A DNA stretch of 64,000 bases from a bacterium. Its GTDB lineage: Bacteria; Patescibacteriota; Saccharimonadia; CAILAD01; GCA-016700035. Position 1 is the first letter of the stretch. Every line of letters starts with the position of its first letter. The notes under the pieces are model-generated. The model was not told where the DNA came from. It saw only the letters and a list, made by a program, of their open reading frames with translations, and ran no database searches. This document shows, one piece after another, positions 1 to 64,000 of this stretch. The stretch is taken from NCBI GenBank assembly GCA_016700035.1, contig CP064998.1, positions 526,790 through 590,789 of the forward strand, read 5' to 3'. Both the position numbers and the translations under genes were made by a program.

Positions 1-66
1 AGCTGCATATTTTTCAGCTAGCTTAGCCCGTTTTAGTTCCCGTTGTACGAGTGCTTTTCTGGCCAT
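1..66 (-). CDS. rpsN: 30S ribosomal protein S14, N-terminal fragment (gene continues beyond window start)
   Basis: Reverse complement of 1-66 translates to MARKALVQRELKRAKLAEKYAA, which is S14-like. The ATG overlaps the rplE stop (TAATG). This is the expected position after L5 in the spc cluster. Confidence 0.6.
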   Translation of the reverse strand, partial: MARKALVQRELKRAKLAEKYAA

Positions 67-617
67 TATTTTGTCTCCTTTCTTTCAAGTGGCATGCCCA
101 ACGCGCGGAGCAAGGCCTCTCCTTCTGCTTTATTCTGCGCGGTTGTTACTAATGTAACCTGAACACCGTGGGTTAACTGGGCGTCCTCATAGCTAATCTC
201 CGGAAACAGGGTCTGCTCGGCTAACCCAATTGAGTAATTCCCCTGAGGGTCAAATCCCTTAATCGATAGTCCATGGAAATCACGCAAGCGAGGTAGTACC
301 ACTGCTATTAGCCGATCTAGAAAATCATACATACGTTCACTACGCAGTGTAACTTTAGCACCGATTGACTGACCTTCGCGTAACTTAAATCCGGCAATTG
401 AGAGTCGAGCCTTAGTTATGATGGGCTTCTGACCAGTAATCTTAGTTATGGTAGCCACTGCGTTATCAAGATATTTTTGATCAACTACAGCCCGACCAAC
501 CCCTACCGATACGACAATTTTTACTAGCTTTGGTACACGGTGTGGATTCTTGGCATCCAACTGCTTAGCTAAAGAGGTAGTCATTTCAGACTGGTAACGT
601 TCTTGCAAGCGATTCAT
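66..617 (-). CDS. rplE: 50S ribosomal protein L5
   Basis: The 183-aa ORF has an L5-like N-terminus (MNRLQERYQSEM...). It sits between L24 and S14 in conserved spc order. Confidence 0.9.
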   Translation of the reverse strand: MNRLQERYQSEMTTSLAKQLDAKNPHRVPKLVKIVVSVGVGRAVVDQKYLDNAVATITKITGQKPIITKARLSIAGFKLREGQSIGAKVTLRSERMYDFLDRLIAVVLPRLRDFHGLSIKGFDPQGNYSIGLAEQTLFPEISYEDAQLTHGVQVTLVTTAQNKAEGEALLRALGMPLERKETK

Positions 618-988
618 TTCTGCTCCTCTTTCTTATCGGTCTTCTTCTGGTCTGCATCAGATTTTGTAGCTTTCTTCTTGTTGGAAAATTTTGATACCTT
701 AAAGACTCGCTCTTTAGAGCCATCAGCTCGCTTTTCAAAACTAACTCGAGCTGGCTTACCGGTTTTGGGATCCAGAACTTGTACTTTTGAAGCCTCAATC
801 GGCTTAGTGAGCTCCACAATTCCTCCACTTGGATTCTGGGTAGTTGGTTTTTGATGACGCTTAACGGTATTAATGCCGGCAATCACAACCTTATTTTCTC
901 GTGGCAAGACACCAATCACCTCACCGCTCTTACCCTTATCGCGCCCAGCAACTACCATCACCTTATCTTTTAATCGAATCTTAAACAT
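614..988 (-). CDS. rplX: 50S ribosomal protein L24 (KOW domain) with Lys-rich C-terminal tail
   Basis: The KOW motif [24 protein letters not shown] is present. There is a 4-nt start/stop overlap with its neighbours. At 124 aa it is longer than the usual ~104 aa. Confidence 0.9.
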   Translation of the reverse strand: MFKIRLKDKVMVVAGRDKGKSGEVIGVLPRENKVVIAGINTVKRHQKPTTQNPSGGIVELTKPIEASKVQVLDPKTGKPARVSFEKRADGSKERVFKVSKFSNKKKATKSDADQKKTDKKEEQK

Positions 989-1356
989 TAGAGTACCTCC
1001 GGAGCAAGTGAAACAATTTTCATATAACCACGGTCACGCAGTTCGCGTGCAATTGGGCCAAAAATACGAGTTCCACGAGGCTGACCTTGCTTGTCGATAA
1101 TCACTGCGGCATTCTCATCAAAGCGAATCGCACTTCCGTCAGGACGCTTGGTAATTTTAGTGGTACGAACTATAACTGCCTGCACAACTTCTTTTTTCTT
1201 AACCGCACCATTAGGTGTGGCTTGTTTAACAGAAGCTACAATCACATCGCCCACCATAGCATAACGACGGCGTGATCCACCCAGCACCTTGATACACATA
1301 ATCTTTTTAGCACCAGTGTTATCGGCTAATTTTAATAATGTCTGTGGCTGAATCAT
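988..1356 (-). CDS. rplN: 50S ribosomal protein L14
   Basis: [27 protein letters not shown] is a canonical L14 N-terminus. Synteny with neighbouring spc genes supports the call. Confidence 0.92.
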
Positions 1357-1622
1357 TTAGCTGACCCCTTTTTACTGGCCTGAACATCATCACCAATGGT
1401 TTTAGTTACTACAAAACGCTTCATGCGACTCATCGGTCGGGTTTCTTCAATTTCCACCATAGTACCAACCGCCAACTGATTAGATTCATCGTGGGCATGA
1501 AAACGAGCTGTCGTCTTGTACTGCTTCTTATATAGTGGGTGAGTTTTTAGTGCCTCAACTGCCACAACTACAGTATTTTGCATTTTATTGGAAACTACTT
1601 TTCCGGTAAGTTTTCTAGCCAT
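1353..1622 (-). CDS. rpsQ: 30S ribosomal protein S17
   Basis: 89 aa. It lies between L14 and L29 in conserved order and has an S17-like sequence. Confidence 0.85.
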
Positions 1623-1827
1623 TGCTCTTCTCCAGTTCTGCTAGTTCGCGCTCACTTAATATAGTTAAAGCCCGAGCTAGATCAGTTTTTAGGTTACGAA
1701 TTGATCGTACCTGCTTAACATCCTTAGTTTTAATTTCTACATACCCTTCAGCAATCTTCTGGCGTGTCGTACTAATAAACTTCGCTAATTCAGCATCAGA
1801 CTGCAAGCGGATTTCACGAATTTTCAT
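1615..1827 (-). CDS. rpmC: 50S ribosomal protein L29
   Basis: 70 aa helical protein in the position between L16 and S17. Confidence 0.8.
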   Translation of the reverse strand: MKIREIRLQSDAELAKFISTTRQKIAEGYVEIKTKDVKQVRSIRNLKTDLARALTILSERELAELEKSNG

Positions 1828-1829
1828 GA

Positions 1830-2249
1830 TTATTCTCCAGCCCCCTCTCGCACAACAAAGCGAGTTTTTACCGGTAATTTACGTCCAGCCAAGCGCATAG
1901 CCTCTTTAGCTACATCTTCAGCCACCCCATCAAGCTCAAATACTATCTTGCCGGCCTGAACTTTAGCGACATAGTGATCAACCGCACCCTTACCAGAACC
2001 CATGCGAACTTCATTTGGCTTCTTAGTAACTGGAGTGTGAGGAAAAACACGAATCCAAACCTTACCACCACGCTTAATGTAGCGTGTCATCGCACGACGA
2101 GCAGCTTCAATCTGACGTGAAGTGAGCCGTTCATTTTCAAGTGCCCGCAAACCATAACGACCAAATGAAATCTCTGTACCGCGAGTTGCCTCGCCACGAT
2201 TCTTACCCTTAAAGACCTTACGGAATTTAGTCTTACGTGGAAGTAGCAT
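1830..2249 (-). CDS. rplP: 50S ribosomal protein L16
   Basis: [15 protein letters not shown]...GRYGL is L16-like. 139 aa. Confidence 0.9.
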
Positions 2250-2875
2250 TACTTATCCTCCCCCGTATAAATCCAAACCTTAACACCGATAATACCAAAA
2301 GTAGTATTCGCCTCAGCCGTTGCATAGCTAATATTAGCACGTATGGTATGTAGTGGAATTGAACCCAAGGCCACACTTTCAGTGCGAGCCATATCAGCTC
2401 CGTTCAAACGTCCACCGACCTGTACTTTAGCCCCTAATGCCCCAGCCTTCATCGAGTTTTCGGCAGCATTCTTTAAAATACGGCGGAACGGCATACGACG
2501 CTCCAAAGCGCTGGCAATGTTATTAGCAACTAACTGTGCTTCGAGATCGGGCTGACGAATTTCTTCAATATTGACACGCATTTTTCCAGATACTACCTTT
2601 GCCAGCTCCTTCTTCAATGCTTCGGCACCTGAGCCACCACGACCAATCACAACACCTGGCTTAGCTGTATAAATACTAACTATCACCTCACCTGTATTGC
2701 GCTCGATTTCAACTCGAGCTACAGCCGCCCGAAATCCAAGCATCTTAGCGATAATTTTGCGGATCTTCAGATCTTCCTTGAGAAGGGTGCGGTATTCACG
2801 ACCGGCATACCAGCGACTGCGCCATTTTCGATCAGCCTGCAATCGCATTGAAATTGGATTAATTTTTTGTCCCAT
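2249..2875 (-). CDS. rpsC: 30S ribosomal protein S3
   Basis: [13 protein letters not shown] is a KH-domain S3 N-terminus. 208 aa. Confidence 0.92.
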
Positions 2876-2877
2876 GT

Positions 2878-3291
2878 CTAAGCTTCCTTCCCGCTTGCAG
2901 TTAACTGCTTCTGTTCGGTTTTCTTACTTTGCTTAACTGCCGATTTTTTTTCAACTCGTGCCTCATCAGTAACTACAATCGTCAAATGTGACATACGATG
3001 TAAAATTGGAGCCGCCATACCACGTGAACGTGGGCGAAAACGCTTGAGGGTGGGTCCTTCATCTACTTTGATTTCAGCAATCCGAAGCGTGCTCTTGCGG
3101 GCATTATGATTATTCTCAGCATTAGCTACGGCGCTCTTGAGTGCTTCAGCTACCATAACAGCTGCTTTTTTAGGTGTAGCTGACAGCACCTGCTCAGCTT
3201 GAGCAACTGGCATATCGCGCACCAAATCAGCTGCTAAACGCAACTTACGAGCTGAAATCTTGAGATATTTGATAGAAGCTTGAGTTTTCAT
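2878..3291 (-). CDS. rplV: 50S ribosomal protein L22
   Basis: 137 aa ORF in the position between S19 and S3. Basic and L22-like. Confidence 0.8.
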   Translation of the reverse strand: MKTQASIKYLKISARKLRLAADLVRDMPVAQAEQVLSATPKKAAVMVAEALKSAVANAENNHNARKSTLRIAEIKVDEGPTLKRFRPRSRGMAAPILHRMSHLTIVVTDEARVEKKSAVKQSKKTEQKQLTASGKEA

Positions 3292-3294
3292 AAT

Positions 3295-3570
3295 TTAACC
3301 TTGCTGTTTCGCTAACTTTCCGCCATGACCCCTAAACTTGCGCGTTGGAGAAAATTCACCTAGCTTATGACCAACCATATTTTCAGTAATAAATACCGGC
3401 ACGTGAGTCTTGCCGTTATGCACAGCAATTGTCTTTCCTACCATCTCTGGAGAGATTGAACTTGCCCGAGCCCAAGTCTTTATAACGGCTTTGTCATTAG
3501 GGCCAAGTGCTAGAACTTTCTTTAAGAGTTTGGCGTCAACATATGGGCCTTTTTTCAGTGAACGGCTCAT
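3295..3570 (-). CDS. rpsS: 30S ribosomal protein S19
   Basis: [12 protein letters not shown]...HNGK is a canonical S19 sequence. Confidence 0.92.
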
Positions 3571-4398
3571 TTATTTTCCTTTCCTATGACGAATAATGTA
3601 CTTATCAGTTGCCTTGCGTCGGCGAGTTTTTGCACCCAAAGCTGGCTTACCCCATGGTGTAACTGGGCGCTTCAAGCCAATTGAAGTACCACCCTCACCA
3701 CCACCATGCCGGTGATCATTCGGGTTCATAGCCTTACCGCGCACAGTCGGGCGAATACCCATCCGGCGCTTGCGACCAGCTGAGCCAACCTTAATCAAGC
3801 TATGGCTTTCATTGCCAACCCCACCAATCGTGGCATAACATTCGGCTCGTACCATACGCATCTCACCAGATGGAAGTTTAATTGTAGCCATTTCGCCTTC
3901 TTTGGCGGCTAACTGGGCTTTAGTACCAGCTGAACGCACTAGCTGACCACCCTTACCAGGTGTAAGTTCAATATTATAGACCACACTACCAACTGGAATT
4001 TCAGCCAGTGGAAGTCGGTTATGCTCACGAATCTCACCTTCAGCGACAGCCGTAATCGTAGCTCCAACTTGCATACCAGATCCAGCCAAAATATAGGCCT
4101 TACGTCCTTTTTCGTCTCGAACTAAAGCGATATTTGCTGAGCGACCTGGGTCATACTCGATAGCCACAATAGTAGCGCTCTGCATGCCCGACTGACGGAA
4201 ATCTACAATACGAATTGCTCGCTTAGCCCCACCACCGCGATGACGCACCGTGATCTTACCTTGGTTATTTCGACCAGCTTTTTGCTTACGCTTAATGATC
4301 AGAGATTTTTCAGGCTTGGTCTTAGTCACCTCATCAAAACGATCGACGCTCATGCCTCGACGAGCTGAAGTATTACGTTTAAGTACTCGAATTGCCAT
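3571..4398 (-). CDS. rplB: 50S ribosomal protein L2
   Basis: 275 aa with L2 motifs (GRNNQGKITVRHRGGG..., HGGGEG). Confidence 0.92.
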   Translation of the reverse strand: MAIRVLKRNTSARRGMSVDRFDEVTKTKPEKSLIIKRKQKAGRNNQGKITVRHRGGGAKRAIRIVDFRQSGMQSATIVAIEYDPGRSANIALVRDEKGRKAYILAGSGMQVGATITAVAEGEIREHNRLPLAEIPVGSVVYNIELTPGKGGQLVRSAGTKAQLAAKEGEMATIKLPSGEMRMVRAECYATIGGVGNESHSLIKVGSAGRKRRMGIRPTVRGKAMNPNDHRHGGGEGGTSIGLKRPVTPWGKPALGAKTRRRKATDKYIIRHRKGK

Positions 4399-4745
4399 TA
4401 CTTATTCTCCGCTTTCTTGGCTTTAGCTATGGTTTTTTTAGCTTTCTTTTCGTCCTTAGCGGATTCTTCCTGACCAAGATCGAAGGCTGCAATTTTTTGA
4501 CCAGCTGCAACCTGGACATAGGCTTTCTTAATATCGACTCTGCGACCTTTAATTTGCTTAAAGCGCTTTTGCTTACCCTTGGCAATCGAAATACGTACAT
4601 CTGTAGCATCAACTTTAAACTGTTCTTTTACGGCACGGGCAACTTCAATCTTATTGGTGCTCATTGGAACTGTAAAAGTATACACGCCTCGTGCAGCCTG
4701 CATGAGAGTCTTCTCGGTAATCTTAGGCACAACTACCAGACTCAC
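4398..4745 (-). CDS. rplW: 50S ribosomal protein L23 (with Lys-rich C-terminal tail)
   Basis: 115 aa in the position between L4 and L2. The core is L23-like. Confidence 0.8.
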   Translation of the reverse strand: MSLVVVPKITEKTLMQAARGVYTFTVPMSTNKIEVARAVKEQFKVDATDVRISIAKGKQKRFKQIKGRRVDIKKAYVQVAAGQKIAAFDLGQEESAKDEKKAKKTIAKAKKAENK

Positions 4746-5371
4746 TTCTTACCTCCTAGCCAGGTATAAATAGCCTCTAAGCCGGCTTTATCGATTAAGA
4801 CATTATCAGCATTCATGATGTCAAAAACTGTCAACTGACTCACGAGTCGGTATTGTATATTTGTCAGGTTGGCAACTGAGCGAGCTGACTTTTCCTCAGC
4901 CTTAGCGACAACTACCAGAATACCACCCTTGAGCCCCAGCTTAGCAATCAAAGCCTGGGCATCGCGAGTCTTGCCACTAACAATATCAAAGGATTCAATT
5001 ACTGAAACTTGCTTAGCTTTAGCTGACAATGCATGAGCGATGCTAGCTCGAATAGCTTTTTTAGGCATCTCAACTGAGTAATTCTGCTCGCCAGTTGGTC
5101 CAAAAATAGTACCACCCCCACGCCAGAGTGGATTGCGAATCGAACCAGTTCGAGCTCTTCCTGTCCCCTTTTGACGCCAGGGTTTCTTTCCGCCACCACG
5201 CACTTCACCACGTGTTTTGGTCTTAGCGGTCGCCTGCCGAGCATTAGATAGACTGCGCAAATAAGCCTGCTTAAGAAGCTCTGGGGTTACTTCACGACCA
5301 AAAACAGCCTTATCCAAAGTAGTTTCAGCTGAAGCCTTAGACCCCGTTTTGGTGTAGCTAGCTACCTTCAT
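4742..5371 (-). CDS. rplD: 50S ribosomal protein L4
   Basis: 209 aa in the position between L3 and L23. KPWRQKGTGRAR is an L4 motif. Confidence 0.9.
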   Translation of the reverse strand: MKVASYTKTGSKASAETTLDKAVFGREVTPELLKQAYLRSLSNARQATAKTKTRGEVRGGGKKPWRQKGTGRARTGSIRNPLWRGGGTIFGPTGEQNYSVEMPKKAIRASIAHALSAKAKQVSVIESFDIVSGKTRDAQALIAKLGLKGGILVVVAKAEEKSARSVANLTNIQYRLVSQLTVFDIMNADNVLIDKAGLEAIYTWLGGKK

Positions 5372-6042
5372 GCCTGCATACCCCTAATTAATACCAACCC
5401 CTTATTGGGACCTGGCACAGCACCTTTAATGGCAATGAGATTCTTTTCAGCATCAACCAGGGCAACCTTCAAATTCTTAACTGTCACCTGCTCATGGCCC
5501 ATGTGGCCAGCCATTTTTATTCCGCGCATTACGTGCTGCGGATATCCGGCGCCAATTGAGCCTGGTGCACGATAATTACGCGAACCGTGGGTTTTTGGTC
5601 CACGATGGAAGTTATGCCGCTTAATTGTTCCGGCAAAGCCTTTACCTTTAGATACGCCAGTTACAATGACCTTTTCTCCAGCCTCAAAAACATCAGCCGA
5701 GATTGTATCGCCTACTTTTGATGATGCAACTTCATCGCCATCCACTGTACGAACCTCTACAAGATGCTTAGACTGCGCTCCACTAGCCTTAAGATGGCCA
5801 GCCTTAGACTTAGCGTGCCCTTTAACAATCTGCTTATCTTCGCCAAAGCCAATTTGAGTAGCTGTATAGCCATCATTCTCAACTGTCTTAAGCTGAATAA
5901 TAACACAAGGCCCAGCCTGCAATACGGTTACAGGCAATAAGCGACCTTCTGGATCGAAGATCTGGGTCATTCCAACTTTTTTGGCCAAGATGGCTTTCAT
6001 TTGAGAGCTAATTCTCTTTCTTCTTAAAACAAAGGCTGGCAA
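5368..6042 (-). CDS. rplC: 50S ribosomal protein L3 (true start probably the internal Met near 6000: MKAILAKKVGMTQIFD)
   Basis: The L3 signature GMTQIFD and the Gly-rich loop are present. It is the first gene of the S10-spc run on this strand. Confidence 0.88.
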   Translation of the reverse strand: MPAFVLRRKRISSQMKAILAKKVGMTQIFDPEGRLLPVTVLQAGPCVIIQLKTVENDGYTATQIGFGEDKQIVKGHAKSKAGHLKASGAQSKHLVEVRTVDGDEVASSKVGDTISADVFEAGEKVIVTGVSKGKGFAGTIKRHNFHRGPKTHGSRNYRAPGSIGAGYPQHVMRGIKMAGHMGHEQVTVKNLKVALVDAEKNLIAIKGAVPGPNKGLVLIRGMQA

Positions 6043-6174
6043 GTGGATCGGTTTCCAGTCATCTGGACCTAATCACTTCCCAGAAATATTTAGTCAACGA
6101 AAGACAGTTTATCAGATTTAGCCCAGATATGTCAAGAATTGCTACGAATAATAATAGCGACCATAGCAAAATAC

Positions 6175-6204
6175 TTGACAACAAAAACTAATAATTGTTA
6201 TATA
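6175..6204 (+). promoter_or_regulatory. sigma70-like promoter for ORF 6246-6656
   Basis: TTGACA, a 17/18-nt spacer, then TTATAT/TATATA. The AAGGAGAG SD and GTG are downstream. Confidence 0.45.
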
Positions 6205-6245
6205 TATAACACTCTTGTACCCTATAAGCACCAAGGAGAGCTACT

Positions 6246-6656
6246 GTGTCGGAAGAGATTCTACCCTTCGATTTTGGTTGGCGGATTAAGATCTATGTAG
6301 TCAACGCCATCCCAACTCAAACCCAGTTTTTTGTCCGCAAGCCGCATGATGACGGCTGTCGATCGAAAACCATCGATTTGCTAGCCAAAAATAGCCGACT
6401 GCGCAGTATCATTGAGGAATTGGTAGTGATTCGTAATGCTAGACTCGAAAGTGAAGCTGAGCTTCGAGCCTCGTCGGCACAAGAACTACGCAGTAATATT
6501 GAGTATGTACTCATACATCGCTTCATTAGCCTGATTGGACCAGATTATGACGCTCACTTTGATGAGGCTTTCCAGATCTTGATGGCCACACTCGACCCAC
6601 ACCTTGAGGCTGCCCAAAAGCTCGAGTTGAGCCGACAGTCCGCGCTGTTCAACTAG
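6246..6656 (+). CDS. hypothetical protein, 136 aa, GTG start
   Basis: It is supported by a -35 TTGACA (6175-6180), a -10-like TTATAT/TATATA after a 17/18-nt spacer, an AAGGAGAG SD 6 nt before the GTG, and an intrinsic terminator 6666-6697. It lies between rpsJ and rplC on the opposite strand. Confidence 0.6.
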   Translation: MSEEILPFDFGWRIKIYVVNAIPTQTQFFVRKPHDDGCRSKTIDLLAKNSRLRSIIEELVVIRNARLESEAELRASSAQELRSNIEYVLIHRFISLIGPDYDAHFDEAFQILMATLDPHLEAAQKLELSRQSALFN

Positions 6657-6665
6657 CCTACCCCA

Positions 6666-6697
6666 CCCTGGACTTAAAAAGTCTGGGGTTTTTATAA
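6666..6697 (+). terminator. intrinsic terminator for ORF 6246-6656
   Basis: CCCUGGACUU-aaa-AAGUCUGGGG forms a 10-bp stem with two G-U pairs, followed by UUUUUA. Confidence 0.55.
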
Positions 6698-6700
6698 ACT

Positions 6701-6728
6701 AAAATACCCCATGTGATTGGGGTATTTT
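6701..6728 (-). terminator. hairpin downstream of rpsJ (perfect 11-bp palindrome)
   Basis: AAAATACCCCA-tgtgat-TGGGGTATTTT. The A/T runs flank it on both strands. Confidence 0.55.
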
Positions 6729-6746
6729 AGTTTAAGATCTTTAAAT

Positions 6747-7064
6747 CTACATCTTGATTTCGATATCTACACCAGCTGGCAAAGATAGATTCATGAGTGA
6801 ATCAATCGTCTTCGGAGTTGGTTCAGTGATATCAATAAGCCGCTTATGTGTCCGCATCTCAAAAGCCTCGTGGCTATCTTTAAAGATATGAGGGCTACGA
6901 ATAACAGTCGTGGTGTGTCGATCAGTTGGCAATGGTACTGGTCCAGCTACCTGGGCGCCAGTACGAATTGCGGTATCGATAATTTGCTTAGTCGACTGAT
7001 CAATCACCTTATTGTCATAGGCCTTGAGTCGGATGCGGATGCGTTGGGCGGTTTTTTCTACCAT
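6747..7064 (-). CDS. rpsJ: 30S ribosomal protein S10
   Basis: [17 protein letters not shown] is a canonical S10 N-terminus. It starts 9 nt downstream of the tuf stop. Confidence 0.92.
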
Positions 7065-7073
7065 AGTTTTAGC

Positions 7074-8258
7074 TTACTTGGTAATCTTCGTTACAACACC
7101 AGCACCAACGGTACGTCCACCTTCACGAATTGCGAAGCGGAGACCTTCGTCCATGGCGATTGGAGCGAGGAGTTTAACTGAGCAGGTGATATTATCACCA
7201 GGCATGACCATCTTAGTGCCTTCTGGAAGCTTCACTTCACCAGTTACATCGGTGGTACGGAAGTAGAACTGTGGCTTGTAGCCGTCTACGAAAGGAGTGT
7301 GGCGTCCGCCTTCATCTTTGGTGAGAACATACACTTCAGCTTCAAACTCGGTATGTGGAGTGATCGAGCCTGGCTTAGCAATAACCTGACCGCGCTCAAT
7401 CTGAGTGCGCTCAATACCACGAAGCAAGAGACCAACATTATCACCAGCCTGACCTTCGTTAAGTAGCTTACGGAACATTTCAACGCCCGTAACAACAGTC
7501 TTCTGATTGTCGCGAATTCCAACAATCTCAACTTCTTCGTTAACATTTACCTTACCCTGCTCGATACGACCGGTAGCAACAGTACCACGACCCTTAATCG
7601 AGAATACGTCTTCGATAGGCATAAGAAATGGCTTGTCGAGATCGCGCTCTGGCTGTGGAAGGTACTCATCCATAGCCTTTACAAGCTCCATAATAGAATC
7701 TTCAGCAGCGGCATCGCCTTCCAAGGCCTTAAGAGCAGACCCCTTTACGATTGGGCAATCAGCATCAAACTCGTTCTTTTCTAAGAGTTCACGAATTTCT
7801 ACTTCAACTAGCTCGGCAAGCTCTGGGTCAGCCTGATCCATCTTGTTCATGTATACAAGAATCTTTGGCACACCAACCTGACGAGCCAAGAGAACATGCT
7901 CGCGAGTCTGAGGCATTGGACCGTCAGCTGCGGAAACCACCAAAATAGCACCATCCACCTGAGCGGCACCAGTAATCATGTTCTTCACGTAGTCGGCGTG
8001 ACCTGGCATATCAACGTGAGCATAGTGACGATTTTCCGATTCATACTCCTGGTGAGAAGTAGCAATGGTAATACCACGCTCGCGCTCTTCTGGAGCCTTA
8101 TCGATTTCATCATAGGCAACTGATTTGTTGACATCCGATGGTAGTTTTTTTGCTAGTACTGCGGTAATTGCCGCTGTCAGGGTAGTTTTACCATGGTCAA
8201 CGTGCCCCATAGTTCCTACGTTAATGTGTGGTTTGTCGCGCTTAAATTCTGCAGCCAC
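7074..8258 (-). CDS. tuf: elongation factor Tu (GTG start)
   Basis: The G-domain motifs GHVDHGKTT and DMPGHADY are present. 394 aa. An AAGGAG SD precedes the GTG. Confidence 0.95.
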
Positions 8259-8370
8259 GAACTTCTCCTTGCTTACTTTTAATGATTATTAAACAGTTTG
8301 CAACGTCGGAACAAGAAAAATTGCCCGTTGTTGCAGGACTGATTCATTGTAAGGCTTTTACTGTCGTTTG

Positions 8371-8405
8371 TAAAGAGAAAGCACCCCGAGAATTACTCAA
8401 GGTGC
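8371..8405 (-). terminator. intrinsic terminator after membrane-protein gene 8415-8885
   Basis: On the minus strand, GCACC-15 nt loop-GGUGC is followed by UUUCUCUUU. Confidence 0.5.
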
Positions 8406-8414
8406 ATACACCGC

Positions 8415-8885
8415 CTACTCTTCATCGGTGGGGTCTTCAATAATTATCACCTCTTCAAGTAGTCCGTCTTCATTTAAGATCCAAGCATCAGAAATCTGGG
8501 CTTCGGCAAAATGTCGGACTTTTGTTCTAATGGTGTAAAAGACAACAAAACGTAGAGGCCAGGCAATAATTAGCCCAATCAGCCAAACGGTCAAAATAAT
8601 ATGATTCATGTTGAGCTGAGGTAAAACTGGACTAAGATAACCACCAACTAGCACCACACCTACCGCTATCACTGCTATAGGGAAGCTAATGTAGGCGTCA
8701 TAGGCATCACGCAATGCGCTATAATCTCCGTCGATAAAGCGCTGCCACTGCCAATGATCAATCTTTTGCCCCAGAGACATCCGAAAACGCGACTTAATTG
8801 CGGTAAACTCAGCATCAACCACATGTTGTGGCATCTGTGCGCCAGGATTCGGCTTGTCAGATGAGCTATCCTCTCGGTCGGACAT
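8415..8885 (-). CDS. hypothetical 2-TM membrane protein, 156 aa
   Basis: Two hydrophobic helices (IAVIAVGVVLVGGYL and IILTVWLIGLIIAWPL) and an acidic C-terminus. There is a GGGGGA SD. Terminators lie on both sides. Confidence 0.5.
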   Translation of the reverse strand: MSDREDSSSDKPNPGAQMPQHVVDAEFTAIKSRFRMSLGQKIDHWQWQRFIDGDYSALRDAYDAYISFPIAVIAVGVVLVGGYLSPVLPQLNMNHIILTVWLIGLIIAWPLRFVVFYTIRTKVRHFAEAQISDAWILNEDGLLEEVIIIEDPTDEE

Positions 8886-8929
8886 AATATCCCCCTTCTA
8901 AAAGGTACGAGATGAGACGAATATACGCT

Positions 8930-8960
8930 AAAAAGCACCCCGAGTTCAAGGGTGCTTTTT
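8930..8960 (-). terminator. intrinsic (bidirectional) terminator after fusA
   Basis: AAAAAGCACCC-cgagttcaa-GGGTGCTTTTT. A perfect 11-bp stem with runs on both sides. Confidence 0.7.
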
Positions 8961-8975
8961 AAGGCTTGGTGGCTA

Positions 8976-11081
8976 CTATTCAGCCTGACTGGCTGATTTC
9001 TTGCCGATTAGCTCCTCAGCAATATTGCGCGGAACTTCCGCATAATGATCAAATTCCATCGAATAGCTAGCTCGACCTTGAGTCATCGAACGCAAAGTTG
9101 TGGCATAACCAAACATTTCGGAAAGTGGTACAAAACCATCAATTATCTTTGCCCCTGAGCGATCTTCCATTTTATCAATCCGACCGCGCTTGGAGTTAAT
9201 ATCACCCACCACATCACCCATAAATTCTTCTGGAGTGGTGACTTCTACCTTCATAACTGGCTCTAAAATAACCGGATCAGCTTTTCGTACACCCTCCTGT
9301 AAGGCCATCGATCCAGCAATCTTGAAGGCCATTTCTGATGAGTCAACTTCATGATATGAGCCATCATAGAGCTTAGCTTTTACGTCAACTACCGGATAGC
9401 CGGCAAGAACACCATTACCCATGGCCTCTTTAATACCTTCATCAACCGGCTTGATATATTCACGAGGTACGACACCACCAACAATAGCGTTTTCGAATTC
9501 ATAAGTTGGCTTATCCCCCTCAATGTCTTCGGCATGCACAAGTGGGCCAACTTCGAGCCAAACATGACCATATTGACCTCGACCACCAGATTGACGGACA
9601 AATTTTCCTTCCACCTGGACAGTTTTACGCACGGTTTCGCGATAGGCAACTTGCGGACGACCAACATTAGCCTCCACCTTAAATTCGCGCTTCATACGAT
9701 CCACCAGTACTTCTAGATGTAACTCACCCATACCCGAGATGAGGGTCTGACCAGCTTCATTGTCGGAGCTAACCCTGAAAGTTGGGTCTTCTTCAGCAAG
9801 ACGTGATAAAGCCAGCGACATTTTCTCTTGGTCGGCCTTGGTTTTTGGCTCCACAGCAATCTGAATAACTGGTTCTGGGAAAGTAATTTGCTCCAAAATG
9901 ACACCGTTCCCGACTTCACACAAAGTATGGCCTGTCATAGTGTTTTTTAAACCAACCGCAGCGGCAATTTCCCCGGCGTACACTTCCTGCACCTCTTCAC
10001 GCTGATTAGCATGCATACGCAAGATTCGCCCAATTCGCTCCTTCTCGCCGGTTGAACTATTTAGTACGTACGAACCGCTCTTCAGGGTTCCAGCATAAAC
10101 ACGGAAGAAGCACAGCTTACCTACAAATGGATCGGTAGCAATCTTAAAAGCCAAGCCCACAAAGGGAGCCTCATCGGTAACCGAAAGCACCTCTTGTTCA
10201 CCGGTCTTAACGTTGTCGGCCAGAGGAGCCGCAATATCTAAGGGATTTGGCAGATAATCTACCACGATATCCAAAAGCTTCTCAACCACGACACCGCGGC
10301 CATCACCACCAGATACGATAAAAAACTCACCAGTTAGTACACTCTTACGAATGCAGGCTTTAATCTCATCTGTAGTTAGCTCGGTGCCTTCAAGATACTT
10401 TTCCATTATTGCATCATCAGCTTCTACAGCAGCCTCTATGAGGTGCTGACGATAACGCTCAGCTTTCTCACGCATATCTTCAGGAATATCACCCTCAATC
10501 AACTCCTTATCCTTATATTCTGTATAGGTGTAGGCCTTCATAGCAATTAAATCAACAATGCCGTTAATTGACTGCTCTTCACCGATTGGCAAGTGGATTG
10601 GATAAGCTCGGCGTGTTAGGCGCTCATGGATGGACTCTAAGCTTTTATAAAAATCTCCACCAGTCTGATTGATCTTATTAATAAAGCAGATGCGTGGTAC
10701 ACCATACTTGTTAGCCTGGCGCCATACGGTCTCAGACTGAGGCTCCACGCCCATCTTGCCGTCAAAAATAGTGACTGCCCCGTCTAGTACGCGCAAACTA
10801 CGCTCCACCTCTACGGTAAAATCGATATGTCCAGGCGTATCAATAATATTGATGCGCTTACCATTCCAAAAACAGGTGGTAGCCGCCGAAGTAATAGTGA
10901 TTCCACGCTCCCGCTCCTGCTCCATCCAGTCCATTGTTGCCTCACCCTCATGAACCTCACCAATTTTGTGAGTTCGACCAGTGCGATACAAAATACCTTC
11001 GGTTGTGGTGGTCTTACCGGCATCAATGTGCGCAATAATACCAATGTTACGTGTGTTATCTAGAGAATATTCTCGAGCCAT
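8976..11081 (-). CDS. fusA: elongation factor G
   Basis: [12 protein letters not shown] and DTPGHIDF motifs. 701 aa. EF-G domain order. Confidence 0.95.
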
Positions 11082-11127
11082 AAAAATCCTTATCTTATTC
11101 CTATTAGTGGTAATGAGTAGCCCAAAC

Positions 11128-11150
11128 GAAAAAAATAGCGCCTGGCGCGT
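11128..11150 (-). terminator. candidate intrinsic terminator after ABC-F gene
   Basis: On the minus strand, a GCGC-cag-GCGC short GC stem is followed by UAUUUUUUU. Confidence 0.4.
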
Positions 11151-11190
11151 ATCGGATAAATCTTACCATAATCTAGGCGCCTTAAGCAAA

Positions 11191-12849
11191 CTAAGCTGAT
11201 CCAACAAATATCTCTTCTCCACCAATATTCTTTGTAAAAAAACTATCATGGGAGATATATATGATTGCCCCCTCGTAGCGCCTGAGGGCATTTTCTAACT
11301 CTTCAATCGAAGGCAAATCAAGATGGTTAGTGGGTTCATCAAGAATTAAGACATTTGGCCGGCGGGCAAATAAGGCAATCAGTTGAATGCGAGCTTTCTG
11401 ACCACCCGAGAGCTGGTCAACTAAGATGACGCCGTCTTGTCGTTCAAATAAATATTCCCGTAAGGCTCTAGTGATCGCCTCATCATTAACCGGTCGACCG
11501 CTCTGCGAGTAAATATCTGCCACCGCCTCGGCTAGTGTCATGGTAAGATAGCGCCCATCAATCTCTTGCTCGTAACACCCCAGCACAAGCGAGGAAGAAT
11601 AATCAATACTACCGGCAAACACCTTAGAAGTTAAGCTTCCACCTTCTGCTGTTGCTGTCATGGCATCTACTAAGGTTGTCTTACCTGCACCATTACGGCC
11701 CACAATATGAACCCTCTCACCAGCCCGCAACTCAAAACTAAGGTTACTAAATAACGGTTTTGCATAACCCAAAGAGAGCTCGTCAATGCGGATTAGGTCA
11801 GCTGCATTACCAGCAACTACTTCACGAGCTCCACGCAGGTTAATCGATTTAGCTTTATACTTTTCATACTGCTGAGTTTGCGATCGCTTCAGTGACTGAG
11901 CTGACTCTTGATCAATCCAGATAGTTGGCTTAGATATCCGCTCTTCCAGCTCGGCAATTTCTCGCTCTAGCCGACGCACCAACGGAATAAAGGGGTTGGG
12001 ACTTTGCTTAGTACGAACTTTCTTTAGCTCAGCTTGCTTCAATGCCTCACGGCGATTTTCTAAGGTCTTTATATTAACTTCATATTGATGCATGGCGCTG
12101 GCTGAAACTAGTGTATTTTGCTTCAGATAAGACTCATAATTACCCGAAAAGCTTTGCAATTTTTGATCTTTAAGCTCTATCATTCGATCCGCACAAGCTA
12201 GCACATCACGATCATGCGAGATAACCAACACAGCTGAGCGAACCTCACGTAGCCAAGCCGTAAAACTCTCTTTGGCCACATAGTCCATATGGTTGGTTGG
12301 TTCATCCAGAATTAAGAGATCGGCGTTGGAATATTCAATCTGAACCAGTTGGGCGAATCGCTTTTGTCCACCCGAAAGATCACTAAAACTTCCTAAAATT
12401 TGCTCTTTTGATAGCTGATAAGCTTTGAGCGACTCAACCACCTGATCTTTAACATGATAGTAGCCCAGCTCATCGTAACGCTCCAGAGCATTGGTATATT
12501 CCTCAATCAGACCCATATCATCACCCATCGTAGCTGGATATGTCTCAATTATATGTGTCAAATGGTCGTATTCACGCAGACCATGTAAAACATACTCCAC
12601 CACCGACATCGATTCATCAATATCATGCTGCTCCTGCTCGGTGGTCAGTATCTCAACCCCCTTACGCAGCCGCACTGTACCAACATAATCGCTGTCAACT
12701 CCAGAGATAATTCGTGCTAGTGAAGTTTTACCGACACCGTTTCGACCAATAAAACCAATTACCTCGCCGGCCTGGATTTGCAATTCGGTATTACGTAAAA
12801 GCACTTTTGCGCCAGCCTGTTTTTCATCAATCTTTGCCTCTAATAACAT
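11191..12849 (-). CDS. ABC-F family ATPase (EttA/Uup-like, two ABC domains, no TM domain)
   Basis: Two Walker A sites (GRNGVGKTS, GRNGAGKTT) and two signature motifs (LSGGQKRFAQL, LSGGQKARIQL). An inter-domain linker is present. 552 aa. Confidence 0.85.
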   Translation of the reverse strand: MLLEAKIDEKQAGAKVLLRNTELQIQAGEVIGFIGRNGVGKTSLARIISGVDSDYVGTVRLRKGVEILTTEQEQHDIDESMSVVEYVLHGLREYDHLTHIIETYPATMGDDMGLIEEYTNALERYDELGYYHVKDQVVESLKAYQLSKEQILGSFSDLSGGQKRFAQLVQIEYSNADLLILDEPTNHMDYVAKESFTAWLREVRSAVLVISHDRDVLACADRMIELKDQKLQSFSGNYESYLKQNTLVSASAMHQYEVNIKTLENRREALKQAELKKVRTKQSPNPFIPLVRRLEREIAELEERISKPTIWIDQESAQSLKRSQTQQYEKYKAKSINLRGAREVVAGNAADLIRIDELSLGYAKPLFSNLSFELRAGERVHIVGRNGAGKTTLVDAMTATAEGGSLTSKVFAGSIDYSSSLVLGCYEQEIDGRYLTMTLAEAVADIYSQSGRPVNDEAITRALREYLFERQDGVILVDQLSGGQKARIQLIALFARRPNVLILDEPTNHLDLPSIEELENALRRYEGAIIYISHDSFFTKNIGGEEIFVGSA

Positions 12850-12883
12850 AGTTTTTCCAGTATACCCACTGCCAATCCGTTAA

Positions 12884-12919
12884 GCAAAAAGAGCGGCTAG
12901 GATTATTGTCCTAACCGCT
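12884..12919 (-). terminator. intrinsic terminator after small Cys/His-rich gene, upstream of ABC-F promoter
   Basis: On the minus strand, AGCGGUUAGGA-caauaa-UCCUAGCCGCU (11-bp stem, one mismatch) is followed by CUUUUUGCUU. Confidence 0.6.
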
Positions 12920-12931
12920 TCTCGGCGTCGC

Positions 12932-13228
12932 CTACCGCTTTCGACGACGCAATTGACCAGCATCAGCAACACCATGTGGCTTGCCCGCTTGGGTGTAGCA
13001 CTCGGCGTGATAATGCTCAACTCGATTCCAAGTCTTCTGCACATAAACATTACAGATGACTTGGTTAGCTCGATGTTTGGCCTGAAATTTTACCCGCTCA
13101 TCACAGTGTGAGCAAACAGCCTGAGTACCAGGTTCAATATTTCGAAGAACTGCTCGAGACCTGGTTGGTGGTGGCTTCTCAAGCGTACTAACTGTCAAGC
13201 TCATAGCTCCCATTCTAGTCTCCTTCAC
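12932..13228 (-). CDS. small Cys/His-rich hypothetical protein (probable true start ATG at 13213 with AAGGAG SD; about 93 aa)
   Basis: It contains the C/H pattern CSHCDERVKF...HYHAEC. A strong AAGGAG SD precedes the internal ATG. GC is elevated. Confidence 0.5.
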   Translation of the reverse strand: MKETRMGAMSLTVSTLEKPPPTRSRAVLRNIEPGTQAVCSHCDERVKFQAKHRANQVICNVYVQKTWNRVEHYHAECYTQAGKPHGVADAGQLRRRKR

Positions 13229-13274
13229 TGGTTCGAATGGAATAAGGGCCCATTTGACTCAACCCGCTTCAAAA

Positions 13275-13640
13275 TTAACCCCGTCGACTCACCCAAAGAT
13301 CAGCTATGATCCCGCCAAATGGCGAGAGCGTCATGCCACCAGATGAAAGTCTACTCGACTTACTAATAACTGTGTGGTAGCCAACCTCCAGCCAACCCGG
13401 CGTGTAGTCCAGGCAATTCACCTCTAGGCTGTGCCCCAGAAGCCAAACACTCGGCCCGATCACTGGCTGATTATCAACTACAAGAATCTCGACATTCGGC
13501 TGATCACCGCAAGCTACCACTCGCAACTTCGACACCAACAACGAACCACGCCTCACTACTTTGGTGGCTATAGAAGGCCTGACGCCAATGTGAATGACCG
13601 AGTCTTGATCTACTTGCTCTAAGTCTAATCGCTTAGACAT
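13275..13640 (-). CDS. hypothetical protein, 121 aa
   Basis: A near-consensus promoter (TTGACA-17-TATAAA at 13680-13708, minus strand) and a GGAG SD 6 nt before the ATG. No recognisable motif. Confidence 0.55.
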   Translation of the reverse strand: MSKRLDLEQVDQDSVIHIGVRPSIATKVVRRGSLLVSKLRVVACGDQPNVEILVVDNQPVIGPSVWLLGHSLEVNCLDYTPGWLEVGYHTVISKSSRLSSGGMTLSPFGGIIADLWVSRRG

Positions 13641-13679
13641 GTTGCTCCATTTTGTTTGAGGTGCAGATAAGGTGTAAAA

Positions 13680-13708
13680 TTTATACTACATTATATGTAA
13701 TATGTCAA
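13680..13708 (-). promoter_or_regulatory. sigma70-like promoter for ORF 13275-13640
   Basis: On the minus strand, TTGACA-17 nt-TATAAA. A GGAG SD 6 nt before the ATG. Confidence 0.5.
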
Positions 13709-14494
13709 TCAATTATAATCTAGCTCTACGAAAAAACGATTCTCAGGTAAGTCTTCTAGTAGTCTCATGATGTCTGGCATACTTTTCAGATATTGATCGT
13801 TACCCCAATCGGGCGCTAGATCGCTCCAAAATATCTCACCCGCCATATGATTGCCATGGAGCTTATCAGTCTGGGCTGTCCCGCGAAACAGATGAAAAAA
13901 TATTTCGCTCACCGGTGCACCGTTTTCCTCAATGGTCACATAGCCGTCACCAACATGCTTCAGCTCACTCTTGAGCCCTGTTTTTTCAAAAAGCTCACGG
14001 TGAGTAGCTTCGTGAATGGTTTCGCCCAGATGCAGTTTGCCGTAGGGTAAGCCTACCTGGCCCAAAAGCGGCTGCACCTTGCGACGCATAAGAAGCCAGC
14101 GCCCCAGTCGATCTCGTACGGCTAGCAATATGACGATCTTTGGCTGCAAACGAGGCTTTAATGATTCAGGCGAGAGCGTATCGACGTAACGCTTACCGTC
14201 GGCCGTGAGAGAGTACTGCTTATCTGCAGCCTGCTCAACGTACCCCTCCTGCATAAGCGCCTTTAGATGGTAGGCGAAGAGATTACTCTCCACCCCAGCC
14301 GGCTTAATATCTCGATAGCGCAGTGAATCGCCACGCATCAGATTGCGCAGAATCGCTCTTTGAATGTGATGCATCATGTCTTCAAGTATACCATGACTCA
14401 AATATTGTTGAGTCAAAAAGTCTGGCCTAGCTAGAGAGCCATACATGCGAGATAGTGAAAGTGTCCTAAAGCACCTTACATGAAGGAAGTGCAT
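13709..14494 (-). CDS. winged-HTH + Nudix hydrolase fusion protein (start uncertain; likely the MMHH.. Met pair at about 14377)
   Basis: The Nudix box GKLHLGETIHEATHRELFEKTGL is present. An N-terminal wHTH-like segment reads IQRAILRNLMRGDSLRYRDIKP...NLFAYHLKALMQEGYV. Confidence 0.65.
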   Translation of the reverse strand: MHFLHVRCFRTLSLSRMYGSLARPDFLTQQYLSHGILEDMMHHIQRAILRNLMRGDSLRYRDIKPAGVESNLFAYHLKALMQEGYVEQAADKQYSLTADGKRYVDTLSPESLKPRLQPKIVILLAVRDRLGRWLLMRRKVQPLLGQVGLPYGKLHLGETIHEATHRELFEKTGLKSELKHVGDGYVTIEENGAPVSEIFFHLFRGTAQTDKLHGNHMAGEIFWSDLAPDWGNDQYLKSMPDIMRLLEDLPENRFFVELDYN

Positions 14495-15010
14495 GAGATG
14501 CCGGAAATAACGCCAGATGACCTAACCGCTCTACTCACTCTCCACGCTGAAAGGCAAACTGAGTACGCCGAAGCCGAAGCTGCGCACCACCAAGCCGAGT
14601 CGGCGTTCAAAAAAGCCCGAGGTGCACGCTACGCAGTCCTCGAGAACTATCGGGAAGCCCGACGCTGCTACATCCAAGAGTACCTGGAACGCTACGAAAA
14701 AGTACTGTGCGCCTACTGCAAGCAGCTGCGTCGACTCGATCGCATGCGCAGCTCTCGAGAGTTTGGCTTCTACTGGGACTCCGATTGCCGCTACAATCGT
14801 TGGCGCACCCCGTATGACAATCGTTTTGCCATCTGCGAGCGCTGCATCCCAACTCAAACGTATACCGTCAGCGAGGAGGATGGCTACAGGGTTGGGGTTG
14901 AGCTGGTGGAATTCGACCGCAAAGCCTACACGAGGCAGCTTACCTATGGCAATGAGAACCTCGAGCTCGTTGCAAAAGCACTGAGCATCCCATTTCCCCC
15001 TCTTAACTAG
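14480..15010 (+). CDS. Cys-rich hypothetical protein (probable start ATG 14498 after AAGGAAG SD; about 170 aa)
   Basis: It has the spacing CAYC...C...CERC, suggestive of a zinc ribbon. GC is roughly 55% by eye. An intrinsic terminator follows at 15011-15057. Confidence 0.55.
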   Translation: MKEVHEMPEITPDDLTALLTLHAERQTEYAEAEAAHHQAESAFKKARGARYAVLENYREARRCYIQEYLERYEKVLCAYCKQLRRLDRMRSSREFGFYWDSDCRYNRWRTPYDNRFAICERCIPTQTYTVSEEDGYRVGVELVEFDRKAYTRQLTYGNENLELVAKALSIPFPPLN

Positions 15011-15057
15011 CCCCTTGAACGAGAAAGTCCCTCGCTTGAGGGGTTTTCTTTATTTAT
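15011..15057 (+). terminator. intrinsic terminator after Cys-rich + strand gene
   Basis: A GC-rich imperfect hairpin CCCCUUGAACGAG...CUCGCUUGAGGGG is followed by UUUUCUUUAUUUAUU. Confidence 0.55.
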
Positions 15058-15104
15058 TCAGGGTAGCAGAGGTGTATTCTGAGTGATGCTCACGCAGGAC
15101 GAAC

Positions 15105-15156
15105 CAAAAAATCTTCCCGAGGTGTACTAGAACGTACAATGAGGGAAGATTTTTTG
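15105..15156 (-). terminator. rpsG terminator: perfect 14-bp inverted repeat with 24-nt loop
   Basis: CAAAAAATCTTCCC...GGGAAGATTTTTTG. Stem plus U-run on either strand. 38 nt downstream of the rpsG stop. Confidence 0.65.
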
Positions 15157-15193
15157 CAAGGACACCCGTGAGCGCACTTCAGAATGTGCCGAG

Positions 15194-15670
15194 TTAGTAC
15201 CGGGCGAAGTGAGCAAATGCCTTATTGGCTTCAGCCATCTGGTGAGTGTCGGCCTTCTTCTTAATCGCATCGCCTTGATTGTTATAGGCGTCCAAGAGTT
15301 CATTTGCTAAGCGCTTATCAAAGCTCTTACCTTCTTTAGCACGAGCAGCATCTAAAATCCAAATCATTGCATAGTGAATCCGGCGATCTGGCTTTACTTC
15401 CATTGGGACCTGGTAGTTAGCTCCACCTACACGGCGAGAGCGCACCTGTACATGCGGGCTGGCATTTTTAATGGCGCCCTCAAAAATCTCCATCGCGTCG
15501 GCCTTACCCTTAGTAGACGCCTCAGTCAGAGCATCATAGACGAGGTTTTCTGCTAGACGCTTCTTGCCACTTTTCATCACCTTATTAATCATACGGGTAA
15601 CTAGTACCGAGTTGTACTGCATATCTGGAGCGAGTTCGCGCTTTAAGGATTTAGTCTTTTTACGTGGCAT
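15194..15670 (-). CDS. rpsG: 30S ribosomal protein S7
   Basis: MPRKKTKSLKRELAPD... is S7-like. 158 aa. It follows rpsL. Confidence 0.92.
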   Translation of the reverse strand: MPRKKTKSLKRELAPDMQYNSVLVTRMINKVMKSGKKRLAENLVYDALTEASTKGKADAMEIFEGAIKNASPHVQVRSRRVGGANYQVPMEVKPDRRIHYAMIWILDAARAKEGKSFDKRLANELLDAYNNQGDAIKKKADTHQMAEANKAFAHFARY

Positions 15671-15672
15671 GT

Positions 15673-16095
15673 CTATTCTCCTTTTGCTTTCTCAAGCTTG
15701 GCTCCATACTTAGATCGAGCTTGCTTGCGATTTGCCGTACCGGCAGTATCAAATGCGCCACGCACCACATGATAACGCACACCCGGAAGATCTTTTACAC
15801 GACCACCGCGCACTAGCACAACTGAGTGCTCTTGCAGGTTATGGCCAATTCCGCCGATGTAGGCGGTTACTTCCATACCATTAGTAAGGCGCACACGGGC
15901 AACCTTACGAAGAGCTGAGTTAGGCTTCTTGGGCGTTTGAGTAAACACCTTAGTGCACACCCCGCGCTTTAAAGGTGCGTCCAACGGACGGACGCGACCT
16001 TTTAAAGCGTTTAGACTACGGCTAAGAGCCGGCGACTTACTTTTGCGCTGAACTTTTGCTCGTGGCTTGCGAATGAGTTGGTTAATCGTTGGCAT
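15673..16095 (-). CDS. rpsL: 30S ribosomal protein S12
   Basis: [12 protein letters not shown]...[10 protein letters not shown] is a canonical S12 sequence. Confidence 0.95.
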
Positions 16096-16118
16096 AAAAC
16101 TTCACTATCCTAACAGAT

Positions 16119-19100
16119 TTAATCTAGCTGGTCAACAGATTCGTCATCATCTGAGCGAAATCCGGTACCAACAGGGATCAGTCGACCAATGATCACATTC
16201 TCTTTCAAACCGCGCAACTTATCGGTTTTCCCGCGCAAAGCAGCACCAATCAGTACTTTCATAGTCTCCTGGAAGGAAGCAGCTGAAAGCCAGCTATCCG
16301 AAGAAATAGAAATCTTCGAGATCGGCATTAAGAGCTGCTCATACGTAGCTGGGGTCTTCTTAACCTCCTCAGCGCTACGATTTGCTTCCCAAAGCGCTGT
16401 CTTAGATACCACATCACCAGTAATAAACTCAGTGTCGTTAGGCTCTTCGATACGCACTCGGCTAAACATCTGGCGAATAATCACCTCGATATGTTTAGAG
16501 GCAATGGTCTGACCCTGCGATGCATAGATAGCCTGCACTTCATCAACGATGTAGCGCTCAACTGCTTCAGAACCCAACAGCCTGAGCATATCTTGCAGAT
16601 TTACCGATCCTTCAGATAGTCTCTGCCCAACCGTCACCAGATCGCCATTTTTTACCTTAAGGCTGACGTAGTCTGGCAGGGTGTATTCCTTGATATTGCC
16701 ACCCTCGTGAGTCAGCTCAATCTTGGCCTTACCAACTTTTATGGTTCCATCGGCACCTGCCTTCACAGTGCGCTTACCGGTCTCATTTTTTGCCAGTACA
16801 TCACCCTTAGCTACAGTGTCACCAGTTTTAACGGTCGGCTTCATGCCCTCTTTGAGCTCGTACGGAGTTATCTTTAAGTCAGCTGGAGCAATGCGCAGCA
16901 CCTGCTTACCTTGGGTAGCTTTTAGTGTCACAACTCCATCAACTTCGGCAAGGATTGCCTCACCACGTGGGTTACGAGCTTCAAAAATTTCTTCAACACG
17001 AGGAAGACCCTGCGTAATATCGGCAGCCGAAGCCACACCACCAGCGTGGAAAGTACGCATAGTGAGCTGAGTACCTGGCTCACCAATAGATTGAGCAGCC
17101 ATAATACCAACTGCTTCACCAGTCTCAACCAATGCTCCACGAGCTAAGTCAATGCCGTAACAGTGCTTACAAATTCCCCAAGTTAAGCTACATTTCAAAA
17201 TCGAGCGAATCGTAACGGTCTCAATGCCAGCCTCAGCAATCTCACGTGCTGCTTGGTCTGTGACTAGCTCACCAGCTTTCACTAGTACGCGACGACCGTC
17301 CTTCACATCAGCCGCAACATAACGGCCTACAATCCAAGGGGCCAAACTATCCTGTCCAGCAGCCTGAGCCTCTGAGAGGTGAACCTTATATCCCTCTTTA
17401 TCGCCACAATCATCGGCTGAAATCATCACATCCTGCGCCACATCAACCAGACGACGAGTGAGGTAGCCTGACTCTGCAGTCTTCAACGCCGTATCAGTGA
17501 GTCCCTTACGAGCACCGTGCGAGGCGATGAAATACTCCAAAATTGACAGACCTTCTTTATAGTTACTCTTTACCGGAAGCTCAATTGTTCCACCAGTTGA
17601 GTTGAGCACCAAGCCCTTCATACCGGCCATCTGGTTAGCTTGACCAACTGTTGCGCGAGCACCACTTTCAATGTCCATCGCTAGAGTGGAACTATTTGGG
17701 TTGAGTTCAGTCGTTAGCTCAGCTTCAATCTGCTCACCAACCTCTTTCCAGGTCTCAACCGTACGCTCCTTACGCTCTTCGTTGGTAATCAAGCCCTGCT
17801 GATACTGAGAGGTAATCATCTGAGTACGCTTTTCAGCATCATCTAGCAGCTGAGCTTTCTTCTTTGGTGTCTGCAAGTCATCCATGCCCAATGAGAAGCC
17901 CGATTCAGTTGCATACTGATAGCCGATGGCCTTAATCCGGTCAGCTACCTGGGCCGTCTCATCACCACCAAAGCCAGTAAAGATTTTAGCTAACACTCCC
18001 TTGAGCTTAGACTTTGTCATAGCATCATTCTGGAACGACATACCCTCTGGCAGAACATCATTGAAGAGAATACGCCCAACTGAGGTCTCCAAAACTTCAT
18101 CCTGAATTTTCACCCGAACTTTAGCTCGCAAATGAATCGCATCTTGCTGGTAAGCCATAATCGCCTCTTCGGCTGAAGAGAAAGCCTTCCCTTCACCAGT
18201 TGCACCATCGTCAAAGCTGGTCATATAGAAACAACCGAGTACAATTTCGTGCGATGGATTGACAATTGGCTCACCTGATGCTGGCTTTAAGAGGTTCCGG
18301 CTAGCCAGCATGATCTCGCGCGCTTCTTTCTGGGCCGCATCTGAGAGCGGTACGTGTACCGCCATCTGATCACCATCAAAGTCGGCATTAAAAGCGGCAC
18401 ATACTAATGGATGAAGCTGAATTGCCTTACCTTCAATCAAGACTGGCTTAAAGGCTTGAATTGAAAGTCGGTGCAAGGTCGGCGCACGGTTAAGTAACAC
18501 ATACTTGCCAGTAATCACCTCTTCTAAAGTATCCCACACTTCCGTACGAGCACGCTCAATCATACGGGCGGCACTTTTTACATTGTGAGCATACTCTTTC
18601 TCAATCAGTCTAGAAATTACAAAAGGCTTGAAGAGTTCTAGAGCCATCATCTTTGGCAGACCACACTCATCAAGTTTAAGATGTGGCCCCACTACGATTA
18701 CTGAACGACCTGAGTAATCTACACGCTTACCTAAGAGGTTCTGACGGAAACGTCCCTGCTTACCCTTGAGAAGGTCGGTTAAGCTCTTGAGCTTCTTACG
18801 CGATCCACCAACAGCCGTAACAGCTCGCTCTCGACGAGCATTGTTGTCAATTAAGGCATCAACTGCCTCTTGGAGCATACGCTTTTCATTGCGACAAATC
18901 ACTTCTGGAGCGGCCAGGTCATAGAGTTTTTTCAGACGATTATTACGGTTAATTACACGGCGATAGAGATCGTTTAGGTCGGAAGCTGCAAAACGACCAC
19001 CATCAAGCTGGACCATTGGGCGCAAATCTGGTGGAATAACCGGCAATTCAGAAATCACCATCCACTCCGGCTTCAGACCAGCCTGCTGCATTCCTTCAAC

Positions 19101-19916
19101 TGCCTTCAGGCGCTTGAGTGCCTTACGCTTACGCTGACCAGCAGTAGTGGCAGCTTCTTCACGCAATTCTTCAGCTAGCTTATCCAGCTCAACCTCTTCT
19201 AGCAAGGCCCGAATTGCTTCGGCCCCAATCCCAGCCTTAAAGACATTACCGTACTTAATATTGAGTTCGCGATAAGTACCTTCAGGCAAAAGCTGGTTCT
19301 TGGCTAGAGACTCTAGCTCATTTTTAGCTGTCAAATAGTTGGTTTCTAGGTCAGCCAAATCTTTTGCTGCTTCTTCTGTAAGATTAGACTCATCTTCGAC
19401 TTCATGCTTGGTGATCAGCTCCTTGCGACGCCCCTGATAATCGGTGTTAAGATCGGCTAGAGCTTTCTCACGCGCCTCATCATCAACCGACTGCACGATA
19501 AAATTGGCAAAATAAGTCACTCGCTCCAAATCACGCACACTCATGTTAAGCAGGGTGCCAATCGAGCTAGGTGTACCACGTAAGAACCAAATATGGCTTA
19601 CCGGTACAGCTAAGTGAATATGGCCCATGCGCTCGCGTCGTACGATTGAGCGAGTAACGAGAACACCACATTTATCACAGACAATGCCCTTGTAGCGAAT
19701 CCCCTTATACTTACCACAATAACACTGCCAATCTTTAGTTGGTCCAAAGATTTTTTCGCAGAATAGGCCGTCTTTTTCCGGCTTCTGAGTTCGGTAGTTA
19801 ATTGTTTCTGGCTTGGTAACTTCACCGTGACTCCAGTCCAAGATATGATCCGGACTAGCTAGAGCCAACTTAATTGAAGTAAAGTCGATAGTTGGTTGGT
19901 TTAAGTCGTGTTGCAT
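16119..19916 (-). CDS. rpoC: DNA-directed RNA polymerase subunit beta-prime
   Basis: The catalytic NADFDGD motif and zinc-binding Cys clusters are present. 1265 aa. Confidence 0.95.
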
Positions 19917-19918
19917 GA

Positions 19919-22900
19919 CTATACCTCCTCCTCTTTAGTTTCTGTTGGCGTAGCCTCGGCTAGCACTTCAAAATCATCTACAGCACCATCTTCGGTGAGA
20001 TCTATTACCGCATCATCTGGGGTGGTGCCAGTCAGTAGATCATCATCGGCTAGATCGGTTGCTTCTTCGTTAATCTCCTTATCAATCACATCATCAGCGT
20101 CCACCTCAACATGGTTATGCTCAAGCTCTACCGCCAGACCAAGTGACTGCAATTCTTTCACTAACACATTAAAGCTTTCTGGTACACGTGGACCTTTTAT
20201 CTCCTCCGACTTAATGATGGCCTCATAGGCTTTTGAGCGACCAATTACATCATCCGACTTAATCGTTAGCACTTCCTGAAGGGTGTGAGCAGCACCATAG
20301 GCCTCTAGCGCCCAAACCTCCATCTCACCAAAGCGCTGTCCACCCATCATGGCCTTACCGCCAAGTGGCTGCTGAGTCACCATAGCGTATGGTCCGGTCG
20401 AACGGGCGTGGATCTTATCATCAACCATGTGATGAAGTTTGAGCATATACTTCACACCAATAGTAGTTTTCTGATCAAATGGCTCACCCGAAAATCCATG
20501 ATACAACTGAGCCTTACCATCCTCTGGCAGACCAGCCCGCTTAAGCTCAGATTTAATTGTTTCAATGTCAACCCCATCCAGTACCGGGCTAGCCACTTTA
20601 TAGCCAAGTGCATTCGCCGCCCAGCCAAGATGAGTTTCCAAAATCTGACCAATGTTCATACGAGCACCAATTCCGAGTGGATTGAGGACAATATCCACTG
20701 GCGTACCATCTTCAAGATATGGCATATCTTCAACTGGCATCACCTTAGAAATTACACCCTTATTACCGTGTCGTCCGGCCATCTTATCACCAACCGAAAT
20801 CTTGCGTAGTTCAGCTACCGCAACATAAATCTGTTGCATCACTCCACTAGGCAAATCATCACCATTCTCACCAGACAGGACCTTAACTCCTACCACCTTG
20901 CCGGAGCTACCATTTGGCATACGCAAGCTAGTGTCTTTTACTTCACGAGCCTTCTCGCCAAAGATGGCTCGCAGTAGACGCTCTTCTGAAGAGAGTTCAG
21001 TCTCACCCTTAGGGCTAATCTTGCCAACCAAAATCTCTCCAGCTGCTACTTCAGCACCAATCCGTACAATGCCATCTTCGTTGAGGTCCTTCAGGGCTTC
21101 ATCACCAACATTTGGAATATCACGCGTTACAAGCTCTGGTCCAAGCTTGGTGTCACGCACATCAATCTGGAAAGTTTCAATGTGAATAGAGCTATAGCGA
21201 TCATCCTGAACCAAACGTTCAGAAATAATAATAGCGTCTTCAAAGTTATGTCCATCAAAGCTCATAAAGGCCACCAGAACGTTCTGACCTAGAGCCAACT
21301 CACCATCCACGGTCGACATACCATCGGCCAAGACATCGCCTTTTTTAACTTTATCACCAGCTGAAACTGCGCAGCGCTGAGTCATTGCCTCACCCTGGTT
21401 AGAGCGGATAAAGGTCATGAGTTCATAAGTTTTAGACTTACCGTCTTTATATTTAACTGAAATAGCTTTAGCGGTGGAGCTAGTTACCTCTCCTTCACCT
21501 TCAGCAAGAATAACCTGGCCTGAGTCTTCAGCAACTCGACGCTCAATACCCGTCCCCACCACCGGAGCTTGAGGTCGAACTAGAGCAACGGCTTGCTTTT
21601 GCATGTTTGCACCCATCAGTGCTCGACGGGCATCATCGTGCTCCATGAATGGAATAAGAGCCGCTGAAATACCGACTATCTGCTGTGATGAAATATCAAG
21701 ATAGTTCACATCATCGGCTGAAAGTTCAGCAGCTTCACCGCCCACACCACGAGCTGAAACTATACTATCGGCAAAATATCCATCTTCTTTAATGCGAGTA
21801 TTAGCTGGCGCAATCACAGCTCGCTCTTCGTCAAAGGCATCAAGATAAACCACTTCTTTTGTAGCTCGTGCTACAACTGGAACAGATTCTATGCCAGCTT
21901 TATCAAGTTTTTTAGCTGTAGCGTCGGTAATCTTATCACCAGATTTAACAATCACATTACCTTTACTGTCTTTTATTTGACGACGGGCAATCTCGCCAGT
22001 AGCCTTAGCTGGAGTAACTTCATTAACCACTTTCAGGTATGGTGTCTCAATAAAGCCATACTCATTTACCTTAGCGTAACTTGCCATAGTCGAAACCAAA
22101 CCAATATTCGGTCCTTCTGGCGTTTCAATTGGGCAAATTCGACCATAGTGAGTACGGTGTACGTCACGTACTTCAAAACCAGCCCGCTCACGGTTTAAGC
22201 CACCTGGCCCCATCGCGTTTAGACGACGTTTGTGGACAATTTCATCAAGTGGATTAGTTTGCTGTAAGAACTGAGACAGTTGGTGCGAAGCAAAGAATTC
22301 CTTCACGCTGGCTACCACTGGGCGAACATTAATCATCAGTGATGGTGTCACCGTTTCTGGATCGGCTACCGACATACGGTCTTTTACGATACGCTCCATG
22401 CGAGCAATCCCAATACGGAAACGAGCCTGCATTAACTCGCCGACCATCTTTAGACGACGATTACCGAGGTGATCAATATCCTCCGATGGCGCACCTTCAT
22501 TAGTCATACGTATTACTTCTTTTAAGATAGAAACAAAGTCTTCAACCCGTAAAACGCGGTTTTCACGCGTATTTTTTACATTCATGCCAAGGCGCTTATT
22601 CATCTTATAGCGGCCAACCTTCGAGAGGTCATAGCGCTTAAAGTCAAAGAACATTGAGTCAATTAAGCTCTTTGAGTTTTCAACTGTAGCCAAATCACCT
22701 GGTCGAATGCGCTTATAAACCTCCATTAGAGCCTCGGCGGTGGAGCTAGATGGATCCTTAGCAATAGTTTCGGTAATAAAACGCAACTCACCAGTATCGA
22801 CATCACTAAATAGCTCAAGTAGATCACTATCTGAGCCATAACCAAAGGCTCGGAGCAGTGTTGTAATAGGAAGCTTGCGTTTACGGTCTATCTTGACACT

Positions 22901-23419
22901 CATCACCCCATTAGCGGCTGTCTCTACTTCCAGCCAAGCTCCACGGGAAGGGATAATTTTTGCCCCAAAGTACCCAGAATTTGAGTCATTTGTGAAAAAC
23001 ACACCCGCCGATCGAACCAACTGCGAAACCACCACACGCTCAACACCGTTAATAATGAACGTTCCTCGGGCAGTCATCACCGGATAGTCGCCAAGAAAAA
23101 TTTCTTGATGCCGAACCTCACCAGTTTCTTTAATGAGTAGCTCCATCTGAGCTCGTAGACTGGCTTCATAAGTAGCATTTTTTTCTTTTGCTTCAGCTTC
23201 AGTCAATTTGGGTTGTTCATAATGATAATCTTTAAAGGATAGCTCATAGAGTTTTCCAGTAAAGTCTTCAATTGGGCTAATTTCTTCAAAAAGCTCTGCC
23301 AGACCCTCACGCACAAACCAGTTATAACTGGCGTGTTGAATCTCAACTAAATTTGGTAATGGCAATATATCGGTGTGGTCTTTAAGGTAGACACGCTTTG
23401 CACTAGCTTGTTTAGGCAT
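19919..23419 (-). CDS. rpoB: DNA-directed RNA polymerase subunit beta
   Basis: 1166 aa with conserved beta-subunit blocks. It lies directly upstream of rpoC with a 2-nt gap. An AAGGAG SD is present. Confidence 0.95.
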
Positions 23420-23574
23420 TTATCAGGCTCCTTAGTTAATTAAGATGATGGTACTTCCGCTCTTTAAGATAGAGGTAGAGATAGCTCGACAATATAAGCC
23501 GAGCTTCAGCTTCGATTTAGTAATTTTTATTTATAATTTAAGTTGTTGGATGAAATGGCGACGAGGGGTTTCTA

Positions 23575-23606
23575 AACACAAAAAACGCCTGCACACAAAA
23601 GTTGCA
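23575..23606 (-). terminator. candidate terminator between MFS gene and rpoB
   Basis: On the minus strand, CUGCA-acuuuugug-UGCAG is followed by GCGUUUUUUGUGUUU. Confidence 0.4.
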
Positions 23607-23682
23607 GCTCGATGTGATAGCGTTTGACTAAAAGTTTAAGCATCCTCTTGACAACCATTGTATGGTGTACATTCTATGCTTG

Positions 23683-24930
23683 TCAAGCGTAACGGGCAGA
23701 AATTCCGCGAAATCGCATTACTAAAACCACGCCAACTATACAAAGTAGAGCCCCCACCCCAGCAACCACCGCCAGAGCATTAAAAGTATCAGCCAAAAGA
23801 CCGGCCGCAAAAACCGGTACTAGAGCAGCAATATTGATCATCATATTCAGCGTACCAAACACCTGACCGCGCAACCGATCGGTGGATGCATATTGTAAGA
23901 GTGTCTGGGCTGAAACCAGTATCATGGCGTTAAACACACCTAAGCTAAATGTCATTATCATACTAGCTACCTTCAACGGAGTGCCATCGGAGTTACCACC
24001 CACTATTGGTAGCGCCACCAGTATTGCAGAAGCACAAAATAGCGAGAAGAATATGACTTTTACCTTATTGCGATGTTCTAAAAGCTTGGCCGCAAATACC
24101 GACCCTAAAACTAAGCCAATCCCCGCCGGCATCACCAACCAATAGCTAGATTGCTCTAAGCCTACCTGGAAAAAGGCCTGCGAAAGAGCTGGAGCTAAGG
24201 CCGACACTACACCAACAATGGTTTGAGCCAAAGCAATTAACATCATCGGGAAAAGGATTACCTTGGAGCCAACAATCTGGCCAAAATGACCGTGTAAATC
24301 TTGTGTAATAGTTCGAATAATACCGGAAAAATCAAACTTGCCTTCATGCACGGCCGGAATTTTCGGTAGAAAAAGCGAAAGTCCAGTGGCCACCAAAAAT
24401 GCAATGGTAACAATAATATAAATGGCATGAATACCCGAGTTAGCAATGACCGGACCGGCTAGTGAGTAGCCAATAATAAAACTAGCATTTAAGGTGAATA
24501 TAAAAAGTGAGTTAGCTGGTACCAACTCTTTTTTTGAAACCAGTTTTGGCAGAGCAGCTCCTTCAGCTGGCACAAAAAACTGCGAAAAAACCGATATAAA
24601 AAAGACCACTACATACACCGCAATAATTTGTGTATCAATAAATATTAACAGTGGCACCAACAACGCCCTTAAGGCATTCGTCCAAACCAAAATTGTCTTT
24701 CGATCACGATGATCCACATAGGCGCCTGCGGGAACAGCTAAAAAGATGGCCGGCAAGCCAATTGCCACTATTAAAAGTGAAACCGAACTATTAGCAAATG
24801 AGCTCTTGGAGGCTATCTCGTAAATACGAATTAATAAGCCGTAATTAAGCAACTGGGCCGCGATCTGACTAGTTAGCTGTGCGCCCCATAGCTTTAAGAA
24901 TTGTCGATTCCGGAGAACCTTAGAATACAT
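23683..24930 (-). CDS. MFS-type transporter
   Basis: 415 aa with about 12 predicted TM helices and an MFS-like topology. Confidence 0.6.
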   Translation of the reverse strand: MYSKVLRNRQFLKLWGAQLTSQIAAQLLNYGLLIRIYEIASKSSFANSSVSLLIVAIGLPAIFLAVPAGAYVDHRDRKTILVWTNALRALLVPLLIFIDTQIIAVYVVVFFISVFSQFFVPAEGAALPKLVSKKELVPANSLFIFTLNASFIIGYSLAGPVIANSGIHAIYIIVTIAFLVATGLSLFLPKIPAVHEGKFDFSGIIRTITQDLHGHFGQIVGSKVILFPMMLIALAQTIVGVVSALAPALSQAFFQVGLEQSSYWLVMPAGIGLVLGSVFAAKLLEHRNKVKVIFFSLFCASAILVALPIVGGNSDGTPLKVASMIMTFSLGVFNAMILVSAQTLLQYASTDRLRGQVFGTLNMMINIAALVPVFAAGLLADTFNALAVVAGVGALLCIVGVVLVMRFRGISARYA

Positions 24931-24991
24931 CGCGCACTTTCATTACCTCTATTGTATGAGACTTATGTAGATAAAAAAAGCGTATCTCACC

Positions 24992-25654
24992 CTATTTTAT
25001 TGGCGTCTTGGTAATTACCTTATCAACTAGCCCATAAGTTGACGCCTCATCGGCGCTCATCCAGTAGTCACGATCGGAATCAGAGGCAATCTTTTCAACA
25101 TTCTGACCAGAACGCTCAGCTAGCAGGGTGTTCAGTTTTTCACGAATTTTGATAATCTCCTTAGCCGTAATCTCAATATCGGCCGCTGTTCCTTCAAAGC
25201 CACCGCTCGGCTGATGGATCATTACTCTACTATTAGGCAAAGCAAACCGCTTACCCTTCGCACCCATCGCTAAAAGAAAAGCCCCCATCGATGCCGCCAT
25301 ACCAACACAAATGGTTGAAACATCCGGCTTGATATGCTCCATCGTATCAAAGATGGCCAACCCAGCCGACACACTCCCGCCAGGTGAATTTATATAGAGC
25401 GTAATATCCTGATTAGAGTCCTCGCTCTGCAAAAACAACAACTGTGCAATCACCAAATTTGCCACCGTATCATCCACGCCAGTGCCAAGAAAAATAATCC
25501 GCTCCTTCAAAAGGCGAGAATAAATATCATAGGCTCGTTCACCCATGGCAGTTTTTTCAATTACAGTTGGTACCAATATTGAGTTCTGAACCTTATCCAT
25601 ATGCCCTCCTAATATTTTACTTTGCTTGCTTCGCTTGGTCGCAGAGCCAATCAA
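24992..25654 (-). CDS. clpP: ATP-dependent Clp protease proteolytic subunit (true start likely about 25600, MDKVQ.., after AGGAGG)
   Basis: The catalytic Ser context [14 protein letters not shown] and the His context MIHQPSGG are present. It is downstream of tig. Confidence 0.9.
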
Positions 25655-26903
25655 CAGCTTTTTGCGTCACGATGCGATTTGACAAATCGTTCTTAAATTC
25701 ATCACGATCTAGTTCAGCTAATATCTTTGGATCAGAGTAGCTGGTGCGCATTTTCTCCAGACTATCAGTTACTTCACCAACTGAAGCGCTAAATTTTTGC
25801 TTCTCAATAATATCGCGAATCAAAAGACCAATCGAGATGCGTCGACGGGCCTCGATGTGTAGTTCTTCATGAAATTCCTTAGGGTCTTTACCTTGAACTT
25901 TAAGCCAGTCATCCAACTTCATGCCCGATGATTCAACTTGATGCTCATACTGATGCTCGAGCTCATGTGCCTGATTATCTTCCAAGGTTTTTGAAACCGC
26001 TAGTTTAGTTTCTTTAATTACCTTATCCAGTACCTCCGTCTCGTAAGTTTTGCGATATTCATCATCTTTACCAATCTGAATATTCTCCTTCACGTCACTC
26101 TTCAGATCGGCCAGCTTATTAAATTTCATATCAAGACTTTTAGCAAATGCATCGTCAAGCTTTGGCAAGACAATCTCACGTACCTCGTGTACTTTAGCGG
26201 TAAATGTTACCACCTTGCCAGCTAAGTCGGTAGCATGATAATCCTCAGGAAAAGTAATATCAAAAGTCTTTTCATCACCTTTTTTCATACCAACCAACTC
26301 TTCTTCATAGCCCGGAATAAACTTACCGCTACCCAGCTCCAGGAGATGATTCATCCCGGCGGCCCCTTCAACTGGCTGGCCTTCACGCACTCCCTCAAAA
26401 TCAAACCGAACCTCATCACCCATTTTAGCTACTCGACTCACGCTCTTGCGCTCAGCCGATTGACGCTGTAATTCTTCCAGTGCAGTCTTAACCTCATCAT
26501 CACTCACCTGTGGCGGGCTGTAATTTACGCGCACCTTAGAATAGTCATAATCAATGATTGGCACAATCGAAATCTTAGCCGTGTACTCCATTTCTTCAAA
26601 CGGCACAAACTTAGTCACTTCCACTTTTGGCTCAGCCAAGGCTTGGATGTCATGCCCCTGTACTGCTTCGGTGTAGGTTGCAGCTAGCACTTTTTCAACA
26701 ACTTCTAGCTGCAGCTTAGCCTGATCAAGCTCGCGCTCCACCATCTCGTCTGGAGCTTTGCCAGGACGAAAGCCGGCTACTTTTACGCCAGCCTTCAGCT
26801 TAGCGATGGCCGACTTTTTAGCACTCTGCAATTCTTCTTTAGTTACTACTACGGTTAATTCAAGTTCAGCGGGTTCCCGCTTGGAAATAGTTGCTTTGGT
26901 CAT
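25617..26903 (-). CDS. tig: trigger factor
   Basis: 428 aa with a PPIase-like central region. The tig-clpP arrangement is conserved. Confidence 0.8.
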
Positions 26904-26984
26904 AATAAACTAATTCTACCAGACTGTGGATAAATAATCTAGCACTCTGTGTGGGTGAGTGCTAGATAATAGATTTGATGATGT

Positions 26985-27042
26985 ACTTAAAATAAAAAGT
27001 GGCCGGAATTAACGTATCCGGCCGTTGAGGCTCAAGGCCTCA
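26985..27042 (-). terminator. tandem hairpins + T-run after ORF 27058-27492
   Basis: The hairpins are GGCCGGA-attaacgta-TCCGGCC and TGAGGC-tcaag-GCCTCA. On the minus strand ACUUUUUAUUUU follows. Confidence 0.6.
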
Positions 27043-27057
27043 CGCGCCCCCGAAGGG

Positions 27058-27492
27058 TCAGATGGCTTGTGGGGGTAGATCGGCAATCTTACGATCACCT
27101 TGGTAGACAGCACCATCCCTGACGGTGAGCTCCTCTGCGAGGAAGTGGCCAATCCGGCGCTTGGTGCTGTAGTAAGCACTCACCCCGACAGGGTCGATGT
27201 CGTCGGAGAAGCCACCATCAAAGGCAACCGAGCGTACTTCAATATCAATGATCCAGCTCTCCATAGATCCGTCCTCTGGCTCGATGCCGAGGATGCGGCC
27301 GCGCAAGCGAACCGTCTCTGGGGAGACCGGATGCTCAACCGTGAAGTTCACGGCGTGAACCGGAAGCATGAAGTACTTCAGTCCATCGAAAAGCTCCTCT
27401 CGCGAGGGGCCTCCCACGATCGAACCTTCGACCATCAAGCGGCGCAGCTTGCGCATGGCCAATTCATTGAAATAAGCATTGGTGGTGCTCAT
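27058..27492 (-). CDS. hypothetical protein, 144 aa, GC-rich
   Basis: An AGGGG SD is present. Tandem hairpins and a T-run follow it at 26985-27042. GC is visibly above its neighbours. Confidence 0.5.
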   Translation of the reverse strand: MSTTNAYFNELAMRKLRRLMVEGSIVGGPSREELFDGLKYFMLPVHAVNFTVEHPVSPETVRLRGRILGIEPEDGSMESWIIDIEVRSVAFDGGFSDDIDPVGVSAYYSTKRRIGHFLAEELTVRDGAVYQGDRKIADLPPQAI

Positions 27493-27905
27493 ACGAGCCC
27501 CTTTCGGTACAACCCGGGAGTGGCGCCCGAGTACCGCCGTTAGCCCATTAAGAGCTCACCTAGTCATCCAACCAGGAATTGCCTTGTATTTTAATATTTT
27601 TTTATATGTATGTCAATATTCAAGCGTGGATGAAAGGACTATTTGGTAGTATATCGTCGCATGCTCGAAGTAAACCCTTCGTTTTGGCTGAGTAATCTGG
27701 AAACTTTTCAGCTTGTTGTTACCCTGTGGCGATAATATTTACTTCAACACTCGGTGTTTTGTATGAAGATTTTGACAGTAAGCCAAACGCCGAAAACGGT
27801 GATTTGGCTGAGCTCATAGATTAAGTCGCTACTCCACTATCAAGTAAAGTAACGCAATATAAAAGCGTTGCTCTCGTTATTGCACAGATCTCCTACCGTT
27901 ATGAT

Positions 27906-28958
27906 ATGAACGAAATAGGATTAAAATTTATTGATAGCAATACGACTACAACAATGCATATATTAGATAGTAGAGCTATCGTATCTGATATAATATGGAC
28001 CATTATGAGGATACTAGAAAAAGGTGATGAGATTCGGGTTATTGCTCCGTCGCAAAGTTGGGGCAAAAGAAAGTATCAGCGTGACTACGAACGAGCAGAA
28101 GAGCGGCTAGAATCGCTCGGCTATAAGGTTACCTATGGAAAATCAGTGAAGAATGTTTTACATTTCGGCACTGCTACCCGCGAAGATAGAGCCGAGGATC
28201 TCAACGAAGCATACGAAAACAAGAATATAAAACTTGTTATGGCGCTCTCCGGTGGCTGGTCTGCAAACGAAGTATTACCGTTGATTGACTGGCAAATCGT
28301 TAGAGCAAACCCAAAGCCTCTTATTGGTTTTTCCGATATTACCGTACTACTCAATGCAATCTATGCTAAAACAGGGGTATCAGGTTTTCTTGGTCCAAAT
28401 TTTTCAACATTTGGGCGTATGCCGGAATGGCAATACACACTTAATAACTTCGAATCAGCTATGCAAGGTTCAAGCCAACGACTTACAAAAAGTAGGTCGT
28501 GGGGCGAACGTGGGAGCAAGCGTTATAGGACAAAAAGTTGGCAATGCTTGGAGGTAGGCAAAGCGAATGCGAAGCTACTCGGTGGCAATCTCGGAACACT
28601 TTATTTGCTACAGGGAACAGAATATCAACCCAAGTTTGACGAGTCATTTATCTTTTTGCTTGAAGATGATGATGAGGCGGGCGGCTACACTGCTAGAGAA
28701 GTTTCACGCCGTTTTGAGTCGTTGTTGCAACTGCCAAACTTTAGAGATAATCTTCAAGGTCTTATAATGGGGCGCTTTCAGAAAGGTAGCAATATATCGG
28801 AGAAAGATATTACCAGTATAATAGTGTCGAAAAATCTAGGGAGTATACCGATTGCCTACAATGTGGACTTTGGACACACCCTGCCAATGCTTACTTTACC
28901 CATTGGTCTAGAGATATCACTAATCGTTGATAATAAAGTTAATATTTTACTTCCATAA
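27906..28958 (+). CDS. ldcA: LD-carboxypeptidase (peptidase S66, LdcA/MccF-like). Start uncertain, possibly 28005.
   Basis: It has the S66-like blocks GDEIRVIAPS, ALSGGWSANEVLPLIDW, KPLIGFSDIT and a C-terminal FGH block. Confidence 0.6.
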   Translation: MNEIGLKFIDSNTTTTMHILDSRAIVSDIIWTIMRILEKGDEIRVIAPSQSWGKRKYQRDYERAEERLESLGYKVTYGKSVKNVLHFGTATREDRAEDLNEAYENKNIKLVMALSGGWSANEVLPLIDWQIVRANPKPLIGFSDITVLLNAIYAKTGVSGFLGPNFSTFGRMPEWQYTLNNFESAMQGSSQRLTKSRSWGERGSKRYRTKSWQCLEVGKANAKLLGGNLGTLYLLQGTEYQPKFDESFIFLLEDDDEAGGYTAREVSRRFESLLQLPNFRDNLQGLIMGRFQKGSNISEKDITSIIVSKNLGSIPIAYNVDFGHTLPMLTLPIGLEISLIVDNKVNILLP

Positions 28959-29129
28959 TACCACCACTAGAAAAATCGTCCTTTGATCCATTTTTGAGAC
29001 CCCCGCTATACTTTCTTTTTAGTTGAAAAGGTCGGATTTTCTGGTGGTAAGAGCACGAGGCAGCCCACGTAGGTGACAAGGCCTGAGATTACGAGCTTCG
29101 CGCAAAGTAGATTTGCGCTTCACACAACC

Positions 29130-29164
29130 AAACTTAAAACACCCCAACAGGAGTGTTTTAAGTT
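29130..29164 (-). terminator. hairpin immediately 3' of tRNA-Leu
   Basis: AACTTAAAACAC-11 nt-GTGTTTTAAGTT is a 12-bp stem that starts at the tRNA CCA end. Confidence 0.5.
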
Positions 29165-29249
29165 TGGTGCGGATGAAAGGACTCGAACCTTCACGTCTTG
29201 CGACACTAGCTCCTAAGGCTAGCGTGTCTACCAATTCCACCACATCCGC
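29165..29249 (-). tRNA. tRNA-Leu (anticodon TAG), 85 nt with long variable arm and encoded CCA
   Basis: It was folded by hand. The acceptor stem is GCGGATG/CATCCGC. The anticodon stem is CTAGC/GCTAG with loop CTTAGGA. The T-arm is GTTCGAGTC. Confidence 0.85.
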
Positions 29250-29270
29250 TCAGTCGCAAACGATTTCACT

Positions 29271-29322
29271 CGTGTCTTGCTGAGTGGCGATAATTTATCT
29301 TAACACCACTCAGCAAGACACG
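29271..29322. repeat. perfect 17-bp inverted repeat with 18-nt AT-rich loop between rsmD and tRNA-Leu
   Basis: CGTGTCTTGCTGAGTGG-cgataatttatcttaaca-CCACTCAGCAAGACACG. No U-run on either side. Confidence 0.7.
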
Positions 29323-29374
29323 TTCCATGCGACGCTCCTCTTTAAACTCAAATTATCAATTTGAATTTAGGGGC

Positions 29375-29917
29375 TCAGTTTTTGTAATACGCAATTTGAG
29401 TATCGCCATACTCGCGAGTTTTCACAAGTTTAGCAGGCTCTAGTATATCAGCTAATTTCTCTTGAGACGAGCAGGATACCACCAGCACCCCTCCATCAGC
29501 CAGAGCTTTCGCCGAAGTAGCGCAAATGTCCAAGCTAAACTCAGCATAGGGTGGATCAAAAAAGATAATATCATACTTATTACTATTACGACTCAAGAAA
29601 AGTGGTACAGACTCCTGCACTAAATTAAACTTCTGCGTCACCCCCAACTCCTGCGCATTAACCTGCAAACATTTGCCCGCCACCAATGCACGCTCCACCG
29701 ACGTAAGCCTCTCGGCGCCACGACTCAACGCCTCAAATCCCAGCGCTCCACTGCCAGCGTATAAATCTAGTACCTTCAGCCCTGATAGATCCTCACCCAA
29801 CACACTCATAATGGCCTGGCGAACTTTTTGTGAAATTGGCCTAGTACCTTCACCGGGTTGGCGAATAATTTTATAGCGCAGATTGCCTGCTGTAATGCGG
29901 GTAGTGTAGCTAGACAT
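29375..29917 (-). CDS. rsmD: 16S rRNA (guanine966-N2)-methyltransferase
   Basis: The SAM-binding motif DLYAGSGALGFEALSRGA and the FFDPPY motif are present. 180 aa. Confidence 0.85.
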   Translation of the reverse strand: MSSYTTRITAGNLRYKIIRQPGEGTRPISQKVRQAIMSVLGEDLSGLKVLDLYAGSGALGFEALSRGAERLTSVERALVAGKCLQVNAQELGVTQKFNLVQESVPLFLSRNSNKYDIIFFDPPYAEFSLDICATSAKALADGGVLVVSCSSQEKLADILEPAKLVKTREYGDTQIAYYKN

Positions 29918-29924
29918 TCTTACT

Positions 29925-30695
29925 CTACTTTGCGCCGGCTAGCTGACGAGCTGACTTATCAGCCCAAGCCTCTTCGTAGGCCACCAACCAAGCTGCCGAA
30001 ATCATTTGAGGAATTTTTGGTACCACCGTGGCACGTACCGACTTTGCTAATTTAGTGGTCCAACCACCTGCAATGAATTCTTCATACAAGCCAAGTTTGG
30101 CTATCTTTAAAGACTCTTCTTTAATGGCAACCTCAATACCTTTTTCTTTAATCAGATCCACCAAACCCATATCGAACTTAACACGCAGTGGAGAAAACAT
30201 CGTGGCTGTCGATATCCCAGATTCAAATGCCACATGTGAGCTCTTCCAGCCCTTTGATCCCCAAGTTTTCCAGCGTCGTGTTAACCTGGACGCATCGGCA
30301 TATTCTTCAGCAATCAGCTTATAGCTAATGTGGTGAGCGGGCGTGAGAGAATCGGTAATATAATGTGCCATCCAGCCAGCATGAAAGCCAGCTTCAATAT
30401 AATCCTCTCGCTTGAGGGCCTCTACTAAATTATTAAAGTGAATCTGAATCCAGCTTGGCAGATGGCCGATCTCATTAATTGGATCCCATAGATGATCAGT
30501 ACTATAATTGCCCTTCACTTTTAATCCATCGGGCCCACCATAACCCTCAAAGTTTAAAATATCTCGACGACGAGGAAAACGATCATGTCGAATCATCCGC
30601 GCAACCAATCGGTAGGCTTCACGGTCTAACTTCTGATGGGTACCAGCCCAAGTAATCCTTCCTTTGCTGGCAAATGATGTAAATCCTGAATTCAT
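29925..30695 (-). CDS. zinc-dependent phospholipase C / P1-nuclease superfamily protein
   Basis: The Zn-ligand pattern W..H sits near the N-terminus. The HYITDSLTPAHH block matches the H-x-x-x-D...P-x-H of PLC/S1-P1 enzymes. No obvious signal peptide. Confidence 0.45.
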   Translation of the reverse strand: MNSGFTSFASKGRITWAGTHQKLDREAYRLVARMIRHDRFPRRRDILNFEGYGGPDGLKVKGNYSTDHLWDPINEIGHLPSWIQIHFNNLVEALKREDYIEAGFHAGWMAHYITDSLTPAHHISYKLIAEEYADASRLTRRWKTWGSKGWKSSHVAFESGISTATMFSPLRVKFDMGLVDLIKEKGIEVAIKEESLKIAKLGLYEEFIAGGWTTKLAKSVRATVVPKIPQMISAAWLVAYEEAWADKSARQLAGAK

Positions 30696-30700
30696 GGGTT

Positions 30701-32737
30701 TTAATCAAGCGACGTAACGGCTTTGAGGCTATTCACAACCGCTATGACTTGAGGATATTTTACAATTTTTTCCTGCTTTAGGAAAGAGTCGACTACTTTT
30801 TGCGCAGATTTTACTTGATATGTGTCATGCAGGCTCGCAAATCGAAAGTCTGCCACGCCAGATTGACGCACGCCAAAACGCTGACCAGCTCCTCGATTAG
30901 CTAAGTCAATTTCAGCTAGCCGGAAGCCATCATTAGTGCGAGCTAGAGCTCCCACACGTTGGCGTGAAGAATTATCTTCTGTGGTAAACAAATAACACTC
31001 CGAAGCGATGTCACTACGCCCCACTCGCCCCCGAAGCTGATGCAAGGTAGCCAAACCAAACCGATCGGCCGACTCCACCAGCATTACACTAGCCTTATCG
31101 ACATGGACACCAACTTCTATAACGGTCGTAGCTACCAAAATATCTAGCTCACCACTGGCAAACTGAGTCATGACCGCATCTTTTTCCTCGGGCTTGAGTT
31201 TGCCATGCAATAAACCGATCCGACGATGTCGGAACACCGTCCGCGACAACCGTTGCATCTCTTGTTTAACTGCTCGCGAGCCACTAGGGTCAGCCACATC
31301 AATCGCTGGACACACTATATAAGCCTGCTCACCCCGCTCCAAACGCTTATCTATCTCGGCATACACCCGAGCCCTATCTTCCTCCGGGCAAATGTGTGTC
31401 TGGACTGGCTGTCGACCAGGTGGCATATCAGTTAAGAGCGAAACATCTAAATCACCAAATGCCACTAGCCCAAGAGTGCGCGGAATTGGTGTAGCCGTCA
31501 TGGTTAGCACGTGGGGCAATCGACCTGCCTTATCCTTTAGGCTAAGGCGCTGATTAACCCCAAACCGATGTTGCTCATCTACCACCACCAAACCAAGCCG
31601 AGGAAACTGGATATTTTTTGTAATAATTGCCTGCGTACCAATCACAATATCGACTTCACCAGCTTGAATGGCGGAAGTTAATTCAAGTCTTTGCTTGGAT
31701 TTTAGATGACTGGCCAGGAGCTCCACCCGAATTCCCCACGGCTTGAGGAGGTCTCGAAAACTTTTTAGATGCTGAGTACCCAAAACTACCGTTGGCACCA
31801 TCACTGCCGTCTGAAAACCAGCTCGAATTGCCATCAGGGCAACAAAAGCCGCCACCAAGGTTTTACCAGAACCAACATCACCTTCTAGCAGTCGACTCAT
31901 TGGCACTCCACGTTCCATATCAGAAAAAATTTGCCAACTAACTCGACGCTGTGAATTGGTTAAACTAAAAGATAGACTAGCCACAAATTCTTGAGCTAGA
32001 GCTTGATTAAACGGCACCACAATACCGGGCTCTGTCTCCAGCTCTTCACGCAATACCCGACTGGTGAGCATATGAAAGAAAAGCTCACCAAAAGCCATGC
32101 GAGACTGGGCCTGCTGTAGCTTTTTTGTATCCGTCGGTTCGTGTAGCTCCCGAACAGCCTGAGCTAATGGCATGAGTTTCTGGGTGCTTAAAACTACCTC
32201 TGGCAAAGGGTCGACTAACTCATCAACAGCAGGCAGACATTGGCGCACCAAACTGCGTAAAATCTTTGAGTTTATCTTAGCCGTCTCTGAGTAAATTGCC
32301 GATATTTTACCGGCTCGATCAATACTAGACGGACGCTCAAACTGAGGCTGAACCACACTAAAAACACCGGCCTTAAACTTTAATTCTCCGGTAAAAAAAT
32401 ATTCCTCCCCGGTCTTTAGCTGATCTGCAATGTATGGAGCATGAAACCAGGTCAGCTTCAGTGAGCCAGTATCATCAATAACAATGGCCTCCGTAATTAC
32501 CATCCGTCGATTACGAACAGCCCGCCGTACAGCTACGTCTTCCACCCTTGCTCGCACCGCAATCAAGCCGGGTCGCAATTGAGCAATTGGTTTTAGTGCG
32601 GAAAAATCATCGTAACGTCGAGGAAAATAATCTAGTAAGTCACGTACTGTAACGAAACCCATACGCGCCAGCTCACGTTCTGTTACCTCACCAACCCCCT
32701 TTAAAGTAGACAGGTGTGTCTCAAGCCGTACATTCAT
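30701..32737 (-). CDS. recG: ATP-dependent DNA helicase RecG
   Basis: A wedge domain is followed by Walker A GDVGSGKT and DEQHRFG. 678 aa. Confidence 0.9.
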   Translation of the reverse strand: MNVRLETHLSTLKGVGEVTERELARMGFVTVRDLLDYFPRRYDDFSALKPIAQLRPGLIAVRARVEDVAVRRAVRNRRMVITEAIVIDDTGSLKLTWFHAPYIADQLKTGEEYFFTGELKFKAGVFSVVQPQFERPSSIDRAGKISAIYSETAKINSKILRSLVRQCLPAVDELVDPLPEVVLSTQKLMPLAQAVRELHEPTDTKKLQQAQSRMAFGELFFHMLTSRVLREELETEPGIVVPFNQALAQEFVASLSFSLTNSQRRVSWQIFSDMERGVPMSRLLEGDVGSGKTLVAAFVALMAIRAGFQTAVMVPTVVLGTQHLKSFRDLLKPWGIRVELLASHLKSKQRLELTSAIQAGEVDIVIGTQAIITKNIQFPRLGLVVVDEQHRFGVNQRLSLKDKAGRLPHVLTMTATPIPRTLGLVAFGDLDVSLLTDMPPGRQPVQTHICPEEDRARVYAEIDKRLERGEQAYIVCPAIDVADPSGSRAVKQEMQRLSRTVFRHRRIGLLHGKLKPEEKDAVMTQFASGELDILVATTVIEVGVHVDKASVMLVESADRFGLATLHQLRGRVGRSDIASECYLFTTEDNSSRQRVGALARTNDGFRLAEIDLANRGAGQRFGVRQSGVADFRFASLHDTYQVKSAQKVVDSFLKQEKIVKYPQVIAVVNSLKAVTSLD

Positions 32738-33921
32738 ACTTGTATGCGAACAAATCGGCGTTTACCAATCTGAATAGTCATGCCAGCTCGCAACTCAATA
32801 TCATCGGCTAGCTCAACTACCGTGCCATCTATGCGCACGCCATCTTGCGAAATTAGGCGACGAATTTCACTCTTAGTTAGGCCAAAAGCATTTGCCATCA
32901 GACCAACTGGATCGGCTAACTCCTTATCATCAGCGCGATAATCCGAGATATCGGTCGGCATCTCACCAGCGCGAAACTGCTTATTCCAGGCTTCTTCAGC
33001 CGCCTCGGCTACTTTTGCGCCATAATAACGCCCCACAATCTCCCGCGCCAAACTAGCCTTAGTATCGCGCGGGTTAGCACCTGTAGCCATATCTCGCTCA
33101 ATAGCCTCCACTATTTCCAGGTCAACATCAGTTGCAAGCTTAAAATAATGCGGAATCAGCTCGTCATTTAAGGCCATCACTTTTCCGTACATATCTTTTG
33201 GTTCATCAGTAATAAAAATACAATTGGGCTGAGTTTTGCTCATCTTTTTGCCATCTGGACCAATCAACAACTCCGTCACCATCACAGCTTGTGGTACCTG
33301 GTTTGAGCGTTTTTGCAAAGTTCGTCCAGCCATCATATTAAAGAGTTGATCATTACCGCCAAGCTCAATATCGGCATGCAGAGCAACTGAATCATAACCT
33401 TGCATTACTGGATACAAAAACTCCTGCAAGCCAATCGGTTTACCATTATCATAGCGGGCCCTAAAATTATCCCGCTCCAGCATCTGTGCCACCTTAAATT
33501 CACTCGCTAAAAGTAAAATATCGACAAATTCAAGTTGCTTCAGCCATTCTGAGTTGTAGCGAATTTCAGCTTTCGATAAATCAACAATCTTACCAATCTG
33601 ATTTAAGTAGCTCTTCATATTATGTCGGACATCCTCACGACTCATCTGCTGGCGCTCTGCGCTTTTATCTGAAGTGTCGCCAATCATAGCGGTATAATCG
33701 CCAATTAGAATAATCACCTGATGACCAAGCTCCTGAAACTCACGTAATTTCCAATACACCACAGCATGCCCAAGATGAATCCGATCACCGGTCGGATCGA
33801 TGCCAAACTTGACTCGCAAAGGCTTACGCCCATCAAGTCGACGAGCTAATTCATCTCGTACAATTACATCTTCTAAGCCACGTGTAAGTAACTGCTCCTT
33901 GCGTTGTGCCACGGTTTTCAT
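32734..33921 (-). CDS. tyrS: tyrosine--tRNA ligase
   Basis: HIGH motif (DPTGDRIHLGH), KMSKT motif and a C-terminal S4 domain. 395 aa. Confidence 0.92.
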   Translation of the reverse strand: MKTVAQRKEQLLTRGLEDVIVRDELARRLDGRKPLRVKFGIDPTGDRIHLGHAVVYWKLREFQELGHQVIILIGDYTAMIGDTSDKSAERQQMSREDVRHNMKSYLNQIGKIVDLSKAEIRYNSEWLKQLEFVDILLLASEFKVAQMLERDNFRARYDNGKPIGLQEFLYPVMQGYDSVALHADIELGGNDQLFNMMAGRTLQKRSNQVPQAVMVTELLIGPDGKKMSKTQPNCIFITDEPKDMYGKVMALNDELIPHYFKLATDVDLEIVEAIERDMATGANPRDTKASLAREIVGRYYGAKVAEAAEEAWNKQFRAGEMPTDISDYRADDKELADPVGLMANAFGLTKSEIRRLISQDGVRIDGTVVELADDIELRAGMTIQIGKRRFVRIQV

Positions 33922-34009
33922 AACTTGATTGTATCAGATAAAAGGACTGCATAACAAAAGTGCATAGCACAGCTATTTTTAAGTAATAATGCTATAATAA
34001 TAAGCACTC

Positions 34010-36712
34010 ATGGCGAAACGTCGCACAGCTAGATCCCCTAGACGAGTCGTGCACCGCACACCGTCCCATCACCCGGAGGCTCGTAAATTACAAAACCCTT
34101 CAAGCGCGAAGGGCTGGGCTCGCTTACATCCAAAAGCTATTTGGGGAGCAATCACCTCCAAAAAAGGACGTCGCATCATTGCCATATCCTTCGCCGGACT
34201 ATTCCTGATAGTTTTAGCTGTATTCCTGTGGATCGCCAAAGACCTACCCAGCCCCAATAAAATTAACTCTAAAATATCAGCCCAAACCACCAAACTTTAT
34301 GACCGCACTGGCCAACATGTTTTAGTCGAGATTTATGGCGATAAAAACCGATCAGTAGTTGAACTTGACCAGATCCCCCAAGATTGTCGTAACGCCACAA
34401 TTGCCCTCGAAGACAAGAACTTTTATAAACAAGGCGCCTTCTCACTCGCGGGTATTGGCCGAGCACTAACTGGTGTTATCTTCAAGGACCCTTCTAAGGG
34501 CGGCGGCTCAACAATTACTCAGCAATATGTTAAAAACGCCTTTTTAACCAGTGAACGCACACCAGCCCGCAAGCTCAAAGAAATTATTTTAGCTGTCCAA
34601 ATTGAGCTACTTTATAAGAAGGATGATATCCTTAAGCTTTATTTAAATGAAATTCCCTATGGCTCGACCGCCTACGGTATTCAGGCAGCTGCCAAAACAT
34701 ACTACAGCAAGGATGCAAAAGATCTTACTTTAGGTGAATGTGCCACTCTTGCCTCACTTCCTCAGGCCCCGAGTTATTACAATCGTAACAAAAATGCCCT
34801 AGCTGGCCGACAAGAAACTGCTTTGCAATACATGGCTGAGCAAGGCTACATCACAAAGGAACAAGCTGACACCGCTCTAGCCGAAGAAGCTATTGCCAAA
34901 ATGAAGATTAATAACTTTGCAGCCAACATCACCGCTCCACATTTTGTTCAGTACGTACGTGATCAGCTCGAAGACAAGTACGGGGTAAAGCGCGTCAACG
35001 AAGGTGGCCTCAAGGTAGTTACTTCGCTAGATATTGATAAGCAAAAAATCGCCGAGGAGTCAGTCAAAAACGGGATTGCCAATGTCCGAAAGTTTGGTGG
35101 TAGCAATGCGGCCATCGTGTCAGCCGATGCAGAGTCTGGAGAAGTTTTAGCCATGGTTGGTAGTTACGACTATAACGATCCGGAAGTTGGCAACTTCAAT
35201 GTTGCGGCCGCAAATCGCCAACCTGGCTCTTCAATTAAGCCAATTATCTACGCCTCGATGTTTAAGGGTAATTGGGGTCCCGGATCCACTCTGTATGATG
35301 TGCAGACAGATTTTGGCGGTGGCTACACACCTAAAAACTACACCGGACGATTCTATGGCGTGCAGTCAGTTCGTACCTCCCTGGCAAGCTCCTTGAACAT
35401 CCCCGCGGTTAAGGCTCTTTATCTAGCTGGAATTCCACAGACTATTCAAACCGCCAACGATATGGGTATTTCAACTTACACCAAAGGCGATGCTAGTCGT
35501 CTAGGCTTGTCGATGGCGCTTGGCTCTGGCGAAGTGAAGCTCACTGAGATGGTTAATGCCTTTACCACCTTCCCTTCGGAAGGCTCTGTGCGCGACCAAG
35601 TAACAGTACTAGAGGTTAGCGACTCCACTGGCAAGATTATCGAAAAAAATACCGTAGAATCCAATAAGTCACGCCAGGTTTTAGATCCTCAAATTGCCTA
35701 TGAAATTAATTCCATCCTTTCCGATAACCAAGCTCGCTGTTCACTCGGAGCATTCTCGTGCAATAATCCACTTGTTATCCGTGGTAAAACTGTAGCCGCC
35801 AAAACCGGTACTACCAACGACTATAAAGACGCTTGGACCATGGGCTACACCAAGAAAACCGTAACTGGCGTGTGGGCCGGCAATAATGACAATAAGCCTA
35901 TGACTCAAGCTGCCTCAATTGTCTCGGCACCAATTTGGCAAGACTATATGGCAAAGGCCACCGTAGCCGAAGGCAACATCCCATTTGAGCAACCCTCTAC
36001 CATGAAGAAGATAGAACTTGATGCCGATACTGGTAAATTACCAAATGATGGTACCAAGCACACTCGCACCGACCTCTTCGCAAGCTGGTACAAGCCCACA
36101 CCTGCACCAGCCAGCTCGGCTGCTAAAATCAATAAGCTAGACGGTAAACTAGCAACTGAATGCACCCCCGTTGATGCCCAGCAAGATATTACCGCCAACT
36201 CAATATCGGCTGAAATACCATCTACCGATATTAGTTTTGCCCGCTGGAATCCACCTGTAGCTGCTCTAGCTGCTGGGCTTGGCCTATCATCAGGTGCTGC
36301 AATACCGACAGAAAAAAGCACTATGCATTCATGCACTGACGTTAAGCCAACGATATCAATCGACGTCAACCCATCTTCAGGCTCATCATTTGTCATATCA
36401 GCCGACGTAACCAGTGGTACTTTCCCGGTTAATCAGCTAACTATCCTCATTAACGACCAACCCTATGCCAATCAAGCCGTGAACGGTACTAGCACTTATC
36501 CAATCGCTATCACGCCAGGGATTATCGGCCCACTTAAAATCCAAGTTAAAGCCAGCGATACCGGCCTATATAGTGCGCTATCAAATACCGAAAGTATCGT
36601 TGGTACCTCTGGTCCAAGTGCGCAAAAAAGTAGCACCCATAATAGTGCTTTAATTAAGTTTTTAAGTTCTAATGATTCAGACTCGCGGCGGCGCTGGAAT
36701 GATGATGACTAA
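34010..36712 (+). CDS. class A penicillin-binding protein (transglycosylase + transpeptidase) with about 230-aa C-terminal extension
   Basis: An N-terminal TM helix. GT51 motifs (EDKNFY, GGSTITQQ). Transpeptidase SSIKP, SLN and KTGTT. 900 aa. Confidence 0.88.
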   Translation: MAKRRTARSPRRVVHRTPSHHPEARKLQNPSSAKGWARLHPKAIWGAITSKKGRRIIAISFAGLFLIVLAVFLWIAKDLPSPNKINSKISAQTTKLYDRTGQHVLVEIYGDKNRSVVELDQIPQDCRNATIALEDKNFYKQGAFSLAGIGRALTGVIFKDPSKGGGSTITQQYVKNAFLTSERTPARKLKEIILAVQIELLYKKDDILKLYLNEIPYGSTAYGIQAAAKTYYSKDAKDLTLGECATLASLPQAPSYYNRNKNALAGRQETALQYMAEQGYITKEQADTALAEEAIAKMKINNFAANITAPHFVQYVRDQLEDKYGVKRVNEGGLKVVTSLDIDKQKIAEESVKNGIANVRKFGGSNAAIVSADAESGEVLAMVGSYDYNDPEVGNFNVAAANRQPGSSIKPIIYASMFKGNWGPGSTLYDVQTDFGGGYTPKNYTGRFYGVQSVRTSLASSLNIPAVKALYLAGIPQTIQTANDMGISTYTKGDASRLGLSMALGSGEVKLTEMVNAFTTFPSEGSVRDQVTVLEVSDSTGKIIEKNTVESNKSRQVLDPQIAYEINSILSDNQARCSLGAFSCNNPLVIRGKTVAAKTGTTNDYKDAWTMGYTKKTVTGVWAGNNDNKPMTQAASIVSAPIWQDYMAKATVAEGNIPFEQPSTMKKIELDADTGKLPNDGTKHTRTDLFASWYKPTPAPASSAAKINKLDGKLATECTPVDAQQDITANSISAEIPSTDISFARWNPPVAALAAGLGLSSGAAIPTEKSTMHSCTDVKPTISIDVNPSSGSSFVISADVTSGTFPVNQLTILINDQPYANQAVNGTSTYPIAITPGIIGPLKIQVKASDTGLYSALSNTESIVGTSGPSAQKSSTHNSALIKFLSSNDSDSRRRWNDDD

Positions 36713-36726
36713 TATTTGGCTGGGGA

Positions 36727-37719
36727 CTATTTTTTATTAGTACTACGAGCTGGTGATTTAATAGACTTTCTCGTTGTCTTTTTTGCTTGTAGGTTTTTAC
36801 GCGGTGTAGCAAAGATCATCTTGCCGGCAACGGTCTGAAAAATTCTAGTAACCTCTGTCTCAACTTCTTGACCCACTATCTTATCTCCACCCTCAACTAC
36901 AATCATAGTACCATCATCTAGGTAGCCAACTCCCTGCCCTTTTTCCTTACCAGTCTGCACAACTCGCACTACCAATATTTCACCGGGCAAAACCACAGCC
37001 CGTAAAGCCTGTGATAGCTCATTCATATTAAGTACTCGCACCGACTCAATAGTGGCAACTCGGTTAAGGTTATAGTCGGTTGTCAAAATATCGGTCTTAA
37101 ACTTCTTAGCTAGATAAACCAGCTTATGGTCAACTTCTTTAATCTTTTTTGGATCCTCATCAGTTATATCTAATTCAACCGCATCACTTTCACGCAACTT
37201 ATTTAAAAGCTCCAACCCACGACGACCCTTACTGCGCCTTAGGGGGTCTTCCGAGTCTGCAATATTTTGCAATTCAGCCAAAACAAATCTTGGCACCAAT
37301 AGCTTGCCTGGCACAAAGCCTGTTGCCGCAATATCAGCTATCCGACCATCAATAATTGCCGAGGTGTCAACTAGAATACGCCCTCGGCTAAACTCTTTTG
37401 TTTTAGGTTTATCCGACTGATTATTATTAGCTTCAGACAGCCTTGGAAACAGTACGCCTATGGCATGATGCTGGTGGTAAAACACCTCAGCCATTGCAAT
37501 TGCCGCCATTAAGGTAATAGTGATTGGTAGAATCGTACTGTATGGCTCAGGTAGCCCATCGATCGGTAGAGATATCAGAGCACCGCTTAATGCTCCAAAT
37601 ATAAAGCCCACTGTAATTAATATAAGTTTTTGTAGACTCAAACGCATTAATCGTATTGCAACATAGCAAACAATTAGCACTGCTACTGCCACCATCGGGA
37701 TAATCAAAGAGTACGGCAT
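36727..37719 (-). CDS. PIN/TRAM-domain membrane protein (YacL-like)
   Basis: N-terminal TM helices, then a PIN-like domain and a C-terminal TRAM-like beta region. It sits in the conserved clpC-radA-yacL neighbourhood. Confidence 0.6.
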   Translation of the reverse strand: MPYSLIIPMVAVAVLIVCYVAIRLMRLSLQKLILITVGFIFGALSGALISLPIDGLPEPYSTILPITITLMAAIAMAEVFYHQHHAIGVLFPRLSEANNNQSDKPKTKEFSRGRILVDTSAIIDGRIADIAATGFVPGKLLVPRFVLAELQNIADSEDPLRRSKGRRGLELLNKLRESDAVELDITDEDPKKIKEVDHKLVYLAKKFKTDILTTDYNLNRVATIESVRVLNMNELSQALRAVVLPGEILVVRVVQTGKEKGQGVGYLDDGTMIVVEGGDKIVGQEVETEVTRIFQTVAGKMIFATPRKNLQAKKTTRKSIKSPARSTNKK

Positions 37720-37731
37720 AAAAATTCCTGG

Positions 37732-39072
37732 TTATTTTTTCTTAGATGAGGCCTTAATGCGAGTCAGTGCCGAAGCAATATCAGCTAAACCAATCACGCC
37801 TTTTTCTTTAAGCGAGGCCGGCGCTAATACATGGTGAAAACCAAGTCGAGAGGCTTCACGAGCACGAGACTGCATAAGATTAACCGATCGAATTTCCCCA
37901 GCCAGACCAACTTCACCGAAACTCGCAAGTGAGCTCGGGATAATGGTGCCATAGTACGCACTAGCTATGGCTAGAATAAGTGCAAGATCAACGGCTGGCT
38001 CGGTAATCTTCAGCCCTCCTACGATACTAACATAGATGTCTTGGTCGGACAACGGAATTCCAGCCCGTTTGGTAAGTACAGCCGACAACAGCCCTAGTCG
38101 GTTTTGGTCAACCCCAACAGCGGCTCGCTTGGGGTAGCTTAATACCGATGGCGATACTAACGCTTGCACCTCCACCATAAGAGGCCGTGTCCCCTCAAGC
38201 GCTACAAATACCGCGCTACCCGGCAAGTCACGTCGCTCGGCAAGTAATATTTCCGATGGATTTACCACCTCCTTAAAACCATTCTCACCCATCTCCAATA
38301 ATGCCACATCACTCGTCGCACCAAACCGATTCTTGCTAGCTTTTACAACCCGCAAGACCCCATACTGATCACCCTCCATGCTCAATACTACATCAACTAA
38401 ATGCTCTAGCAGTTTAGGGCCGGCTAAATTACCCTCCTTGGTGACATGGCCAATAACTATACAGGCGGTATGGGTATTTTTGGCCACTTGCATAATTTTA
38501 TTCGCCACCAAAGTAATTTGACTTGGCGATCCATTCGCCGAGTTAGATTCAGGTGTGGATAATGTCTGAATAGAATCAATAATCACCAGCTGATAATCGC
38601 CAGACTCAATTAACGACGTAGCATCATCAATCACTGTAGTAGCCAAAAGATCTAACTTGACCGCTCCAACCTTGAGCCGATCAGCACGTAGCTTAATTTG
38701 CCGAGCTGATTCCTCACCGGACACATAAAGAACTTTTCCTTGCCCGGCAATTACACTGGCCACCTGTAATACAAGTGTCGATTTACCAACTCCAGGATCA
38801 CCCGACAACAACATTAATGCCCCCGGCACAATACCGCCCCCTAAAACTAAATCTAGCTCAGCTACTCCACTACTAAAGCGTGCCAGTTTTAAATCCTCAA
38901 CATCGGAAAGGCTAATTGGCTTTACGGAATTAGCCCTCCTACTATTCAAGTGGCTTGAGACTAATTCTTCGACAATACTTTCCCATGCCCCACACTGCAG
39001 GCAACGACCAGCCCATTTCGAGCTTTTCGCGCCACACTCCTGGCATACAAATATAGAAGTAGCTTTTGCCAT
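37732..39072 (-). CDS. radA: DNA repair protein RadA/Sms
   Basis: An N-terminal C4 zinc finger (CQECGAKSSKWAGRCLQCGAWE), Walker A GDPGVGKST, KNRFG and a Lon-like C-terminus. Confidence 0.92.
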   Translation of the reverse strand: MAKATSIFVCQECGAKSSKWAGRCLQCGAWESIVEELVSSHLNSRRANSVKPISLSDVEDLKLARFSSGVAELDLVLGGGIVPGALMLLSGDPGVGKSTLVLQVASVIAGQGKVLYVSGEESARQIKLRADRLKVGAVKLDLLATTVIDDATSLIESGDYQLVIIDSIQTLSTPESNSANGSPSQITLVANKIMQVAKNTHTACIVIGHVTKEGNLAGPKLLEHLVDVVLSMEGDQYGVLRVVKASKNRFGATSDVALLEMGENGFKEVVNPSEILLAERRDLPGSAVFVALEGTRPLMVEVQALVSPSVLSYPKRAAVGVDQNRLGLLSAVLTKRAGIPLSDQDIYVSIVGGLKITEPAVDLALILAIASAYYGTIIPSSLASFGEVGLAGEIRSVNLMQSRAREASRLGFHHVLAPASLKEKGVIGLADIASALTRIKASSKKK

Positions 39073-39125
39073 ACTTATATTCTACTAGATTTAAGACAAT
39101 ATTTGTACGGTTTTTTGTTCGTATC

Positions 39126-41603
39126 TCATCCAACTTGAGCTAATCGATTTGCCACATCAAGCTGAACCTCACCTTTTACGGCCTTCACCAGAACCGTGTC
39201 ACCCTCTACAATTTGCTCATTTAATATCGCCTCTGCTAGTGGATCTTCCACTAATGATTGCACAGCCCTGCGCATTGGTCGAGCACCATTATTTACATCG
39301 TATCCCTTCTGAATTAATAGCTTCTTGAGTGAAATATGAAATTTGAGTATCACATCTTTATCTCGCAAACGTCGAGCCAAATCTTGTAATTGTAGATCAA
39401 TAATAGAGCGCACATCTACTCGCGAGAGAGCTTTAAAGATAACAATGTGATCAACGCGATTCAGAAATTCTGGCCGAAAAGTCCGCTTCAACTCTTGCCC
39501 GATGGTGCCACGCATGGTTTCATGTAACTTATCGAGCTTTTTCTGCTCGTCGGCAGTATCGGTTGCAAAGCCAATCTTAGCCTCCTGATAAAGTGCTTTT
39601 GCGCCCACATTACTAGTCATAATAATGATGGTATTACGAAAATCTACAGCCCGACCTTTTGCGTCAGTTAACTGACCATCTTCTAGGATCTGTAGCAACA
39701 TATTGAAAATATCCGGATGAGCCTTCTCTATTTCATCAAATAAAATTAAGCTGTATGGCTTGCGCCGAACCTGTTCAGTTAGCTGACCAGCATCATCATA
39801 GCCAACATACCCAGCCGGCGCACCAACTAAGCGCGACACATTATGGCGCTCCATAAATTCCGACATATCCACTTTTATCATGGCATCTTTGTCATGAAAA
39901 ACTTCTTGGGCTAATGCACGAGCTAACTCTGTTTTACCAACGCCCGTAGGTCCAAGAAAAATGAAAGATCCGATCGGCCTATCGGCATGTGCAATACCAG
40001 TGCGACTACGACGAATCGCCTTAGCAATCACCTCCACTGCTTCATCTTGGCCAATAATCCGCTTCTTTAATGTTGCATCAATCTTTTTGAGTTGCTCTGT
40101 CTCAATTTTTACCAAACGTGTCAGCGGGATGCCAGTGGTATGCGAAATTACTCGAGCAATTTCTTCCTCACCGATATTAATGATCTTCTTAGACGAATCT
40201 CGCTTTTCTTGCATCTCAATTTTTTCTTCTATCACACTAGCTTCCGCTTTTAAGCGGGCAGCATATTCAAAATCTTGGTTATAAACAGCATCTTCTATCT
40301 GATCATTAACTTCAGCAAGACGAGTCTGCAACCCTTTCATACGCTTTGATGTTCCACCCTTTTCAATTCGAGCCAGCGATGAAGCTTCATCAATTAAATC
40401 AATCGCCTTATCTGGCAAAAATCGGTCGGATATGTAGCGCTTAGCCAATTTAGCAGCAGATTCAATTGCCTCATCAGTAATAATTACGCTGTGATGCTCC
40501 TCGTATCTAGGCTTAAGGCCTTGCAACACCTGAACTGTCTCATCAACTGTAGCTTCTGGCACCAACACCGCCTGAAAACGCCTCTCAAGAGCAGCATCTT
40601 TTTCAATATGCTTACGGTATTCATCGATTGTAGTAGCACCAATTACCTGCACCATGCCTCGAGACAGAGCTGGCTTTAAGATGTTAGCAGCGTCAATTGC
40701 TCCCTCGGCCGAACCTGCACCAACCACCGTATGCAACTCATCAATAAAGAGGATAACATCCTTATTTTCGGTTACTTCTTCAATAAGCTTCTTCAAGCGT
40801 TCTTCAAATTCACCACGATATTTTGTCCCTGCGATAACTGTAGCCATGTCAAGCATAATGATACGCTTACCAGCTAAGACATCTGGCACTTCATCTTCTA
40901 CGATACGCGTCGCCAATCCTTCTACGATGGCTGTTTTCCCAACCCCGGGCTCACCAATTAAAACAGGGTTATTTTTTTGGCGCCGATTTAAAATAGAAAT
41001 CATCCGATCTAGCTGAGCCTTACGGCCAACCATCGGATCCAGCTCACCAGCGCGAGCTTTCTGAGTTAAATCAATGCCAAAGTGATCGAGGGCTGGCGTG
41101 TCGCTTTCTTGACGACGTTTGCCACGCTTTTCTGTATCGCCCCCATATAGTGGAGTCTGAGCATTTAAATATTGCTCCAGCTCCAAGCGAATAGTACTTG
41201 GATTAATGGAAATCTCTTTTAATAGCACATTGGCTCGAGCATTTTTTTGCGTCAAAATAGCGTAGAGTAGATGTTCAGTACCAGCATACGGCTGACCAAA
41301 CTCTTGGGCAATCCGTAAAGATAGCGCGATAGTTTTTTTGGCAGTTTGCGAAAGTGACTGCAAGGTATGCGTTGAAACAACGCCATTTGGTGCAATAGTT
41401 AGCTCTAGTTTATCGATTGTAACGCCAGACTGCGCCAAGATCTTAGAACCAATCGAACCCTGAGTTTTAAGCACCCCCAAAAGTAAGTGCTCTGTACCAA
41501 CATAAACCGAGCCGAGGCTAGCAGCTAGCATGCTGGCATGCTCCAGCGAACGCTTAGCGTTCTCGGTAAAGCGATCAAATTGTGGTGGTAAATTTTGTTC
41601 CAT
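39126..41603 (-). CDS. clpC: ATP-dependent Clp protease ATP-binding subunit ClpC
   Basis: Clp-N repeats and two AAA+ modules ([16 protein letters not shown]). 825 aa. Confidence 0.9.
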
Positions 41604-41661
41604 ATCAAGCCTCCTTTCCTAATATGGCATAAGCCGACAAAAGTGCGAGCGTAGCTACCGC

Positions 41662-42870
41662 CTACTCTTCCTCTTCTGCGTCAGTGGATACTGCGTCGTC
41701 GGTAACCGACGGACTATCCTCTTCAGTGCTTGGCTCAGCTGATGCTTCAGCCACAGCAATCATCTCATCTTCAAGGCTAGCCGAGCGTTTTTTATCGTTA
41801 TTCTCGGCAACTTCCGCCACACCTTCAATACCCGCATCATCAGCTCCATCGATATCAATATTCCAATCTGTCAGTTTAGCTGCCAATCGAACATTTTGAC
41901 CGGAGCGACCAATTGCTAGTGATAGCTGATCTTCTGGTACTTTTACAGCGGCTCGTTTTTCAGCTTCATCAATATCGACACTAATAATATTTTTAGCTGG
42001 CGAAAGTGCATTGGTGATATAGCGACGAATATCTTCATCAAATGGAATAATATCAATTTTTTCCTCACCAATATTAGCCATCACAGCCTGCACTCTGGTA
42101 CCACGACCACCAACAAACGTACCAACCGGATCCACACCGTCAACACTGCTCTTAACAGCAATCTTGGTGCGCGCACCAGCCTCGCGAGCAACATTAACAA
42201 TCTCAACATTACCAGCAGCGATTTCTGGTACTTCCATTTCAAATAGTCGACGAATCAAATTTGGGTGCGAACGACTCACTACAATCTGAGGGCCTTTAAG
42301 GGTATTCTCGACACGCACAACATACACCTTAAGGCGCTGGCCAGGATAATACCGCTCACCATGAATCTGCTCTGAAGCAAACATTATCCCAGAGGTACGC
42401 CCCAGATCAACAAAAACATTACCATGCTCAACCCGCTGAACTGAACCATTCATTATAGTGTCTTCTTTGTCCTGGTACTCGTTATACACCACCTCGCGCT
42501 CAGCTTCACGGATACGCTGGATAATTACCTGCTTAGCCGTCTGAGCAGCAACCCGACCAAACTCCTTGTTGATGTCTTCAATCTCAATAGTTTCACCAGC
42601 TTTAGCGGAACTACGTACCACTTGAGCATCGCCCACAGAAATCTCTAGATGAGGATTATCCACTGTATCGACAATTTCTTTTGTAACAAAAATACGTGGA
42701 TCACCGGTTGTAGGATCAACTTCCACTCGAACTTCCTGATCCTTATCACCAAAATCTTTTTTGTAGGCGGCTATTAGTGCCATCTCAATAGTCTCCATTA
42801 CGACATCTTTGGAGATGCCTTTTTCTTCACATATTTGCTCAATGGCTGAAATAAATTGGTTCTGTTGCAT
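41662..42870 (-). CDS. nusA: transcription termination/antitermination factor NusA with acidic C-terminal tail
   Basis: 402 aa with NusA N-domain, S1 and KH regions. No rimP upstream and no infB downstream. Confidence 0.88.
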   Translation of the reverse strand: MQQNQFISAIEQICEEKGISKDVVMETIEMALIAAYKKDFGDKDQEVRVEVDPTTGDPRIFVTKEIVDTVDNPHLEISVGDAQVVRSSAKAGETIEIEDINKEFGRVAAQTAKQVIIQRIREAEREVVYNEYQDKEDTIMNGSVQRVEHGNVFVDLGRTSGIMFASEQIHGERYYPGQRLKVYVVRVENTLKGPQIVVSRSHPNLIRRLFEMEVPEIAAGNVEIVNVAREAGARTKIAVKSSVDGVDPVGTFVGGRGTRVQAVMANIGEEKIDIIPFDEDIRRYITNALSPAKNIISVDIDEAEKRAAVKVPEDQLSLAIGRSGQNVRLAAKLTDWNIDIDGADDAGIEGVAEVAENNDKKRSASLEDEMIAVAEASAEPSTEEDSPSVTDDAVSTDAEEEE

Positions 42871-43046
42871 AATATTTTCCTTATTCTTATTCTACTAAGT
42901 CGTACCCGTGCTGTATGTAGTTTTTAATAAATTTTCTTTGAATCACCCCGACTGTTTTGGTCTCTTTGGTCTAAAAGCCGCTCGCTTTTAAAGTACCATA
43001 AGATACCAGCGACCGACTCTGACAACAGCATCGATGTATGCTCATC

Positions 43047-43076
43047 AGTATACCGGCCGACTATTAGCACTGTCAA
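43047..43076 (-). promoter_or_regulatory. candidate nusA promoter (about 170-nt leader)
   Basis: On the minus strand, TTGACA-18 nt-TATACT. The -35 lies in the loop of the hairpin after yraN. Confidence 0.35.
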
Positions 43077-43092
43077 GCGCTAAGTGCTAATA

Positions 43093-43452
43093 CTAACCAT
43101 CCTCCACGGCATTGGGATAATAAACACGTTTTTGACTTCTACCCGTTATCACTACGACATCTATACGAATATTTTGATCTGCCCGTTCAAAACCATTCTC
43201 CACTACCCACTGCATAATAGCATTGCGCAAACGGCATGCTTTTTGTGTCGAAATTGCTGCTTCTCCACCACCAAAGTTGGTATTTTTACGATATTTTACC
43301 TCTACCGCCACTATGCAGTCTCCATCTCGCATCACTAAGTCCAACTCATAAAAGCGAGTACGCGAATTAACAGCTAAGCACCTCATGCCTTGTTGCTGCA
43401 AAAACTCTAGCGCTAATTGCTCAGCATCGCTACCGATTGCCGTAGTATTCAT
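43093..43452 (-). CDS. yraN: YraN-family (UPF0102) endonuclease
   Basis: GELDLV and VEVKYRK motifs. 119 aa. It follows rnhB, a conserved pairing. Confidence 0.8.
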   Translation of the reverse strand: MNTTAIGSDAEQLALEFLQQQGMRCLAVNSRTRFYELDLVMRDGDCIVAVEVKYRKNTNFGGGEAAISTQKACRLRNAIMQWVVENGFERADQNIRIDVVVITGRSQKRVYYPNAVEDG

Positions 43453-44060
43453 GGCAAAATTTTCCTTAAAAAACTCCTGCGATGAATTGGTGTTATGCCA
43501 TACTCTCTAATCGAGGCTATATGCTTGGGTGTCCCATAACCCATATTCGTTTTAAAACCATACTCTGGATACTGCAGAGCATACTCACGCATGAGCTCAT
43601 CGCGCTCTACTTTTGCTAAAATTGATGCCGCAGCTATTGAGGCACATACCATATCTCCTTTTATAACCATTCTAGCCGGGGTAATACCTTGTAGAAAATT
43701 ATGTTTTCCATCAAGCAATATAAGGTCTGGGGCCTTATCAATTTTTTGCAATATCTTACGTACCGCCGTCTGGAGACTTTCCGTCACACCCCGCGCATCA
43801 ATAAACTTAGGTTCTATATGCTCTACCGCATAATATTCTGCACCAGCTCGGATCATAGTCGCTTTTTCGGTGCGCTGTTTGGCCGATAAAAGCTTAGAGT
43901 CTACCACTGGTTCTGCAAAACCTTCCGGTAAAATTACTAACCCCACGCTTATCGGCCCAGCTAGGGGTCCTCGCCCCACCTCATCCATGCCGGCAACAAC
44001 TGCAAATCCCTCAAGGTGTGCTGCCTCCTCCATTTCATACGTTGCCCACGTCCTTGCCAT
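43449..44060 (-). CDS. rnhB: ribonuclease HII
   Basis: DEVGRGPLAGP active-site motif. 203 aa. Confidence 0.9.
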   Translation of the reverse strand: MARTWATYEMEEAAHLEGFAVVAGMDEVGRGPLAGPISVGLVILPEGFAEPVVDSKLLSAKQRTEKATMIRAGAEYYAVEHIEPKFIDARGVTESLQTAVRKILQKIDKAPDLILLDGKHNFLQGITPARMVIKGDMVCASIAAASILAKVERDELMREYALQYPEYGFKTNMGYGTPKHIASIREYGITPIHRRSFLRKILP

Positions 44061-44097
44061 GTCTTTATAATACTACGAACAAAATACGAATAGCAAG

Positions 44098-44130
44098 GGT
44101 AAAAAATAAGCTCTGCTTTGTAGCAGAGCT
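44098..44130 (-). terminator. intrinsic terminator after paralog 1, before rnhB
   Basis: AGCTCTGCT-ttgt-AGCAGAGCT is a perfect 9-bp stem. On the minus strand UAUUUUUUAC follows. Confidence 0.65.
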
Positions 44131-44644
44131 AGAGACGATCTCGGAAGCGTTCAAGCACCCCAATCACCTCGACCAACGCATCATATCTCATCTCTCGTGG
44201 CCTACGTCCACCAGCCGATTTCCACATCAACTTCCCGTTTGAAAGCAAGTAGGAATTAGCTTTGATGTAGTCGTCATAATGTTGACTCCTCCATGTGCCA
44301 ATCACCCATGCTCCCCGCGTAACACTACGCCCATGATAGAATGGCACGAATTTCGGAGCAGACTCATAATCCGATACATGAGTCATATCTGGATACCCTT
44401 GCTCACTCAACTTTTGCAATATCTCACTAATTACTTGCTCGGTCCGAATAACAAGGGCGCTATGGAGCGCTCGATCATCGCTAGCTTTCTGTCGACGCTG
44501 TTGCTTTTGCTTAGCCTCAGCCTGCCTCTTAAGCCTGCGGGCAATCTCGTCTGCTTCGTTCATACAACCTCCAACGCTCAAGGTACGAGTACTAGAATAT
44601 TGCAACATAATATTAGAATATTCAAGCATAAGAAAAACCGTCAC
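44129..44644 (-). CDS. hypothetical protein, paralog 1 of tandem family (probable start 44563, MNEADE.., after GGAGG SD; about 144 aa)
   Basis: A basic Ala/Arg/Lys-rich N-terminus, then the blocks YPD, RGAW.IG and YLLSNG shared with the next two genes. A 9-bp-stem terminator lies at 44098-44130. Confidence 0.55.
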   Translation of the reverse strand: MTVFLMLEYSNIMLQYSSTRTLSVGGCMNEADEIARRLKRQAEAKQKQQRRQKASDDRALHSALVIRTEQVISEILQKLSEQGYPDMTHVSDYESAPKFVPFYHGRSVTRGAWVIGTWRSQHYDDYIKANSYLLSNGKLMWKSAGGRRPREMRYDALVEVIGVLERFRDRL

Positions 44645-44659
44645 ATTGGCGTGACGGTT
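44631..44659 (-). terminator. intrinsic terminator after paralog 2
   Basis: On the minus strand AACCGUCAC-gccaau-GUGACGGUU is followed by UUUUCUUAUGCUU. Confidence 0.6.
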
Positions 44660-44673
44660 GAGAGACCTCTCTA

Positions 44674-45156
44674 TTATGAATATCGACTAATGAGTGATTG
44701 TATGCCCAAAATAGCTGTGTCGATTCCTCCCGCAGGGAAATCCGCTACTGTAAACTTATCGTTATCTGACGCAAGGCTGCCAGTGCCCAATGCAAGCATG
44801 CCGGTACCCAATAGATAAACGACGACCTGTTGCGTACCATCAAGGAAGGGGCTTTCATAAGAGCCGAGCCTCCAGGCACCCCGAACAGCTTTTCGATTCC
44901 CAAGCAACCAAGAGTATTCCCTGACAGTCAGAGTAACCATCCCGGGGAAATCTCTAGCTTCCAACACTCTCAATGCCTGCGAGATCAACTGCGCAAGTTC
45001 TCGACGCCTGTCCTTAAGGTGCGTATTCGTGCGTGCATTTTGTGCTGCCTGTGCCCTCACATTCTGCCTTCGCCTCTCTGCTACTCTCTGCCGAGCAACA
45101 ATATCGGCCTTACTCCTACGTATCATGGTGTTCTCCAAGAAGAATAGTAGGTACAA
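44674..45156 (-). CDS. hypothetical protein, paralog 2 of tandem family (probable start 45126, MIRRSK.., GGAG SD; about 150 aa)
   Basis: Same architecture. It has a basic N-terminus, FPG, VRGAWRLGS and VVVYLLGTG blocks. The terminator is at 44631-44659. Confidence 0.55.
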   Translation of the reverse strand: MYLLFFLENTMIRRSKADIVARQRVAERRRQNVRAQAAQNARTNTHLKDRRRELAQLISQALRVLEARDFPGMVTLTVREYSWLLGNRKAVRGAWRLGSYESPFLDGTQQVVVYLLGTGMLALGTGSLASDNDKFTVADFPAGGIDTAILGIQSLISRYS

Positions 45157-45198
45157 GTAAGACTATTCTTTAATAAAGTTACAAAAATTTCAAGCTTA

Positions 45199-45226
45199 AG
45201 AAAAACCGCCACTATGATGTGGCGGT
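45199..45226 (-). terminator. intrinsic terminator after paralog 3 (near-duplicate of 44631-44659)
   Basis: On the minus strand ACCGCCAC-aucaua-GUGGCGGU is followed by UUUUUCUUAAGCUU. Confidence 0.6.
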
Positions 45227-45234
45227 AGTGCCCC

Positions 45235-45627
45235 CTACAAGAGCTCGGCGCGGAGTTTTCTCACACCATCCAGATAGCTTAGAGACACGAGACCAATCTT
45301 GTGGAATTTCAATTTCGTCCGATTCTCAACAATAGAGCCGTTAGAAAGCAAATATACCGGTATAGTGTACTCACCACCTCTCCCGCCATTCACATGACTA
45401 CTTATTTGCCAACCACCGCGAGTCACAGTGAATGAACAAAAATATACCTCGATAGGCCGAATACCTGGGTAATCTCGCTTTTTGAGCTCATAGAGCAAAC
45501 TTGATATCTCTACCCGAAGTAGCTCCCTAGACTGTCTCCCTTCTTGTCCGACGTTTCTTAGGCTAGCCCTCTCATCGGCCTTACCTTTTCGGACAATTGC
45601 CCGAGCCTTAGCATCTGCTCTACCCAT
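45235..45627 (-). CDS. hypothetical protein, paralog 3 of tandem family, 130 aa
   Basis: The same architecture with a basic N-terminus and YPG, TRGGWQIS and PVYLLSNGS blocks. A GGAG SD is present. The terminator is at 45199-45226. Confidence 0.55.
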   Translation of the reverse strand: MGRADAKARAIVRKGKADERASLRNVGQEGRQSRELLRVEISSLLYELKKRDYPGIRPIEVYFCSFTVTRGGWQISSHVNGGRGGEYTIPVYLLSNGSIVENRTKLKFHKIGLVSLSYLDGVRKLRAELL

Positions 45628-45746
45628 CTTGTATCTCCAATTTTTCTAGAAGAGGTACTAAAGTGCAAATACTATACAATATTTTATTAAAAAACACAAT
45701 AATAGCGCCCTAGAGCGCTACTGAATAATCATTAGAGTATGTAGAT

Positions 45747-46364
45747 TTAAGCTTCTTTGGCTTGCTGGCTGTCGTCTTCCGCGTTAGCCTTATCGAGTCC
45801 TGCTTGAGTTTCGGCAGCGGCCAAATCTTGCTCATTATCACCATCAGCTTGAGCGTCTTCTGCGTCAGCTTCTTTATTCTCTTCCTTTGCTAGTTCTTCT
45901 GTAGACTCCACCACGTCTTCATCGGTCATAGTTGGCTCTTCTTGAGCAAGCTTAGCTTCGGCTTCTGCTAGTTCAATCTCCCCAACTGTGCGATGATCAA
46001 CATCATTAGCAACCGCCTTATCAAACTCCTGCTCCACAAGTCGAGCCTTCTTACCGCGCAGGCCACGCATATAAGACAGAAAAGCTCGGCGCACTTTGGC
46101 TCGGCGCACAACTTCTATCTTCTCAATATTTGGCGAGTGAATAAACCAGCTCTTTTCTACGCCAACACCAGAAGCTATCTTACGCACCGTAAGGTAAGCA
46201 TTACCATCATTTGGCTTGCGATAACGAATAACCAACCCTTCAAAAACCTGCGTTCGAGTCTTACTACCTTCACGAATAATCTGATGAACACGTACGGTGT
46301 CACCCGATTGAATCTGGGCAATCTTAGCCTTAAGTTGGGGCTTTTGGAGAACATTTGCTTGCAT
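45747..46364 (-). CDS. rplS: 50S ribosomal protein L19 with about 90-aa acidic C-terminal extension
   Basis: The N-terminal 115 aa is L19-like (VRVHQIIREGSKTRTQVFEGLVI). The C-terminus is rich in Glu/Asp/Ala. A putative promoter (TTGTCT-17-TAGAAT) ends 9 nt before the ATG. Confidence 0.85.
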   Translation of the reverse strand: MQANVLQKPQLKAKIAQIQSGDTVRVHQIIREGSKTRTQVFEGLVIRYRKPNDGNAYLTVRKIASGVGVEKSWFIHSPNIEKIEVVRRAKVRRAFLSYMRGLRGKKARLVEQEFDKAVANDVDHRTVGEIELAEAEAKLAQEEPTMTDEDVVESTEELAKEENKEADAEDAQADGDNEQDLAAAETQAGLDKANAEDDSQQAKEA

Positions 46365-46373
46365 AACTTCAGT

Positions 46374-46402
46374 ATTCTATCAGATTTTCTCGGTCAAGAC
46401 AA
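46374..46402 (-). promoter_or_regulatory. candidate rplS promoter, leaderless configuration
   Basis: On the minus strand, TTGTCT-17 nt-TAGAAT, then 9 nt to the ATG. Confidence 0.45.
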
Positions 46403-46430
46403 GCCTAACCAGACCAAGGCATCGCAAATC

Positions 46431-46459
46431 TTGACTTATCCAATATTTTTAAGCATAAT
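46431..46459 (+). promoter_or_regulatory. candidate promoter of + strand two-gene cassette
   Basis: TTGACT-17 nt-CATAAT. It is divergent from the rplS promoter. Confidence 0.45.
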
Positions 46460-46499
46460 AACTGCCGAAATTGTACCTTCACCAGCGGGAGAATAGCTC

Positions 46500-46850
46500 A
46501 TGCTCGTAGAAGCAGTTAGAGTGATCGTGCACAGATACACCCGTGATGTATTCGACATGGAAGACGATGCCTTCATCATGGCTGGCGGTATCATTGACCA
46601 GCCGCAGATTGCCTATGAGGTGTTGCCAATCAAGGATGATCTTGACCGACATCTCACAATCGCCACGGCAAAAATGTGGACCTGCATTCATGGTGATCAG
46701 TTTCTGATCTGCAACTCTGGCTATCGGGCTATTGGTCTAGTTGACGATACCTTTGTTGTGGTGAGTGTGCAGGTTTACACCAATGGTGACTGGCTGCTAG
46801 CAGATAGTTTGCTGGCAGATAGTCATGGCCACCGAACCCTCGAGCGCTAA
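46500..46850 (+). CDS. hypothetical protein, 116 aa
   Basis: A promoter (TTGACT-17-CATAAT at 46431-46459) and a GGGAGA SD. GC is elevated. It is the first gene of a two-gene cassette. Confidence 0.5.
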   Translation: MLVEAVRVIVHRYTRDVFDMEDDAFIMAGGIIDQPQIAYEVLPIKDDLDRHLTIATAKMWTCIHGDQFLICNSGYRAIGLVDDTFVVVSVQVYTNGDWLLADSLLADSHGHRTLER

Positions 46851-46861
46851 GGAGCAAATAC

Positions 46862-47125
46862 ATGACCTCTGACCACCAAACTCCGCCAAATATCTGGCGG
46901 TTTCGAGACGGAGAGAGCTTTTTGGGGCACACTGTCTCTATGCGACTGGAGCAACAGCTGCCCGGAAGGATACCGCGAGTACGTCACTTCGTAACTTGTG
47001 ATGTGTGCCCAGACGAGCTGGAGCTGTACGGTCACTCTGATGACGACATCAAAGCCACCTGCCAACAGGCAGTCATCACGCACCACCTCAAGGTGCTCGC
47101 CATCCTGGCAATGACTTCCTGCTAG
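46862..47125 (+). CDS. hypothetical protein, 87 aa
   Basis: An AAGGAG SD 7 nt before the ATG and 12 nt after the upstream stop. A GC hairpin plus TTTTTATT terminator lies at about 47126-47170. Confidence 0.5.
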   Translation: MTSDHQTPPNIWRFRDGESFLGHTVSMRLEQQLPGRIPRVRHFVTCDVCPDELELYGHSDDDIKATCQQAVITHHLKVLAILAMTSC

Positions 47126-47174
47126 TCAGTAGTCACAAAACTACCCGCCACCAATTTCGGTAGCGGGCTTTTTA

Positions 47175-47897
47175 TTACAGTGAGTGAATCCAAAAACCAA
47201 TATTCTCATCTTCGGCATGCATCACTGCTTTAGCGATCCTCGTGACTACTCCTACTGCCACAGCCAGGTCATCATTCACGACAACATGTTGCCAAGTGCG
47301 TAGAATTTCCGGAATCTCCCAGCTAGATCGAGCCAGCTTCATTGCGATAATCTCCGGCGAATCACCGCGCTTTAGCAGTCGATCGGTGATGACTTCTTGC
47401 ATCTCAGCTACCACCAATTCGCGCGCATCATCACGCCCCACGAAACCTCGAAACAACTCTACCGGGCTGGCCGACTCCTCCAAAAAATCTGGGTGTGATG
47501 TATGCGGGGGTACAATGCCTACCAATGTAACCCGTGGAAAATCAACGCTCAGGCTACTCTTGCCAGCCAATTGCAGGGCGCCATTCACATCGATATCACG
47601 AATTTCAATGCCATCGGTATCAAGATCCACCTGCGAACCGTAGAGCCCACCTGTCCCATTCTGAGAATGTTCAACGATCTCACCACTGGAGCGTTTACTC
47701 ATAAACTCATCCATATCAACATAGTGATACTTCCAGCGCCCCAAAGCTTCATCCCAATCATCGGGCCGCCTCATTCGTGTTGTAGCCTTGGCGCCAACAC
47801 TCAGGTTCGGTAGTTGTACACAAACTTGGCGCAGAATACTATCCTTACCAACACCCTCTGGCCCCGAAAGGCAAATGATGTGAGCCGGCATACTCAT
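47175..47897 (-). CDS. guanylate kinase-family P-loop protein (divergent)
   Basis: A P-loop (LSGPEGVGKDS) and an ATTR block typical of Gmk. There are unusual insertions relative to canonical Gmk. 240 aa. Confidence 0.45.
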   Translation of the reverse strand: MSMPAHIICLSGPEGVGKDSILRQVCVQLPNLSVGAKATTRMRRPDDWDEALGRWKYHYVDMDEFMSKRSSGEIVEHSQNGTGGLYGSQVDLDTDGIEIRDIDVNGALQLAGKSSLSVDFPRVTLVGIVPPHTSHPDFLEESASPVELFRGFVGRDDARELVVAEMQEVITDRLLKRGDSPEIIAMKLARSSWEIPEILRTWQHVVVNDDLAVAVGVVTRIAKAVMHAEDENIGFWIHSL

Positions 47898-47958
47898 CTC
47901 CTAACTCGAAGGTACGATTATTTACGGATTGTACTGAATTTATACTAAAAAATACAGT

Positions 47959-50900
47959 TTACTCTACCTTAATGGCGTCTTCTGAAATTATTCCAGCTAG
48001 AGTCTGCTTAAGCTTTTCTGACACAGCAATCTTATAAGGTAAGCGAATTTTCTGGCCAGTTGATGAAAGTAAGAGTAGAGTTTCGGTCTCACCCGGTACA
48101 GACTGCAAAGTAGATTTTAATTGTAACAGTGCCGTCTGATCTTTGAGGTCTTTTAAAGTAATTATTATCCGATCAACAGATTGAGTGGTAGATGGATCAA
48201 CATCTGGCATTATTTTTTCCCCAGTGGCGATATAGTGCTTTAAAACGCTAGTGTCTAAACGCTTAGCTTTATCGGCCATCACCTTGACTTCTTCAGTGGT
48301 TTTGCCATCTCGATCCTTAGCGTTTACTTTCCCCTGAATAACCACCAGCATATCTTCCGCCCACAACTCCGGAGTTGCATCATAGGCTCGCGGAAATACA
48401 ATCACTTCCATATCGCCAGCAATAGTCTCGAGGCCAACAAAGGCCATGGCATCACCTTTTTTAGTAACAATTTTGCGTACCGTTGTAATAACCCCGCCAA
48501 CTACAACCTTCTCACCATCCATCTCTGGCTTAAGGCCGCTGGCTGGCGTGGTTTTTTCAGATAGCCAAGCGTCTACTTCACGCAGTGGATGACTGGAAAT
48601 ATACAGGCCGAGCAACTCTTTCTCCCATTGTAGAAATTCTCGCTCACCAATAATCTCGCCCGGAGCATCAAGTGGCAATGACGGCACCTCTTCGGATACC
48701 CCCAAGCTACCAAAAATATCAATCTGACCAGAGAGAGCATTCTTCTGTACCTTCGACATATAAACTACAATTTTTTCCAAATTAGCATACAACGTGGCAC
48801 GGTCACCAATTGAGTCAAAAGCTCCTACCTTCATTAAAGCTTCAATAGCCTTTTTGTTAATTTCACGCGCATCTACCCGGCGTACAAAATCCTCAATCGA
48901 GCTAAATGGACCGCCCTCATCACGAGCTACCAAAATGGCATTCACCGGGCCAACCCCAACATTTTTAATTGCCGCCAACCCAAATCGAATTACATCCTCA
49001 TCATTAACACCACCATTTTTAACTACAGCGAACTCGGCAAAACTTTCATTGATATCTGGTGGCAAAACCGGAATACCCATCTTACGACACTCCGATACTT
49101 CAATTGCCACACGATCTAGATTGCCATGATCGGAAGTTAAAACCGCTGCCATAAAGGCAGCTGGATAATGAGCCTTAAGATAAGCGGTTTGTACGGCAAT
49201 CAAAGCGTAACAGGCGGCATGACTCTTATTGAAGCAATAGGCTGCAAAATCTTCAATACTAGCCCACAGTTTCTCAACAAAATCACGCTCCGCACCAGAA
49301 TGTTTAATAGCCCCCTCGATAAAATCTTGCTTCATTTTAGCAATCACTTCAGGGATCTTCTTACCAATTCCTTTGCGCAACGTATCAGCCTGACCCCCAG
49401 TAAAACCACAGAGATCTTTAGATATCTGCATTACTTGTTCTTGATACACAATAATGCCATAGGTTTCTTTCAGAGCCGATTCCATTTTTGCATGATCATA
49501 GGCTATCCGTTCAGGATTATGCTTGCGGCTAATGAAATCGTCAATCCACTGCATCGGGCCGGGTCGATATAATGCCACCATAGCAATAATATCCTCAAAT
49601 CGATCTGGCTTAAGCTCGCGAATATAACGCTTCATGCCAGCCGATTCAAGCTGAAAAACCCCCGTCGTATCACCTCGCGCCAAAAGCTCATAGGTAGCCC
49701 TATCATCAATCGGGATACCCCCTACATCAATCGTCCGTCCATAAACTTTCTTGATGATGCGCAAAGCATTCTTAATAATTGTGAGGTTCGAAAGACCCAA
49801 GAAATCAAACTTTAAAAGCCCCAAATCTTCCACAGTGGTACCAATATACTGCGTTGACACACCCCCCTTAGAAGCCCTAGTGAGTGGCACATATTCCACC
49901 AGTGACTCGGGAGCAATCACTACCCCGGCAGCATGCGTGCCAGCATTACGAATCGTACCCTCCAACTGCATCGCAATATCAATTAGGCGCTTAGTACGCG
50001 GGTTCCCTTCATACTCCTTTTTTAGATCTGGGTCATCAACAATCGATTTCTTAAGCGGGATATGCCGACCCTGAATTGGCGCCGGTATAAGCTTAGCTAC
50101 TGCATCAACCTCACTGTATGGCATAGCGAGTACTCGGCCAGTATCACGCACCGCGTTACGAGCCGCCATCACGCCAAAAGTAATAATCTGTGCCACTTTC
50201 TCCTGGCCATATTTCTCAGTAGCATAAGCAATTACTTCCTCGCGACGGTCGTCGGCAAAATCCATATCAATATCAGGCATAGAGATTCGATCGGGGTTTA
50301 GAAACCGCTCAAACAGCAGGTCATATTTAATTGGATCAAGGTCAGTAATGTTTGTGACATAAGCCACAATCGAGCCAGCCGCCGAGCCACGCCCCGGCCC
50401 ACAAACAATACCATTATTTTTTGACCAGTTTAATAAATCGGCTACTATCAAAAAATAGCCATCATAGCCCATACGGGCAATCACCTCTAGCTCGTACTCA
50501 ATCCGCGCAACTATCTCTTTACTAAGCCTAGCCTTAGCTGACTTTTCGTTATGGTGGGTAATATCCTCCTTGGGAATATCACCATAGCGCCACATTGCTC
50601 CCTGATACACCAACTCGCGCAAATACTCTCGCTCACTACGACCCTCTGGTACATCAAATTTTGGAATCAAGATATTACCCAGCTCAATTTCTAGATTACA
50701 GCGCTCAGCAATCTTGACAGTGTTCTCGAGAGCTTCCAAATCATCCGGAAAACGCTCAGCTATTGATACTCCCGAATGAATCGACAAATCTTGATCCAAC
50801 TTAAAACGATTAGGGTCTTCAATAGTTGAGCCGGTTTGTACACATAGCAAAATATCGTGCGCATAATGCTGTTCTTCTTTGGAATAGTGCGCATCTCCAG

Positions 50901-51597
50901 TGATCACCAGCCCTAGCCCAAGCTCTTTAGAGAGTTTACGCAAGCCAGCATTTACCTTATCCTGCGGTTCCCAGCCAATATGTGGCTGCATCTCTAAATA
51001 ATAATTATCCTGACCAAACGTTTTTGCATACCATTGGGCTGTTTTTTTAGCTTCCTCATAGTTATCGGCTAATAAATGCGTGCCAACCTCACCACCAATA
51101 CAGCCAGTTAAGGCAATTATGCCTTCGTGATACTGCTCGATAAGATCTCGATCAATCCGTGGCTTATAATAAAACCCCTCGAGATTGGCAGTCGTTGATA
51201 ATTTCACCAAATTTTTATAACCAACTTTATTAGTGGCAAGCAGCGTTAGATGATATGGTGTGCGATCTTCACGGGTAGATTTGTCGGTGTGCTTGCGTGG
51301 CGCAACATAAGCCTCCATACCAATGATTGGTTTAATGTCGCGTTTTTTACACTCTTTATAAAAGTCGATGACCCCAGAGAGAGTGCCGTGATCAGTGATC
51401 GCCACGGCCGCCTGGCCCAATTCTTGTACCCAATCGAGCATATCTGGTACTTTCTGCAAGCCATCTAAAAGTGAGTAATGAGTATGATTATGTAAGTGCA
51501 CAAAAGGAGTAATTTGCTCCTTCACTGCCGTTGCCGACCCCTGTTTCTCACCCACTTGCTTGACCATGTTAATTCTATTATAAGCCATCAATGCCAC
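47959..51597 (-). CDS. dnaE: DNA polymerase III alpha subunit (true start probably Met at 51567)
   Basis: PHP domain HLHNHTHYSLLDG, then a Pol IIIalpha core and an OB fold. 1212 aa. Confidence 0.92.
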   Translation of the reverse strand: MALMAYNRINMVKQVGEKQGSATAVKEQITPFVHLHNHTHYSLLDGLQKVPDMLDWVQELGQAAVAITDHGTLSGVIDFYKECKKRDIKPIIGMEAYVAPRKHTDKSTREDRTPYHLTLLATNKVGYKNLVKLSTTANLEGFYYKPRIDRDLIEQYHEGIIALTGCIGGEVGTHLLADNYEEAKKTAQWYAKTFGQDNYYLEMQPHIGWEPQDKVNAGLRKLSKELGLGLVITGDAHYSKEEQHYAHDILLCVQTGSTIEDPNRFKLDQDLSIHSGVSIAERFPDDLEALENTVKIAERCNLEIELGNILIPKFDVPEGRSEREYLRELVYQGAMWRYGDIPKEDITHHNEKSAKARLSKEIVARIEYELEVIARMGYDGYFLIVADLLNWSKNNGIVCGPGRGSAAGSIVAYVTNITDLDPIKYDLLFERFLNPDRISMPDIDMDFADDRREEVIAYATEKYGQEKVAQIITFGVMAARNAVRDTGRVLAMPYSEVDAVAKLIPAPIQGRHIPLKKSIVDDPDLKKEYEGNPRTKRLIDIAMQLEGTIRNAGTHAAGVVIAPESLVEYVPLTRASKGGVSTQYIGTTVEDLGLLKFDFLGLSNLTIIKNALRIIKKVYGRTIDVGGIPIDDRATYELLARGDTTGVFQLESAGMKRYIRELKPDRFEDIIAMVALYRPGPMQWIDDFISRKHNPERIAYDHAKMESALKETYGIIVYQEQVMQISKDLCGFTGGQADTLRKGIGKKIPEVIAKMKQDFIEGAIKHSGAERDFVEKLWASIEDFAAYCFNKSHAACYALIAVQTAYLKAHYPAAFMAAVLTSDHGNLDRVAIEVSECRKMGIPVLPPDINESFAEFAVVKNGGVNDEDVIRFGLAAIKNVGVGPVNAILVARDEGGPFSSIEDFVRRVDAREINKKAIEALMKVGAFDSIGDRATLYANLEKIVVYMSKVQKNALSGQIDIFGSLGVSEEVPSLPLDAPGEIIGEREFLQWEKELLGLYISSHPLREVDAWLSEKTTPASGLKPEMDGEKVVVGGVITTVRKIVTKKGDAMAFVGLETIAGDMEVIVFPRAYDATPELWAEDMLVVIQGKVNAKDRDGKTTEEVKVMADKAKRLDTSVLKHYIATGEKIMPDVDPSTTQSVDRIIITLKDLKDQTALLQLKSTLQSVPGETETLLLLSSTGQKIRLPYKIAVSEKLKQTLAGIISEDAIKVE

Positions 51598-51605
51598 AAG
51601 GTTAA
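51577..51605 (-). promoter_or_regulatory. candidate dnaE promoter, leaderless configuration
   Basis: On the minus strand, TTAACC-17 nt-TATAAT, then 9 nt to the Met at 51567. Confidence 0.4.
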
Positions 51606-51673
51606 GCTTGTAATTATATAAAAAAAGTTATAGTATACACTTTCCGCACCTTAAGCAAAATGGAGTAAGGAAA

Positions 51674-52297
51674 ATGCCATCACAACCAAGCATCTCAGCT
51701 ACTGATGCTGAATCCGCCTACCACGCCCTGGAGCGCTGGCTCAAGGCACGCCAGTTGGAGAGCTGGCTCGAGCACCTGTCGGTTATCTGGCTTGATACCG
51801 ATCAGGCTGAGGTCTATGCTCGTAGTGGTGCCACTCGAGGTGTTGAGGCGGCTCGTGTCGAAGCCCTAGGATCGCTACACATACCAAGCGCTTTTGGTGG
51901 GCAGATTCTAGCTGGCGACGGTCAAGTTATCGGTGCCGTTGGTATTAACATAACCCTAAACGCCCGTGAGGCCACGCTAATCTGTGCTCTACTCGTAGAG
52001 TTTACTTCTGACCCATACCAGCCCGATAATGTCATGTTGCAGCTTTTGATCGAAGAGCACTTCATCGAACGAGGTATCACACCGCCCTCCATACCAATTC
52101 AAACCGGGACTAGCGCTAGAATATCGTCACAAGCTGGCTTGCAATCTCTGATTGCTGGCGCTACCGCACAAGGGCTTTTGCCAGGTGGACAATACGGTAT
52201 ACCGCCACTGGAACCAGCCAGACTACCCCAACCAGCACCAGGTACTAGCCTCATCACCCATGTTCCTGGCTTCGGTGGAGGCATAAGCCTCGACTGA
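51674..52297 (+). CDS. GlcG/HbpS-like (DUF336) domain protein with Pro/Gly-rich C-terminal tail
   Basis: The block DGQVIGAVGINITLNAREATLICALL resembles the GlcG family core (DGQVVGAIGVSG...). GC is elevated. 207 aa. Confidence 0.35.
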   Translation: MPSQPSISATDAESAYHALERWLKARQLESWLEHLSVIWLDTDQAEVYARSGATRGVEAARVEALGSLHIPSAFGGQILAGDGQVIGAVGINITLNAREATLICALLVEFTSDPYQPDNVMLQLLIEEHFIERGITPPSIPIQTGTSARISSQAGLQSLIAGATAQGLLPGGQYGIPPLEPARLPQPAPGTSLITHVPGFGGGISLD

Positions 52298-52430
52298 CAT
52301 ACTGGCAGATACTCTATCAATAGAAGAGTGTCTGCCACTTTTATTAAATTACCATAAAGAATAATTAGCGCAAGAATGACCTTGCACAGGATAAATAAAA
52401 AATATATAGGTTTACTTATCTAATATATTA

Positions 52431-52733
52431 TTACTTTGGAGTGGTTGTTTGAGTTGTGGCATTCTCCTGAACGGAACGAATAAAATCACCAATATACGGC
52501 AAACCACCAAATACTGCTACCAGCCAACCTAATAAAATAATTGCTAGAGCGACCCCAATAGTGAGGCCAATACCGCGATAGATACCAGCTCGAAAATTCA
52601 ACCAAGCAAAGCGCCATTTATCATTTAAAAGGTTAACAAACTCCTCAGCGCCTACCAGGTTTGCTGCCTGCTCTGCAGTATCTAATGTTTGAGCTCTTGA
52701 AGCTGTTTTACTATTTTTTGGATGATTTAGCAC
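52431..52733 (-). CDS. small membrane protein, 100 aa
   Basis: A single long hydrophobic segment (GIGLTIGVALAIILLGWLVAVFGGL). It lies downstream of the YtxH-like gene. Confidence 0.4.
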   Translation of the reverse strand: MLNHPKNSKTASRAQTLDTAEQAANLVGAEEFVNLLNDKWRFAWLNFRAGIYRGIGLTIGVALAIILLGWLVAVFGGLPYIGDFIRSVQENATTQTTTPK

Positions 52734-53232
52734 GGGCTGCTGGTTTATTAGTGGTCTTCTTAACTGGCTTACTGACTGATCCAGCTACCTTATCGGCTGA
52801 TTTCTTAACTTCTTTTGAAAGCTTAGTAGCCTCACGTTTGGTTGATGTACCAATCTTCTTACCAAGCACTTCCAGCTCTTCAGCCACCGCTTTAGCCTCG
52901 ACCATTAATTTCTTAGCTTCCTCTAAAAGATCGTCTTTAATATCGCCAGATGCACTAGATAACTTAAGCGCAACAGCGCTCATCTGCTCTTTAAGCTTCT
53001 CAGCTCGACGCATCAATTCCTTAGTCTCTTTAACAGAATCGTCCTTAACGCGCACACTAGCTTCTCTAACTTTTTCTAGTCCAGCAGAAAGCTGATCTTT
53101 CGCTTCATCAAAACCCTTACCAATATCTTCGCGAGTTTCCTTACCACTCTGTGGAGCAAACAATAATGCGCCGATTCCCGCTACTAACGCCCCAAGCCCC
53201 AAGCCTTTTAAAAAACCACCTTTTTTTGACAT
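52711..53232 (-). CDS. YtxH-like stress protein (N-terminal Gly-zipper helix + coiled coil)
   Basis: GFLKGLGLGALVAGIGALLFAPQSGKETRED is a YtxH-type N-terminus. The remainder is Lys/Glu-rich coiled coil. Confidence 0.6.
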   Translation of the reverse strand: MSKKGGFLKGLGLGALVAGIGALLFAPQSGKETREDIGKGFDEAKDQLSAGLEKVREASVRVKDDSVKETKELMRRAEKLKEQMSAVALKLSSASGDIKDDLLEEAKKLMVEAKAVAEELEVLGKKIGTSTKREATKLSKEVKKSADKVAGSVSKPVKKTTNKPAARAKSSKK

Positions 53233-53234
53233 AA

Positions 53235-53498
53235 CTATCTCCTTTTTCGCTTATTTCCTGATGTGGCGCGCATTACTTGAGCAAATATGGCGCTCATTGT
53301 TACTGGATTAATTATCTTATCTTTTATCTCATGCACAATATCAGTAGCTGTTTTTGTGCCATCTTGAGCCAATTCAGCAACATATTGAACCGTTTTAAGG
53401 AGTTTTTTGGTCGCTATAAAGACTGCTATCATAATCCCCAAAAGCACAAGTACAGCAATTGACATGACGATAATCAGAATAAATAATGTAGTTTCCAT
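53235..53498 (-). CDS. DUF948-like small membrane protein
   Basis: 87 aa with an N-terminal TM helix and a charged helix. It has the typical partner position upstream of YtxH. Confidence 0.5.
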   Translation of the reverse strand: METTLFILIIVMSIAVLVLLGIMIAVFIATKKLLKTVQYVAELAQDGTKTATDIVHEIKDKIINPVTMSAIFAQVMRATSGNKRKRR

Positions 53499-53501
53499 AG
53501 T

Positions 53502-54158
53502 TTAAATCCTTTTCTTCCGTCTTATTGTACCAGTTTTAGTAGCATTCAGGCGAGGTTTTACAACCCGCTGTTTTTGAACTGTACTGCGAGTTGCTCGCTC
53601 AAGTAGTGTAAAAGAATTTCGATCAATCACGCTATTTGGCACAACAAAAATCCTACCAGCACTATCTTTCAGGCGACTTTTACGCGTATCCATATCAACG
53701 ATAACCCCCTCAATTTTCTGGTCAAGAGGCCCCACTCGTACCTTATCACCAATTCTAAAATGCCTATCTCGAGCTAGATTAAGACCCGAAATTGTGTCGC
53801 CAACTGTAGCCGAAAAGCCTTGTGCAAATGCCAGCGCCAGCACTGCAAATGCTCCAGACATCGCCAAGGCAACGTTAGATAATCCGGCCAACTGCAGTAA
53901 AGCGATGGAGAGCAAAATCCATAGCACCATATCAAGGAGCTTAACGCTAACCTTAATCATGCCGCGGGGCAGCTTAGCTAAACCTAACGCCCGAGTTAAC
54001 ACCTTAGACAGTACACGGATTGCAATAAAGCCAATAATAAAAAGCAAAATCGCCTTCGGTATACTCGGGGCCGTCCCCCCTAGCCATACAGTAACTGGCT
54101 CCAGCAACGTATGGGCTGAATTGGCAATATCCTGCTGAGCGGCGGCGAGATAAATCAT
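53502..54158 (-). CDS. small-conductance mechanosensitive channel (MscS family)
   Basis: TM helices followed by an MscS beta-domain-like region (RIGDKVRVGPLDQKIEGVIVDMDTRKSRL). Confidence 0.6.
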   Translation of the reverse strand: MIYLAAAQQDIANSAHTLLEPVTVWLGGTAPSIPKAILLFIIGFIAIRVLSKVLTRALGLAKLPRGMIKVSVKLLDMVLWILLSIALLQLAGLSNVALAMSGAFAVLALAFAQGFSATVGDTISGLNLARDRHFRIGDKVRVGPLDQKIEGVIVDMDTRKSRLKDSAGRIFVVPNSVIDRNSFTLLERATRSTVQKQRVVKPRLNATKTGTIRRKKRI

Positions 54159-54174
54159 ATCAATACTATACCGC

Positions 54175-55632
54175 TTAAGCTGACTCTAGGGTAGCCCTAA
54201 CAATTTTATTTACTACCTGCGGATTGGCCTGCCCCTTCGTCTCTTTCATCGCTTGACCCACAAGAAACCCTAGTGCCTTTGCCTGTCCAGCTTGATAGTC
54301 GGCAACTGCCTGTGGGTTAGCCTTGATTATTACCTCAACAATCGCGACTAAAGCTCCTTCATCGGAGATTTGCTCAATCCCCATACGTTGCATAATTTCA
54401 TCAGGAGCATCATCGGTTTTACATATTTCAGCAAAAATCTGCTTAGCTTGACTAGAGGAAATGTCGCCAGCAAGCTCCAATTCAATTAGGCGTGCCAATT
54501 GCTCAGATGTGAATGGCGTATTAATAGTTGAGGCAGCATTATCGTCGCCGGCAGTTTGCGCTTTAATCCAAGCCTGATATTCACCCACTAACCAATTAAC
54601 TAATTTGCGCTCACCCTTGCCTGCTACCAACTTGCGCGTTTCGGTAAAAAATCTAGCAGTATTTTGCTGCTTGATGAGCACATCTTGCTCATCAACACTT
54701 AGTCCCAACTCCACCAGCTCGCGCCGAATTGCAATCGGCAAAGGAATTGTTTTAATATGCGCTTCTTTTTCAAGCATTGCAGTTGTCACTACGATTGGTG
54801 GAATATCAGGCTCCGGAAAATACCGATAGTCGTGCGCTTCTTCTTTAGAGCGCTGAGAGAATGTCTTACCTTTCGCATCATCAAAACCTCGTGTCTCCTG
54901 GTCTATCTCGCCACCCTTTTCAAGTATTTCGATTTGGCGACCAATTTCGTACTTCAAAGCTCGCTCAGCATTACGAAAACTATTTAGATTCTTCAGCTCA
55001 GTTCTGGTACCAAGTGAGTTATTCCGAGAAACCGAAACATTTAGATCGAACTTCATATTGCCATGTTGCATATCTCCGTGCGTTACCCCAAGTGTTGTGG
55101 CAATTGCATATATTTCCTCCAGATAGCGCCGAGCTTCGTAGGGTGTATGCATATCTGGATAGGACACAATCTCCAGTAGTGGTGTACCAGCTCGATTGAG
55201 GTCCACCAAAGAATAGTCCTTGCCAGCCGGATGGATGAGCTTACCAGCATCCTCTTCCAAGTGCGCTCGTTCAATACGAACCTTGCAAAACTTACCGTCG
55301 ACCAATATTTCAATATAGCCCTCTTCAATAATTGGCTGGTCAAACTGAGTAATTTGATAGCCCTTGGGATTATCGGGATAAAAATAATTTTTGCGATCAA
55401 ACTTGGTATGCTCACGAATTTTAGCGTTCAAACCATACCCCAAGCGAATAGCTAGCTGTACAGCCTGGGCATTTGGTAGCGGCAAAGTACCCGGATAAGC
55501 CAAGCAAATGGGGCAAACGTGAGTATTGGGCTCAGCAGTTTTTGAGTCATTATCACAAGCACAAAACATCTTCGATTTTGTGGCTAGCTGAACATGGATT
55601 TCTATACCAATAGTTGGCTTATATTCACTCAT
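54175..55632 (-). CDS. gatB: Asp/Glu-tRNA amidotransferase subunit B
   Basis: MSEYKPTIGIEIHVQL is a canonical GatB N-terminus. 485 aa. Confidence 0.92.
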   Translation of the reverse strand: MSEYKPTIGIEIHVQLATKSKMFCACDNDSKTAEPNTHVCPICLAYPGTLPLPNAQAVQLAIRLGYGLNAKIREHTKFDRKNYFYPDNPKGYQITQFDQPIIEEGYIEILVDGKFCKVRIERAHLEEDAGKLIHPAGKDYSLVDLNRAGTPLLEIVSYPDMHTPYEARRYLEEIYAIATTLGVTHGDMQHGNMKFDLNVSVSRNNSLGTRTELKNLNSFRNAERALKYEIGRQIEILEKGGEIDQETRGFDDAKGKTFSQRSKEEAHDYRYFPEPDIPPIVVTTAMLEKEAHIKTIPLPIAIRRELVELGLSVDEQDVLIKQQNTARFFTETRKLVAGKGERKLVNWLVGEYQAWIKAQTAGDDNAASTINTPFTSEQLARLIELELAGDISSSQAKQIFAEICKTDDAPDEIMQRMGIEQISDEGALVAIVEVIIKANPQAVADYQAGQAKALGFLVGQAMKETKGQANPQVVNKIVRATLESA

Positions 55633-56087
55633 ACCAGCTTAACTCCCAGATCAGAAATAGCTCGACCCAATGCAGCAATAGCATTAGTAACTTGCGGCTT
55701 AACAATATCAACATGAACATCATGAGCCACTTGGTTACGTAATTTATGCGCCGACCACACGCCATTGAGATCGGAAAAACGATCTCCATGATGCTTTAAG
55801 CGATCACCCATGGTTTCACCAGTAAAGCCTTGGGCGCGCATTACATAATCGAGTAATTTATCGGCCTCCATCAAGGCATTTTTTAATCCCATACCACCCT
55901 GTCCTTGCATGTGTGAAATCTCAACCCAACGCTGACGGACTAACTCGGCATCAAGTGTTGGTCGAATTGGATTATCACCTGCAATATCATTATTGTCGTG
56001 CGATAATCGTGAAGTATCGCCTTTACGCATATAGGCCAGTAACCCACCAATGACTATCACTGCCAAAATAACCGATACAAACGTCAT
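55629..56087 (-). CDS. membrane-anchored hypothetical protein with HEPN-like Rx4H motif
   Basis: An N-terminal TM helix (FVSVILAVIVIGGLLAY). The C-terminal motif HKLRNQVAH has R-x4-H. Its start and stop overlap gatA and gatB by 4 nt each. Confidence 0.5.
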   Translation of the reverse strand: MTFVSVILAVIVIGGLLAYMRKGDTSRLSHDNNDIAGDNPIRPTLDAELVRQRWVEISHMQGQGGMGLKNALMEADKLLDYVMRAQGFTGETMGDRLKHHGDRFSDLNGVWSAHKLRNQVAHDVHVDIVKPQVTNAIAALGRAISDLGVKLV

Positions 56088-57508
56088 AACATAACCTTGT
56101 CTAGTTTTACATTTAGTATTTGCTCAGCTTGAGAGGCTACAGTAAATAATTGAGCCTCACCTTTTTGTGGTGCCATTATCTGCAAGCCCAGCGGCATAGC
56201 ATCAATTCCTTGGATTGGCAAAGAAAGAGCAGGAATACCCGCTAAATTAGCCGCCACAGTCATAATATCTGCCAAATACATCTCGGTTGGATTAGTGGAA
56301 TGTTCACCAAACTTAAAAGCCTCAGTCGGCGTAGTGGGACCAATTAAAATATCGAATTCCGAGAACGCCTTATCAAAATCCCTGCATATTAAGGTTCGTA
56401 ATTGCATAGCTTTTTTATAATACGCATCATAATATCCGGCCGATAGCGCATAAGTTCCGGTCAATATTCGACGCTTAACCTCTGGACCAAAAAACATGCC
56501 TCGGGTAGCCGAGTACATAGCTTCTAGACCGCCCGAAGATTCGGCGGTTGAGCCATAACGAATACCATCATAGCGCTCTAGATTTGATGAAATTTCCGAT
56601 GGAGTTAGTACGTAGTAGCAAGGCAGAGCAAATTCCAGGCTCGACAATGACACCTCCACAAGTTCCCAGCCAGAGTCCCGTAGTTGCGAGAAAACCGCAT
56701 TATATTGTGCGCTAACTTCGTCACTTAAATATTCTACATATTCTCGCACCACTCCAATCCGCCTGAGCTGGTTATCATAGGTGTCAGTAGCTTCAGAGGA
56801 GATTGTTGTGGCATCCATTGGGTCCTGACCGGCCATAATATCGGTCAGTAGCTCCGCATCTTCTACAGTGTGCGCAAACGGACCAACTACATCAAGAGAA
56901 CTAGCCATAGCAACCACACCGTAGCGACTAATCAGGCCATAGGTTGGCTTAACCCCCACTACCCCACAATAGCTGGCTGGCTGACGAATTGACCCTCCTG
57001 TATCGGTACCGATGGAAAATAGCCCAATTCCAGCCGCTAGAGCCGCTGCCGATCCACCAGAGCTACCACCCGGTACTCGACTAAGATCGCGCGGATTATG
57101 ACTTGGCCCATAGGCCGAATATTCAGTCGATCCGCCATGCGCATACTCATCCTGATTAACTTTAGCTATTAAAATTGCCCCTTCGGCCTCGAGCTTAGCA
57201 ACTGCTGTTGCGGTGTATGGCGCAACAAAAGTATCGAGCATCTTTGAGGCGGCTGTAGTGCGAACCCCATCAACTAAGAACATGTCTTTCGCCGTAAAAG
57301 GAATTCCTTCTAGCCGACCTAACTTCTCACCATTCTTGCGTCGTTCGTCACTGGCTCGAGCAGTGGCTAGAGCCCGTTCATCAAGTCGAGTTAGTACCGA
57401 TGCAACTTTCTCATCTACTGCGTCAATCCGCTCAAAAGCTTGGCGCACCAAATCAGTGGCCGTCAAATCACCCTGCTCGAGCTTCTTGAGCGCTTCAGCA
57501 ATTGTCAT
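56084..57508 (-). CDS. gatA: Glu-tRNA(Gln) amidotransferase subunit A
   Basis: Amidase signature GGSSGGSAAALA. 474 aa. Confidence 0.92.
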   Translation of the reverse strand: MTIAEALKKLEQGDLTATDLVRQAFERIDAVDEKVASVLTRLDERALATARASDERRKNGEKLGRLEGIPFTAKDMFLVDGVRTTAASKMLDTFVAPYTATAVAKLEAEGAILIAKVNQDEYAHGGSTEYSAYGPSHNPRDLSRVPGGSSGGSAAALAAGIGLFSIGTDTGGSIRQPASYCGVVGVKPTYGLISRYGVVAMASSLDVVGPFAHTVEDAELLTDIMAGQDPMDATTISSEATDTYDNQLRRIGVVREYVEYLSDEVSAQYNAVFSQLRDSGWELVEVSLSSLEFALPCYYVLTPSEISSNLERYDGIRYGSTAESSGGLEAMYSATRGMFFGPEVKRRILTGTYALSAGYYDAYYKKAMQLRTLICRDFDKAFSEFDILIGPTTPTEAFKFGEHSTNPTEMYLADIMTVAANLAGIPALSLPIQGIDAMPLGLQIMAPQKGEAQLFTVASQAEQILNVKLDKVML

Positions 57509-57801
57509 TAGCCAAGCACTCGCTTAACTACAATATAGCCATTTTCATGGCGTGGCGCAGATTGCAAAAGTCTTTCTGGATTTACAGAGGATGGCTTTAC
57601 GACATCTTCCCGTAAAACATCCTGAAGGCCAGTCACTTGACTAGTCGGCTCAACATTATCTGTCTGAGTAGCCTGCATAGCGTCTACTAAATGTAATATT
57701 TGACCAACCCCCTGCGTAGTAGCTCGCGCATCATCATCAGAAAATGCAATCCGCGCCAAACGGGCAACGTGGGCAATTTTTTCTTCACTTACTTGGCTCA
57801 T
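57508..57801 (-). CDS. gatC: Asp/Glu-tRNA amidotransferase subunit C
   Basis: 97 aa. It lies upstream of gatA with a 1-nt overlap. The sequence is GatC-like. Confidence 0.8.
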   Translation of the reverse strand: MSQVSEEKIAHVARLARIAFSDDDARATTQGVGQILHLVDAMQATQTDNVEPTSQVTGLQDVLREDVVKPSSVNPERLLQSAPRHENGYIVVKRVLG

Positions 57802-57846
57802 ATCAAACTATATTATACCAGTAAAACCAATATCTGTAAGACACTT

Positions 57847-58968
57847 CTATTGATAGCGCTGGGAATTAACTGCCCACTGCTTAGTGGAGGAATTTTGACT
57901 AACCAAATAGGCATAGGTCTGAGTATAGGTGGTGTCAGCCGAATAATCCGACTTTGAAACAAACGTAATAGTTTCAATAACTTCATACTGATCACCTTTT
58001 TTGTCGGTATTGACGCGTCGATATGTTGTCGGATAGTTGTATTGTCGACTAGACGAAGTCACGTCAGAAAAATTATATTCAGCCGCAAAAGCATCAGTCA
58101 TATACTTCCGCATCTCTGCCACATTGCCAGCAATATAGGCTTGCGTCCAAAGCGAAACTGCTTCTTCGGCATTAGCCTTATCTTGCTTAGCCTGATCTTC
58201 TTGTGATTTTTGAGCATCCTGCTTGGCTTTTTCTTCATCCTGAGCTGTCTGATAAGCTTCGGTCACTGTGGCGTAACGTTCATTAAGCTTAAAAAAGTCA
58301 TCTGGATAAAAACCCTGTAAATAACTAATTTGCTTCTGTACGTCCTCAAGTGCTAATTTTGTTGCAGTAGCAACTGAGCTCAATTCATTAAGCTGAGCCT
58401 CATCAACATCTTTTAAATTAGCTGCCTGATCTTTGGCTATCTCGACATATTTATCGAGTTGATCCAAGCCTTTCAAATATTCAACTTTTGTTGTCTTATC
58501 ACCCAGTAGCTCCGGCATTTTCTGAGTAGTAGCCTGGCTATCATTAACTTTGTTCTGCATATCCAAAAGACTTTTTTCAACATCACCAAAGCTCGTGTAA
58601 GTTGCCTGCTCAGCATTAGTCGTGACGAGCTCTGAGGCTGCAATCAACTCACGCCAATTTTTACTATAATATTCCTGCGCTAGCGTACGATTACGCCACG
58701 CCATAAAGCCCAGTCCAACTGCAATCAAAACTACCACAGACAGCAGTAAAAATAACCAAACCTTAGGCCTCTTGTGCCATGGCCGAAGGTCAGTTGTCTT
58801 CTTTTCCATGCCATCGGTTAGCTCTACCGGAGCATGCGACTCAAGATTTGAATCTTCCACGATATCATCTTCTTTATCTAGTCCAAGCTGGTCTTCCAGT
58901 ATTGGTTCAGTCGGCTTTTTATTGTCACTCATTACTCTTATGGTACGCCAAGTTATTTTAGCCGACAA
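57847..58968 (-). CDS. hypothetical membrane-anchored coiled-coil protein (start possibly internal Met MSDNKK)
   Basis: One TM helix (VWLFLLLSVVVLIAVGLGFMAW) and a long Gln/Lys/Glu-rich coiled coil. The C-terminal region may have an NTF2-like fold. Confidence 0.4.
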   Translation of the reverse strand: MSAKITWRTIRVMSDNKKPTEPILEDQLGLDKEDDIVEDSNLESHAPVELTDGMEKKTTDLRPWHKRPKVWLFLLLSVVVLIAVGLGFMAWRNRTLAQEYYSKNWRELIAASELVTTNAEQATYTSFGDVEKSLLDMQNKVNDSQATTQKMPELLGDKTTKVEYLKGLDQLDKYVEIAKDQAANLKDVDEAQLNELSSVATATKLALEDVQKQISYLQGFYPDDFFKLNERYATVTEAYQTAQDEEKAKQDAQKSQEDQAKQDKANAEEAVSLWTQAYIAGNVAEMRKYMTDAFAAEYNFSDVTSSSRQYNYPTTYRRVNTDKKGDQYEVIETITFVSKSDYSADTTYTQTYAYLVSQNSSTKQWAVNSQRYQ

Positions 58969-58980
58969 GTTTTTTATTCT

Positions 58981-61728
<2,748 letters not shown>

Positions 61729-61732
<4 letters not shown>

Positions 61733-62643
61733 GCATGATCTCCCATCTGTCGTAATCGTTTTACTCGCTCGGCAGTTGGTGGATGGGTTGAAAATAACCC
61801 AGCCGCAAACCCTCGCGCATCTTTCCCTTCCACATTAGCGCGCATCGGATTTATGATGTACATATTAGCGGTAGCTTTATTGGCTGCCTCCAGTGGCTCT
61901 TTATCACCCGATATTTTTTCCAATGCATCCGCCAGACCATCTGGATAGCGCGTTAAAAGTGCAGCCGAAGCATCAGCTAGATACTCACGCTTGCGACTAA
62001 CTGCCAGCTGAATAATCACTCCAATAATTGGCGCCACTATCGCCAAAGCGATTGCCACCAAGAAAAAGATCGGGTTCGAGTTACCCCCCGGACTATCATC
62101 ATCGCCGCCGCCCACCAGCCACCCCCAACGCAAGAAAAAGTCCGATAGCAAAGCAATCACCGACACCAATACGGCAATCAAACTCATAATGCGGATATCA
62201 TAATTACCAATGTGTGAGAGCTCGTGAGCCAGCACTCCTTCCAGCTCTCTCTTGTCGAGTTTTTGTAAAAGCCCAGTCGTAACGCATACCACTGCATGTT
62301 GAGGATCGCGCCCGGTCGCAAAGGCATTTGGGGCAGTATCGTCAATTACATAAAGCCGTGGCATCGGCAAACCAGCTGTGATAGTGAGATTTTCTAGCGT
62401 GCGATATAGTTCCGGTGCATCAGCCTTTTTCACCTCCTTAGCCCCCGACACAGCCAGCACCATTTTGTCCGAGTTGTAGTAGCTAATCCAGGTGTAGAGA
62501 ATTGACGAACCAGCCGCAATAAACAGTATCCACGGACTATCCAGAGCCTGGGCAAAAACCCAGCCGATAAGCACTGTAACAATCAGGAAGGCCAGGACCA
62601 AAATAGTTGAGTTACGTTTATTCTTTGCAACCTCTGTATACAT
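61729..62643 (-). CDS. htpX: zinc metalloprotease HtpX (M48)
   Basis: HELSH zinc motif and TM helices. 304 aa. Confidence 0.88.
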
Positions 62644-62827
62644 AATCTAATTATACTTGATTTATAAGTTATTTTATATTGCTTTTTTATATATTTTATT
62701 GTCTAGTATCTATAATGCTACCCACTTAGTAAAAGGTGTTTATGATGAATCCACACTCCCCCAAATACTATAAAGACCCGATCAACGCCGGGTCTTTATA
62801 GTATTTACTTAGCTACTTTGAGCCAGA

Positions 62828-63580
62828 TTATTTCTTAGCTTCAGCTTTTTCGTCAAAGCTCACATCAACTGGTTTTTCAGCAGCCGCTCGTTCACTCTCT
62901 GATACTTCAAAGAATTCATACGGTGTGAAGCCAAGAGACTTAGCAAACATATTAGTTGGAAAAACCTTTAGCTTAATATTAAAGTCACGCACATTACCAT
63001 TGTAGAAACGGCGAGAGGCTTGAATCTTATCTTCAGTATCAACTAGCTCTTGCTGTAATTGTAAAAAATTCTCGTTCGCCTTGAGGTCTGGGTAGTTTTC
63101 CGACACCGCAAACAAGCTCTTTAGCGCACCGGATAGCATATTATCAGCTTCAGCCTGCTTAGAGAGATCGCCATCGGGAGCAGCCATAGCCAGATTACGA
63201 GCCTTAGTTACTTCAGTGAGGACAGACTTTTCATGCTTAGCATAGCCTTTTACTGACTCCACTAAGTTTGGAATCAGATCCAAGCGTCGCTTCATCTGCA
63301 CTGTAATATCAGAGAGCGCCTCATCGCTGCGGGTATGCGCTTTAACTAGTCCATTATAGGTCATCCAGAGCCAAATAGCCCCAATTGCCACAACTGCTAA
63401 AATAATATAAACAATCAGCATCAATAAATCCTTTCTTTTGCCCTCATTATAGACTAAGGTTCGATAAAATAGAATGGAGGCACCTACCGGAATTGAACCG
63501 GTGTACGCGGTTTTGCAGACCGCTGCGTAACCACTCCGCCAAGGTGCCAGTATTTTTGACGTGCGCCCATTATACCGCAT
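62828..63580 (-). CDS. lemA: LemA family protein. True start almost certainly the internal Met at about 63420, because the N-terminal 53 codons of the ORF overlap tRNA-Cys.
   Basis: An N-terminal TM helix (MLIVYIILAVVAIGAIWLW) followed by the LemA-like region NGLVKAHTRSDEALSDI. An htpX neighbour is a conserved pairing. Confidence 0.7.
   Translation of the reverse strand: MRYNGRTSKILAPWRSGYAAVCKTAYTGSIPVGASILFYRTLVYNEGKRKDLLMLIVYIILAVVAIGAIWLWMTYNGLVKAHTRSDEALSDITVQMKRRLDLIPNLVESVKGYAKHEKSVLTEVTKARNLAMAAPDGDLSKQAEADNMLSGALKSLFAVSENYPDLKANENFLQLQQELVDTEDKIQASRRFYNGNVRDFNIKLKVFPTNMFAKSLGFTPYEFFEVSESERAAAEKPVDVSFDEKAEAKK
63475..63548 (-). tRNA. tRNA-Cys (anticodon GCA), 74 nt incl. CCA
   Basis: It was folded by hand. 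The acceptor stem is GGCACCT/AGGTGCC. The anticodon stem is GCGGT/ACCGC with loop CTGCAAA. The T-loop is TTCAATT. Confidence 0.8.
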
Positions 63581-63809
63581 CAGGTATGCAACATTGAAAT
63601 TTTCGTAAAAATCAGCTACGATATTTCAGTTATCATGCACCTTTAGACAAAGAGTTTTTCTCTCAAATTTTCGAGCTAGGCGCTTTATGTCAGTACTTTT
63701 ACTGGATTAAAGCGAGCAATACAAAGTTACTAGGAAATTTATAGAGACAAAATGCATGACGCGCAGTACGTCGGCCAAGCCGAATGCGCAACAGGATGCA
63801 TTTAGATGA

Positions 63810-63885
63810 GGCACCTTAGCTCAGTTGGTAGAGCGACGGCCTGAAGAGCCGTGCGTCGTTGGTTCGATTCCAACAGGTGCCACCA
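63810..63885 (+). tRNA. tRNA-Phe (anticodon GAA), 76 nt incl. CCA
   Basis: The D-arm is GCTCAGTTGGTAGAGC. The anticodon stem is ACGGC/GCCGT with loop CTGAAGA. The T-arm is GGTTCGATTCC. The acceptor stem is GGCACCT/AGGTGCC. Confidence 0.88.
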
Positions 63886-64000
63886 AAAATGTGCATACTT
63901 TTTTCTATAATGTAGAAATACTTAAAACTAAACACTAAACACTCGTAACGAGTAACTCTTATTACGATTCAACGAAAATTGTTTCAAGTATTAAATAAGG

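Follow-up and report, generated by a model that had tools for sequence, protein, structure and literature searches.

Genes and signals in the rpsG–fusA gap

Few gene arrays in bacteria are as conserved as the str operon, in which rpsL, rpsG, fusA, and tuf are usually contiguous. In the window, i.e. the whole stretch of 64,000 nt that was analysed, the rpsG stop codon and the fusA start are 4.1 kb apart. An initial annotation had claimed an interruption of about 4 kb, filled in part by a cassette of four genes. This interruption is borne out, and the four open reading frames, their expression signals, and both flanking terminators are real and had been placed correctly. The same operon is broken at two further sites: a 156 aa membrane protein is encoded between fusA and tuf, and a 136 aa open reading frame lies between rpsJ and rplC.

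Gene A (14498–15010, plus strand) codes for a protein of 170 aa with the pattern CAYC...C...CERC. An alternative upstream ATG at 14480 would give 176 aa (open reading frame 14480–15010). We regard the ATG at 14498 as the likely real start, because it is preceded by an AAGGAAG Shine–Dalgarno sequence and because 170 aa is the length of A as called in most related contigs. The gene is followed by an intrinsic terminator (15021–15050, plus strand; a 13-pair stem, then a T-run; −22.7 kcal/mol, z −2.8), which convergently faces the intrinsic terminator of rpsG (15105–15156, minus strand). The latter comprises perfect 14-bp arms (15105–15118 and 15143–15156) and an inner 5-bp stem, with A/T tracts on either side. 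Its RNA fold has −39.4 kcal/mol (z = −6.8), and none of 200 shuffled sequences was equally stable.

The remaining genes of the gap are read from the minus strand. Gene B (13709–14377) encodes a protein of 222 aa with an N-terminal winged helix-turn-helix (wHTH) domain and a C-terminal Nudix domain. A 261 aa open reading frame considered as gene B was rejected as an over-extension, since the orthologues begin at MMHHIQR. Gene C (13275–13640, 121 aa) has a GGAG Shine–Dalgarno sequence and a putative sigma-70-type promoter (13680–13708, minus strand) consisting of TTGACA (13703–13708), 17 nt, and TATAAA (13680–13685). Gene D (12932–13213, 93 aa) has an AAGGAG Shine–Dalgarno sequence and ends at an intrinsic terminator (12892–12919, minus strand) with an 11-pair stem and a T-run. 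Its product is a small putative zinc protein with the motif C-x2-C-x31-H-x2-C, a core rich in beta structure, and an N-terminal tail that is basic and variable. Next follows a gene for an ABC-F ATPase of 552 aa with two ABC_tran domains (11191–12849), which belongs to the same inserted block, though it lies outside the span 12,884–15,060 marked by the initial annotation. The best NCBIfam match of this ATPase is a ribosomal-protection-like ABC-F at 331 bits, under the cut-off of 380. Its assignment as an EttA orthologue was rejected (TIGR03719, 225.7 bits versus a cut-off of 806.75).

Composition and divergence of the segment

The region 12932–15010 has a GC content of 50.0% versus a window mean of 45.7% (z = 2.6, top 1% of the 2-kb windows), and the 2-kb windows with the highest GC anywhere in the 64 kb overlap this region and the adjacent rpsG–rpsL. 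Gene A has 55.2% GC, C 51.1%, D 48.8%, and B, depending on the start chosen, 48–49.5%; among the flanking genes the values are 44.6% (ABC-F), 46.4% (fusA), 47.4% (rpsG), and 51.1% (rpsL). The GC content is thus elevated as had been claimed, but modestly, and the contrast of 50–55% with about 44% was somewhat overstated, 55% being reached in A only. The tetranucleotide distance is also maximal here (z up to 3.5), but rpoC is almost as deviant. At third codon positions the GC fraction is 0.63 in A and 0.52 in B versus about 0.40–0.45 in the flanks. In L001, the closest relative lacking A, B has 0.435; related genera in general have 0.5–0.6.

The marking of the span as distinct is confirmed by its divergence. 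Over the flanks about 92% of the nucleotides agree with L001, and the figure drops to 65–85% exactly over 12,900–15,150, the rpsG terminator forming the upper and the D terminator the lower edge of this hyperdivergent segment. With respect to L001, B has a dS of 2.0, C of 0.81, and D of 1.15. The flanking values are 0.37 for ABC-F, 0.25 for the 156 aa membrane protein, 0.19–0.38 for tuf, fusA, rpsL, and rpoC, and, higher than these, 0.67 for rpsG; dS in the segment is three to six times that of the flanks. The dN/dS ratios of the block genes (0.05–0.20, with 0.05 for B) indicate purifying, not diversifying selection. The hyperdivergence together with the shifted third-position GC suggests that the A–B–C–D part was replaced by a GC-richer allele, and this appears to have happened by homologous recombination between the two terminators. 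The high dS could, however, partly reflect a compositional shift instead of a separate history.

Distribution and age of the block

The block was found in the rpsG–fusA gap of all examined relatives with an rpsG at least 80% identical (L001, L004, L010–L019, L026, L027, L042, L113, L114, L116, and L117). L118 and L119, at an rpsG identity of 70%, have rpsG contiguous with fusA, which begins about 30 bp further on; the interruption of str is therefore the derived state. Consequently, as far as the compared sequences tell, the block is a clade-level ancestral insertion in one clade of Saccharibacteria, which are tiny parasitic bacteria, and it later suffered gene losses. The synteny comparison confirmed that there was an insertion, but it is clade-wide and not specific to the strain.

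In the clade the block reads (A)–B–(C)–D–ABC-F–(membrane protein and ClpB-like AAA+ protein), with the members in brackets varying. Homologues of A with 62%, 39%, and 28–33% identity all retain the divergent position beside rpsG and B, so the A–B pair persists even where A is just 28–39% identical. D with ABC-F, or D alone, occupies the gap of most relatives examined, and ABC-F is present at 64–75% identity in all relatives with retrieved gap sequence except L004, which has D without ABC-F and also lacks B. A search of the gap gave no clear copy of D in L027 or L117. With A and B paired, D with or without ABC-F in relatives, and ABC-F belonging to the block as well, the description as one four-gene cassette does not hold. 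Gene A is the sole strain-level gene polymorphism, being missing in L001 and L002. Judged by the distribution of A, this absence is a loss; L001 still holds a degenerate copy of the A terminator, and the rpsG terminator is kept in both.

The initial annotation had viewed the four genes as an island acquired recently and horizontally from outside the lineage. The GC content within the top 1% of windows, the third-position GC of A, the hyperdivergence of the segment, the varying presence of A among close relatives, and the 55–70% identity of D to Acidimicrobiia proteins would fit such an origin. Nevertheless, we consider it very unlikely. The same kind of block occupies the same site throughout the clade, with A alone polymorphic, and L001 still provides the closest relatives of B, C, and D (83%, 75%, and 69% aa identity). 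As had been noted for integrases and transposases, no integrase, transposase, or recombinase gene was found among the open reading frames at 8–20 kb or the Pfam and NCBIfam matches of the block. Flanking direct repeats are limited to short ones at chance level, there is no tRNA target at the block (the nearest tRNA lies at 29.2 kb of the window), and scans of viral contigs yielded no relatives. Of the features of a genomic island, the deviant composition is seen here; patchy strain-specific presence, an integrase, and repeats or a tRNA are not. The clade-wide synteny, the kinship to L001, and the lack of mobile signs instead indicate that any import took the form of allele replacement within the clade.

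Gene B and its candidate operator

The Nudix domain of B (Pfam PF00293, residues about 82–172) scores 36.1 bits versus a cut-off of 21.1 (E 7.5e-9), and in NCBIfam and the PDB it is closest to Nudix domains of the ADP-ribose pyrophosphatase type. The wHTH part (residues about 5–68 of 222) gave matches below threshold to DUF7347, HTH_45, and MarR-type domains. B has the Nudix box GKLHLGETIHEATHRELFEKTGL with the pattern G-x5-E-x7-R-E-L-x-E-K-x-G-L, and thus departs from the complete box G-x5-E-x7-R-E-U-x-E-E-x-G-U in that REUxEE reads RELFEK. The last Glu of this motif is a metal ligand required for MutT catalysis. It is replaced by Lys or Arg in all eight B orthologues; in L042 the box reads RILANK, two further Glu being missing. 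The Gly, E119, and R127 are retained, and usually E128 and E131 too, so that a residual hydrolase activity is possible.

The intergenic region of 120 bp between the divergent genes A and B contains a perfect dyad, TGACTCAA-N6-TTGAGTCA (14394–14415), as candidate operator of B. It is the only exact match in the window, and three matches with up to three mismatches were found versus 0.32 expected. An extended −10-like element of B, TGGTATACT (14385–14393, minus strand), abuts the dyad and presumably serves as promoter. It ends 7 nt before the ATG of B, implying an essentially leaderless mRNA. L001 has TGCTATACT at the same place, and its dyad has the same arms and another spacer. The dyad TTGACTCAA-N6-TTGAGTCAA on the B promoter is conserved across all eight B-carrying lineages, with layout variants in some: each has the 9-mer TTGACTCAA, or its complement, no more than about 70 bp ahead of B, the copies being direct instead of inverted repeats in L117 and differently spaced in L042. 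The 9-mer is missing from the gap of L004, which has no B. From this conservation it follows that B is probably an autoregulated repressor, and the Nudix part suggests that it senses a ligand. The initial proposal of a nucleotide-sensing regulatory module fits gene B fairly well, with its fused domains, degenerate box, and conserved dyad. Since B persists without A in L001 and L116, A is not its only target. A single 9-mer TTGAGTCAA (13254–13262, minus strand), which precedes the start codon of D by about 40 nt, could be a second B site; the case is weak because the 9-mer is not conserved upstream of D in relatives.

Alternatively, B could mainly be an active hydrolase, e.g. a pyrophosphatase acting on ADP-ribose or a dinucleotide; its wHTH domain would then be accessory and the 9-mer just a promoter element. 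A Nudix match above the Pfam threshold and the retained residues agree with this, and as TTGACTCAA includes TTGACT, which resembles a −35 hexamer, its conservation could partly reflect promoter function. We nevertheless judge this alternative improbable: the exchange of the last Glu in all orthologues and the further losses in L042 speak against catalysis, and the 9-mer forms a dyad; in three lineages it lies 20–22 nt from the −10 element, a distance too large for a −35 element.

Genes A, C, and D

The structural model of A (pLDDT 90) shows a predicted N-terminal helix of 60 residues, followed by a zinc domain rich in beta structure (CxxC...C...CxxC) and, at the C-terminus, two further helices; it has no match among the solved PDB structures. 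According to this model, A is a coiled-coil and zinc protein, and its family is restricted to the clade. The C family comprises four clusters only, all from close relatives, and C has no Pfam, NCBIfam, PADLOC, or PHROG match. It is weakly similar (30%, E 2e-5) to a 113 aa gene between ABC-F and fusA in L027. Its dN/dS of 0.20 at a dS of 0.81 versus L001 shows that it is a real coding gene.

Gene D is not an orphan, since family members occur in at least 221 species. The residues C34-x2-C37-x31-H69-x2-C72 are invariant in 53 sequences and form a predicted zinc site like that of zf-PARP. The classical zf-PARP site is C-x2-C-x(28-30)-H-x2-C, the spacing in D being one residue longer. D has no significant match to the zf-PARP model (PF00645), which one of the 53 members matches at E 0.094; alignment of D with PARP-1 Zn1 by hhalign gave E 0.1, and the D profile found no PDB match at E ≤ 10. 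D is a member of a CCHC family without annotation, whose predicted fold may be like that of a PARP zinc finger.

In 56 of 62 Acidimicrobiia species, D is the gene immediately downstream of ettA, and the neighbour is a true EttA (TIGR03719, 927 bits). This set includes IMCC26207 (L073), which is not labelled as a metagenome-assembled genome and possibly derives from a cultured strain. In Saccharibacteria, D lies directly upstream of another ABC-F, 28–30% identical to the EttA of Acidimicrobiia, and in this genome a terminator separates the two. The adjacency of D and ettA might be plain vertical synteny within one class, and a neighbour-joining tree of D did not recover the direction of transfer.

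A role in phage defence or anti-defence had also been suggested. In such a conflict module, which might also serve host–episymbiont antagonism, the wHTH regulator would control small zinc-protein effectors. High turnover, raised dN, and the presence/absence polymorphism are in keeping with this, and wHTH regulators often control defence systems. The block of relatives also contains a membrane-anchored ClpB-like AAA+ protein matching PADLOC DolB and PDC-M37B domains; these matches are limited to the generic AAA domain. In addition, D is common to Saccharibacteria and a candidate host group with which they co-occur, the Acidimicrobiia (PMC10943839). The searches argue against the idea. In PADLOC the sole match of A, to a LmuB coiled-coil region, was not significant (E 1e-3), B had just a generic Nudix match (E 1.7e-4), and C and D had none; the PHROGs gave a like result, with nothing for A, C, or D. 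The viral contig scans were empty, the span encodes no nuclease, toxin, or NTPase effector, the site is fixed in a core operon and not in a defence island, and selection is purifying. We therefore hold a conflict module to be highly improbable.

A model for the block

We favour the following reading and rate it as moderately probable. The span 12,884–15,060 would be the fast-evolving half of an accessory block that the clade ancestor acquired between rpsG and fusA and that has been retained since, some lineages later losing individual genes. In this genome A–B–C–D would have been swapped for a GC-richer allele by homologous recombination between the two terminators. B would act as a dimeric winged-helix repressor on the dyad abutting its own extended −10 element and, through the shared divergent region, repress both itself and gene A. 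Its Nudix domain, with Lys or Arg for the last catalytic Glu, would mainly be a sensor of a nucleotide ligand, probably ADP-ribose or a related dinucleotide, whose binding frees B from the DNA. The regulated output would be the expression of A as a zinc-binding coiled-coil protein. D may be a PARP-zinc-finger-like protein that binds nucleic acids and cooperates with translation ATPases of the ABC-F type, and C a lineage-specific addition.

It is also conceivable, though rather doubtful, that there is no functional module at all. The terminator-bounded gap would then be permissive, unrelated genes with independent functions would have piled up and been inherited vertically, and B would regulate only itself. 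The genes differ in distribution (A and C are confined to the clade or species, D also occurs in Acidimicrobiia), each has separate promoter and terminator signals, losses are independent among lineages, and the operon was also broken between fusA and tuf and between rpsJ and rplC. On the other hand, the divergent A–B pair persists down to the lowest identities of A, D stands beside ABC-F genes of differing subfamilies in two phyla, and the candidate operator lies within the shared A/B control region.

Extending the favoured reading, the D family might be an unrecognised bacterial family of stand-alone PARP-like zinc fingers that bind nucleic acids and partner with EttA in Acidimicrobiia and with the divergent ABC-F in Saccharibacteria. 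They would have been swapped between Acidimicrobiia, the Microthrix group among them, and co-occurring Saccharibacteria, which maybe live on them. The whole block would then be a nucleotide-sensed translation-stress module, an episymbiont having built a wHTH–Nudix-sensed module into its core translation operon. We regard this extension as speculative and unlikely.

On present evidence, nothing here amounts to a new class of system. A clade that keeps and reshuffles a 4–8 kb accessory block inside the str operon is a natural experiment. Saccharibacteria genomes are smaller than 1 Mb, so genes kept in them are unlikely to be dispensable ballast. B offers a regulator of reversed Nudix–wHTH architecture with a clear candidate operator. 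A is a confidently modelled zinc protein lacking a solved PDB counterpart, and D a widespread CCHC protein without annotation that is tied to ettA in Acidimicrobiia. That D is present in both Saccharibacteria and Acidimicrobiia is also relevant to how genes pass between episymbionts and their presumed hosts in activated sludge.

Comparison with known systems

Compared with the canonical str operon, the order and orientation of rpsL, rpsG, fusA, and tuf are unchanged, whereas rpsG and fusA are set apart by five genes with no fewer than three terminators, and the membrane protein gene is added between fusA and tuf. In contrast to the zf-PARP fingers of PARP-1 (Zn1/Zn2) and DNA ligase III, D is a stand-alone bacterial protein of 80–130 aa without a catalytic domain, and its genomic link is to translation ATPases and not to DNA repair. 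As in the ettA neighbourhoods of Acidimicrobiia, D adjoins an ABC-F gene in the Saccharibacteria clade, but the ABC-F of the window is not EttA and also stays under the ribosomal-protection-like cut-off. We know of no published ABC-F accessory protein resembling D.

The closest parallel for B is the NrtR family of ADP-ribose-responsive repressors of NAD metabolism, in which an N-terminal Nudix domain is followed by a C-terminal wHTH domain (PMC2330246). NrtR operators are palindromes upstream of genes for NAD biosynthesis or salvage, and ADP-ribose frees NrtR from the DNA. Both combine a compromised Nudix signature with a winged helix; NrtR has a palindromic operator at its own locus, as B has a candidate dyad at its own promoter, and the Nudix part of B is closest to ADP-ribose pyrophosphatases. 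The domain order of B is reversed, however, and its wHTH is of the MarR/Sso10a/DUF7347 type and not that of NrtR. Moreover, the block contains no NAD-metabolism genes, the operator sequence is unrelated, and the dyad occurs only at the B/A promoter. The NUDT9-homology domain of TRPM2 is a non-catalytic Nudix ligand sensor with substitutions in the REUxEE box (PMC4974056). Although this domain belongs to a eukaryotic channel and B is a predicted bacterial DNA-binding protein, by analogy the substituted box of B may likewise bind a nucleotide instead of hydrolysing it.

Gene content of the interval between rpsG and fusA

In the region covered by the locus tags IPM44_02645-02680 (NCBI record, MAG) the order on the minus strand is rpoB, rpoC, rpsL, rpsG, the span with genes A to D, a gene for an ABC-F ATPase, fusA, a gene for a 156-aa membrane protein, and tuf. 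rpsG (15194-15670, minus) is followed by a hairpin with arms at 15105-15118 and 15143-15156 on the same strand (RNA fold -39.4 kcal/mol, z = -6.8); the ABC-F gene (11191-12849) and fusA (8976-11081) are also on the minus strand. Gene A, on the plus strand, most likely starts at 14498 behind the SD sequence AAGGAAG and encodes 170 aa, the commonest called length among related contigs. Gene B (13709-14377, minus) encodes 222 aa, a 261-aa open reading frame being an over-extension. Gene C (13275-13640, minus) has a predicted TTGACA-17-TATAAA promoter and the SD sequence GGAG, and gene D (12932-13213, minus) has the SD sequence AAGGAG and a terminator with an 11-pair stem. All open reading frames, signals and terminators listed in the initial annotation were thus found when the sequence was checked.

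The ABC-F gene and gene B each carry an extended -10-like sequence TGnTATACT upstream (12859-12868 and, as TGGTATACT, 14385-14393, both minus) and no SD sequence, and SD sequences are present in A, C, and D. The -10-like sequence ends 9 nt ahead of the ATG of ABC-F and 7 nt ahead of that of B, which suggests leaderless or near-leaderless mRNAs.

In comparison with L001, the closest relative without gene A, B and ABC-F have dN/dS ratios of 0.05 and 0.06, and C and D ratios of 0.20 and 0.19. The reading frame of A is kept down to 28-39% identity and its predicted model reaches a pLDDT of 90. From these values for B, C, and D and from the in-frame conservation and model of A we conclude that all four are coding genes.

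A derived block common to one clade

The rpsG-fusA interval of relatives was compiled from sequence look-ups and collection scans; a metagenome scan with rpsG as query yielded seven loci, including two with contiguous rpsG-fusA, judged decisive. Behind rpsG, the window and L010-L019, which form one species group, have A, B, C, D, and ABC-F; L001 and L002 have the same genes without A. In L114 and L026 the gap contains A, B, D, ABC-F, a 120-aa membrane protein, and a ClpB-like AAA+ protein; L042, labelled Candidatus Saccharibacteria and with an rpsG 87% identical to that of the window, has A, B, D, ABC-F, the membrane protein, and the AAA+ gene, and L116 has B, D, ABC-F, the membrane protein, and the AAA+ gene, followed by fusA. 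A, B, a divergent D paralogue, and ABC-F precede fusA in L117, and A, B, D, the paralogue, and ABC-F are found in L113 and L112. L027 reads A, B, membrane protein, AAA+, ABC-F, a 113-aa C-like gene, and then fusA, and L004 reads D, membrane protein, AAA+, and then fusA. In all these loci rpsG is at least 80% identical to that of the window. In L118 and L119 (rpsG 70%, fusA 78%, and tuf 81% identical) fusA begins about 30 bp past rpsG. The interruption of the str operon is real and unusual.

The gap content of the relatives with at least 80% rpsG identity, taken together with the contiguity in L118 and L119, indicates that the block is a derived insertion common to one clade, with lineage-specific losses, and not a strain-specific island. 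The alternative named in the initial annotation, an ancestral operon component instead of an insertion, agrees with the synteny at the level of the clade and not at that of the phylum, and the clade-wide gene order speaks against the single inserted cassette proposed there.

No integrase or transposase was found at the block, no tRNA flanks the span (the whole window has three), and repeats at its ends or flanks gave chance-level matches only. Known RNA families were absent from 12.7-15.3 kb at E <= 1. PADLOC and PHROGs returned nothing meaningful for A, C, and D, and no IMG/VR relatives were found in an alignment scan with the D family or in single-protein scans with A and C; the suggested defence module thus found no backing.

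The membrane protein and AAA+ pair (L004 11073-13843; also in L026, L027, L042, and L116) is missing from the window. The 120-aa gene overlaps or closely precedes the gene for the ClpB/ClpA-like double-AAA+ ATPase of about 805 aa, whose N-terminal segments are hydrophobic and probably membrane-spanning. The ClpB model scores 413 bits, far under its cut-off, and PADLOC matches to DolB and PDC-M37B are limited to the AAA domain.

The str operon is interrupted a second time between fusA and tuf by the 156-aa predicted membrane protein (8415-8885, minus), which has no family match and is kept in L001, L004, and L010 with 156-163 aa; the fusA-tuf distance is about 1.5 kb in L118 and L119 as well. 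Between rpsJ and rplC lies an opposite-strand open reading frame of 136 aa (6246-6656, plus) without Pfam match. L001 has the same frame there and L004 and L005 a DUF3467 protein, so that this position is another variable slot within the ribosomal protein cluster.

A probable separate history of the A-D tract

Both flanks share about 92% nucleotide identity with L001, which drops to 65-85% exactly from the D terminator (about 12,900) to the rpsG terminator (about 15,150). Relative to L001, dS reaches 2.0 in B, 0.81 in C, and 1.15 in D. Outside the tract, ABC-F has a dS of 0.37 and the membrane-protein gene one of 0.25; tuf, fusA, rpsL, and rpoC have values of 0.19-0.38, and rpsG stands above them at 0.67. 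GC3 is 0.63 in A, 0.52 in B, and 0.53 in C, resembling related GC-richer genera (0.5-0.6), against 0.40-0.45 in the flanks and 0.435 in B of L001. On the simplest reading of these data, one lineage of the pair acquired its A-B-C-D allele from a more distantly related clade member, the original being replaced through homologous recombination. Such an allele replacement would explain the GC anomaly noticed in the initial annotation, whose boundaries were well drawn and match the hyperdivergent, probably recombinant tract. The elevation is genuine (50.0% GC in 12932-15010, 45.7% in the window, z = 2.6), and the 2-kb windows of highest GC in the whole 64 kb overlap this span and the neighbouring rpsG-rpsL; its size, put at 50-55 versus 44%, had been somewhat overstated. 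Only A is strongly elevated (55%), and rpsL itself has 51%.

Elsewhere, the 500-bp GC maximum of the first 30 kb (58%) falls at 27001-27500, over a 144-aa open reading frame (27058-27492, minus) without Pfam match and an overlapping antisense frame; no Rfam family was found there.

Genes A and C

The family of A comprises three clusters among 5.8 billion proteins; 1.8 billion representatives gave eight matches at E <= 0.001, five of them clear full-length relatives (E <= 1e-10). All relatives with retrievable context adjoin B, and they adjoin rpsG wherever the contig extends there. The predicted model starts with a 60-residue helix, continues into a beta-rich domain that bears a conserved CxxC...C...CxxC motif, and ends in two short helices. 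In L001 and L002 the region corresponding to 14467-15029, the A reading frame, is reduced to 82 bp; this is the sole strain-level gene polymorphism. A degenerate copy of the A terminator remains in L001, and an alignment of the 82 bp for remnants of A gave 57% over 49 nt. Because outgroups have A at the same place, its phylogenetic distribution argues for a loss in L001.

C is lineage-specific: only four clusters, all from close relatives, were found, besides a weak 30% match to the 113-aa gene elsewhere in the L027 gap. A blastp match (E 0.09) suggested that C might be what decay had left of the relatives' ClpB-like AAA+ gene. This was rejected because C has a dN/dS of 0.20, its own promoter and SD sequence, and no homology at the DNA level.

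Gene D and its ABC-F neighbours

Sequence searches make D a member of a wider family and not an orphan. It has 136 clusters at 55-70% identity, none with a Pfam domain, and occurs in at least 221 species in a scan of GTDB representatives, the best 80 being 79 Acidimicrobiia and one Saccharibacteria. The core is extremely conserved, with C34, C37, H67, H69, and C72 invariant. D has the spacing C-x2-C-x31-H-x2-C, in line with the pattern of zf-PARP, and the hhalign alignment puts the ligands in register; sequence tests linking D to zf-PARP were not significant and Foldseek gave no significant match in the PDB. We tentatively call D PARP-finger-like, without placing it in PF00645.

Of the 62 Acidimicrobiia loci with enough flank, 56 have an ABC-F gene upstream of D and on its strand, at a median distance of 198 bp. 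At the acidimicrobial locus L020 this neighbour is a true EttA (927 bits, cut-off 807), and the ABC-F proteins beside D at the other loci are more than 55% identical to it. In the Saccharibacteria clade D adjoins a different ABC-F, 28-30% identical to the L020 EttA.

In a neighbour-joining tree built to root the transfer, Saccharibacteria monophyly was recovered in none of 200 bootstraps, and each Saccharibacteria D sequence is nearer to the Acidimicrobiia consensus than to the other Saccharibacteria sequences. These data fit a transfer between the phyla, in either direction, followed by faster evolution. Saccharimonadia genera and Ca. Microthrix are found together in wastewater plants (PMC10943839), and on this ground an exchange between host and episymbiont is plausible.

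The divergent paralogue of D (L113 1979-2224; L117 about 12235-12462) is about 32-37% identical to it, keeps the CxxC...HYHxxCY motif and lies between D or B and ABC-F. At L026 4805-5077 the public gene call is a 90-aa antisense frame, and tblastn puts the conserved D frame on the opposite strand. A 113-aa gene separates ettA and D in L020 (5539-5880) and 24 other Acidimicrobiia loci (about a third); it shows no similarity to C, and its only match, to SLATT_1, is weak (E 9e-4). L065 and L067, MAG contigs with the label 'Bifidobacterium breve', carry an Acidimicrobiia-type D. The ettA fragment upstream in L065 is 76% identical to Microthrixaceae EttA, the upstream sequence of L067 being too short to show this, and both labels are probably wrong.

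Gene B as putative control element

B matches the Pfam NUDIX domain (E 7.5e-9), and its N-terminus gives sub-threshold matches to the winged-helix models MarR, HTH_45, and DUF7347. The closest NCBIfam and PDB matches are Nudix domains of ADP-ribose-pyrophosphatase type. In eight orthologues the Nudix box reads G-K-L-H-x-G-E-x7-R-E-[LM]-x-E-[KR]-x-G-[LI]; none of the eight retains the final Glu of REUxEE, and L042 reads RILANK. In MutT this Glu serves as a catalytic metal ligand, so hydrolysis by B is likely to be weak or absent.

The divergent region between A and B (14378-14497) contains a dyad with perfect arms, TGACTCAA-N6-TTGAGTCA (14394-14415), which adjoins the -10-like sequence of B. 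It is the sole exact match in the window, where three matches with up to three mismatches were found and 0.32 expected. L001 has the same arms with a different spacer. The 9-mer of the dyad, or the complement of that 9-mer, is found no more than about 70 bp upstream of B in each of the eight lineages that carry B, and the gap of L004, which lacks B, does not contain it. We therefore take B to be, most likely, a repressor that controls its own gene and uses the Nudix domain as a sensor, and A, from its position, to be its probable regulated output. A wider B regulon was considered and dismissed, because the other two exact 9-mers of the window lie inside genes and are no more than chance would give.

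Of the accounts considered, the data best support an accessory block ancestral to the clade, with a Nudix-wHTH autoregulator of reversed domain order as control element. Two unannotated zinc-protein families accompany it, and the cross-phylum link of D to ABC-F translation factors is suggestive; domains, gene order, and conserved motifs are what the data show, and the mechanistic steps built on them are inferred. The logic proposed for B resembles that of NrtR, a Nudix-wHTH repressor (PMC2330246). B is nevertheless not a member of that family: its domain order is reversed, its wHTH is of a different type, and no NAD genes are involved.

Follow-up and report, generated by a model that had tools for sequence, protein, structure and literature searches.

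A membrane-anchored HEPN-family protein encoded between gatA and gatB in Saccharimonadia

The window, a 64-kb stretch of the genome of a bacterium from the class Saccharimonadia, carries the genes gatC, gatA and gatB on its minus strand, and a 152-residue open reading frame, here named X, is positioned between gatA and gatB. The identities of the three gat genes are based on NCBIfam profiles. The cluster and the elements at its ends are organized as follows:

57812..57840, minus strand: promoter-like site CTTACA-17-TATAAT with a TG extension, just 5′ of gatC; weak evidence
57508..57801, minus strand: gatC, first gene of the cluster, 97 residues; TIGR00135, 71.3 bits against a cut-off of 47.1
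56084..57508, minus strand: gatA, 474 residues; TIGR00132, E = 1.1e-164, 548.7 bits against a cut-off of 481.1
56084..56087, minus strand: ATGA shared by the gatA stop (TGA) and the X start (ATG); tcat on the plus strand
55629..56087, minus strand: X, membrane-anchored HEPN-family protein, 152-residue open reading frame; homologues, AlphaFold2 structure, fold matches and dN/dS
55629..55632, minus strand: ATGA shared by the X stop (TGA) and the gatB start (ATG); tcat on the plus strand
54175..55632, minus strand: gatB, 485 residues; NF004012, E = 9.1e-178, 591.9 bits against a cut-off of 338
52368..52387, minus strand: terminator-like hairpin with an 8-pair stem and a T-rich tail, located after a DUF5665 gene; the strongest of the region 3′ of the cluster

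The sequence of X includes HHGDRFSDLNGVWSAHKLRNQVAHDVHV. The original prediction placed a 152-residue frame between gatA and gatB with a four-nucleotide overlap on either side; the list of open reading frames and the reading of tcat at both junctions agree with it, and the sequence that it quoted for the frame is identical to that in the list. Because tcat on the plus strand corresponds to ATGA on the minus strand, both four-nucleotide overlaps of stop and start codons are real. The gatC stop and the gatA start overlap by one nucleotide. Promoter-like sites are no more frequent across the region than expected by chance (17 against 15.9). The hairpin at 52368..52387 is a possible end of the transcription unit, and no terminator-like site comparable to it is present between gatA, X and gatB. 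Four small membrane proteins are encoded after gatB on the same strand of the window. A single message would yield GatA, X and GatB through the overlapping stop and start codons, so that X would be made together with GatCAB. The overlapping codons also suggest the stoichiometric co-expression with the amidotransferase that the original prediction had asserted. Its accompanying statement that gatCAB operons are normally contiguous was too strong, because in Moraxella catarrhalis the bro-1 β-lactamase gene separates gatA from gatB (PMC8406222).

X is not a chance open reading frame, because it has 190 word-indexed homologues, relatives in 3,176 representative clusters of public data (E ≤ 1e-3, clusters of 50% identity), and a dN/dS of 0.06 relative to an 83%-identical orthologue at locus L012, with a dS of approximately 2 that is near saturation. 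Comparison of the coding sequences indicates that X is under strong purifying selection.

The order gatC-gatA-X-gatB recurs in approximately 80 Saccharimonadia species loci, which are phylogenetically non-independent and include many oral Nanosynbacter species; the arrangement that the original prediction proposed to look for in sister genomes is therefore present there. The junction of gatA and X is a 4-nt overlap in 39 and a 1-nt overlap in 34 of 85 related loci (73 in total), and that of X and gatB is a 4-nt overlap in 21 and a 1-nt overlap in 29 of 86 (50 in total). No other gene ever splits gatA from X in the 85 loci that contain gatA. By contrast, unrelated genes separate X from gatB in about ten Saccharimonadia loci. 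These inserts are 0.5–1.3 kb long and heterogeneous, with open reading frames resembling histidine phosphatase, NUDIX, HD, and GIY-YIG proteins as judged by inspection of motifs only. A search with tblastn found no coaE among the inserts in Saccharimonadia, which ruled out that candidate. At the sequence level, X displays the conserved co-operonic position and the codons overlapping those of gat genes that would characterize a GatCAB component. However, the whole region from ligA through gatCAXB and the small membrane proteins to dnaE is syntenic across Saccharimonadia, so that conservation of position by itself says little about a common function.

The surroundings of X are different in Peregrinibacteria and Gracilibacteria, in which gatC and gatA are not adjacent. 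A bPH-like membrane protein with two transmembrane helices always precedes X, and coaE usually follows it. In six of the eight loci X adjoins gatB or has coaE in between (in L091, one of these six, coaE and one small open reading frame), and in the other two gatB is absent within approximately 4–6 kb downstream. It is conceivable, if somewhat unlikely, that X is a housekeeping membrane-associated ribonuclease or RNA-binding protein unrelated to GatCAB, an ancient insertion kept in place by operon inertia in compact genomes. The synteny of the wider neighbourhood, the separation of gatC from gatA and the different flanking genes in Peregrinibacteria and Gracilibacteria, the two loci devoid of a nearby gatB, the unrelated genes inserted between X and gatB, and the small membrane proteins encoded on the same strand after gatB in the window would all be accommodated by such an origin. 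It accounts less readily for the location of X, which adjoins gatB or is close to it in two classes that are deeply separated and in which the remaining neighbours differ, and for the unbroken, mostly overlapping junction of gatA and X.

The protein encoded by X is composed of a membrane helix, a tether, and a globular domain, with the following elements:

56022..56084, minus strand: single N-terminal transmembrane helix, residues 2–22 (signal anchor); AlphaFold2 helix and hydropathy
55953..56021, minus strand: flexible tether, residues 23–45, poorly conserved and of variable length; AlphaFold2 pLDDT and alignment
55632..55952, minus strand: HEPN domain, residues 46–152; trimmed AlphaFold2 model and Foldseek
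55860..55862, minus strand: D76, acidic residue in helix 2, in an A-D-K-L-L-D block; 366 of 366 aligned sequences
55722..55739, minus strand: R117-N118-Q-V-A-H122, the Rx4H (RNxxxH) motif, with which helix 3 ends on its C-terminal side

The single N-terminal transmembrane helix and the helical C-terminal domain of the original prediction are reproduced by AlphaFold2 and by hydropathy. Among the 366 members of the X family, the best 19-residue segment has a mean Kyte–Doolittle value of 2.9, and the mean number of lysines and arginines is 0.09 ahead of the helix and 4.5 within the 15 residues past it. The N-terminus of X is therefore predicted from the sequence to be positioned outside, and the C-terminus inside, facing the cytoplasm. 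The pLDDT of the AlphaFold2 model is below 50 at residues 25–40, and the tether region is gapped and unconserved in the alignment and shorter in relatives of 134–141 residues.

The AlphaFold2 model trimmed to residues 41–152 has a pLDDT of 94.8 and a pTM of 0.88. It contains helices H1 (residues 47–60), H2 (65–85), H3 (107–122), and H4 (130–146), and the insert between H2 and H3 (86–106) carries a short helix formed by residues 93–99. The superfamily against which X was assessed is HEPN, which corresponds to Pfam clan CL0291 KNTase_C and to the ECOD group "Nucleotidyltransferase substrate binding subunit/domain". The best 11 matches of the trimmed model in a Foldseek search of the PDB are all HEPN proteins, so that the check on the fold favours HEPN over a different architecture. 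The HEPN matches include 1wty, and the best structural counterparts of X are the HEPN-T proteins (PF05168) AF_0298 (2hsb) and TM0613 (1o3u) and the HepT/DUF86 proteins 7ae6, 6m6w, 7bxo, 8yuf, 8xdj, and 5yep. The top match, 2hsb, has a probability of 1.00, a TMq of 0.66 and an rmsd of 3.3; the E-values of the HEPN matches are weak, at 0.03 or worse. The full-length model retrieves the same leading matches. A search of viral folds in BFVD provided one good unnamed match and nothing interpretable.

The Rx4-6H motif that defines HEPN domains closes helix 3, and its arginine is directly followed by a polar residue (N, D, or H); helix 2 carries a conserved acidic residue that is close to the motif in space, and in the published anatomy an insert separates helix 2 from helix 3 (PMC3710099). 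The helix layout of X, the position of its motif, the polar N118, the location of the acidic D76 within helix 2, and the insert all fit this description. The motif is encoded by the reverse complement of 55722–55739, CGT AAC CAA GTG GCT CAT. R117, N118 and H122 are kept in 365 of 366 aligned sequences, and the remaining row is gapped at the motif; the Rx4H motif noticed in the original prediction is thus a property of the family. W111 and H114 are kept in all 366 sequences and D80, from the helix formed by residues 65–85, in 341. The extended pattern H[KR]xRNxxxH is present in 361 of 365 relatives of X. The HEPN-like domain of the original prediction is consequently upheld by fold matches and by anatomy, and the modelled structure supports the membership of X in the HEPN superfamily.

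The protein from the window has no Pfam match at E ≤ 10, including PF05168 and PF01934, no match in NCBIfam or PADLOC, and only noise in PHROGs. None of the curated HEPN profiles of Pfam, NCBIfam and PADLOC exceeds its threshold for X or for the relatives scanned. Below the threshold, relatives of X match HEPN_RiboL-PSP (E = 2e-4, 21.7 bits against 28.4), as well as HEPN_Swt1, Csm6_HEPN, and pEK499_p136; these four HEPN families of Pfam are matched by individual members on the C-terminal half that bears the motif. A search of the PDB with the single sequence of X gave no match, and a profile search of the PDB gave no HEPN match and only a chance match to RFC.

A counterpart of X has been catalogued in Southlakia epibionticum ML1. 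SEML1_0535 is a 420-bp gene for a 139-residue "hypothetical protein" (Wang et al. 2023, PMC10633639 Tables S1, S2). It is located between gatA (SEML1_0536) and gatB (SEML1_0534), with overlaps of 4 nt and 1 nt, and belongs to a core, Patescibacteria-enriched family (PMC10633639). DPAM assigned residues 26–135 of SEML1_0535 to the ECOD domain e1wtyA1 at 0.99 (PMC10633639), which is in the nucleotidyltransferase substrate-binding, that is, HEPN, group. The HEPN-like label is confined to the supplementary tables, and the text of the paper does not discuss it (PMC10633639). The position, the length and the domain call, rather than the sequence, make SEML1_0535 almost certainly the orthologue of X. 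ProtNLM labels SEML1_0535 "DUF4145", and Table S2 gives no Pfam match (PMC10633639). No profile supported membership in DUF4145 (PF13643): the protein from the window has no match to it at E ≤ 10, and PF13643 is absent among the matches listed for the 37 members of the X family that were scanned (25 of 34 families at E ≤ 1). Transposon sequencing graded SEML1_0535 GD/GD/ES, that is, growth-defective to essential (PMC10633639); polarity on gatB might account for this phenotype.

X and its nearest structural counterparts, HEPN-T and HepT, have in common a single domain of approximately 110–140 residues, an Rx4H motif with an asparagine after the arginine that closes helix 3, and an acidic residue in helix 2. 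Unlike these proteins, X has an N-terminal membrane anchor and a core position inside gatCAB. Furthermore, HepT is accompanied by an adjacent nucleotidyltransferase or antitoxin gene (MntA), whereas the neighbours of X are gatA and gatB, or the bPH-like protein and coaE or gatB. The tyrosine of HepT that is AMPylated by the antitoxin is within Rx4H, and we take it to be Y104 of SO_3166. The corresponding position, two residues after the arginine, is occupied in the X family by Q, R, or K (residue 119), and tyrosine is confined to position 120, where 9 of 366 sequences have it. Csx28, an accessory of the type VI-B2 CRISPR-Cas13b system, has the same architecture as X, in which an N-terminal transmembrane helix precedes a cytoplasmic HEPN-like four-helix bundle with an Rx4-6H-like motif (10.1101/2021.11.02.466367). 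However, the motif of Csx28 is divergent, with its arginine facing away from the interface, and the protein forms a face-to-back octameric pore (10.1101/2021.11.02.466367). Csx28 is linked to cas13b and to defence; by contrast, the motif of X is canonical and invariant, no CRISPR gene is present in any of its loci, and Csx28 is not among the top 50 Foldseek matches of X.

These resemblances to HepT toxins, to HEPN proteins associated with MNT, and to Csx28 would be expected if X were a conflict or defence module, such as a HepT-like toxin, an abortive-infection HEPN protein, or a membrane pore, that had entered the operon by chance. This origin is highly improbable. None of 96 loci contains an MNT or antitoxin gene, cas13b, or another defence neighbour, X occupies a single conserved site in both classes, as a core gene would, and is under strong purifying selection, and the Southlakia counterpart is flagged as a core family and fitness-essential. 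The missing partner gene and PADLOC match, together with the core-gene behaviour, ruled out toxin or defence as the main explanation.

Membrane-anchored ribonucleases offer partial parallels. In the KEN domain of Ire1 and in the predicted C6orf70 family, a single-pass anchor positions a HEPN ribonuclease at the face of a membrane, where it acts on specific RNAs (PMC3710099). Unlike X, these proteins are eukaryotic, multidomain (kinase and KEN) or specific to the endoplasmic reticulum, and unrelated to aminoacyl-tRNA synthesis; no sequence relationship of X to Ire1 or C6orf70 was detected. RNase Y is a housekeeping enzyme built of an N-terminal transmembrane helix, a flexible region, and a cytoplasmic endoribonuclease domain. 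The similarity of X to it is limited to the architecture, and the core of RNase Y is composed of KH and HD. Southlakia encodes RNase Y (SEML1_0712, graded NE/NE/GD by transposon sequencing) and RNase J (PMC10633639). Therefore, X does not replace RNase Y, and a role as stand-in for a missing membrane RNase Y was ruled out. With these two enzymes, Southlakia shows no obvious lack of a general decay nuclease, which also argues against a housekeeping role of X unrelated to GatCAB.

The terms asparagine-tRNA ligase and glutamine-tRNA ligase are absent from Tables S1 and S2 of PMC10633639. These reduced genomes appear to depend on GatCAB alone for Asn-tRNA(Asn) and Gln-tRNA(Gln), and X would be made alongside this apparently sole supplier. 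It is possible, with a probability of roughly 0.45, that X is a membrane-tethered housekeeping HEPN ribonuclease that is co-made with GatCAB and acts on RNA of the pathway, anchors the amidotransferase, or does both. The gene, the topology signal, the fold, the invariance of the motif, and the conserved place in the operon are established by the analysis, and dimerization of X, its ribonuclease activity, its RNA target, and any contact with GatCAB are inferred. The signal-anchor helix would enter the cytoplasmic membrane with the N-terminus outside, and the flexible tether of approximately 25 residues would position the HEPN domain of approximately 105 residues on the cytoplasmic face. By analogy with HepT and AF_0298, two copies of X may pair face to face. 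The paired R117-N118-x3-H122 motifs, aided by D76 from helix 2 and by H114 and K115, would then form a metal-independent endoribonuclease site, the products of which would end in a 2′,3′-cyclic phosphate. The most likely role is the targeting of tRNA(Gln) and tRNA(Asn) or their misacylated forms, together with or instead of keeping the amidotransferase at the membrane. The anchor, the fold, the invariant motif, and the position between gatA and gatB suggest, short of proof, that an essential translation enzyme has in X a previously undescribed partner in RNA handling. However, a constitutive HEPN ribonuclease is usually toxic, and X has no visible inhibitor partner.

The toxicity problem of an unregulated ribonuclease would be sidestepped if X were a non-catalytic adaptor, the HEPN domain of which binds GatCAB, the transamidosome, or tRNA and tethers it to the membrane without cleavage. 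The translational coupling with GatA and GatB and the anchor with its flexible tether would suit such a function, and some HEPN domains do serve for binding, such as the substrate-binding domains of nucleotidyltransferases (PMC3710099). Additional components of the pathway also have a precedent: Hp0100 (QueH), a non-Gat protein of the Asn-transamidosome of Helicobacter pylori, stimulates GatCAB and stabilizes the transamidosome (PMC8406222), a GatCAB accessory role that an adaptor might share. Hp0100 differs from X in being a soluble protein of unrelated fold that is encoded outside gatCAB. Nevertheless, in HEPN domains with a binding function the Rx4-6H motif has typically been lost, either wholly or in part (PMC3710099), whereas the retention of R, N and H in all but one of the aligned sequences and of D76 in every one is the pattern of an active enzyme, which makes the adaptor unlikely.

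In a more specific form of the housekeeping ribonuclease reading, the transamidosome of Patescibacteria would be membrane-bound and X its dedicated fourth component, a HEPN nuclease that responds to stalled amidation by cleaving tRNA(Gln) and tRNA(Asn) or the versions of them misacylated with Glu and Asp. This extension is distinctly improbable. If true, it would couple translational fidelity or the supply of tRNA to the availability of the amide donor at the membrane, in organisms that draw amino acids from a host cell.

Characterized HEPN proteins of bacteria are almost all toxins or defence effectors, which are silent until they are needed. X departs from them in that an intact and invariant motif is combined with a core, vertically inherited gene that is apparently required for fitness. 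It is also membrane-anchored, belongs to a Patescibacteria-enriched family, and is connected by overlapping codons to the genes of the gatCAB operon in which it is situated. No paper linking HEPN with gatB, Saccharibacteria, or Patescibacteria was found in the literature, and the 2013 survey of HEPN domains mentions neither amidotransferases nor aminoacylation (PMC3710099). The function of X is directly testable, because the Saccharibacteria Southlakia and TM7x are now genetically tractable. If X is active, it would be a housekeeping HEPN ribonuclease, of a kind undescribed in bacteria. Contact with GatCAB or its tRNAs would make X a new component of indirect aminoacylation. The role of X would provide a function for one Patescibacteria-enriched family that is currently without any.

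The gene of X, a 152-residue protein proposed to be a membrane-anchored HEPN protein, lies between gatA and gatB.

Features of the gat locus in the window
upstream of the gat cluster: ligA
57847-58968, -, 373-residue ORF without a Pfam match, between ligA and gatC
57508-57801, -, gatC (NCBIfam equivalog model, well above cut-off)
56084-57508, -, gatA (NCBIfam equivalog model, well above cut-off)
55629-56087, -, X, 152 residues (ORF listing)
54175-55632, -, gatB (NCBIfam equivalog model, well above cut-off)
52431-54158, -, four small membrane/stress-type proteins, tightly packed directly 3' of gatB:
within this run, -, small MscS-like protein, 218 residues (MS_channel TM and beta-domain only)
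within this run, -, membrane (TM) protein, 87 residues
within this run, -, YtxH protein, 173 residues
within this run, -, DUF5665 protein, 100 residues (23-nt overlap with YtxH)
beyond the DUF5665 gene, downstream of the gatB run: dnaE

Both junctions of X, at 56084-56087 and 55629-55632, have tcat on the forward strand and hence ATGA in the reading direction of the genes. Therefore, the overlap of X is 4 nt at the stop of gatA and again 4 nt at the start of gatB, as the original prediction had claimed, and the protein sequence quoted there agrees with the window. Scans with weak statistics placed a promoter-like site 5' of gatC and the best terminator-like hairpin at 52368-52387, only after the DUF5665 gene. 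The wider gene order is also kept in L006, a locus of another genome in which gatB is followed by an MscS-like gene, two small ORFs and DUF5665, and partly in a further such locus, L001, with small ORFs and DUF5665 and without an MscS call. Therefore, the transcription unit may comprise gatC-gatA-X-gatB and the four small 3' genes. The conservation of this wider order also tempers any inference from synteny to the function of X; that X is a ribonuclease unrelated to GatCAB, with a position of historical origin, is a doubtful reading.

In the 373-residue ORF, the N-terminal region is acidic, one TM segment (WLFLLLSVVVLIAVGLGFMAW) is predicted, and a long stretch rich in Lys, Glu and Gln probably forms a coiled coil; an unannotated 234-residue ORF occupies the equivalent position in L006. 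The only Rfam matches at gathering level in the window are three tRNA genes, at 29168-29249 (-), 63478-63548 (-) and 63810-63882 (+). The second lies inside a listed 250-residue ORF of the LemA family (62828-63580; Pfam match from residue 88), and therefore the real start of that ORF is probably further downstream.

X has no match in Pfam, NCBIfam or PADLOC and only noise in PHROGs, and sequence and profile searches of the PDB returned nothing. In the AlphaFold2 model of full-length X (37-sequence alignment), residues 2-22 form an N-terminal helix, a disordered stretch follows in which residues 25-40 have a pLDDT below 50, and a helical domain is predicted with confidence, in keeping with the single TM helix and soluble helical domain proposed from the sequence. 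The trimmed domain, residues 41-152, was predicted from 63 sequences with a pLDDT of 94.8 and a pTM of 0.88. The fold search suggested with the original prediction, performed with Foldseek against the PDB, returned HEPN proteins as the top 11 matches of this domain; the E-values are weak, 0.03 at best, and the weight rests on the consistency of the matches. X matches AF_0298 (2hsb) with a probability of 1.00, TMq of 0.66 and rmsd of 3.3 Å; the HepT toxins 7ae6, 6m6w, 7bxo, 8yuf and 8xdj, together with 1wty and 1o3u, are among the eleven. The leading matches of the full-length model are the same, with additional artefactual matches of the TM helix to cytochrome oxidase subunits. With a TMq of 0.71, an rmsd of 2.3 Å across 102 columns, a probability of 1.00 and an E-value of 0.13, a region of BFVD entry A0A482IIS2, an unnamed 310-residue viral protein, superposes on the HEPN domain of X more closely than do any of the PDB structures.

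The anatomy of X, with helices taken from the AlphaFold2 models, fits the HEPN fold described by Anantharaman et al. 2013 (PMC3710099).

Elements of the HEPN domain of X
residues 47-60, H1
residues 65-85, H2, carries the A75-D76-K77-L-L-D80 block
residues 86-106, insert with a short helix, 93-99
residues 107-122, H3, ends in R117-N118-Q-V-A-H122
residues 130-146, H4

When X is aligned with 365 relatives, drawn from two bacterial classes, D76, W111 and H114 are kept in each of the 366 rows, and R117, N118 and H122 in 365, the remaining row being gapped there. Conservation reaches at least 95% at W54, A75, K77, G90, A113 and K115, and 361 of the 365 relatives contain H[KR]xRNxxxH. Relatives scanned singly against Pfam give recurrent weak matches to HEPN families, all below gathering thresholds and located on the motif-bearing C-terminal half: HEPN_Swt1 (6 members), Csm6_HEPN (4), HEPN_RiboL-PSP (E 2e-4) and pEK499_p136. 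The proposed HEPN-like domain with an Rx4H (RNxxxH) motif is thus borne out by fold matches, anatomy and conservation, and the modelled HEPN fold carries an invariant RNxxxH motif and a helix-2 Asp. We conclude that X belongs to the HEPN superfamily as a family of its own, new and uncurated, whose catalytic signature is intact. It is distinctly unlikely that X is a non-catalytic adaptor, because HEPN domains that only bind usually lose the motif (PMC3710099). Membership in a described HEPN family (HepT/DUF86, PF05168, DUF4145) is unsupported.

X is a real gene, because it has 190 homologues in a word-indexed search, the representative clusters that match it (50% identity) number 3,176 for E ≤ 1e-3 and 2,455 for E ≤ 1e-10, and its dN/dS relative to an orthologue of 83% identity is 0.06, with a nearly saturated dS. 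It is conserved and under purifying selection. All 150 clusters among the matches listed are short, 81-215 residues and mostly 130-160. The hydrophobic helix begins no more than a few residues from the N-terminus. Family-wide, Lys and Arg together average 0.09 before the helix and 4.5 in the 15 residues after it. By the positive-inside rule, this asymmetry would place the N-terminus outside and the HEPN domain in the cytoplasm, and X is predicted to have an N-out, C-in signal anchor. The tether between helix and domain is variable and unconserved.

With each GTDB species represented by a single genome, a scan gave at least 524 loci that encode a relative of X. Saccharibacteria/Saccharimonadia, including Nanosynbacter, Nanosyncoccus and oral TM7, account for nearly all of the best 80, and tblastn with the Gat proteins of the window detected gatC-gatA-X-gatB, the recurrence of which in related genomes had been left to be checked, in essentially all of them. 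Junctions were counted in 93 phylogenetically non-independent loci: gatA and X overlap by 4 nt in 39 and by 1 nt in 34 of the 85 loci with both genes, and X and gatB by 4 nt in 21 and by 1 nt in 29 of 86. The overlapping codons point to translational coupling of X between gatA and gatB across the class. No gene separates gatA from X in any of the 85 loci. The junction of X and gatB seems to be a tolerated insertion point: about ten Saccharimonadia loci (L036, L039, L040, L044, L046, L049, L051, L053, L066 and L089) contain unrelated ORFs there, which differ between lineages and on motif inspection look histidine-phosphatase-like (RHGQSEAN), NUDIX-, HD-, GIY-YIG-, pyridoxamine-oxidase- or HAD-like. 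The statement that gatCAB operons are normally contiguous goes too far: the boundary of gatA and gatB is not inviolable elsewhere, as bro-1 is inserted there in Moraxella (PMC8406222). The insertion of bro-1 is recent, whereas X is a class-wide conserved gene.

Contigs labelled 'Nanoarchaeia archaeon' (L043, DATIHE010000006.1), 'Magnetospirillaceae bacterium' (L057, DATLJN010000125.1) and 'Parcubacteria' (L036, JAHWKN010000011.1) have a Saccharibacteria-type gatA-X-gatB, with X 42-46% identical to that of the window, and have probably been mis-binned or given a wrong label.

A second clade of X, with the signature G-SLGEKLK, belongs by source names to Peregrinibacteria/Gracilibacteria. Its X is always preceded, at 0-40 nt, by a conserved 2-TM protein of ~191-208 residues with two N-terminal hydrophobic segments and a sub-threshold bPH_2 match (best E 5e-4), encoded at 5390-5998 in L091, 5407-5997 in L093 and L092, and 4405-4998 in L009, and also present in L094, L095 and L096. 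The bPH-like protein is a candidate partner of X in these bacteria. The block comprises S26 peptidase (-), bPH-like gene, X, coaE and gatB, with coaE usual, not universal. X is followed by coaE and gatB in L009, L093 and L096, by coaE, one small opposite-strand ORF and gatB in L091, directly by gatB in L004 and L095, and by coaE without gatB within 4-6 kb downstream in L092 and L094. Therefore, the proximity of X and gatB recurs in two deeply separated classes and is not absolute. Neither gatC nor gatA is near X in second-clade loci. Gracilibacteria use an alternative genetic code in which UGA is a sense codon; the table 11 translation of a called gene in L095 (6001-6417, Candidatus Gracilibacteria) differs from protein P0323, which is consistent with this code.

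A literature search found no paper linking HEPN with gatB, Saccharibacteria or Patescibacteria, and the 2013 HEPN survey (PMC3710099) names no context involving amidotransferases or aminoacylation. Wang et al. 2023 (PMC10633639) list in their supplementary tables SEML1_0535 of Southlakia epibionticum, a gene of 420 bp for a 'hypothetical protein' that lies between gatA and gatB, with overlaps of 4 nt and 1 nt; from its location, its length and its domain call we infer it to be the X orthologue. The tables mark its family as core and as enriched in Patescibacteria. It has no Pfam match, carries the ProtNLM label 'DUF4145 domain-containing protein' and is absent from the main text. Its Tn-seq calls are GD/GD/ES (normalised reads 126.6, 5.9 and 2.8), and those of gatA and gatB are GD/ES/ES; the phenotype may be a polar effect of insertions on gatB. 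In the same tables, RNase Y is non-essential and RNase J essential, 'asparagine' has no entry, and Table S1 has 'glutamine' a single time, as part of the name of a release-factor methyltransferase. The near-absence of the two words fits the view that Southlakia obtains Asn-tRNA and Gln-tRNA through GatCAB alone.

MNT-associated HEPN proteins are closest to X in fold. Csx28 shares the architecture of a TM helix and HEPN domain; however, its HEPN domain is divergent, and it assembles into an octameric pore and is associated with Cas13b (10.1101/2021.11.02.466367). The eukaryotic membrane HEPN RNases Ire1 and C6orf70 resemble X in architecture (PMC3710099), and its genomic logic recalls Hp0100, a GatCAB accessory factor (PMC8406222). 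X failed the defining tests of all four types. A toxin, defence or pore module is highly improbable, because X behaves as a core gene, lacks partner genes beside it and has no PADLOC match.

The reading that we tentatively prefer, with a probability of about 0.45, is that X is a HEPN ribonuclease that is tethered to the membrane, faces the cytoplasm and is produced along with GatCAB. X would act on RNA involved in indirect aminoacylation, dock GatCAB at the membrane, or do both, and the mid-operon coupled translation of a membrane protein could also bring the gat mRNA there, with GatA and GatB still nascent. X would form a face-to-face dimer with metal-independent RNase activity, and would have an RNA target and contact GatCAB. 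An automated label in a supplementary table foreshadowed X in part; otherwise undescribed and undiscussed, X represents a core, putatively membrane-anchored HEPN family embedded in a translation operon.
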